Virus record (IMG/VR): IMGVR_UViG_3300032247_001161
Coordinates: 1-28,456 of that record
Direction: 5' to 3' (one strand)
DNA from: a virus
Taxonomy: Duplodnaviria > Caudoviricetes
Length of the DNA: 28,456 nucleotides
The notes beneath the pieces were generated by a model that worked only from the letters and a program-made list of their open reading frames with translations, made no database searches and had not been told where the DNA came from. The position numbers and the translations under genes are program-made. Below are positions 1 through 28,456 of this stretch, piece by piece; positions within the stretch are counted from its first letter, which is position 1, and each line of letters begins with the position of its first letter.

Positions 1-524
1 GCGGCCTCGGTGGCCTTGGTGGACGCAGTGGTCGCGGAGCCTGCTGCTGCATTGGCGCTGCTCATGGCTTCGCCCGCCTTGGTCGTTGCGGTCCCGGCAT
101 AGCCGCCCGCTCTCGTGGCCGATGCCTCCGCATCAGAGGCCTTGGTGGTGGCTGTTCCGGCGTGGCCGGCGGCCGAGATGGCTGAACCCGAGGCCGCTGT
201 CGCTGAAGCTGCGGCCTCGGAGGCTTTCGTTGTGGCGGTGGCGGCCGAGCCACTGGCATCGATTGCGGAGGTAGCCGCTTGCGAAGCAGACGTGCCGGCG
301 GCTTGGGCGTAACCCATGGCAATGCCGTTGGCCTCTGTCGCCAAGCTGGCAAGCCATTCAGCTTCGGTGCCTACAAAGCCGTTCTCGACGGCAACCTCAT
401 AGGCCGAGTGGCCCATTGGACCCGTCTGGCCGGGGATGATGACTTCGACAGTGGTGACGATCTCGGGGGTTTGAGGGTCGTCTAAATGGACAGTGAAGTC
501 TGTTGTTTTGGTGATGTATTCCAT
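1..524 (-). CDS. Tail fibre protein, N-terminal part (runs off the window; not in the ORF track)
   Basis: ATG at 524 overlaps the upstream TGA (TGATG). My translation is MEYITKTTDF...GQTGPMGHSAYEVAVENGFVGTEAEWLASL, followed by Ala/Ser/Thr-rich repeats with recurring ATTKAxEA. GxSAYEVAVENGFVGTEAEWLASL is a common phage fibre motif, and the repeats resemble those of lambda Stf. The frame is open to base 1. Confidence 0.8.
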   Translation of the reverse strand, partial: MEYITKTTDFTVHLDDPQTPEIVTTVEVIIPGQTGPMGHSAYEVAVENGFVGTEAEWLASLATEANGIAMGYAQAAGTSASQAATSAIDASGSAATATTKASEAAASATAASGSAISAAGHAGTATTKASDAEASATRAGGYAGTATTKAGEAMSSANAAAGSATTASTKATEA

Positions 525-883
525 CAGCTGTCCCCCGAGTACGTGACTGAGTTGACCACAGGCCCGCGCAGGGGGTAAAAGGCCAGGCCCTCAGAACGGG
601 GAGGCTCGAGGCGGAGATCCCACCAGGAGTCCTCAGGGATGGAGAGGGAGTCGGCCTCGGGGAGAGTCAGTTCGAAGTGCCATTGGGTGGACGGGTCGGT
701 GATGACGCGGTTTGTCCAGGTGAGTGTGATGTCTAAGTATTTGACTGTGCGCTCTCTGTTCCAGATCTGAGCTTCGGCGTTGTAACCAGTGAGATCAACG
801 TAATCTGTAGCTGTTCTCAGGCGGAAAAGCTTACGCAGGCCGACTCGCTGGGGGATTTCGAGTGGTGCGTAGGCGGCGTCCAT
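524..883 (-). CDS. Small baseplate/fibre adaptor protein (BppU N-terminal-like)
   Basis: 119 aa with a VDLTGYNAEAQIW...WWDLRL...LRG pattern typical of these adaptors; lies directly upstream of the fibre gene. Confidence 0.6.
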   Translation of the reverse strand: MDAAYAPLEIPQRVGLRKLFRLRTATDYVDLTGYNAEAQIWNRERTVKYLDITLTWTNRVITDPSTQWHFELTLPEADSLSIPEDSWWDLRLEPPRSEGLAFYPLRGPVVNSVTYSGDS

Positions 884-929
884 TCCGATGGTGGTCGATT
901 GGCCAGTCTAGGGCTGGCGGTTTGGGGAG

Positions 930-1778
930 TCAGCTGATCTCGGTGCGGAGTCGGGCGGGGCTGTTGATCACGAAGTTGGCGGAGCCTCGGAGGAGGTCGT
1001 CGGGCGCGACAGCCAGGGAAGATTCAGTCAAAAGAATGGTGGCGCTGTAGTACAGGCCGCCGTTGAAAAATGTGCGAGTATCGCCACTGCAAGGCTTCAG
1101 TTTAGAGCTGCGCTTCATGATGAACTTGGCTTCGGCTTTGGAACCTCGGGAGAGCATCATCACCAGGCGCAGCAGCTGGTCGGAGCTGAAGCTTGAACCG
1201 CCGGTGTAGCTGCGCAGCATGAAGTCGATGGAGCCGTTGCCGGAGGTGACGACCTTCTCCGAGGACGAGTAGTTGTCACCGACGGCGCCGGCCTCGACGG
1301 TGGGGCTGGAGATGTTGAGGGTCCACTTGATGATGTCTGCTGGGATGACCCAGTTCTGGGGGGTGGCAGCTGCGCTGTAGGCGGTCGCCACCGACGGGTA
1401 GGCCCGGATCGGCGTCTCGTAGGAGACGGTGGTGGACAGCAGCGGACTGAGAGCTGTGAGTTGGCCCGCCGTGGCGCGGGAGCAGATGACCATGGGGCCG
1501 ACCGTCAGGCCGGAGAGGCTGAGGCGGGTGGAAGATGCGTTGTTGAGGGCGCCCTCGGGGGTGCTGTGCAGGTAGAGGCGATCGAGGGGGTCGCGGTAGA
1601 GGTAGGCGTCGAGGGAGCCCCCGCCGTGGACGATGGTGATCGCGTCGCAGGGCCACCAGTCCTGGGTGTTGACCGTGATGTAGGAGCTGGCCTTGTTCAG
1701 TGCCGCGGCCGGCAGGAGCAGGGGTTCAGGGGCTTCGCGGCGGAACTCGAGCCCACCTTCACGACCAAGGAGATTCAT
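930..1778 (-). CDS. Minor tail/virion structural protein with a tail-tube-like C-terminal half
   Basis: 282 aa. WTLNISSPTVEAGAVGD...GNGSIDF resembles tail-tube-fold strands. Located in the distal tail cluster. Confidence 0.5.
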   Translation of the reverse strand: MNLLGREGGLEFRREAPEPLLLPAAALNKASSYITVNTQDWWPCDAITIVHGGGSLDAYLYRDPLDRLYLHSTPEGALNNASSTRLSLSGLTVGPMVICSRATAGQLTALSPLLSTTVSYETPIRAYPSVATAYSAAATPQNWVIPADIIKWTLNISSPTVEAGAVGDNYSSSEKVVTSGNGSIDFMLRSYTGGSSFSSDQLLRLVMMLSRGSKAEAKFIMKRSSKLKPCSGDTRTFFNGGLYYSATILLTESSLAVAPDDLLRGSANFVINSPARLRTEIS

Positions 1779-1790
1779 CGTGTGGGTGGA

Positions 1791-2210
1791 TTAAGGGTTA
1801 TTGATGGTCAGAACTGATGCGGCCACCGAGAACGTGCCTCCACCGGAGGTTTTGTCCGTGGTGAAGTCGTTGTAGCCGATGAGTTCGTCGGCGGAACTAG
1901 CCCCTCCGCGGGATTTGTAGTAAACAGCGCCTCGGGCAGTGATGGTGCTGGTGGGCCAAGAAGCGGCTGAGAACGTGAGGGTTACTGCATGCGTTGTAGT
2001 ATTTTTGGCTACAGTGCATGTTACAGCAGCGCCTCCAGTTGTGTAACCAGTTCCGCTCGATTCATTTGTTATATCAGATCGCTTGACGTGAGTTCCTTTG
2101 TTAGGAACGTAGGTACTCGTAACGAGCAGAACCTTGAAGGTGTCGTTATCCGAGTCGATGGCTCCTGTGACAAGATCGAACAGGGCGCTGTCGTAAATGA
2201 GGCTGGCCAT
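1791..2210 (-). CDS. Phage virion structural (minor tail) protein
   Basis: 139 aa; IDSDNDTFKVLLVTSTYVP...NESSGTGYTTGG...TITARGAVYYK is a widespread small beta-rich phage tail family. Confidence 0.6.
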   Translation of the reverse strand: MASLIYDSALFDLVTGAIDSDNDTFKVLLVTSTYVPNKGTHVKRSDITNESSGTGYTTGGAAVTCTVAKNTTTHAVTLTFSAASWPTSTITARGAVYYKSRGGASSADELIGYNDFTTDKTSGGGTFSVAASVLTINNP

Positions 2211-2259
2211 TGAGCGACGTGCTTATGCACCAGACTAGCGCTCGGAATCGGTTGGGTTA

Positions 2260-2700
2260 TCAGGTAGGACGACTGAAAATGCCTGTTGGCTTACCTGTAA
2301 CTTGCATCGAGACTTGGACTGCAATAAGGTCGCCGAAGGCGATGCCAGGTGAGACGCTGGTGATTAGGCAGCTGCATTCCAGGGCTAGGGCCTTGGCGGC
2401 TAGGTGGTTCGCCGGGACTACACCGCTGTAGAGGCGGTCGAACACAACGGTGACCCCCGAGGGCGATGGCTTGTCCTCGAGGATCGTGTTGAAGAGGGTG
2501 ACGGCGGTGGCGTCCTCGGGGTCGAACAGGATGGTGGCCGAGATGGTGCTGGTACGGAGGCCGTTGGTGAAGGTGTTGTCCCAGGAGTCGAGGGTGGTGG
2601 TCTCGAGGGCGGCCCGGTTGATCTGGGGCTGGATGTTGCGAACTTTGCCGATGCGGGTGCCGTTCAAGCGGAGCTCGGCGGTGGCGCTGGAGAGGATCAT
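2260..2700 (-). CDS. Tail-tube-like minor tail protein
   Basis: 146 aa; ALETTTLDSWDNTFTNGLRTSTISATILFD and C-terminal IAVQVSMQVTG match the tail tube (lambda gpV-like) signature. Confidence 0.6.
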   Translation of the reverse strand: MILSSATAELRLNGTRIGKVRNIQPQINRAALETTTLDSWDNTFTNGLRTSTISATILFDPEDATAVTLFNTILEDKPSPSGVTVVFDRLYSGVVPANHLAAKALALECSCLITSVSPGIAFGDLIAVQVSMQVTGKPTGIFSRPT

Positions 2701-2703
2701 GGG

Positions 2704-5223
2704 TCAGCCGTTGGGGAAGGCAGCGGTGGGCGGGGTGAAGTTGCTGGTGTAGCGAGCAACGCCTTTAGTGACGCGCAGTTCATCGATGTAGCCGTTCAAG
2801 TAGTAGGAGGCGCTGTCAGCCACTCGCCCGACTGTGCAACGATTTACGCTAAGATTTGCGACATAGTCGAAACGCGTAGCGTCCCGCATTCCATCGATGT
2901 AGAAGCTCCAAGTGTATCCAGAGCGGACTAGGGCAATGTGTGACCATTGATTTAATGGCACAGCCGTAACGGTTGTGCCTCTGAAGCCTGCACCAGAGTA
3001 AACAGTTAGCTTTCTGTTAGGATCTAAGATCAAGACGAAGGCATTGAAGCGAGAGCCGTTCCCGCTATTCAGTGTGTCAGAGTCGTAGATCGCAGCACCA
3101 GGAGATGCCGGCGCCGCGCTTAGGTAGATCCAAGTTTCAAACGTAAAGTCGCCAAGCTCAAAGGCAAAGGCAGCGTTCGGAGATGCAGTCAGATAATCCC
3201 CGTTGCCGTCAAACAACGCAGATGACAAGCCCCACTTGGTCTGCGCCGTGCTGATCTGGGCGTTGCCGGATGCCGTGACGATGTTGGCGATGCTGCTGTC
3301 ATCAAAGAATGTAGTGCTGCCGTTATTGCCACCCATGTGGAGCAGCAGGACCACGTTGGAGAAGTAGGGATCCGTTTCGCCTACATTAGGGAAGGCAGCG
3401 GTGGGTGGGGTAAAGGGAGCGGTATATCTGAGCATCTTTGTCACCCGAACATCGTCAATGTAGCCTTGGAAGAACTCACTTGGGAGGTTCCAGTTCATGG
3501 CTCCGACTAAAACATTGGCTGGGCCGTCGGTAAGAACGATACCTGAGTTTATACCGACTAAAGCACCGTTGAACCAAATTCTTATTCCTGTTGTTGGGTC
3601 GTTGGTGAACGCTACATGGTGCCAGGTATTGGCTATGATGTCTACGGTCGAGCTAATGCACGATGAGTTGGTGCCATTTGTGTAGACTGCAATGGAGCTC
3701 TTATTGAGTCTGATGCACCAGGAAAAGTTCTGGCCGTAGGTTGACTTACTGATAATAGTGCGGAAACCTGTGTCGTAAGTTGTTGGGTAGAACCACATCT
3801 CGATGGTGCAAGCTGTATTGAGCTGTGCCCACGGGCCGTCTTCGATCCTAACGTAGTCACCGTTGCCGTCAAATGCTCCAGAAGCACCGCCCCACTTAGA
3901 TTGTGCTGTGCTGATCTTTGCGTCACCGTAGGCTGTAGAAGTTTGGTACAAACTACTGCTGTCCTTAAATGTGGTGCTGTTGTTCGCGCCATCCATGCGA
4001 AGAAGTAGTTGGACGCTGTAAAAGTACGGATCCAAGGTGGCGTCATTTGCTGCAGTGCCACCAGCAAAGGCTGTTGTTACATTCCATGCGGCACCGTTTG
4101 CGGCTGTAACTTGCTCGATGGTCACGGTGCCGCCGATCAGAGAAGCTGTGGCGTTCCAGGCGGCACCGTCGAGGCGAGTTTCGCCGTTGTCGGCTGCGCC
4201 GCCTGTGAAGCTGACGGTGGCGAGCCACGATGCTCCGATGTCGGCGACCCCGCCAGCGAAAGAGGCGGTGACGGCCCAGGCGGCGTCGGCCGCACTCGGG
4301 GATGAGACTGAGGCTGCTCCGACTGCTAGGACAGCGGTGACGTTCCAGTTGACACCCGGCACAAACGCACTGGGAATCGCCGCTGTTGCTTCTTGTAGCT
4401 CAGGAGCTCCGATCAGGCGGACTTGAACAGTGCAGATGCCTGGTGCGACGGATTCGACGGCGGGTGGCTCCTGCCAGCGCCACATGATTCCAGTGGTATT
4501 GCGTTGGGCCAGTAGACCACTAAGTACGCTGTCCCCTGGGTATTTTAGATTTTTAGCGCCGCTGAACGTATTCCAGTTTATGTTGTCACCTGAGTATTGC
4601 AGGGTAAAACGTTTGAGGTACGACTCTGCGGTGAATCCAGCCAGCTTGACGCCATTGACTTGTTTAGAGGTTCCTAGATCGTAGCTGATCCACAGATCGC
4701 TCGCTGTGTTCTCAGCTGTGCTGAACATTGTGTAAGCTTGAAGGTTATCGTCCCAGAGATTCTGCAGTGGCTGGTAGAAGACGGCTTTATTAGTGTTGCC
4801 TGAAATAGGTGCTTGCTTTGTATCGTTAAAGCAGAATTGAAGCTCTTGTAGAGCGAACCAAGCGTTTTCAATCGGAGTAGGTGTGACTACGCTGGAGATG
4901 CGCCAATAGCGAGCTGAAGGAAACGGCGCTAGTTGTTTGTAAATACGGGCCTCTAGGTCTGTGTCATCAATGCCGGCTGCGACCTCGGGGGGTAGTAGCA
5001 GTGGGTGATAGCCCGAGCGGCTCGAGCGGTAGCAGCTCAGTAAGGATGCTCCTTGGTCGTCCCGGATATTGCGATATGTCAGTGAGAGCTGGGCACCGAA
5101 AGGCTTGGAGCCCAGTAGACGGGGGTAGTAAGAGCCGTCACGAGATCGGCCGTCTAAGAGTGGGTACTCACCGATGTCTAGGGATCGGCTGCTGGGTTTG
5201 AGTGTAGGGAAAGGTACGGTCAT
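2704..5223 (-). CDS. Distal tail / receptor-binding protein: Dit-like domain with inserted discoidin (F5/8C), Trp-Gly repeats and two LamG (ConA-like) domains
   Basis: Probable start ATG at 5223 (MTVPFPTLKPSSRS; 839 aa). The N-terminus is paralogous to the 5234-6154 product. Two DPYF..V.LLL.M.G.N.STTF.D.S...WHHVA/WSHIA...GYIDD/ELRVTK units at ~3376-4032 and ~2707-3372 are LamG-type. Confidence 0.8.
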   Translation of the reverse strand: MTVPFPTLKPSSRSLDIGEYPLLDGRSRDGSYYPRLLGSKPFGAQLSLTYRNIRDDQGASLLSCYRSSRSGYHPLLLPPEVAAGIDDTDLEARIYKQLAPFPSARYWRISSVVTPTPIENAWFALQELQFCFNDTKQAPISGNTNKAVFYQPLQNLWDDNLQAYTMFSTAENTASDLWISYDLGTSKQVNGVKLAGFTAESYLKRFTLQYSGDNINWNTFSGAKNLKYPGDSVLSGLLAQRNTTGIMWRWQEPPAVESVAPGICTVQVRLIGAPELQEATAAIPSAFVPGVNWNVTAVLAVGAASVSSPSAADAAWAVTASFAGGVADIGASWLATVSFTGGAADNGETRLDGAAWNATASLIGGTVTIEQVTAANGAAWNVTTAFAGGTAANDATLDPYFYSVQLLLRMDGANNSTTFKDSSSLYQTSTAYGDAKISTAQSKWGGASGAFDGNGDYVRIEDGPWAQLNTACTIEMWFYPTTYDTGFRTIISKSTYGQNFSWCIRLNKSSIAVYTNGTNSSCISSTVDIIANTWHHVAFTNDPTTGIRIWFNGALVGINSGIVLTDGPANVLVGAMNWNLPSEFFQGYIDDVRVTKMLRYTAPFTPPTAAFPNVGETDPYFSNVVLLLHMGGNNGSTTFFDDSSIANIVTASGNAQISTAQTKWGLSSALFDGNGDYLTASPNAAFAFELGDFTFETWIYLSAAPASPGAAIYDSDTLNSGNGSRFNAFVLILDPNRKLTVYSGAGFRGTTVTAVPLNQWSHIALVRSGYTWSFYIDGMRDATRFDYVANLSVNRCTVGRVADSASYYLNGYIDELRVTKGVARYTSNFTPPTAAFPNG
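2707..4032 (-). repeat. Tandem duplicated LamG-like domains (diverged direct repeat)
   Basis: Shared protein blocks ISTAQ(S/T)KWG, FDGNGDY and FTPPTAAFPN occur twice, about 660 nt apart. Confidence 0.8.
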
Positions 5224-5233
5224 TAAAGTGCGC

Positions 5234-6154
5234 TCAACCAATCCGAATGAGTGGGCTCAATGTGTTGAGTCCTGGGTACTGTAGGTTCATGGCTGCGCCC
5301 ATGGTGATCCAGTTGACATTGTCTACTGAGTGTTGAAGTGTAAAGCCTTTGGGATAAGATTCTGCGGTGTTGGCACCTAGCTTGACGCCATTGACTTGTT
5401 GTGGGTAGCCAAGGTCATAGCTGATCCATAAATCGTTTGCGAGGTTATCAGCTTTGCTGAAGTACACGGGTGAGTCTAGGTTGTCATCCCAGAGATTGTT
5501 TATAGGTTGCTGGTAGACGGGTTTGTTGGTGTTGACTCCGACAGACGGTCTTTTTACACCATTAACGCAGAATTGAAGCTCCGTTAATATCAGCCAAGGT
5601 TCACCAGTTGGGTTGATGACGTTGGCGATTCGCCAGTAGCGGCGGTAGGGGGAGTATCCGGCTACGACGTAGCAGGGGTAGCCGTTGACGATTCCTGCTC
5701 CGGTGCCAGGAGAGGTGGAGCCGAAGGAGAGGTCAGGGGCAGTGAAGGTGGGGACGATGCGGCCTTGGAAGGCGGCGGTGACGGAGGATCGGCCAGGGAC
5801 GATGGATTCCAGGGAGGGCCGGCCCAGGAAGTACCAGGCGAGTGATGAGCCCTCATTTCGGATGAGGGTGGCCATGTTGGTGTCGCTGCCGGCGGTGATG
5901 GAACTTGGGAGGGTCACCGGTTTGCGGCTGCCGTAGGCGCTGTCGTAGGCCGCGAGGATGCTTTCGGCGGTGGCATCGGAGATGTTGCTGAACTTGAGGC
6001 GCAGCTCGGGCTCGGTGGCCTTGGCGGACAGGAGGCGGCGGACGGTGGGGCCGGCCATCGTCCGGGCTGTGCTCATTGGGTGCTGCCCGTCGATGAAGCT
6101 GCGGGAGCTGGGGACCAGTGAGGGGAAGGTGATGGTGTCCGACACGGGCGTCAT
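5234..6154 (-). CDS. Distal tail (Dit/gpM-like) protein with C-terminal discoidin (F5/8C-like) domain
   Basis: 306 aa. N-terminus FPSLVPSSRSF...LRLKFSNISD; C-terminus NLWDDN...WISYDLG..QVNGVKL...YPKGFTLQHSVDNVNW. Confidence 0.7.
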   Translation of the reverse strand: MTPVSDTITFPSLVPSSRSFIDGQHPMSTARTMAGPTVRRLLSAKATEPELRLKFSNISDATAESILAAYDSAYGSRKPVTLPSSITAGSDTNMATLIRNEGSSLAWYFLGRPSLESIVPGRSSVTAAFQGRIVPTFTAPDLSFGSTSPGTGAGIVNGYPCYVVAGYSPYRRYWRIANVINPTGEPWLILTELQFCVNGVKRPSVGVNTNKPVYQQPINNLWDDNLDSPVYFSKADNLANDLWISYDLGYPQQVNGVKLGANTAESYPKGFTLQHSVDNVNWITMGAAMNLQYPGLNTLSPLIRIG

Positions 6155-6208
6155 CTGCTTTCAGAGCCTGTGCGGGGAGCACCAGCGTATCGCCAGAATC
6201 GCAAACGA

Positions 6209-8374
6209 TTAGCCATACTGAATCACCCAGTAGTTGTCTGAGATGTAGCGTTTCTCGGTTTGGCTGAAAGTGGGGAAGTTTTTGCCGATGAGGGAGACAC
6301 CAAAGTCGTCAACAGGGTGGTGAACGGCTTCAATATCAATGATTCCTTCTTGGTTGATTGCAATGGATTCGATCTTGTAGGTGCGAACCTGTTTGTCGAC
6401 CCGTTTGATCACGAAGAGGTTGCCGGTTGGGCTGGCGGTGCCGTCAGCGGAGACCACGACAACACCGTCATAGACGGGCTCGGTGGAGCCGGCCCATAGG
6501 GCTGCTGGGTAGGAGCCGGGCGTGAGGCTGTCGGGCTGGGTGGTGATCAAGGTGCCGTCAGCCAAGATTGCGCCGTTGTTGAACTCGTCGTAGAAGGTGT
6601 GATCCATGGCGACTTTAATGAAGTCCCCGGTGCCCAGACTGCTAGTCAGGCTGTCAGGTGTGGTGGCGAAACGGATCGAGTGGGTGATCAGCCGCCGGGT
6701 GCGAATCACGTAGCAGGCGAAATCGATGGCGTGCTCGACGTTGGTGCAGTAGGCCGAGACATCGAAGCTCTCGATGGGGTCGGAGTAGGGGACGCGATCG
6801 CGCTCGGTGACCAGGACTTCGCGCTCGGTGGGGAAAAAGCCTGAGCTGGTGTAGTCGGAGCGGGAGCGCTCCTCGCGCCACTTGACACTGGCCTGGATCG
6901 GCAGGCGATCTTCCTGGTTGAGGAACTCCAGGGAGAAGCTGTTTTCGACGGTGTTGCCGGTGGTGAACAGGGCCTTGATCGGGACGGGGCCGACCTCGGG
7001 GAAGTAGATGGCTGGGGTGAAGGCCCACTTGCCACCTTTTTGGCAGAGCTCGAGGAGCATGGTGCCGGCGATGTCGGCGGCGAACTGGCGGAGGTTGACT
7101 TTCTTGGTGACAGCCACGTCATAGAAGTAGCGGCGGTTCTGACACCATTGAGCTGCGGCGGAGAAGCTGACAGAGTCGATCTGAGCCTCGCTATAAGCGC
7201 TGCCGGCTCCGTACACCGTGGAGAGCATCATGTCGCGCAGAACCCATGGGAATAGGCTGGTTACAGCTTCGTTGCCACCGACGCATGTCATGTGCCCTTG
7301 TGTGACGTAGGCACTAAATTGATCGAGTTGGCTGATGTCGGTGCCGGCTTGGATGTTGAGGCCGACGGTGGCGATGTTGTCGTAATAGGGGGTGGTGTCG
7401 TTCTCGGAGACGATGTTGATGTAGGCGATTTCGTGTTCTGGTCCGCCTGCGACAGTGGTCTGTATCTCGTTGTAAGCGAAGGTCTCGGCGGCACGCGCCC
7501 AGTCATCCAGCATGGCTTCGTTGTCTGTCCACCCGATGCTGGGGCGACTTGAAGGTTCCATAGAGGACAGACGGAAGACATTCTCGCTGCGGCTGACAAC
7601 AGTGCCGACCCAGAAGACTCCGATGTTGGAGCCTGCGAGGGTGATGGATTCCCTTGTGGTCACATGGGCATCCAGGATGACCAAGGGGGGTTTGACTCCG
7701 CCGTTGGCGGTGTTATTGCGGATCTCCCACCCCGAGAGCGGCTCAATCATGATCTCCCAGCGGCGCGATTCTGGGAACTCGAAGCGAATGGCGTTGTATA
7801 CAGTGGCGTTGGTCTGGCTGCGAACTGCGAAAGTGCAATCGATGTCATCCCAGTCTGGTATGCTGCTGTTCTCCGCTCGGCGGTAGATTCGGAAGAAGCT
7901 GTAGCGGGTTTCTACACGCGAAACGGAGCCGGCCTGGTATGTGGATGTGCCTAGCTTTGCGTCTTTTGAGAACTTCTTTTCGTCAAAACGCATCCCTGCG
8001 TCATCGTTGATCTCTCGCAGGTCGGGGACGTCACGGAAGTTGCAGAGGCCGTTGACTTGAATGCCGACGGTGGACCGGAAACCGATCTCAAAGACTTTGG
8101 CGGCGCGGGTTAGGACTACCGTGGCGATGGCACAGCGGAAGATCTGAGGGAAACTTGTCGCTGTCTCGAAGGTCTGAGGAGGCTTGAGATCTGCGAAGTC
8201 GACGCCTCTGTTCCATTGCGGCGGATGAATATCTTTGTTTGTCCAGCTGGGTCTGAAGTTGCCGGGGGGTATGGTGCGGATCTCACCGGCTCGCACCACC
8301 CTGAACTGATAGGTCTTACCGTTCCCGCCTTTTATCGGTTCGTTGTCGATTTCACTGATGAAGATTTCAGCCAT
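6209..8374 (-). CDS. Tail tip/host-specificity protein (lambda J-like), C-terminal part
   Basis: 721 aa. VLRDMMLSTVYGAG...IDSVSFSAAAQWC...YFYD...NLRQFAADIA...LFTTGN matches the J/tip-attachment central domain pattern. It has its own GAGGA ribosome-binding site 6 nt before the ATG. Confidence 0.75.
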   Translation of the reverse strand: MAEIFISEIDNEPIKGGNGKTYQFRVVRAGEIRTIPPGNFRPSWTNKDIHPPQWNRGVDFADLKPPQTFETATSFPQIFRCAIATVVLTRAAKVFEIGFRSTVGIQVNGLCNFRDVPDLREINDDAGMRFDEKKFSKDAKLGTSTYQAGSVSRVETRYSFFRIYRRAENSSIPDWDDIDCTFAVRSQTNATVYNAIRFEFPESRRWEIMIEPLSGWEIRNNTANGGVKPPLVILDAHVTTRESITLAGSNIGVFWVGTVVSRSENVFRLSSMEPSSRPSIGWTDNEAMLDDWARAAETFAYNEIQTTVAGGPEHEIAYINIVSENDTTPYYDNIATVGLNIQAGTDISQLDQFSAYVTQGHMTCVGGNEAVTSLFPWVLRDMMLSTVYGAGSAYSEAQIDSVSFSAAAQWCQNRRYFYDVAVTKKVNLRQFAADIAGTMLLELCQKGGKWAFTPAIYFPEVGPVPIKALFTTGNTVENSFSLEFLNQEDRLPIQASVKWREERSRSDYTSSGFFPTEREVLVTERDRVPYSDPIESFDVSAYCTNVEHAIDFACYVIRTRRLITHSIRFATTPDSLTSSLGTGDFIKVAMDHTFYDEFNNGAILADGTLITTQPDSLTPGSYPAALWAGSTEPVYDGVVVVSADGTASPTGNLFVIKRVDKQVRTYKIESIAINQEGIIDIEAVHHPVDDFGVSLIGKNFPTFSQTEKRYISDNYWVIQYG

Positions 8375-8415
8375 GATGATTCCTCAGTTAAGGTTGAGAC
8401 TAAGCGAAGAAAGTG

Positions 8416-10419
8416 TCATGGGGTAAACGAGACGTTGGACATGATTACAGGGCCTGCGACAGCGTAATAACCGTCTGTAGCGCCACCAAAGACCATGCGC
8501 CCGTTTACAGGCAAGACTAATCTTGTTGTTGTGATCATAAGTGTACCGTTTTTATAGACTTGCACCGTCATATCATTGCGGTCTGTGCCGGTGTAAACTA
8601 TTTTCCAGGTGTATCTTCCGTAGATCGTGTCTTGCACAAAATCTGTACTGTCGCCGTTTGAGTAAGTAGCTCCATTAAATGCTTTTATTAGCTCTCCCGC
8701 CTGCTTGACGTAGATACCTTGAGTGGCTGTTTGGTTTGGACCTGCGCCCCAAGGATTAAACGATATGAAGTGCGGGCTTGCAGCAGAGTCGTAGAGTCCG
8801 ATCGAGGCAAACCCGAGGCCGTCGCCCGTATAGGTTAAAGGTTTTGTGTCGTAATCTAAGATGCCGAAGCCTACTGCGCCACCCACGGGATTGGATGGGG
8901 GCATGTCTAGCGTGAACTGTATGGTGAACTTGTTGTATGCAAGCGAAGGCGTAATAATGTCGGAGACGATTGTTTCTTTCATGTTCCCAGACGCTTGTAG
9001 CAACTGGGCCTCTACGATTTCTCCGCTGCTGTTTGTTGTTAGGTAGCCGTAGATACCATTCTTTTTCCATTTGTTATAGTATGAGTAGTAGTAGTCGTTG
9101 TCGTCTTCTATGTCAGTGTTTCCGACGTCACGATCGGTGAGTACGCATAAGCAGCTTCCAGCTTTGTAGAGCTCTCCGACAATGAGGGCGTCATCAGCGG
9201 CGCGTTGGCGCGAGGCGACAGCTGATGCGATGTCAGTGCAGCGAGCTTCGCCATTGCTAGCATTGGCTTCATTATCTGTGTTTCCTGAGTCGAACATGAT
9301 TTTTGTGTTGCCGTCGCTTTCGCGTTCCAGTTTGTAGATGAAGCTGTCGCCTGGTTTGACGCTGTTTCCGCCACTGCTCGATAGAATCCCAGATCGGCAG
9401 CTCCAGTGGTATTTGGCCTTCCAAGTATCAGCTAGGGCCTGAGCATCGTCGTCGCACAGTGCTTTGACGTAGTCGCCGCTCTGACCTGTTGGGACGATGC
9501 GCAGTATCACCGTCGGGCGGATCCGGGGGTTTACCCGGTAGCTCATGTTGTTAGGGATGTGGGAGAAGAGACCGAATTTGGTGGAGTTGGAAGGGCGGAA
9601 GGTGTGACAAAAGTCAGGCCTGAACGTGTTGCCTTGACTGCGGATCTGGTAGACGTCGCCGGCACCACGGAGTTCGGAGTTACCAGTGGCGTCCTTGCTG
9701 GCCAGTCGCCCGGTGAGACGGTTGCTGCCTTGGAGTCGGCCACCCGAGGGCGCCCAGTAGATGGTCATGCGGCCCACCTCCTGGTTGGAGGCTTCGTTCT
9801 CGAAGCGGTAGGCCGAGAGGCTGTTGTCACCGATGGCGAAGCCTCGAGGGTCCAGGGCGCTAATCTTGCCTTCACCAAGCATGAAGATCGCCTTCAAGAA
9901 CTGGTTGCCGTTGGTGCTGATCAGCTGGGACCAGAGCAGGGGGAGGTTGATGCGGACGCCGCCGTAGGTGCCGGCCGGCCTCGGGGGGACAGCGCTCCAG
10001 GGGTCGCCTGGGTAGCCCGAGGCTGGTTGCGCGGGCAGGGACTGCCGGTTGGCGTAGATCAGGGGGATGGTGGTGCCCAGCGCGGCCGGCTGCTGGACCG
10101 AGTTGAAGCCGACACGGGGGGAGAAGCCGCTGTTCTCCGTGATGTTGTTGGCGTCCTTGTTCTTGTTGTCGATGCCACCCGTGCCAGCCTTCTGCTCGCG
10201 AGGCTTGAAGAAGCTGGCGGCGATGGTCAGGCCGACCGAGAGAGCGAAGGCGGCGATTGCGATGATCTCGAAGATGCCCGCCTGGGGGACTGACAGGTCG
10301 ATGCGGCTCTTCTGTCTCACCTCCGTTTTGAAACGGCGGTAGTCGTCCTCGGTGATGCCCAGGATTTCGGCAATGTGCCGGTCGTAGGGAAGGAGGGGCG
10401 GGGTGCGCTCAGGCATCAC
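8416..10419 (-). CDS. Tail tip protein (lambda I/J-like), N-terminal part, with a C-terminal lectin-like domain
   Basis: 667 aa. Contains a hydrophobic helix (IIAIAAFALSVGLTIAASFF), QQPAALGTTIPLIY and LKAIFMLGEG, as in I/J N-termini. The last ~230 aa are AT-richer and end MVFGGATDG...SNVSF (L-type lectin-like). Confidence 0.7.
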   Translation of the reverse strand: MMPERTPPLLPYDRHIAEILGITEDDYRRFKTEVRQKSRIDLSVPQAGIFEIIAIAAFALSVGLTIAASFFKPREQKAGTGGIDNKNKDANNITENSGFSPRVGFNSVQQPAALGTTIPLIYANRQSLPAQPASGYPGDPWSAVPPRPAGTYGGVRINLPLLWSQLISTNGNQFLKAIFMLGEGKISALDPRGFAIGDNSLSAYRFENEASNQEVGRMTIYWAPSGGRLQGSNRLTGRLASKDATGNSELRGAGDVYQIRSQGNTFRPDFCHTFRPSNSTKFGLFSHIPNNMSYRVNPRIRPTVILRIVPTGQSGDYVKALCDDDAQALADTWKAKYHWSCRSGILSSSGGNSVKPGDSFIYKLERESDGNTKIMFDSGNTDNEANASNGEARCTDIASAVASRQRAADDALIVGELYKAGSCLCVLTDRDVGNTDIEDDNDYYYSYYNKWKKNGIYGYLTTNSSGEIVEAQLLQASGNMKETIVSDIITPSLAYNKFTIQFTLDMPPSNPVGGAVGFGILDYDTKPLTYTGDGLGFASIGLYDSAASPHFISFNPWGAGPNQTATQGIYVKQAGELIKAFNGATYSNGDSTDFVQDTIYGRYTWKIVYTGTDRNDMTVQVYKNGTLMITTTRLVLPVNGRMVFGGATDGYYAVAGPVIMSNVSFTP

Positions 10420-10813
10420 GGAGCTTGTAGAAGGCTGTGGTGGAAGGGAGTGTGCGGAGCGGCAGGGCCTGCACTCCGCGGCGGTGGTGAGGGATCAGCA
10501 GGAAGGGGCCAGGCACCACCACCCCGAGGCCGAGGGTGTAGTCACCGGCGGGGTCGCCGGTCTCCAGGAGGGTGAGGCTCCAGGGCTCGGGGGAGGGAAT
10601 CTCTTCGCAGTGCCGGTAGAAGGCGTCGCGGAGCTCGTCCCAGGACTCCTGGTGGGCCAGCTCGATCCAGTCATCGACGGCGGGCATGGGGTGGCCGGCC
10701 TCGGTGAGGAGGATCTTGGTGATCACCAGGCAGCAGGCGGCGCCGTCAGTACGAGGATCGGCGCCGATGCGGTGTGGAAGGCCAATCCACTGATGCCAGT
10801 CATGGTGATCCAT
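10409..10813 (-). CDS. NlpC/P60-like tail assembly protein (lambda K-like)
   Basis: 134 aa with WIGLPHRIGADP...AACC; positioned between L-like and J-like genes. Confidence 0.65.
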   Translation of the reverse strand: MDHHDWHQWIGLPHRIGADPRTDGAACCLVITKILLTEAGHPMPAVDDWIELAHQESWDELRDAFYRHCEEIPSPEPWSLTLLETGDPAGDYTLGLGVVVPGPFLLIPHHRRGVQALPLRTLPSTTAFYKLRDA

Positions 10814-10821
10814 GGGCCAGT

Positions 10822-11304
10822 TTAGGCAGTGAAAATGGTGCCGGTAGGAGGGAGTGAGCCGACTAAATACTGTGAAAGGACGCGCTTCGGTACTTGTTCG
10901 CGTGTGGCATCTAGTGGACTACCGAGGGTGAGCGAAACTTTCTCGTAGTCGTGGGAGCCGGAGACGCAGGACCAGATTTCGGTGCTGATCGTGTAGGACT
11001 CGGTGATGGAGCCGTCCTCGGGGGTGTCGAGGATGACGGTTTGGACGTCGATCAGCCAGTGGTTAGTGGCGGCTTCTGCGATCAGGTTGACGGTGAGAGG
11101 GTTGGGAGTGGTGATCAGGCTGGATTGGCCGGTTTCGCCGCCGCGGCTGCTGCGGTTACCGCTAAGCATGAATGGCGCGAATTTGTAGGGGGTGCCGCTG
11201 TAGGTGCGGGTCTCGCCTGGGAAGAAGTTTTGGTAGTTCTGCCCGTTGATGGTAGTGCCATCGCGGAGGGTGAAGGTGATGTAGCTGGCAACGGCGATGT
11301 CCAT
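10822..11304 (-). CDS. Minor tail protein (lambda L-like)
   Basis: 160 aa; YSGTPYKFAPF...VSLTLGSPLDA...VPKRVL; follows the tape measure gene with a TGATG overlap. Confidence 0.65.
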   Translation of the reverse strand: MDIAVASYITFTLRDGTTINGQNYQNFFPGETRTYSGTPYKFAPFMLSGNRSSRGGETGQSSLITTPNPLTVNLIAEAATNHWLIDVQTVILDTPEDGSITESYTISTEIWSCVSGSHDYEKVSLTLGSPLDATREQVPKRVLSQYLVGSLPPTGTIFTA

Positions 11305-14300
11305 CAGACTCCAAGCCTCCGGCGAGTGTTGACTGAGCGCTGCAGGCCTTCGTAGGCGAGCGCTCGGCCTCGTTCAGCGGCTTGTTGCATGCCCTTGCGG
11401 TGCTGCTCTGCGGTGACGTATTCGACGTTGTTGATGACGCTGGACTCGAAGCGGACATCGATCGAGCCGGCGGCGGCCAGGGCCTGACCGTCCTCGGGGG
11501 AGGAGCGGCGGCTTCCACCGAGGGCGCTGCGGGTGCCGGCGAAGAGGTCTTCGTTGGAGGTGATGTGGCCGGAGGAGCTTGGGGTGAAGAGCTCGGGGCC
11601 GTTTTCGCCGACGATGTAGGGGCTGTTGGCAGAGACGGGGCCGCCCGCGGCGCGGAAGCCGAAGAGCTTGCCCAGGCCCCCACCGGGGGTGAAGGCTCCG
11701 GCCAGGGAGGCGATGCCGCCGAAGATGCCGGCGAGGCCCATCAATGTGTTGTAGGTGCCGCCTTTTTTCATTTGACCAATACCGGCGATGCTCATAGCGA
11801 TGCCGGCGAAAGCCGCTACAGCACCGCCGATACCCTGTTGTAGTTTGCTGAAGTCTTTAGGCACAGCACTTGCACTATCCGCTGTCTTTTTAAGTGCGGC
11901 AGTGGTTGATTGTGTGGCTTTGCTTAACGCAGGTATCGTCTCAGACACTGTTTTAGCTGCATCCGCTCCCTCTTGGACCGGTACGACGTTGAGAGGGACG
12001 ATACCATTGGCGGGAGTGGTGGCGGCGCTGCTGGGCGAGGCCGGAGGTGTCGAACCCACAGGCGTTGTTATGGCTGTAATTAGATCTCTAATAACTAACG
12101 AGAGTTCCTTAGTCGCACCTTGTGTACCCCCGAGGGCGGTAATCATCGCGTTCTCCGCAGCTTGTTTGGCATCAGGTACTTTCAGGAGTTTATCAAATAT
12201 TTGCTGAAAATTGTCTTTTACAGTTTTGCTTACATATTCGGTGAACATACTGGTAAACTCTTTGGCCAATGAGTCTGTGAACGCCGCTGTAGCTTCTTGG
12301 ATAGATTTAGAGCCTGAGACAAGGTCGTTGATGAAGTTTTTGTAGCCCGAAACCCAGGTATCAGTGAGTTTATTAGATAGCGCGATTTTGTTCGTGTAGG
12401 TCTCTAGTGCGCGGTTGAACGGGTCCATTTGTTTGACAGTCTCGAGCATCCCGTTACGGTATGCAACGACGGCTTCTCGTAGCTGAGCAACGTTCTCGGG
12501 GGTGAGCGGTCCTTTGAACTCAGCTAGTTTAGTGTTGAAGAAGATTAAGGTCTTTTGGGCAACGTCTGCTTGGGCTTTTTCTAAAGAGTACGTACTGTCA
12601 GCAGCCGATGCTACAGCATTTGTAAAGTTAGTGATGACTTGCTGAAACTCTGTAGTCTTGAATGAAGCCAGCTCTTGTTCAATACTTTTATTGAGATCTT
12701 TTACCTTAGTGTTGGTGTCTATCTCTTGCCGGGCAGATCGAGTATCGACAATTCGTTGTGCGCCTTTTAAGTATGCTTGTTGTATTGCTTTAAGAAATTG
12801 TTCTTGGAGCGTTTTAGGAACGCCTACCATGTTCTCGGTGTAATATTTAATCATCTGTTCTCTGTCTTTTTCGGCGTAGTTCGCGTTTACATAGGTGCGT
12901 ATTGCGTTTTTGTACGCGATGTCGAGGTTGGTCACCTCTTGATCTGCTTCGTCGACTGATTTGCCAAAGTTTTTAAGGCTCTCTATAGACGCGGCTAGTT
13001 GAGCCCTAGACTGAGCTAATGGCGCAAAGTAATCATCCTTAACTTGAGTAAGGGTGGAAGGATCTCCTACAGTTTTAAGAATTTCAAGAGCCTTCTGTTT
13101 ATCACCTGCGGCTACAGCGTCTTCAAGGTCTTTGAGGGCAGCAGTTACAGAGGTTTCTAGGGCTGCAATACGAGCTGTCATGCCATCGTAGTCTATATTA
13201 AGGTTAGGTGCTTTAATGGTCTCTTGATTTTGCGGCTTAATCCATCGCTCAAGGTTTAGCGCTCCGACTGCCTCTTGACGAAGTTTAGTTGCCAGATCGG
13301 CTGGCAAGCCCGATCTTGCTACTGCACTTTCTAAAGTGAGCTCCTTTCCTTGGGCTTTATTCTGGTCTAGTAACCACTTAAGTCTTGTAAGAACTGTATT
13401 GGCGTCTGAAGTACCATCAACACCTACAACATCTTTACCTACAAGCTGAAGAAGTGCGTAAGCATCAGTTGTACTAAGTCCAGTAATTTTCCTGGCGTTA
13501 TTTGTGAACTGTTGTTGCTGTTCAGTGTTGTAAGGTTTCCAGTGTACGCTTGCCAGAACTTCTTTTTGTCGTGCCACCTGTAGTTCTTGCTGAACACGTA
13601 TCTCACTTTGCTTACGTTCGTAGTCGGCCACACTTTTACGGTAGGAGCCGACTTGCTTTTCTAACGCTACTTTCTCGCGTTGGAGTTTGAAGGCGTAGTC
13701 TTCGATAGCTTTTTTGGCTTGCTGCTCTTTCTGTAAGTATTCCTGCTTGCGGTTTATTGAGTTATCGTCGGCGGTCTTAGTGGCGATGGCGTACTGCTCA
13801 GCCAGGTCGAGGATTCGTTGATTTTCCTGGCCAGCGTTCGCCTTGAGCAGGCTGAATCGTCCTCGGAGGGCCTCGAGTTCTTGGTTCTGGATTTCCTTGC
13901 GCTTCTGCTGCTCAAGGCCGAGCACCTCCATCCTGGATTGGAAGGCTTTGTCGTTGATCTCCTTCTCGAAGTCTTCGCGAGCAAGCTTGATTTTGTCTTC
14001 GAGGTCTTTTCGGCGCTCCCCGAGGACTTCGAAGTCCTTTAATTGCTGATCTTCTTTCTGAAGTTTGTTTAGAGCCTCTCGTGCTGTATTGATTGCAATC
14101 TGAGTTTGGACCTCTTCTTTTTTAACTTTGACAAGATCTTTGGCTAAGTTGTAGGATTTAAGACCCAGCGTAATAGCTGTTACGCTATTGGCAGTTGAGT
14201 CTGTGCTATCTGGGCTGACTTGACTCAGAGCCTGAGCTTTCCGTATATCGCTAAGTCGTTTCTGCTCATTTTCTATATCGTTGCGGCGTTTCCTAAGCTT

Positions 14301-17264
14301 TTCTAAATTCTCTCTTTCAATATTGAACTCGGTCTGAGCTGCTTCTTTGAATCTGTCAAGCCTATTTTGAGCGTTTACGTCTCCGCCTTCAGCGGCTTTG
14401 ATTACACTCGTCCATCCACTTGCTAAAATCTGCTGAATCTTAATATTATCCCTAATTTTCTCATTAGTCCGCTGAACTTGCTGCTCGTGCTGCTGCCAAG
14501 CGGTTATCACGGCTGAAATTAAGACCGTTGCTGCAGTGAAGCCTAAGTTTATGAGTAGTGTAGTTGTAAGAAACGTTTTTAGTGATTTTGCAGCTACATT
14601 AACAGCTCCACCCAGGCCCTGCATCTGCGCCTGTGTAAGGCCGAGCCTCTCACCTAAAGTCGTAAGCACTGATGACAGTGCTAATGCACTTGAAGCTCCA
14701 CTAGCCATTACTGACGCCGTCCGGGCTGCTTCTTTTGCCTGTACGAGTTCTGCTCCACCTCCTATTGCAGTTTTGATTAGCGCACCGGCTCGCTGCGCTT
14801 TTGTGAATCCCTCCTGCGCTTTCTCAGCCTCACGTAGTGCCGCAGTTGTCTTTTCTATATCTTTTTGGTTTTTCAGGATCGCGGTGGCGGTTCCCGGAGT
14901 ACCGTAAGGCGCAGCAATGGCTTGCTCAGTTTCTCGCAACTCTTTGAGTTTCTTTTTAAGTAGTTCAATCTGGGCGAGATTGCGAATAACTGGATTCCCG
15001 CTTGCAGCTTGTATGTTTAATACTTTCAGTGACGCGGCTTGTGATTCTGCGATTATCCGACTTATATTGCCTGCATCTCTAAAACCTTTTACGAACAACC
15101 CGACATCAACTAAGAGTTGGCGGAATATTTTGCTTGTCTGGAAGCCCCAAACCACTAGACTTTTGAGGCCAAATAGTTCGGTGTTGGCTAAAAGTCTGTT
15201 GATCGCCGTAAACGAGACTACTACCGCGGCTACGTTGTTTCCAAAAATCTCCCAGCTGTTAATGGTATTGCCTATATTATCAAAGACACTTAAGGCTAGA
15301 TTTATTTTACCTAAGAGCGCACTACCGAATAGTTCAAAGACTGTTGCAGCAGCTCGAATGGTCGCGGTAAACTCTATGAGTTTGAGACGAGCAAGAGCCG
15401 TACCAAAAGTCAAAGCAGCTTTAGCTGCATATTGAATTGTAGATCCGATGGTATCCCAGCCTTTAGTGAACGCATCTCCACCCTCGGCTAGAAGAAATTG
15501 TGGTGCGCGGGATAAGGCTTGAACCGGTCTCTGCCAGCCACCTTGGACTTTATCTCTCGTCTGATCAAGTAGTTTAATAATAGGATCGACGATTAACGAA
15601 ACTTGCGCCTTAAGAAAGTTACCTATTGATATTAGAGCTTTAACTAAGCCCTCAAACGCGGGTGGAACCTTTCGTACACCATCGATCCAATCCTGTAGAA
15701 GATTGATCGACTTACCGGACCCTACGAGCCCGAGTTCGAGACTACGCGCCAGTTCTTGGTATGGTCCTGCAAGTGAAGACAGGCCTTGCTGAAAACTTTT
15801 GATAAGATTTGATTTGGCAAAAGCATCTGTTATAGTTTTAAGTGTTCGTACAAGAGTTCCAGCTAAGTATCCTCCTACCTGGCTGACAATATCTTGTACG
15901 CTCTTTAGTATGTTATAGATTACTGTTAAACCACTTACCAGAGGCTGCAGTAGTGGCGCTCCGATGCGCTGTGTTACAACTTCGAATACTTCCTGTATAT
16001 TGGAGAGAACGCCAGCGAAGCTCTTGGCGCTAATGGCTTGGCCTGCTACAGCGATCTCAAGCTTTTTCTTGAGGTAACCGATTACGCCATCAACCCCTTG
16101 CTTGGCCTTCTCGATGTCTTGGTTTGAGATTTGAAGACGCTTAGCAAGCAGTGAGTCCTCGGTGATGTACCCTCCCAGGATTGAACCGATCTCCTGCCTG
16201 GCTTGATAGAAAGGGATGCCTAGCGTGCCTAAAGCCGCTGTAAAGCTAATCGATAGGTCTTCTGCATCCTTGATACTTCCGTTGACTTGGCTGATCGAAG
16301 TGGCTACAACTCCGAAAATGTCAATAATCTGTGAGGATGTCACTCCTGCGAGATCAAGAGATCTCACCCGGATACTTTCGATCGACTTCTTGACATCGTC
16401 ACCGAGAGCGTTTATCTTTTCGAGAGGATCAGTTAGTTCTTGACCGGTGTTGCGGTTGAGGATACGGCCTGTAGAGGCTAGTGTTGTCTGAGTTGAAAGT
16501 ATTGTCTGCTCGAGTCTGACGTTCTGTCCAATGATAGAGTCGAATGCTGCTCCCCATGCCGAGGCTAGCGGTCCTACAAGTAGTTGAACACCTTGGATAG
16601 CGAGACCTACTCGCGCCAAAGTGTCTATGGTAGCGCTTGTGCCAGTTTTGATGTCGTCAAACAGATCTCCATAAAGAAAATGTTGAGTTGTTCTGAAACC
16701 GCTCTCGAACCCTTGCTTCATCCCAGCTAGGGTCTGGTCTGCTATGTTCCCTCCATATTTCTTCCAGGCTTCTGCTCGAGCGTAGTTTTCGACTGGTCCT
16801 AGGACGTCTGCTGCTCCTGGGAGTTCTCGTAGGTTTTTATAGGTTTCTGCGATCTCTTTTGAACGACTGCCAGCGTTGTCTATAACTCGGTCAAGAAACT
16901 TATCTGAGTTCATGAACTCAGATACGTTCGTTTTCCCGAGCGCTTTTCCCAGATCTCTTTCGAGGCCTTTGATGTCGCCTCGCATTCCGTAGAACTTTGA
17001 AGCTAGAACAGTGGCTCCTGCAATGGAGTCTGAAGATATGATATTGATGCCGTGACTGGCCTTTATGTTGTTGGCGGCTTCCTGTATATTTCTTGCTACT
17101 TTCTCTGTGTCTTCGGCACCACGCGCTAACGCTGACGTGTCGACAGCAAGTTTAATGTTGCGGGTACGGTCTGTGAGGTTAAAAAGTCTATTGTCAACAG
17201 CGTCTAGCTTGTCTACTGCACTTTTTGTTTCGGCTGTTAGTCTAACCTGATATTCTTGGCTCAT
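11304..17264 (-). CDS. Tail tape measure protein
   Basis: 1986 aa, helical/coiled-coil with hydrophobic segments; C-terminal FRAAGGPVSANSPYIVGENGPELFTP motif; located directly after the chaperone genes. Confidence 0.92.
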   Translation of the reverse strand: MSQEYQVRLTAETKSAVDKLDAVDNRLFNLTDRTRNIKLAVDTSALARGAEDTEKVARNIQEAANNIKASHGINIISSDSIAGATVLASKFYGMRGDIKGLERDLGKALGKTNVSEFMNSDKFLDRVIDNAGSRSKEIAETYKNLRELPGAADVLGPVENYARAEAWKKYGGNIADQTLAGMKQGFESGFRTTQHFLYGDLFDDIKTGTSATIDTLARVGLAIQGVQLLVGPLASAWGAAFDSIIGQNVRLEQTILSTQTTLASTGRILNRNTGQELTDPLEKINALGDDVKKSIESIRVRSLDLAGVTSSQIIDIFGVVATSISQVNGSIKDAEDLSISFTAALGTLGIPFYQARQEIGSILGGYITEDSLLAKRLQISNQDIEKAKQGVDGVIGYLKKKLEIAVAGQAISAKSFAGVLSNIQEVFEVVTQRIGAPLLQPLVSGLTVIYNILKSVQDIVSQVGGYLAGTLVRTLKTITDAFAKSNLIKSFQQGLSSLAGPYQELARSLELGLVGSGKSINLLQDWIDGVRKVPPAFEGLVKALISIGNFLKAQVSLIVDPIIKLLDQTRDKVQGGWQRPVQALSRAPQFLLAEGGDAFTKGWDTIGSTIQYAAKAALTFGTALARLKLIEFTATIRAAATVFELFGSALLGKINLALSVFDNIGNTINSWEIFGNNVAAVVVSFTAINRLLANTELFGLKSLVVWGFQTSKIFRQLLVDVGLFVKGFRDAGNISRIIAESQAASLKVLNIQAASGNPVIRNLAQIELLKKKLKELRETEQAIAAPYGTPGTATAILKNQKDIEKTTAALREAEKAQEGFTKAQRAGALIKTAIGGGAELVQAKEAARTASVMASGASSALALSSVLTTLGERLGLTQAQMQGLGGAVNVAAKSLKTFLTTTLLINLGFTAATVLISAVITAWQQHEQQVQRTNEKIRDNIKIQQILASGWTSVIKAAEGGDVNAQNRLDRFKEAAQTEFNIERENLEKLRKRRNDIENEQKRLSDIRKAQALSQVSPDSTDSTANSVTAITLGLKSYNLAKDLVKVKKEEVQTQIAINTAREALNKLQKEDQQLKDFEVLGERRKDLEDKIKLAREDFEKEINDKAFQSRMEVLGLEQQKRKEIQNQELEALRGRFSLLKANAGQENQRILDLAEQYAIATKTADDNSINRKQEYLQKEQQAKKAIEDYAFKLQREKVALEKQVGSYRKSVADYERKQSEIRVQQELQVARQKEVLASVHWKPYNTEQQQQFTNNARKITGLSTTDAYALLQLVGKDVVGVDGTSDANTVLTRLKWLLDQNKAQGKELTLESAVARSGLPADLATKLRQEAVGALNLERWIKPQNQETIKAPNLNIDYDGMTARIAALETSVTAALKDLEDAVAAGDKQKALEILKTVGDPSTLTQVKDDYFAPLAQSRAQLAASIESLKNFGKSVDEADQEVTNLDIAYKNAIRTYVNANYAEKDREQMIKYYTENMVGVPKTLQEQFLKAIQQAYLKGAQRIVDTRSARQEIDTNTKVKDLNKSIEQELASFKTTEFQQVITNFTNAVASAADSTYSLEKAQADVAQKTLIFFNTKLAEFKGPLTPENVAQLREAVVAYRNGMLETVKQMDPFNRALETYTNKIALSNKLTDTWVSGYKNFINDLVSGSKSIQEATAAFTDSLAKEFTSMFTEYVSKTVKDNFQQIFDKLLKVPDAKQAAENAMITALGGTQGATKELSLVIRDLITAITTPVGSTPPASPSSAATTPANGIVPLNVVPVQEGADAAKTVSETIPALSKATQSTTAALKKTADSASAVPKDFSKLQQGIGGAVAAFAGIAMSIAGIGQMKKGGTYNTLMGLAGIFGGIASLAGAFTPGGGLGKLFGFRAAGGPVSANSPYIVGENGPELFTPSSSGHITSNEDLFAGTRSALGGSRRSSPEDGQALAAAGSIDVRFESSVINNVEYVTAEQHRKGMQQAAERGRALAYEGLQRSVNTRRRLGV

Positions 17265-17335
17265 CTTAGACTTGCCTTCTGTGGTTAAGTGAGCATGCTG
17301 AGACCCATCTTAGGTCGGATGCGCTCTCGGGTTGA

Positions 17336-18336
17336 TCATGGGTCTGGGCTGGGTTGAGCAACCAGCTGCGTGAAGATCGGCAGCGGGAGCTCTCCCGTCT
17401 CGAGCAGGCGTGCCAAGACAGATCTCGTCTCCGGAGTCGGGCCGACGGGTTGAGCGCCCTCGGGGGACCAGTCGGGGAATGGCAGGAAGTCCTTGACATC
17501 GATCTTAGGGAGCTCGCCCTGAGCTCCGGCAAAGCCGTGAGCGATGCTGATCAGCTGGAGGCACAGCTTTGCCGTAGTGACGGACGCCAGGTTGTGGGTG
17601 CGCTGCTCCTCATTGCTGATGAACTCCAAAGCGGTCGAGATGGCGCAGAGCGGGGTGCGCAGGAATCGCTCTCGGGGGAAGTCCTGTCCGAGGGAGGAGC
17701 TTCGCAGTCGGAGGTACAGCGCGTCCCAGTCCGTCGCTGGGGTGCGCAGGATCAGCTCGCACCGTTTGATCTCCTCCTCGACATTCAGCTCTTCGGTTTT
17801 GGGCTTGGGGTTTCTGCCTCGGCGTTTCCCGCCGCTTCCGCCTCCAGCTCCTCCTTAGGCCAGCCGTCGCGTTCCCAGAGGATGAACTCGAAGATTTGAT
17901 TGAGCAGTTTGGTAGGAAGTACCTCAGTGTCTGCTTCGGTCCAGTCTTCTGTTTGAGTCCAGCTAGTGGACGACGGTAGCTTTACAGTGCCCCTGTGCCT
18001 CATGAAAAGGCTGACGTAATCAATCTTCTGTTCCGTAGCGCTGATTGAATCAGCAGAAAGAGCTTCGATGTCAGAAGAATACTCGTATAGAATGTCTTCA
18101 TTTTTATCGTCACCGATCTCGGTTAGTGCATTAAGCGCATCTTTGATGGGGATGTTTCTGTCTTTGGCAATGCGCTGTGCAAGACGCATTGAGCGGTACG
18201 TGCTCTTGGCTTGTTTCTTTGTGAGTGCTTCGATCCCCTTGGCTTCCCCAGGAGTCAGGTCTTCGAACACCGGGAAGCGGAACGGGCCGATTTTGTGGAA
18301 TCGCTCGGCCTCAAACAGGATGCTGTACTTGCTCAT
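17336..18336 (-). CDS. Tail assembly chaperone, long (-1 frameshift, G-T type) form, ~333 aa
   Basis: After G GGA AAC the -1 frame reads GKRRGRNPKPKTEELNVEEEIKRCELILRTPATDWDALYLRL... and is open into ORF 17336-17629. Confidence 0.85.
17785..18336 (-). CDS. Tail assembly chaperone, short form (lambda G equivalent)
   Basis: 183 aa, between the major tail and tape measure genes, with a slippery heptamer near its 3' end. Confidence 0.85.
   Translation of the reverse strand: MSKYSILFEAERFHKIGPFRFPVFEDLTPGEAKGIEALTKKQAKSTYRSMRLAQRIAKDRNIPIKDALNALTEIGDDKNEDILYEYSSDIEALSADSISATEQKIDYVSLFMRHRGTVKLPSSTSWTQTEDWTEADTEVLPTKLLNQIFEFILWERDGWPKEELEAEAAGNAEAETPSPKPKS
17824..17830 (-). other. -1 ribosomal frameshift slippery site G GGA AAC
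   Basis: In-frame GCG GGA AAC fits X XXY YYZ, at the canonical position for tail chaperone frameshifts. Confidence 0.85.
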
Positions 18337-18565
18337 GGGTTATCGGGAGGGCGATCGACCAGGCTCGGGTGGGTGCGGGCTGGTTGAGCGCCTCGTCGGG
18401 CAGTTGCACGTCCAGATTAACGCCGTTATGCGAAAGGCGTATAAGCTGGAAGGGGTTGAGGGGTTCAACGTAGAGGGCTCCACAGTGAAGGGTGGATCCC
18501 TCTACTTTGCAGTTGACTGCATAGACTGTGTGTGCGGGATCTATAAGGATGTCGTGTTGAGTCAT
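18311..18565 (-). CDS. Hypothetical protein (84 aa)
   Basis: ATG at 18565 just after the terminator (MTQHDILIDP...); fills the gap and overlaps the chaperone start by 26 nt. Confidence 0.6.
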   Translation of the reverse strand: MTQHDILIDPAHTVYAVNCKVEGSTLHCGALYVEPLNPFQLIRLSHNGVNLDVQLPDEALNQPAPTRAWSIALPITHEQVQHPV

Positions 18566-18572
18566 TGGCAAG

Positions 18573-18595
18573 AAAAAAGGGGCCTGGAAGGCCCC
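18573..18595 (-). terminator. Rho-independent terminator after the major tail gene
   Basis: Minus strand reads GGGGCCT-TCC-AGGCCCC followed by TTTTTT, about 30 nt after the stop at 18626. Confidence 0.85.
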
Positions 18596-18625
18596 CTTGG
18601 TTGGCTCGAACCAGTCTGACGAAGA

Positions 18626-19636
18626 TCAGGCGGTGCGGAAGGTGGTGACGAAGCCGGCGAGGGGGCGCTTGACGCCGGAGGCGGAAGCGGTGCCGGTGCC
18701 GTCGACAGCCTGGGTGATGGCGCCGTCGGTTACACGCAGACGGTAGATGGTGGCAGCACCGAGGTCGGTGATCGGGTCGATGGTGACCACGCCACCGGTC
18801 AGGCTGACTGCTGCGGGGACGACCACGCCGGACGAGGCGAGCTCGAGGCGGAAGCCGGAACCGTCCGTTTGGCCCAGGGCCAGCTGGGTGAGGGGAGCAG
18901 TGCCGTCGCTGGTGTAGGTGACGGTCAGGTTCGCTGTCACCACGGCAGCGCTGGCGTTGTCGGCCGGCGTGACGGCGTAACGGCGGGTGCCGGTGGTGGG
19001 GGCGGTGGACAGCAGACCACCCTGGACACCGCCGAATTTCAGGGCGGTGCTGCCGGCGTTGTAGCGGCCGAAGACGGCCCTACCGCGGGACATGGTGTCG
19101 AACGAGATTTGAGTCAGACCTTCGGCCGACTTGGACTCGTTGTAGTTCATGATCACACAGTTGAAACCTGTGTAGTCATAGATCCAGTCACCGGAGGTGC
19201 CGTTGATTGGGCCGAGCTCTTTGAGGAACTCGATGTAGATCTCGTAGTCCTTGTTGTAGCGGCACTTCTCGATCAGGGCGAAGCCTTTCTCGTAGTCGCC
19301 GCGGAACTGCGGGCAGGTTTTGCCGGAAGGGATCTCGGCACTCTTGAGGAAGTAGCCGCTGTTGCTTGCCTGGACACGGGAGCCGGTGATGACGCCGTCA
19401 CCCCAGCCATCGTCACCGAGGAGGCGGAATGCCTGCTCGTTGTCCTGGATCTGGAAGTTGGACTGAGTGATGCCCTGGATCTCGACGTACTGGGAGCCAG
19501 CGTCGAGGGTGGGCAGAGTGATGAAACCGTCGCTACCACGGGTGGCGAAGTAGCGGCAGGGAGGGGTGAGGTCCACGGCGCGGACGAGGGTCCGGTGAGC
19601 CTTGTGGAACGACAGCCCGATGGCGTAGTCAGCCAT
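18626..19636 (-). CDS. Major tail (tube) protein with C-terminal Ig-like (Big_5-type) domain
   Basis: 336 aa with a strong RBS (AAGGAG), strongly biased codons and a downstream terminator. The C-terminus (AVTPADNAS...LTVTY...VVTIDPITDLGAATIYRLRV) is Ig-like. Confidence 0.8.
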   Translation of the reverse strand: MADYAIGLSFHKAHRTLVRAVDLTPPCRYFATRGSDGFITLPTLDAGSQYVEIQGITQSNFQIQDNEQAFRLLGDDGWGDGVITGSRVQASNSGYFLKSAEIPSGKTCPQFRGDYEKGFALIEKCRYNKDYEIYIEFLKELGPINGTSGDWIYDYTGFNCVIMNYNESKSAEGLTQISFDTMSRGRAVFGRYNAGSTALKFGGVQGGLLSTAPTTGTRRYAVTPADNASAAVVTANLTVTYTSDGTAPLTQLALGQTDGSGFRLELASSGVVVPAAVSLTGGVVTIDPITDLGAATIYRLRVTDGAITQAVDGTGTASASGVKRPLAGFVTTFRTA

Positions 19637-19649
19637 GGTGGGGGACTCC

Positions 19650-20126
19650 TTAGGGGATCGGGGGGTTCAGAACGGCGCCGCTGATGCGGGCCGTCAAGGC
19701 CTCGTAGGTGGCCTCAGTGCGGGGCAGGTACATGACCTGATCCCGCGGGAATGCGTGAGCCAGGCGGCGCCGGATGTCCAGCACCGAGATCGGCATCACA
19801 GTTCCGTCTTTGGTGCCGTAGTTGGTGAAGCGGACAAGCCACTTCTCGATTTGCACCAGACCGGACATACCGCCCAGGTCTGCAATGTCGTCTGGGACGT
19901 CATTGATCGTGCATTCGATACCAACAACTTTCCAAGAGGAAGGCACCATGTCTTTGCCAGTCACAAACACTGCAGGAATACAGGTGTGATTGGGCAGGAC
20001 GTAGTAGCCGGGCCAGCTGGCCTGCGGCTTGAGCGTGGTTCCATCGACCTCGTAGAGGTTGAGGATGTGACGCTCGATGGTGCGGCGCAGGTCCAGGGCC
20101 GAGGGGCAGGGGGAGATCGTCGTCAT
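19650..20126 (-). CDS. Putative tail terminator/completion protein
   Basis: 158 aa, immediately upstream of the major tail gene, with an ATGA overlap. Assigned by synteny. Confidence 0.55.
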   Translation of the reverse strand: MTTISPCPSALDLRRTIERHILNLYEVDGTTLKPQASWPGYYVLPNHTCIPAVFVTGKDMVPSSWKVVGIECTINDVPDDIADLGGMSGLVQIEKWLVRFTNYGTKDGTVMPISVLDIRRRLAHAFPRDQVMYLPRTEATYEALTARISGAVLNPPIP

Positions 20127-20503
20127 TGACGTCCCTCCTCTGTCAGGGCCTGGGCCAGGTACTCGCCGAACTTGGCGGGCGCCTCAGACAGGGGAGCCTT
20201 AGTCCAAGGCCGGCCAGGGAAGGCGCGACCATCGAGGCCGACTCCGCCCTCGTGGACTTGCCCGGCGTACTCCACGGGCCAGGTGAAGGTCACAGAACCA
20301 TCGGCGTTGGTGATTCGTGTCTGGCTGGCGCGGAGGCGGCCGGTGTCGACAATGTCCCGCAGCTGCGGGGGTGTCGGGAACTCCCACTTCACGGCGGAGA
20401 TCTCCTGTGTGAAGCGGATGTCGAGGTAGGTCGCTGTCTGCTTCAGCGCGAGGTCCACAGCTTCCTGGAAAGCGTTGGATAGGCGGCTCGGCCTGTTACT
20501 CAT
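20123..20503 (-). CDS. Neck/tail-completion protein (HK97 gp10-like)
   Basis: True start ATG at 20503 (MSNRPSRL; TGATG overlap), 126 aa; IVDTGRLRAS...VEYAGQVHEG...PGRPW signature. Confidence 0.75.
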   Translation of the reverse strand: MSNRPSRLSNAFQEAVDLALKQTATYLDIRFTQEISAVKWEFPTPPQLRDIVDTGRLRASQTRITNADGSVTFTWPVEYAGQVHEGGVGLDGRAFPGRPWTKAPLSEAPAKFGEYLAQALTEEGRQ

Positions 20504-20898
20504 CAGGGGCCTCCCACGACACGGAAGGTGCCAACCAGGGGCTGGCGCAGATCGCGGTAGGCGCCCTGGTCCATCGAGAGGGCGAAAGCCAGCTCGAAGC
20601 GGCCTCGGAGACCGTTGACGACGGCGTCGGCCTGACTGCCGTTCGTGATCCGGGGATCCAGGACAGCAGGGGAGAGTAGACGGCCTTGGACGGAGTAGGC
20701 CGTGGTGTCGGCGCCGGGTTGGCCCTGCCAGGACGGCTGCGCCGGCTGGAGGGCAGCCAGGTATTCCACGACCTCGGTGGCCGTGGTGGCATTGCCGGTG
20801 GTCGGATCCGTGGTGACCGTGCCCGTTGGAACCTCGAACGCCAGCATCGCGTTCCCGTGAGGGGCGTAGGCGGCGATCGTGGCGGCGGGAATGGTCAA
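20503..20898 (-). CDS. Putative head-closure protein
   Basis: 131 aa with a TTG start overlapping the upstream TGA; beta-rich; assigned by synteny. Confidence 0.55.
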   Translation of the reverse strand: MTIPAATIAAYAPHGNAMLAFEVPTGTVTTDPTTGNATTATEVVEYLAALQPAQPSWQGQPGADTTAYSVQGRLLSPAVLDPRITNGSQADAVVNGLRGRFELAFALSMDQGAYRDLRQPLVGTFRVVGGP

Positions 20899-21203
20899 AT
20901 CGCGAATCCGGTGAGGGCAAGGCCCCTGAACAGGCGCTCGTACTCCTGGCCGTAGAGGGTGGACTGGGTCAGCTGCCCACTGGGCGGGCCAGAGGGGGAG
21001 CCGACCTGCATGCCGATCTGCATCGTCCTCGTGGAGAGCAGATGGGCGGCCAGGTAGGAGGCTGCGTCAACGCGAACCGCTCCCCACACGGAGGCGGGAG
21101 TGGCCCGGCTCGCCTCGCTCAGAGCACCGTCGACCACCGAGGACGATTGCTCGCCGAACTCGGGGAATCGGGAAAGGAACTCGTGGCGAGTAAGGAGGGA
21201 CAT
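20895..21203 (-). CDS. Head-tail connector (DUF4054-like)
   Basis: True start ATG at 21203 (102 aa); FLSRFPEF...YLAAHLL...STLYGQEY is the DUF4054 pattern. Confidence 0.8.
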   Translation of the reverse strand: MSLLTRHEFLSRFPEFGEQSSSVVDGALSEASRATPASVWGAVRVDAASYLAAHLLSTRTMQIGMQVGSPSGPPSGQLTQSTLYGQEYERLFRGLALTGFAI

Positions 21204-21616
21204 CAGCCGGCGCCCTCGGTGATGGCACTGATGCGCTTGCTGATCGCGTTCTTCACCCGGATGCGGGACTCTTTGACGTCCCACTTGCGCAGCTGATCCA
21301 GATCGAAGGAGTCTTCGATCAGGGTCAGGGCGTCGGTCAGGGAGAGGGTGGTGATCCCCTCCTTGGCGGCGGCTTCGGGACTGACGAGCTCGGGGGATTC
21401 CTCCTCGACGATGCGCAGGGCACCGATGGTGAGGAGGGTCTTGACGGCGTCGTAGTGCCTGATCTTCTCCCAGGTCTCCTCGGAGAAGTCGCGATTGACT
21501 CCGCCTGTGAGTTGGGCGTACTCCGAGTTGCCGCTGCCGTTGATGAAGCTGAAAGCAATGGTGCTTTCGGCTGCCATCGGTGGGTTTTGGAGCTCGGGAC
21601 GGAAAGCGAGGATCAT
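21203..21616 (-). CDS. Hypothetical head-associated protein (137 aa)
   Basis: Likely start MILAFRPEL at 21616. The C-terminal helical unit (ALTLIEDSFDLDQLRKW...ESRIRVKNAI) is common in genes following capsid genes. Confidence 0.65.
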   Translation of the reverse strand: MILAFRPELQNPPMAAESTIAFSFINGSGNSEYAQLTGGVNRDFSEETWEKIRHYDAVKTLLTIGALRIVEEESPELVSPEAAAKEGITTLSLTDALTLIEDSFDLDQLRKWDVKESRIRVKNAISKRISAITEGAG

Positions 21617-21665
21617 GATCGGGTGAAGTGAGGAGCCAACCTGTTCAGGAAGTGGACGGAGAAGG

Positions 21666-22595
21666 TCAGGCCTTTTCCATGACGATGGTGCTCTTGGGGT
21701 AGTAGAGCGCCATGCCACCGATGCGGGAGTGGGCCGCAATGGTGAACTCGAGGCCGCGCCGCTCGGGAGGGAAGAACTCCAGGGGCTGCGGGATGTGCAG
21801 CTGGAGCTTGTCGGGCGAGCGGTCGTAGCAGATGATCCGGTCCTTGGACAGGAAGCCGAAGGACTTGGTGGCCTCGAGCTCGTTGATCGGCTCGATGCTG
21901 GTGATCATCGGGTTGGTGCGGAGGAAGAACTCCATCACCGTGGTGTCCGACGTGGTCGAACGGGGCCGGGTCGAGATGATGCGGTACACGTTGTAGGGGA
22001 CCAACATCGTGTTCGGCATCTCCTTCATGTTGGAGTTCTGGACGAGGCGGGTGGGGGCCTCGTTCAGCAGTTCCAGCATCTCGTCGGTGGTTGCGGTGTC
22101 GAACCAGACGGAGGGGACGAGCTTGTCGACCTGATCGTTGTTGAAGAAGCCCTTCATGCCCGAGGGGGAGTCGCCGAAATAGGCGATCTCTTGGACTTTC
22201 TCCTCGTAGGCGCGGCGCACGGCGTTGGCACGGCGCTGCTCCAGGTTCATGTTGGGCACCATGGCGGCGGCCCGCGTCTCCTGGACGGTGTAAGCGAACG
22301 AGCCGCCAAGGGACTTGATCGGATAGGTCACTTCCTTCCGAAGGACGTCGGCGCGGGGCAGATCCTGCGCCTTGTCACCGATGATCTTCATCGAACCTTG
22401 CTTGTCGAAGATTCGATAGGTGAAGCTATCGGCGCCAGGTCCGACCTCGGAGGAGATCGGGATCAGGCTGCTGTACTTGATGTCGGCGTACTCGACCTCG
22501 AAGGTACGGGAGAGGATGATCTCCAGTTCCCTCGCGAGAAAGATGCCGACTTGGTTGTCGAGTCGGGTGTCGTTTGTCATGGGGGTAGCCGTCAT
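21666..22595 (-). CDS. Major capsid protein (DUF2184/HK97 fold)
   Basis: 309 aa; FLARELE...LIPISSEVGPGADSFTY...DLPRAD...IAYFGD...GFFNN pattern; strongly biased codon usage. Confidence 0.88.
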   Translation of the reverse strand: MTATPMTNDTRLDNQVGIFLARELEIILSRTFEVEYADIKYSSLIPISSEVGPGADSFTYRIFDKQGSMKIIGDKAQDLPRADVLRKEVTYPIKSLGGSFAYTVQETRAAAMVPNMNLEQRRANAVRRAYEEKVQEIAYFGDSPSGMKGFFNNDQVDKLVPSVWFDTATTDEMLELLNEAPTRLVQNSNMKEMPNTMLVPYNVYRIISTRPRSTTSDTTVMEFFLRTNPMITSIEPINELEATKSFGFLSKDRIICYDRSPDKLQLHIPQPLEFFPPERRGLEFTIAAHSRIGGMALYYPKSTIVMEKA

Positions 22596-23203
22596 CAGGC
22601 GTCAGCGGTGAAGGTGCTCGAGGGGATGTCGATCTCCAGCAGCGCCAGGCCGGCACCGGTGGTCGAAGACTGCCAACGGGCGCCGTTGATCAGCACGGTC
22701 TTGCCGGAAAGGGCGGTTTTGGTGAACCGACCGATGTTTCCAGTGGGAACCGTGGCAGAGTTGTCCGCCTTGTGGAAGCGGACAGCATCCGTGAGGTTGA
22801 CGGCGGCGGTTGTCCAGACCCAGATCACACCTTTGGAGACCACATTGACGGTCTCCTTCCATGCGTAACCGACACGCCCATCGCTGTAGAAGGGCGAGGG
22901 CATCGGAAGGTACAGCATGTTGGTCGTGGCCTCGTGGACCTGCGAACTAACTGCAATCCCTTGGATTGCGTTGCTGCTCGTGGCGATCTGGATGGCCGTC
23001 GGGTCGTTGGTGACCGGATCGAGGTCGGTTTGGACGATGGCGCCATAGGGGATGGCGCTACCGGACTGGTTGCGAAAGCTGCGGCAGACGTAGGCCTGCA
23101 GGTCAGCGATCATGCCCTCGTGGCCCACACCTTCCCGCTGGGGGTAGGTGCCTTGGGCGCCGATCGGGTTGGCGACGGTAGTGGCGGTGAAAGTTGCTGC
23201 CAT
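22595..23203 (-). CDS. Capsid decoration/cement protein
   Basis: 202 aa, between protease/scaffold and capsid genes; GMIAD...AIPYG...VNVVSKGVIWV motif; AAGGAG RBS. Confidence 0.72.
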   Translation of the reverse strand: MAATFTATTVANPIGAQGTYPQREGVGHEGMIADLQAYVCRSFRNQSGSAIPYGAIVQTDLDPVTNDPTAIQIATSSNAIQGIAVSSQVHEATTNMLYLPMPSPFYSDGRVGYAWKETVNVVSKGVIWVWTTAAVNLTDAVRFHKADNSATVPTGNIGRFTKTALSGKTVLINGARWQSSTTGAGLALLEIDIPSSTFTADA

Positions 23204-23215
23204 GGGAGGTTCTCC

Positions 23216-24496
23216 TTACTTGGTGGCGGTGAGAGGACGCTTCCAGGCTTCCGCTTGCCGTTGCCGGTAAGCCGAGACCGGCTGGTCGGCGTCGTGACGC
23301 TGCGCTCCGCGCAGGGCGGTGCGAAGGCGGGAGGTGTGGTCGATCGCGTCGCCGCGCTCGTCGTCCTCTTCGTCCTCTTCCTCTTCGTCGTCACCTTCCT
23401 CGTCTTCGAGGTCGTCCTCGGAGTCGTAGTGGGCGGCGAGCAGGCCGTCGACAACGCCGTGGACGTATTCGTCGCTGGCGTCCTCGGAGGGGGAGGAACC
23501 GGTCAGGTTCTCAAAGGCCTGGGCGTAGAGGTCGTCGTCGCCGATGCCGTCGAACTTGAAGTCAGGCTCGAAGGCGGGGGACAGACGTTGCAGGGTGGAG
23601 AGGCGGGCAGCGACCAGTTGGTCGAGCTCCAGGGTGTCGATGCGCGAGGCGCCTTCACCGTCGCTTCCCCCGAGAGCGTTCTCGAGAGCGTCGGCGCGAC
23701 CTTCAGCGGATTCTTTTTCGGTGGCGAGGGTTTCGAGTGCTTCCTCCAGCTCGTCAACCCTGGCTTGCAGGGCTTCGTTGTCGGAGGTGGCGGCCTGCAG
23801 CTGGCGTCCCATGTCCCTGGCGAAGGACTGGACCGCCGTAGCTGCTTCCGCGGGCAGATCGATCTCCAGGCCGTCGAGTTTGACGGTAGCCATGAGGAGA
23901 GATGCAGGTGGTTTGGAGGGTGACACCGAATCATCCTCGTGCTCGGCTACGGCGTCAGCCGCATCCATGCGATCGAGGAGAAGTCGAACCTCAGGGCCGG
24001 CACGGCCTCGGGGGACGATGGCGATGTGGTTGACCCTGATGTTGCGTTGGACGCCGTCGTAGGACTCGCCCTCGGGGGTGAATCCTGGGGTGGGGTCGAA
24101 GTCGACCTTGTAGCCGGCGGAGACCTCGGTGGCCTCTTTGCGCTTGATGCGCTCGACGGAATCTGCGTCGGTGACGACGAGAGCCACTTCAACAAAGCCA
24201 TCAGAGAACTTGACGTGGGAGCCGGAGGTTCCCTTGCTGAATTCGCTGGTGTTTGTCGCGTCGAGGAGGACCGGGGGGTGGGTCCACGTCACAGGTTTCA
24301 TGCCGAACGTCGCGAGGGTGTCGGGGTTTCCGACTTCCTCGGGCGGGCGATATTCCCGGACTTGGGAGCCGTCAGCACGCCGGTACAGCTGTGTGCCCGT
24401 GCGGGCCGCTCGACACCAGACCCTGAGGTAGCCCTCGGGGGTGGTTTCGCTCCTGGTGATAGGGGCGAAGTCGTAGCGGCAGACTGATGCGTCCAT
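23216..24496 (-). CDS. DUF2213-family prohead protease/scaffold protein
   Basis: 426 aa; TPEGYL...ARTGTQLY...RPPEEV...PVTWTHP...EVSAGY...YDGVQRNIRVNHIAIVPRGRAG is the DUF2213 signature; acidic coiled-coil C-terminal half. Confidence 0.9.
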   Translation of the reverse strand: MDASVCRYDFAPITRSETTPEGYLRVWCRAARTGTQLYRRADGSQVREYRPPEEVGNPDTLATFGMKPVTWTHPPVLLDATNTSEFSKGTSGSHVKFSDGFVEVALVVTDADSVERIKRKEATEVSAGYKVDFDPTPGFTPEGESYDGVQRNIRVNHIAIVPRGRAGPEVRLLLDRMDAADAVAEHEDDSVSPSKPPASLLMATVKLDGLEIDLPAEAATAVQSFARDMGRQLQAATSDNEALQARVDELEEALETLATEKESAEGRADALENALGGSDGEGASRIDTLELDQLVAARLSTLQRLSPAFEPDFKFDGIGDDDLYAQAFENLTGSSPSEDASDEYVHGVVDGLLAAHYDSEDDLEDEEGDDEEEEDEEDDERGDAIDHTSRLRTALRGAQRHDADQPVSAYRQRQAEAWKRPLTATK

Positions 24497-24534
24497 AGGG
24501 ACAGATTACGCACTTCAGCTGTGGGCGTTAGCCT

Positions 24535-24551
24535 TATCCGCAGAGCGGATA
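24535..24551. promoter_or_regulatory. 17-bp palindromic candidate operator TATCCGC-AGA-GCGGATA
   Basis: Perfect 7-bp inverted repeat in the 62-bp gap between the divergent HTH and DUF2213 genes, directly after a -10-like TAGCCT (24529-24534, plus strand). Confidence 0.55.
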
Positions 24552-24558
24552 CCGTTGC

Positions 24559-24774
24559 GTGGCGATTCACAGGCAGCTTTTGATGTGTCGAAGATTGCGT
24601 GCGCTGCGTGAAGAGAATTTATTGACGCAGAGTGACGTTGCAGAGAAGCTGGGGGTTAGTCAAGCTGCGTATTCAAGGCTGGAGAAAGGTGAGATTGAAG
24701 TATCGCTGAATAAGCTGATCAAGTTGAGCGAGTTGTATGGGTTGTCGCTTGCGGTGCTGTTAGAGGGGGTTTAG
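24559..24774 (+). CDS. XRE/Cro-CI family helix-turn-helix regulator
   Basis: RLRALREENLLTQSDVAEKLGVSQAAYSRLEKG is a canonical HTH_3 motif. Start is GTG 24559 or ATG 24583. Confidence 0.9.
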   Translation: MAIHRQLLMCRRLRALREENLLTQSDVAEKLGVSQAAYSRLEKGEIEVSLNKLIKLSELYGLSLAVLLEGV

Positions 24775-24962
24775 CGGTCTTGACGTTGCCTAGACATGAT
24801 CGCGGCCTCGGTGTAACGCTCGATGTTCGAGGCGAATTGAGGCGACGCACCTTTACTGCGGACTTCTTCTGCCAGTTTGATGATAGCGTTGATGTCACCG
24901 GCACGGGCTAGATCGCGGGCTTGGACCGTGTACGACTTCATGTCAGCGAGAGTGAATGTCAT
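24771..24962 (-). CDS. Hypothetical protein (63 aa)
   Basis: ATGA overlap with the upstream gene; helical; ends RQRQDR. Confidence 0.55.
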   Translation of the reverse strand: MTFTLADMKSYTVQARDLARAGDINAIIKLAEEVRSKGASPQFASNIERYTEAAIMSRQRQDR

Positions 24963-26449
24963 CCTAAGCCTGCAAGGGGTGTTCCGCGTGGATTCAACTT
25001 TACCGGAGGTTGGGTGATACGTGGGTGTCGCGCCGCAATGTTCATGACGTTGTCGATGAAAGCGTGGACACCTGGATAATCACGTTTGAGCCTTTTACCT
25101 GCTGTGACGTAGGCCACGAAATACTCCGCGAAGGCTTCGTCGTCGTGGGTTCTCCCGTATTCAGTCATGCCACGAGACCATTCTGCACTGATCTGGGTAG
25201 GAGGTTTTGCGTATCCGGTTTTGTGATGGACGCTATGACCCAGCTCGTGGATAAACGTCGTAACGTCCTTAGCAGTTAAATTCGGTGAGTTTGACATGTT
25301 CTGAGTCCGTTCCCAAACTCGCTCGAGCTCTTTAGCTGAAATGACACTTGTCGGTAACTTGTCTATTTGGTGTTGTCTCTCAATCGCATCCATCGTTCTT
25401 TGAGTAGAGTTGGCGACTTCTTTCATAACTTTAGGGTTTATTTTACCCCTGAATCCTTGACGTCTTATCCAGATTTCCTGGTCATAGCCGTCGAAGTAGC
25501 AACCTGTGATATTTAGACTTCTCTCATTTATGAGCGTGTCGCTAAAGCTGATACGCTGACGTCCAATATTGCGCCTTGCACGTGCGGTCAGCCGCTCCAG
25601 TGCTCTGGCGTCCATGCCGACACTATGACGTGTAATGTACCGGCTAACCTTGTTTATGGCTTGATGATCTACTCTATCATCCGCGATGAGCGTACGCACT
25701 AAACCGGCCATCTCTGATGACGAATGAGATTGCGCTGCGGTGCTGATCTGATATGCGTGGGCAGCTGCAAACGATTTCTGGTCAAACGGTGTATCGGGGC
25801 TAACAATAGACTTTACAATAGCTCTATTTACATTGCGACTATTTGGACCTGAGGTATTGACAATGCCTGCGTAGGTTGTGCGGGAGGTCTTGTTGTGATG
25901 GATTCCGGCACCGAGGTCGCTGGACTGAGCTTCCGGTTCGCGGCGTGATAGTGCATAAGCACCTCCAGCAATAGCTCCAGCGACAAGAGCGATTTTAGCT
26001 GCAGTTAGGCCTGCGTTGTTAGTGGTAGTTCCCGCACCCTTGCCGCATTTGTAGCCTTTGGCGATGTGTGAAGCCCCGCAGGGCTTGCCTTTGGCGCCCT
26101 CGGGGGAATCCTGGCGTAGCCGGGGTTTGCCTCCGGCGCCGTTGCGGGCGCGGTTGGTGGAGGGGGCTTCAAGGGTTGTGCCCCCCGAGGACGTGTGAGA
26201 GATGTCGGGGCCGCCTTTGCCGTAGATGCCGCGGCGGCGGCGCTCACGGTTCAGCGCGACACGCCGATCGACTTCGTCGGGCTGGCGGTTGATGGCCGCC
26301 TGGTGGCGCACCTTGCGGCGGCGGGCCTTGGGGTGGGTGCGGTAATAGGCGGTGGAGTCGCCCTCGGGGGCGTCGGTCGTTACCAGGCCGAGGACTTTCC
26401 CGGCGTGAGCGCGGTGTCGCGGCGGCTGGTTTTGCCCGAGCACTTCCAC
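24959..26449 (-). CDS. Modular protein (HNH-like unit, Cys header, HExxH zincin metallopeptidase), probably translated by -1 frameshift from the upstream gene
   Basis: HELGH at 25235-25249 plus TEYGRTHDDEAFAE; PCGASHIAKGYKC header. The annotated GTG start lies inside the upstream ORF with no visible RBS. Confidence 0.75.
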   Translation of the reverse strand: MEVLGQNQPPRHRAHAGKVLGLVTTDAPEGDSTAYYRTHPKARRRKVRHQAAINRQPDEVDRRVALNRERRRRGIYGKGGPDISHTSSGGTTLEAPSTNRARNGAGGKPRLRQDSPEGAKGKPCGASHIAKGYKCGKGAGTTTNNAGLTAAKIALVAGAIAGGAYALSRREPEAQSSDLGAGIHHNKTSRTTYAGIVNTSGPNSRNVNRAIVKSIVSPDTPFDQKSFAAAHAYQISTAAQSHSSSEMAGLVRTLIADDRVDHQAINKVSRYITRHSVGMDARALERLTARARRNIGRQRISFSDTLINERSLNITGCYFDGYDQEIWIRRQGFRGKINPKVMKEVANSTQRTMDAIERQHQIDKLPTSVISAKELERVWERTQNMSNSPNLTAKDVTTFIHELGHSVHHKTGYAKPPTQISAEWSRGMTEYGRTHDDEAFAEYFVAYVTAGKRLKRDYPGVHAFIDNVMNIAARHPRITQPPVKLNPRGTPLAGLG

Positions 26450-28065
26450 TTGGCGCGGGAGAGGCAGAGGGGGGTGTTGCGCTCGGCGCCGGAGCAGTCG
26501 TAGCCCTCGGATTTCATGTCACCGAAGGAGCGGGCGCAGTAGTTGTTGCCCTTGGAGGTGCCGGGGGCGATGGTGTAACCCTTGGCGCCGTAGCGGACAC
26601 GGTTCTTGCGGCCGGTCTTGGGGTTGGTGACGACCTTGGTGTACTTCTTGCCGTCCTCGGCATCACCCTTGAAACCGCGGGCCTTGCGGCGGCGGGGCTG
26701 GCCGGTGCGGGGGTCGACGCTGACGCGCTCGGGGGTCAGAGGCTGAGTGGGGGCAAAGGGAATCTGGACTGGGGAGGCCCCTCCGGTGAGCGTTTTGGGG
26801 GCCTGGGCCGCGGGCTTGGGGTTGCGGCGGTAGCCGGGCTCGTAGCGGCGGCGGGCGGCCTCGGTGCGGAGGCGCAGCTCGCGCAGGGTGGTCTTGGTGG
26901 CCATGCCTGCAGCTTCGCCGGTGGCGGCCATGGTGTTGCCGATCTGGGCGATACGGCGCACTTCCTCCTTGGCGGTTTGGCCGATTCGGCCCTCGGCCGC
27001 CTTCATCGCAGCTGCGGTGTTCTCCCGCATGCGCTGGGTCTTCGACTTGGGCGGAGTACCCGGTCGCAGAAGTCCGTGGGGTTTGAAGCCTGGTAGACCG
27101 GCAGGAGTGATGTTGGGACTCCCCTTGAGCTGTAGGGTTCCGCCTTGGCCACCTGAAGGTGTCTGACGACTCAGTGTGAATGCAGCGATTCCACCGGCTG
27201 TCAGGGCCGATCCGATGACGGCTGCAGTAGGCCAGGAGCCTCCCTTGCGGCACTTGGCTCCATCAGGGATGCCGGAGGCACCGCATTTCTTGTCGAACCG
27301 GGGTGAGCGTTTGTTGGACATGACACGACTGACGAGGTTTGAGATGTTCTGCTGCTTGACAGCACGTTGCCTGTAGCCCTTTGACGCAGCTGCTGAAAAG
27401 AGAGCTTTAGTAAGAGCAGCTGTCATGGGAGATACATCTTTTGTCTGCGTAGAAATTGGCAGATCGTTTACGATTGCACGAGCTGCAGTTTCACAATTCG
27501 TCTCGAACCCCGTCCAATCAAATGTTTTGCCGTTGAGCTTCTTTACAATCGTGAGTAACTCTTCGCGTGTAGGCTTTTTGCTGGTGTCGCCATCGGCCCT
27601 TGAAGCCGGCGCATACGACGTACCGTTGCCGTGCGCTTTTTCGATTGTTCGAACACTTAAAACTGAGGCAGTGGACCCTCTACGCTTTTTGACAGACGTA
27701 TCGAATACTTTGTGGACGCCGTCTATCTTGCCTAAGTAGACAGCGTAATGAGCTCGCTGAGCTCCCATGAACTCTGCAGTTTGGTAGATGAGATCACCAG
27801 GCTGGAAGCTGTCGTATAGGCCCTCTGGTGGAGTTTTGGGCGGGACGCGGTCGGCAGGTACACCGCTGGTGAAGATGTCTTTGGCCAGGACACCTAATAC
27901 TGCTCCTGTAGTGGCTACACCAGCTATAGTGAGTAGCCTTGCTGTATCTACATTGCCACCTATCGGTGCAGCTGCAGTGGTCTGCTTCGTACATTTACGG
28001 CCGTCAGGAATACCTGACGCTCCACACTTCTTGTCTGACCTCAGCGAAGTGGGAGTCAGGGTCAT
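26380..28065 (-). CDS. Modular protein: two Cys-header units, an LRAT/permuted NlpC-P60 domain and a DUF6321-like C-terminal domain
   Basis: 561 aa; DKKCGASGIPDGxKC occurs twice; PGDLI...HYAVYLG...NCE; KKY...RYGAKGY...NYCARS...RAKWKC. Confidence 0.78.
   Translation of the reverse strand: MTLTPTSLRSDKKCGASGIPDGRKCTKQTTAAAPIGGNVDTARLLTIAGVATTGAVLGVLAKDIFTSGVPADRVPPKTPPEGLYDSFQPGDLIYQTAEFMGAQRAHYAVYLGKIDGVHKVFDTSVKKRRGSTASVLSVRTIEKAHGNGTSYAPASRADGDTSKKPTREELLTIVKKLNGKTFDWTGFETNCETAARAIVNDLPISTQTKDVSPMTAALTKALFSAAASKGYRQRAVKQQNISNLVSRVMSNKRSPRFDKKCGASGIPDGAKCRKGGSWPTAAVIGSALTAGGIAAFTLSRQTPSGGQGGTLQLKGSPNITPAGLPGFKPHGLLRPGTPPKSKTQRMRENTAAAMKAAEGRIGQTAKEEVRRIAQIGNTMAATGEAAGMATKTTLRELRLRTEAARRRYEPGYRRNPKPAAQAPKTLTGGASPVQIPFAPTQPLTPERVSVDPRTGQPRRRKARGFKGDAEDGKKYTKVVTNPKTGRKNRVRYGAKGYTIAPGTSKGNNYCARSFGDMKSEGYDCSGAERNTPLCLSRAKWKCSGKTSRRDTALTPGKSSAW
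26395..26401 (-). other. Candidate -1 frameshift slippery site G GGA AAG
   Basis: In-frame CCG GGA AAG lies four codons before TAA, and the -1 frame is ORF 24959-26449. The heptamer is identical to the lambda G-T site. Confidence 0.75.
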
Positions 28066-28403
28066 GGGTTAAAGCCAGTGGCCCAAACTGAATCTCCACG
28101 CTGCTCCCGTTTACCAACAATTTGGCTGATGGCCATTAGCTCTTTGTACTCTTGCTGTTTCGTCGCCCACTGATGAAACTTGTTGAAGTCTTGGTGGACG
28201 TTATCTCGACCTCCATATTTCACGTAAAGATCGTTGACTAGCATGTCTTTGTGACGCATAAGCACGTCAGTTGGCACCTTGTCAAGGCCTTGGGTCACCC
28301 CTGAGGATGTTTGGGACGTCTGCGTGTGGCATTTCTTGCCATTTGCAATTCCGCTTTTACCACATTTGATATCAAAGCGGAGGGGCAGAGTTGGATACGT
28401 CAT
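28062..28403 (-). CDS. Small Cys-header protein (113 aa)
   Basis: MTYPTLPLRFDIKCGKSGIANGKKC...RGDSVWATGFNP; overlaps with both neighbours (TAATG, ATGA). Confidence 0.75.
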   Translation of the reverse strand: MTYPTLPLRFDIKCGKSGIANGKKCHTQTSQTSSGVTQGLDKVPTDVLMRHKDMLVNDLYVKYGGRDNVHQDFNKFHQWATKQQEYKELMAISQIVGKREQRGDSVWATGFNP

Positions 28404-28436
28404 TACAGGTCGTAGAGCGTGGGGTCGAAGCCGGCA
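28403..28436 (-). CDS. 3' end of an upstream gene (partial)
   Basis: Reads ...AGFDPTLYDL*, with the TAA overlapping the next ATG. Sequence beyond is a homopolymer run. Confidence 0.4.
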
Positions 28437-28456
28437 GGGGGGGGGGGGGGGGGTGA

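Follow-up and report, generated by a model that had tools for sequence, protein, structure and literature searches.

A recurrent cysteine header on swappable, head-linked polyprotein units of an uncultured phage: a candidate delivery tag

Introduction

The choice of the head proteins that tailed phages load and eject is largely open outside T4, in which a peptide serves as the loading signal. In the parts of PMC9026906 drawn on here, the T4 internal proteins IPI-III bear a capsid targeting sequence, a 10-residue propeptide removed by gp21, and are cargo ejected into the host. Polyvalent proteins have been proposed to be packaged, processed and injected, with zincin autoproteolysis as a further proposal (Iyer et al. 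2017, PMC5512222, in the sections considered). In the portions consulted of Jamet et al. 2017 (PMC5576092), MuF polymorphic toxins carry variable enzyme domains beside the portal and are thought to ride in the head. As to head maturation with a DUF2213 protease, the mature capsid of T1 and TLS begins after [K]xD, and the passages of PMC11447400 and PMC11945409 used here state no Asp rule.

The window (the whole stretch of DNA analysed, 28,456 nucleotides) belongs to an uncultured, S-CBS4-like phage related to cyanobacterial viruses, and its putative cargo array can be set against each of these systems within the same parts of the papers. As in T4, a short common N-terminal peptide is found on divergent, swappable head cargo, and gp21 and the DUF2213 protease are prohead serine proteases of the same fold. 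However, the T4 targeting peptide is cut off, whereas the header described here lies C-terminal to RxD and would be kept; the putative cut falls after Asp and not after Glu; and the cargo consists of multi-unit polyproteins with membrane helices, unlike the T4 internal proteins. Polyvalent proteins, which have zincin, kinase, ART, InPase and LPD1 domains, are likewise large, multidomain and head-linked, but a repeated header with cysteines, a cut code based on Asp, a frameshift and LRAT/J-domain cargo do not figure in the sections of PMC5512222 considered. The payloads are not fused behind MuF, unlike those of the MuF toxins: no MuF match was found in A, B or C, and L093 and L033 encode MuF by itself, in a short gene of its own. 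T1 and TLS share the protease and capsid families, but in T1 the interval from MuF to protease is free of cargo genes. A header retained after the cut, its recurrence in two Mu-like-protease lineages, the four-cysteine module and the frameshift into a zincin frame would thus be the new elements.

Architecture of the array

The first-pass annotation had placed the array directly upstream of the DUF2213 gene; the array does precede the protease, but an opposite-strand gene intervenes. Genes B and C, described there as translationally coupled, show no start-stop coupling: position 26383 has the codon GTA. The features are the following:

28062..28403, minus strand: gene A (113 aa), with leader MTYPTLPLRFD, header 1, small helical body, RGD and C-terminal tail DSVWATGF
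28329..28364, minus strand: header 1 (CGKSGIANGKKC), in gene A
28071..28094, minus strand: tail motif D-S-V-W-A-x-G-F, 3' of RGD in gene A
26380..28065, minus strand: gene B, a 561 aa polyprotein with two header units and the YCARS domain
27991..28026, minus strand: header 2 (CGASGIPDGRKC), in gene B ahead of the LRAT/PLAAT-like payload
27330..27810 (approximate bounds), minus strand: LRAT/PLAAT-like payload, with His at 27750 and NCE at 27498-27490
27250..27285, minus strand: header 3 (CGASGIPDGAKC), in gene B ahead of the basic helical unit
26419..26670, minus strand: small, Cys-containing YCARS...WKC domain between KGD and RRD, without header
26395..26401, minus strand: slippery heptamer G GGA AAG, predicted -1 frameshift from B to C
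24959..26395, minus strand: frame C, 478 codons after the slip, with TTD, a phrog_6437 (tentatively HNH-like) domain, RQD, header 4, helix and zincin
26045..26080, minus strand: header 4 (CGASHIAKGYKC), in frame C ahead of the zincin
25249-25235, minus strand: zincin HELGH motif, within frame C
24771..24962, minus strand: gene D (63 aa), without header, with C-terminal RQDR
24559..24774, plus strand: XRE-type HTH gene between array and protease, at the same position in S-CBS4
23216..24496, minus strand: DUF2213 prohead protease-scaffold, with 8 RxD sites, a T4 gp21-like fold and invariant His73 and Ser126
21666..22595, minus strand: major capsid protein, with RLD at the N-terminus

Gene B runs from its leader through RSD, header 2, hydrophobic helix and LRAT/PLAAT-like domain to RFD, header 3, helix and basic helical unit, and then to KGD, the YCARS domain and RRD. 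The gene A body has relatives in L110 and L035, and gene D has none among the fetched loci.

The header module

All four CGxSxIxxGxKC headers reported in the first-pass annotation were recovered, all on the minus strand (28364-28329, 28026-27991, 27285-27250 and 26080-26045), while the count expected by chance in the shuffled window proteome is 0.0015. Headers 2 and 3 are identical at 11 of 12 residues, yet 10 of these 11 codons differ, so that selection acts on the header peptide and not on a DNA repeat; a DNA repeat or recombination handle is ruled out, as the copies differ at nearly all synonymous positions. The RxD claimed to precede the header was also found, ending 2 residues ahead of the first Cys (9 residues in the fourth unit, with RQD), as was the hydrophobic segment in three of the four units (KD17 of 2.0, 1.7 and 1.6, and 0.14 in unit A). 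An early hydrophobic segment is seen in 147 of 329 units versus 0 of 235 control windows.

The header is the core of a four-cysteine module, 12-20 residues long, that also occurs on secreted bacterial proteins and whose cysteines are probably disulfide-bonded. Indeed, the outer-pair cysteines C1 and C3 are both present in 88 of 354 headers and both absent in 265, with 1 exception, counts that are not independent because header subfamilies are few. A four-Cys zinc finger was rejected, the paired loss of C1 and C3 fitting two disulfides instead. AlphaFold yielded no structure for the header, its model being unstructured and of low confidence (pLDDT 35-49). No usable match came from Pfam, PHROGs, NCBIfam, PDB sequences or the ESM Atlas, and no description was found in the literature searched, which covers few subscription journals.

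Linkage to head genes

Relatives carry 3-9 headers each, almost all between portal and protease, and in 7 near-complete close genomes 38 of 38 header matches lie at most 10 kb before the protease. The expected linkage to head genes was upheld, with a head gene in 30 of 33 header-seeded loci with more than 4 kb of DNA, but the header also turns up outside the portal-DUF2213 interval and outside RxD phages, the exceptions being G006, G007, G010, G420 and L258. In all, the module was seen in three lineages of head protease and in 745 protein clusters. The header is also found in two lineages with a Mu-like protease, whose candidate cut sites differ from RxD: F[AS]E (Glu) and xxN (Asn). Both of these motifs are suggested by enrichment, the 13 proteins of the Asn motif having been chosen by eye for that feature. 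In G010 and L608 the header lies inside the Mu-like protease protein itself, and in P0151 in a portal fusion. G010 has 19 header sites, scattered over both strands and with no other common feature seen, and most of them start 3-9 residues after Met, that is, at the same N-terminal position.

S-CBS4 has no header, no isolated phage with one was found, and among 50,697 phage records protein B matched through its YCARS domain only. Scanned with the header pattern, GTDB yielded 67 unique matches in frame, of which 3 reached at least 20 bits; a genomic context was sought for P0019 and none was found.

Arg-x-Asp as a probable maturation site

RxD is probably a prohead-protease cut site. In counts from related, partly redundant loci, 210 of 246 unique headers have an RxD that ends at most 16 aa ahead of them (background 12%), the other 36 having none within 16 aa, and header ORFs hold 563 RxD against 344 expected (five control patterns, 0.76-0.93). 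RxD is found within the first 40 aa of 41/42 capsid proteins and 58/60 proteases and of 0/45 cement proteins, and it opens 34 of 35 distinct portal N-termini. The earlier proposal of a maturation cut thus gains support from comparison: in coliphage TLS the Edman N-terminus of the capsid, ASDMGIW, directly follows KND32, and the T1 capsid model begins right after KQD26. By analogy with these related phages, cleavage would occur after [RK]xD. The DUF2213 protease has the gp21 fold (Foldseek match 5jbl, prob 1.00, TM about 0.5), and the RxD data support an Asp cut rule for this large protease family.

Two further motifs lie on the side that would be excised. The tail DSVWAxGF, a candidate excised prohead-loading tag, occurs in relatives in 60 unique copies, of which 53 belong to header ORFs and 56 lie at most 9 aa from the stop, and the leader MTLTPxxLRxD, an element distinct from the header, fits the position of the T4 targeting peptide. 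In this clade, they would fit a packaging-propeptide role better than the header.

Payloads and their exchange

A common header on many unrelated payloads, as had been claimed, was borne out in relatives, where the payloads vary among kinase, LRAT, J-domain, lipase, ART and zincin; in a sister phage with flanks about 95% identical, a kinase stands in place of LRAT. Header polyproteins have up to six headers, one per unit, and matches reach 3278 aa. The assignment as LRAT/PLAAT-like, of the permuted NlpC/P60 type, is supported (PLAAT structures, E 5e-11), the catalytic His box and NCE cysteine being invariant in 20/20 aligned units, while the zincin has a HELGH...E motif, weak Pfam matches and phrog_241. 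The HNH-like domain matches phrog_6437 (unknown function; E 1e-22) and HNH clusters of the atlas (0.91-0.92), which leaves its earlier name as a lead only. The DUF6321-like label of the YCARS domain (26419-26670) was rejected, with no PF19846 match and a pairwise E of 0.42 to a true member; its relatives are in cyanophage S-TIM5, Roseobacter phages and Vibrio phages. A true DUF6321 domain does sit behind a header in the relative L056.

As in polyvalent proteins, at least two unrelated effector-type domains share one polypeptide in B (LRAT, basic unit, YCARS), to which the B-C product would add the HNH-like and zincin domains, and the genes are encoded with head or packaging genes. ART-PolyVal and InPase domains each occur in 4 of 42 other header proteins, and LPD1 in P0048 and L218; the only characteristic polyvalent domain in the window is the zincin, through weak matches. 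Pfam recognises nothing in 102 of 132 sampled payloads, and many payloads are basic peptides of low complexity, so that the term enzyme array fits a minority.

The junction of frames B and C

Frame C, which holds the zincin, has no start codon; ribosomes probably enter it through a -1 shift at GGGAAAG, to give a predicted product of 1035 aa. The heptamer is in frame, of the X XXY YYZ type and conserved, and the -1 frame is long and startless. It is found at 9 of 45 distinct junctions, and GGA is used at the slip site in 9/9 cases versus 2/72 Gly codons nearby; in L143, one extra G fuses the two frames. No downstream stimulatory RNA structure was seen in the 7/7 loci folded (z -1.3 to +0.6, pseudoknots being outside the model). 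A sequencing error is ruled out by the same junction in 8 other contigs, 73-87% identical to the window upstream. In the part of PMC3296357 consulted, lambda G/GT has the same heptamer with the frame 0 stop shortly after; that frameshift extends a tail chaperone, whereas here it would extend head cargo.

A proposed role for the header

Chains of units would be loaded into the prohead through the excised leader MTLTPxxLRxD and tail DSVWAxGF, by analogy with T4 propeptides, and the DUF2213 protease would cut them after Arg-x-Asp, so that most released enzymes would begin with the two-cysteine header. This may fold as a disulfide hairpin, as the paired two-cysteine loss and the secreted homologues suggest, and would route the enzymes from the head into the host envelope at infection, where the hydrophobic helix may park LRAT, lipase, kinase or J-domain payloads on the host membrane. 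By the -1 frameshift, B would be extended with the zincin unit at low copy. As a whole, this account of swappable units packed in the prohead, cut after Arg-x-Asp and routed by their header to the host envelope has about even chances. That the units are packaged and cut at RxD is highly probable, and that the header is some form of sorting tag is reasonably probable; its acting after the cut falls a little short of even. More tentatively, and with less than even chances, it could be a portable delivery signal of tailed phages, borrowed from a secreted bacterial disulfide module and working at the N-terminus left by any prohead protease, whether Asp-, Glu- or Asn-cutting; it would take its passenger by way of portal and tail to the host envelope and serve up to about 19 different effectors per phage.

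Sequence comparison establishes the unit architecture, header conservation, payload swapping, head-gene linkage and protease fold, and on this basis the array is best read as putative polyvalent-type head cargo with a portable delivery tag. Because the header is C-terminal to the cut, it would stay on the released unit and would not be a removable packaging propeptide, which narrows the packaging or ejection tag first proposed, while its sharing by head-linked, swappable payloads agrees with that proposal. Loading needs one tag per chain and delivery one per released piece, and the polyproteins have a header per unit; that it persists where both the protease and the candidate cut motif differ from lineage to lineage also counts for the delivery reading. 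A header that marks individual released units permits a direct reporter test and offers a search handle for unannotated phage effectors, and the payload set suggests that kinases and lipid-modifying enzymes may be sent to host membranes as infection begins.

Against delivery, the header as sole common feature of G010 and its presence in the protease-scaffold fit loading as well as ejection. A module for prohead loading or retention, which would enclose the cargo and keep it after cleavage through contacts with the shell, the scaffold core or other headers, with ejection requiring no special tag, is nevertheless unlikely. It would explain the headers that two lineages have within their protease-scaffold protein, the scattered sites of G010 without another visible common tag, and the absence of the header from 401/401 genomes sampled from the cyanobacterial phylum (that of G015), but one header per unit would be redundant, the excised leader and tail are better T4-like candidates in this clade, and the header is common to phages with unrelated proteases and scaffolds. 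Moreover, heads assemble in the cytoplasm, and a disulfide would not form there.

That the header is a mere stabilising disulfide hairpin or DNA-binding cap, on units that are mostly basic core or filler with enzymes as passengers, appears improbable: every unique header unit is net basic, most payloads lack a Pfam domain and similar modules are simple repeats on small secreted proteins, but Asn-lineage headers are often acidic, catalytic motifs are intact in the enzyme payloads, and the small RxD-bounded YCARS, phrog_6437 and DUF5856 domains are header-free whereas kinases, LRAT, lipases and ARTs are headed. Late membrane proteins of the producing cell, never packaged, with the header in the periplasm or thylakoid lumen and the enzyme in the cytoplasm, would suit a hydrophobic helix followed by basic residues (net +2.5), exported header homologues and payloads that act on membranes, but are very improbable, as the cut-site motif tracks the head proteins of each lineage, headers also lie within proteases and the portal fusion, and the Asn-lineage headers shown have no hydrophobic helix behind them.

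Header genes in the head module

The window holds, on its minus strand, the structural genes of a siphovirus-like phage, which encode a DUF2213 protease-scaffold, a cement protein, the major capsid protein, and neck and tail proteins; the IMG/VR record is coextensive with it. The four copies of the two-cysteine header (CGxSxIxxGxKC) that the first-pass annotation had located upstream of the protease are all present, against a chance expectation of 0.0015 per shuffled window proteome; the header array is real. Across the window and 131 related loci, every one of 438 occurrences of CGxxxIxxxxxC lies on the head-gene strand, and 371 of 374 headers in protease-holding loci are upstream of the protease (the loci overlap, so that these counts are not independent). 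In seven near-complete close genomes, 38 of 38 matches fall within 10 kb before the protease. Confinement to the portal-DUF2213 interval is not general: two more distant genomes carry additional headers, either behind a portal that is located elsewhere or amid tail genes. A scan for which the header alone was the seed returned 93 unique in-frame matches, 55 of them at ≥20 bits; among the 33 of those with more than 4 kb of DNA, 30 have a head gene. Of the three exceptions, L247 adjoins a terminase; the remaining two have a homologue, L369, that likewise adjoins one. Judged by the protease, Synechococcus phage S-CBS4 is the nearest isolate (35% across the full length), so that the host is probably a cyanobacterium; no header was found in the S-CBS4 genome.

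In a lower-GC DUF2213 lineage (L258:5282-14507 and L535), the tape measure and the neck genes flank the header genes, whose payloads are lipase-like or J-domains; a JAB-like motif was also recognised there by eye. A small conserved gene (PEHAxTRxWFWN) directly follows the YCARS domain, the header-free cysteine-containing domain of gene B, in L139, L142, L147 and L149; it often comes after the cargo array and was not seen in the window. A second tail-tube-like gene (window:2260-2700; weak PF16460/PF06199) is distant from the tube gene at 18626-19636. At the contig end (28430-28456), the plus strand terminates in a long stretch of G, which in gene frame comes after a GFDP resembling the tail motif described below, so that the contig truncates a cargo gene lying upstream.

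Putative cut sites and the possible role of the header

The predicted model of the DUF2213 domain (pLDDT 82) matches T4 gp21 structurally, and His73 and Ser126 of the protease are invariant. The putative cut site RxD occurs within the first 40 residues of 41/42 capsid proteins and 58/60 proteases versus 0/45 cement proteins, opens 34 of 35 distinct portal N-termini, and ends at most 16 residues ahead of 210 of 246 headers (background 12%). Among other phages, the Edman sequence reported for the TLS capsid, ASDMGIW, follows KND32, although the authors of that paper surmise a propeptide of 45 residues (PMC11447400); the T1 capsid model begins at residue 27 (PMC11945409), directly after KQD26; and the E217 and Pa193 models begin at 66 (PMC10329688, PMC11456595), one residue past AMD64-S65 in PB1 numbering. 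The position two before Asp appears lineage-specific among DUF2213 phages (head genes of L133, L135, L217 and L222): R in the window's clade, K/R in T1 and TLS, A in PB1 (AMD, AQD) and T/V in Pam3.

The header lies C-terminal of the putative cut, a point that the first-pass annotation overlooked. The side that would be excised carries M[TSAN]LTPxx[LVI]RxD as its leader and DS[VI][WY]AxGF as its tail; the tail closes 60 of 256 complete header ORFs, gene A among them; leader and tail occupy the position of the T4 capsid targeting sequence as described in PMC9026906, which the header is not. A helical 'AY...R-x-D' spacer before or after many cut sites, such as VKAYLEMRLRQD (L093:2227-6801, L011, L125 and others), resembles the scaffold's C-terminal helix and is a candidate additional assembly tag.

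Polyproteins from late genes would be taken into the prohead, probably through leaders and tails that are then excised, and probably cut there at RxD, leaving a header at the start of each enzyme unit, the cargo working in the manner of T4 internal proteins. A function of the header once the head has matured, during ejection or uptake, is favoured, because there is one tag per released piece, its N-terminal position is fixed across three protease types, and its disulfide would be of extracytoplasmic type; in that case a hydrophobic helix would anchor the enzyme on a host membrane. The header may instead serve in loading into the prohead, as its occurrence within scaffold proteins and on genes that are scattered would suggest.

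The header is not limited to the window's clade. A profile built from 70 header sequences matched 745 protein clusters at E≤0.001 (129 at 1e-10); among the 149 new best matches, 122 have [RK]xD before the header and 13 have x-x-N; another 8 are short and begin in a way that resembles a signal peptide, and 6 fall in none of these groups. The complete 118.6 kb phage G010, with a Mu-like portal, has 19 matches on both strands, most directly after Met (payloads LRAT, exonuclease and zincin-like), and its Mu-like protease-scaffold (weak Pfam match, E 6e-5) contains two header modules. F[AS]E is found 15 times versus 2.6 expected in its 17 header proteins, with 7 of the 15 in the protease, and 9 times versus 10.9 in 128 others. 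Also in G010, L480:979-2964 encodes a 661-aa protein with a header after FSE at its front, polymerase-like by eye, without a Pfam match and perhaps a virion-borne enzyme. G420/L608 has 13 matches and cargo with InPase and ART-PolyVal, and its Mu-like protease (E 6e-20) carries a header directly after LAN. x-x-N precedes 40/43 headers in the 13 Asn proteins, which were chosen for that feature (background 14%); enrichment is modest in the L608 scaffold and absent in its capsid protein. The Sf11 capsid model begins after ALN45 (PMC12724387), a precedent only for Asn cutting.

By architecture and context, the system belongs among the polyvalent proteins described in PMC5512222 and PMC9503650, and the array is not a MuF toxin of the kind described in PMC5576092. 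No description of the header itself was found in the literature searched; one may stand in the supplementary alignments of PMC5512222.

Payloads and the B-C junction

Among the 526 header units there are 333 unique sequences, which group into 70 clusters. A domain scan of 132 of 151 representatives (those ≥120 aa, the window's own units excluded) identified 11 kinases, 8 J-domains, 5 LRAT, and one each of ART, alpha/beta hydrolase and DUF6321, with 3 weak stray matches and no match for 102; the expected variety of downstream domains across relatives is thus borne out. Sister contig L002, with flanks 93-95% identical to the window, has a kinase in place of LRAT and entirely lacks C and D. Payload DNA has about 50% GC versus 65-72% in conserved units, and a hydrophobic segment lies within 80 residues of the header in 147/329 units versus 0/235 control stretches further along. 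The LRAT-like assignment in the window is likewise supported, as His and NCE are kept and the unit matches human PLAAT structures.

Frame C, which bears the zincin, has no start codon near the stop of B and is predicted to be reached by a -1 frameshift at G GGA AAG, in frame in B at 26401-26395, from where the -1 frame runs for 478 codons. GGGAAAG is the heptamer of the lambda G/GT site (PMC3296357). This layout is seen at 9 of 45 distinct junctions; another 12 are continuous in frame (L143 owing to a single additional G), and at the remaining 24 the frame just ends. The glycine codon of the slip site is GGA in 9/9, versus 2/72 for nearby glycines. No structure stands out on folding downstream of the heptamer.

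Nature of the cysteine module

In its full form, the module reads C1-x5/6-C2-G-x2-C3-I-x5-C4. C1 and C3 are jointly present in 88 and jointly absent in 265 of 354 headers, and the pattern suggests two disulfides, one kept in the window headers. AlphaFold left the header unstructured, the family libraries and solved structures searched gave no name for it, and a search of 401 genomes from the cyanobacterial phylum did not recover it. Similar modules occur at the C-terminal end of lipoproteins and as repeats in small exported proteins. Lipoproteins in L495, L499, L500 and L533 have an eight-Cys C-terminal module, CCxxCGxxSKPCGDSCI...C...PGCAC, that contains the header core; the three that were tested gave no NCBIfam match. 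Other head-linked proteins have a second Cys-pair motif, C-x-[RK]-P-[DN]-G-x-x-Y-G-x4-C, located after RxD or F[AS]E-like sites, which may represent another type of header:

L246:1779-5866, second Cys-pair motif
L369:9926-11462, second Cys-pair motif
L220:14017-18000, second Cys-pair motif

Follow-up and report, generated by a model that had tools for sequence, protein, structure and literature searches.

The slippery heptamer of the lambda G/GT frameshift belongs to the G_GGA_AAG class, and the frameshift of E. coli dnaX has a Shine-Dalgarno sequence and a hairpin as stimulators. The lambda products G and GT are made at about 30:1, and in E. coli G_GGA_AAG is rated as highly prone to shifting (PMC5009743). 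Frameshifts in head genes have been described for gene 10 of T7/T3, Lactobacillus phage A2 and Listeria phages A118, A500 and PSA (PMC5009743), and that of phiEf11 ORF10 was called speculative by its authors (PMC5221750). Therefore, a position outside the tail genes, which a sequence-only reading of the present locus had stressed, is not new in itself. Some retroviruses use two -1 sites (PMC5009743). The polyvalent and MuF-fused proteins are head-associated, mix zincin metallopeptidase, protein kinase and ADP-ribosyltransferase domains, and have been suggested to undergo processing and delivery into host cells (PMC5512222); the word 'frameshift' does not occur in the main text of that paper. 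In addition, MuF-like and VIP2 ADP-ribosyltransferase genes are among the tool predictions of possible shift-joined genes (PMC10885494).

The window, i.e. the whole 28,456-nucleotide stretch of phage DNA analysed here, carries on its minus strand a head-tail region with a DUF2213 head protease, a cement protein, a major capsid protein and tail genes, together with two cargo ORFs (Table 1). The 561-aa cargo ORF ends with CTC ACG CCG GGA AAG TCC TCG GCC TGG TAA (T-P-G-K-S-S-A-W-stop), in which G_GGA_AAG at 26401-26395 keeps the X_XXY_YYZ phase with the upstream ORF, as the sequence-only reading had it. A slip at this heptamer (site A, the on-ramp) would lead into a -1 frame of 478 codons and yield a fusion of 557+478 = 1035 aa, in agreement with the length of about 1035 aa predicted earlier. 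It was also correctly counted as the second site of the window, the first being the tail-chaperone-type G_GGA_AAC. We propose that a programmed -1 slip at G_GGA_AAG very probably extends the 561-aa head-cargo product to a 1035-aa form with a predicted enzyme module.

Table 1. Coordinates of the features discussed (window positions unless a relative is named)
Feature	Position	Strand	Remark
Tail-chaperone-type site G_GGA_AAC	17824..17830	-	-1 frame open 164 codons; just upstream of tape-measure gene
Major capsid protein	21666..22595	-	56% identity to Synechococcus phage S-CBS4 (best named match)
DUF2213 head maturation protease	23216..24496	-	PF09979 E 3e-43; phrog_530
-1 frame, 478 codons	24959..26395	-	without conserved start
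HELGH motif of predicted zincin metallopeptidase	25235..25249	-	phrog_241 E 6.4e-6; Peptidase_M3 E 0.0011
phrog_6437 / Syn5 gp50-like module	26114..26358	-	between 12-nt direct repeats
Conserved short hairpin CGCCC-CCGA-GGGCG	26359..26372	-	22 nt past heptamer
Linker cassette R-R-D-x-x-L-T-P-G-K / V-L-G-L-V-T-T-D	26372..26424	-	flanked by two putative processing motifs
Zero-frame stop TAA	26380..26382	-	4 codons past heptamer
Zero-frame cargo ORF, 561 aa	26380..28065	-	leader, two CG-x-I-x-C modules, LRAT/papain-like region, WKC module
Slippery heptamer G_GGA_AAG, site A (on-ramp)	26395..26401	-	in phase with 561-aa ORF
WKC module, small viral domain	26413..26655	-	standalone in S-TIM5-like cyanophages
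LRAT-like region, weak	27475..27807	-	aa 87-197; PF04970 E 0.0089, under curated cut-off
113-aa cargo ORF	28062..28403	-	leader and CG module as in 561-aa ORF; ATGA-coupled to 561-aa ORF
Site B (candidate off-ramp)	L085:2533-3840; also L002, L003, L007, L032, L080, L161, L290, others	+ (L085)	about 110-130 codons into -1 ORF

The small modules of the window match cyanophages S-TIM5, S-CBS2, P60 and Syn5; on these matches and that of the capsid protein to S-CBS4, a cyanobacterial host is likely for the window phage and its aquatic relatives. Searching genomes with the cassette pattern gave two matches, neither near a phage head gene, which were taken as chance and so name no host. A lone plus-strand HTH gene (24559-24774) lies between the cargo cluster and the protease, and a repressor-like gene occupies the same place in S-CBS4. 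No sigma-70 promoter was found in 24400-28456, and no tRNA genes in the six partial loci scanned. The contig end contains a long C run (minus strand, 28434-28453), possibly an edge artefact of sequencing or assembly. The two cargo ORFs, the head protease and the capsid protein (starts 28403, 28065, 24496 and 22595) all have an R-x-D motif among their first 13 residues.

Since GGGAAA is not rare in the window (8 observed versus 13.75 expected, thus not over-represented), the case for frameshifting rests on conservation. Searches with a peptide pattern yielded 38 distinct linkers; 34, including that of the window, are out of frame and 4 are in frame. All 34 out-of-frame linkers carry GCCGGGAAAG, and the GCC ahead of the heptamer (26404-26402 in the window) is likewise invariant; the sequence-only reading had named conservation of GGGAAAN at this junction as a check, and G_GGA_AAG is found in 34/34. 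One more cassette came from a heptamer-containing search, giving 35 shifted cassettes, 33 of which have a locus retrieved independently of the heptamer. With a pattern for the downstream module, 33 of 51 viral matches were cargo genes (31 shifted with G_GGA_AAG, 2 in frame), as were 18 of 72 metagenome matches (16 shifted with G_GGA_AAG, 2 in frame). The unrelated genes (18/51 viral, 54/72 metagenome, as well as L291, L292 and L117) were left out of these counts, the metagenome cargo rows were sorted by eye, and many contigs are common to the two match sets. Among the best 80 of 271 viral WKC loci, 22 have the shifted cassette directly after WKC and 3 an in-frame linker, and most of the others end at the module end or join other modules. 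The linkers of L061 and L152 are shifted.

This invariance exceeds the local background at synonymous positions (34/34 versus 0/18 four-fold sites). Codon use in the flanking ORFs is 0.11 for ACG, 0.24 for CCG, 0.12 for GGA and 0.61 for AAG, and over 26 loci no codon is invariant at any of the 18 four-fold sites or the seven Lys sites of the WKC module. The relatives are kin, neither clones nor independent (their WKC modules share 74-98% identity), and many loci repeat a single contig; therefore the counts overstate independent origins. In addition, the variability among relatives changes frame at the junction. Upstream of site A it peaks at the third positions of frame 0 (0.27/0.11/0.77 bits), and downstream at the third positions of frame -1 (0.44/0.35/1.06 bits). 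The zero-frame stop lies 0, 1, 3 or 4 codons past the heptamer in 8, 3, 16 and 8 of the 35 cassettes, respectively.

The cassette also follows modules other than WKC (L011, L012, L014, L024, L025, L082), which indicates that it travels as a unit. Four relatives encode the joined product in a single frame. L002 reads CCG GGG AAA GTT, i.e. the shift product is hardwired, and L161 reads GAC GGG AAA GTT, whereas L003 and L032 have lost the heptamer and read T-P-L-T-V-L-G-L. These natural in-frame fusions show that the joined product is tolerated. The longer homologues, three for the -1 ORF and four for the WKC module, are large in-frame polyproteins without the linker; the peptide of site B (see below) is present in one of them. 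Three loci have an intact cassette followed by a short -1 frame without enzyme domain, namely L108:1608-1670 (-) with 21 codons, L227:1748-2035 (-) with 96 codons and L094:2533-2826 (+) with 98 codons.

What follows the cassette varies. Of the 35 shifted cassettes, 25 are followed by a RIO/Kdo/APH-like kinase whose HGDIHxGN and DFG motifs are intact; an ADP-ribosyltransferase-like extension is found in L228:362-1153 (-) (E 1.2e-4, under the cut-off), and unclassified extensions in L144:2001-2621 (+) and L145:1187-2035 (-); in 6/35 the extension is short or cut. The -1 ORF of the window contains HELGH and, downstream of it, a Glu in EAFAE, as in a zincin, but this region has a model pLDDT of 41 and its Pfam and PDB sequence matches are under the cut-off. 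The HExxH motif occurs in the window only (1 of 39 downstream frames). The slot is thus exchangeable between kinase, ADP-ribosyltransferase-like and predicted zincin modules, and the metallopeptidase, earlier taken as the point of the device, is not the point. The label HNH-like for the module at 26358-26114 is a lead, with no Pfam match and with HNH_3 in 32% of the members of the nearest named Atlas cluster. An exact 12-nt direct repeat flanks it (26370-26359 and 26106-26095), and a related contig skips 26097-26362, i.e. lacks the module, which suggests that recombination at the repeat inserted or removed it. Mapping of 13 long loci out of 35 retrieved placed the cassette towards the end of a cargo cluster between portal and head protease, and each of the 13 showed portal or protease.

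A stem-loop or pseudoknot 5-9 nt downstream, or a Shine-Dalgarno sequence 9-14 nt upstream, is common but not obligatory at such sites, and neither was found at site A. Two downstream stems had been suggested. The stem CCTCGG/CCGAGG can be drawn in the window, but only 70% of its cells pair over 32 distinct relatives, no better than shuffles, and this suggestion is dropped. The stem CGCCC-CCGA-GGGCG is indeed conserved, with 97% of cells paired and a conserved pairing of 4 bp (CGCC/GGCG); no two-sided change was seen that would argue for it as a stimulator. The 60 nt past the heptamer in the window fold no better than shuffles (z -0.23). Hairpins enclosing the heptamer were considered and rejected, as their possible pairs are invariant or broken (mean z about -0.7). 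Only some relatives have a Shine-Dalgarno-like GGAG about 10 nt upstream, and the window has none. What remains conserved at site A is the heptamer with its 5' GCC, CC at +7/+8, GACGC at +20 and the stop 0-4 codons on.

A second copy of the heptamer, site B, is absent from the window and precedes the kinase in the relatives. The peptide pattern CGGGLGK-IQAPAKFD gave 24 distinct sequences, all with G_GGA_AAG, and the -1 frame beyond it meets a stop after 7 codons in 23 of them and after 5 codons in one. The layout mirrors that of site A, except that GACGC stands at +21, not +20. Site B is an apparent off-ramp in relatives with kinase in the slot. Alternatively, it may be a conserved protein sequence with biased codons and no recoding role, next to a real site A. 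Gly-Lys is conserved in the protein sequence itself, the GKPCG motif too is often encoded with GGA AAG (10/36 after site A, 12/24 elsewhere), and chance alone would give a short -1 frame. However, all 24 sequences keep GGA, AAG and the G ahead of them although the codon ahead is CTG, GCG or ATG (Leu, Ala or Met), and the -1 stop is kept via TTT GAC, CTT GAC or an earlier TAA, surviving changes of the Phe codon in L080 and L290. Moreover, the heptamer lies 128-163 codons before the catalytic loop in 26 of the 38 distinct kinase entries, a further one carries G_GAA_AAG at this place, and the 11 without it are other kinase types; a divergent kinase subfamily keeps G_GGA_AAG (L032) or has G_GAA_AAG (L103) at the position of site B. 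A purely protein-level origin of site B thus appears unlikely. Site B is also kept in the hardwired L002, L003, L032 and L161.

Further sites of this kind were found in the window and its relatives. Among the GKPCG motifs that do not follow site A, G_GGA_AAG is present in 12/24, and the GGA codons are preceded by G in 12/12 versus 3/12 for the others (p 3e-4, for sequences that are not independent). Such copies lie about 600 codons into a large post-portal ORF in L259, L263, L265, L269, L270, L277, L285, L286 and L290, and the GKPCG copy is a possible third, looser off-ramp candidate. The tail site reads G_GGA_AAN in 13/13 aligned sites (loci including L262, L263, L265, L269, L277, L280 and L281), most of which are followed by a -1 frame of about 160 codons. 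Its last base is C, G or A, unlike sites A and B, which always end in G. Two GGGAAA copies 13 nt apart lie near the start of the tape-measure gene (16950-16945 and 16937-16932, minus strand).

Slippage of the RNA polymerase at GGGAAAG, with one base inserted, would make the same fusion at the transcript level and hence the same product, and L002 differs from the shifted form by just one extra G in the run. However, the runs of three in the heptamer are short for polymerase slippage. Such slippage also needs no X_XXY_YYZ phase, whereas sites A and B and the tail site all keep it, with differing G-ending codons ahead. We therefore regard a transcriptional origin of the fusion as very unlikely.

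A separate downstream gene, with its start at a buried GTG, at the ACG that overlaps the TAA or at an internal codon further on, is highly improbable in our view. The neighbouring genes are coupled by TAATG (28403) and ATGA (28065 and 24962), as noted earlier, and TAACG at the junction is one base off the TAATG of its neighbour. The GTG reported within the W-K-C codons does exist at 26449, although it is not the only one, a second in-frame GTG being present at 26443. Later ATG, GTG or TTG codons 20-180 codons downstream are found in nearly all relatives, and the HNH-like module has its own coupled start in L013, L054, L056 and L073. In these four loci (L013:3247-3260 for the first), the HNH-like module after WKC starts at ATGA or GTGA, an alternative to the frameshift. 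However, 15/35 cassettes have a stop that closes the -1 frame and no ATG, GTG or TTG between it and the linker Asp, so that the GTG at 26449 is not needed, and an ATG ahead of this Asp is found in only 3/35. The ACG start was rejected, as relatives have AGG, CGA, CGC, CTA and other codons there. The stretch ahead of the internal starts already shows coding-like variation in frame -1. The -1 frame is thus coding, as seen from the variation pattern and the kinase motifs, and has no conserved start; a separate gene would also leave the invariant heptamer and the in-frame fusions unexplained.

An assembly error or an inherited inactivating deletion that split one gene can be dismissed, even though four distinct in-frame versions exist and the support for the junction comes from contigs rather than raw reads, because the same frame break recurs in 34 distinct sequences from many samples, the downstream kinase motifs are intact with third-position-biased change, and contigs of two other runs cross the junction without the indel that the sequence-only reading had named as refuting, one from another study over 25960-27048 with 61 substitutions and no gap, the other from a second sample over 26362-26660, likewise gapless, with 9 substitutions. 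For this gap check, the run from which the window probably derives, which matches it throughout, was not counted as independent. Taken together, the invariance of the heptamer at synonymous positions, the switch of variation from frame 0 to frame -1, the lack of a conserved start, the in-frame fusions and the gapless contigs strongly support the frameshift.

The ordinary cargo genes begin with the leader M-x-L-T-P-x-x-L-R-x-D, followed by a CG-x-I-x-C module, and their Thr-Pro codons are varied, with ACG CCG in 1/14. The cassette looks like such a leader that has lost its ATG and gained a slip site; in the window the second motif, past site A, is T-T-D instead of R-x-D. We take these motifs as putative cut sites of the DUF2213 head protease on both sides of site A. 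The products would be carried inside the head and would have the host as their target. Based on these comparisons, the following working scheme is proposed. Ribosomes on the 561-aa cargo gene would slip back one base in a fraction of passes, with tandem re-pairing of tRNA-Gly from GGA to GGG and of tRNA-Lys from AAG to AAA. Most ribosomes would end the carrier at the nearby stop, and some would add the enzyme. The head protease would then free the modules, in which case the shift would determine how many copies of the released enzyme are made rather than how a fusion behaves. If the slot holds a kinase, site B would divert a further fraction to the stop 5-7 codons on, giving a carrier-only product, and the kinase yield with sites A and B would be about p(1-p) for a shift efficiency p.

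A far more tentative idea is that the portable cassette forms a two-gate circuit of on-ramp and off-ramp. The kinase might then stay at or below a quarter of the carrier and be buffered against a host-dependent shift efficiency (e.g. tRNA-Lys supply or modification), a third, looser copy might trim the post-portal polyprotein, and one heptamer might set the stoichiometry of both the tail chaperone and several head-packaged enzymes. If p is a few percent, site B would mainly yield a minor carrier-only product, and if p is large or host-dependent, the pair of sites would cap and buffer the kinase output. The low ratio of the long form assumed by the sequence-only reading is an extrapolation from lambda. 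If the proposed recoding holds, phages ration packaged, host-directed enzymes by this means, and the hardwired and heptamer-less variants are ready-made natural controls. Annotation pipelines split such loci into two genes with a false start, and would thereby mask a regulated fusion in widespread aquatic phages. On-ramp and off-ramp, with the same heptamer and a similar 3' layout, would also offer a compact test bed for stem-less G_GGA_AAG shifting and for frameshifting on cyanobacterial ribosomes.

A literature search covering few subscription papers found no report of the cassette or of the on-ramp/off-ramp pair. Similar to lambda G/GT, a -1 shift near the gene end would give a short product and a C-terminally extended one, at a G_GGA_AAG class of site with no strong stem needed as far as tested in the window family. 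Unlike in lambda, site A lies in the head cluster and not before the tape-measure gene, the tail site at 17830 being separate, and the extension is a swappable predicted enzyme, not a chaperone domain. Assignment to the tail assembly chaperone class was therefore rejected, as site A is located between portal and head protease rather than between the major tail and tape-measure genes. The capsid-gene frameshifts of T7/T3, A2 and A118/A500/PSA resemble the present one in lying outside the tail chaperone, in head genes, with two virion products. However, they extend the capsid protein, often by an Ig-like domain, whereas the gene of site A is an accessory cargo polyprotein with a predicted catalytic and exchangeable extension and, in relatives, a second terminating site. 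The capsid-extension class (T7 10B, A2, A118) was likewise rejected, as the upstream gene is not the major capsid protein (22595-21666).

Comparison with the polyvalent proteins revealed the same predicted catalytic classes, zincin, kinase and ADP-ribosyltransferase, in the site A cargo, and several unrelated conflict domains of these kinds occur in one putatively head-associated polypeptide. Unlike in polyvalent proteins, R-x-D leaders delimit the cargo modules of the window family, and neither MuF nor another hallmark polyvalent domain was detected in the window ORFs of the cassette. As in retroviral Gag-Pol and Gag-Pro-Pol, an enzyme would be made at a set ratio as the extension of a packaged carrier and then likely released by a viral protease (PMC5009743). 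There is no homology, and both retroviral shifts extend the product, whereas site B would terminate it. On paper, site B resembles E. coli dnaX tau/gamma, in which a -1 shift at an _AAG site leads to an early stop and a shortened form (PMC5009743); the Shine-Dalgarno and hairpin stimulator of dnaX are not conserved at site B. The device thus works like lambda G/GT and Gag-Pol and is a member of neither the tail-chaperone nor the capsid-extension class. Head-gene frameshifts being known already, what appears new is the exchangeable predicted-enzyme extension on a cargo gene, together with the apparent second, terminating site in relatives.
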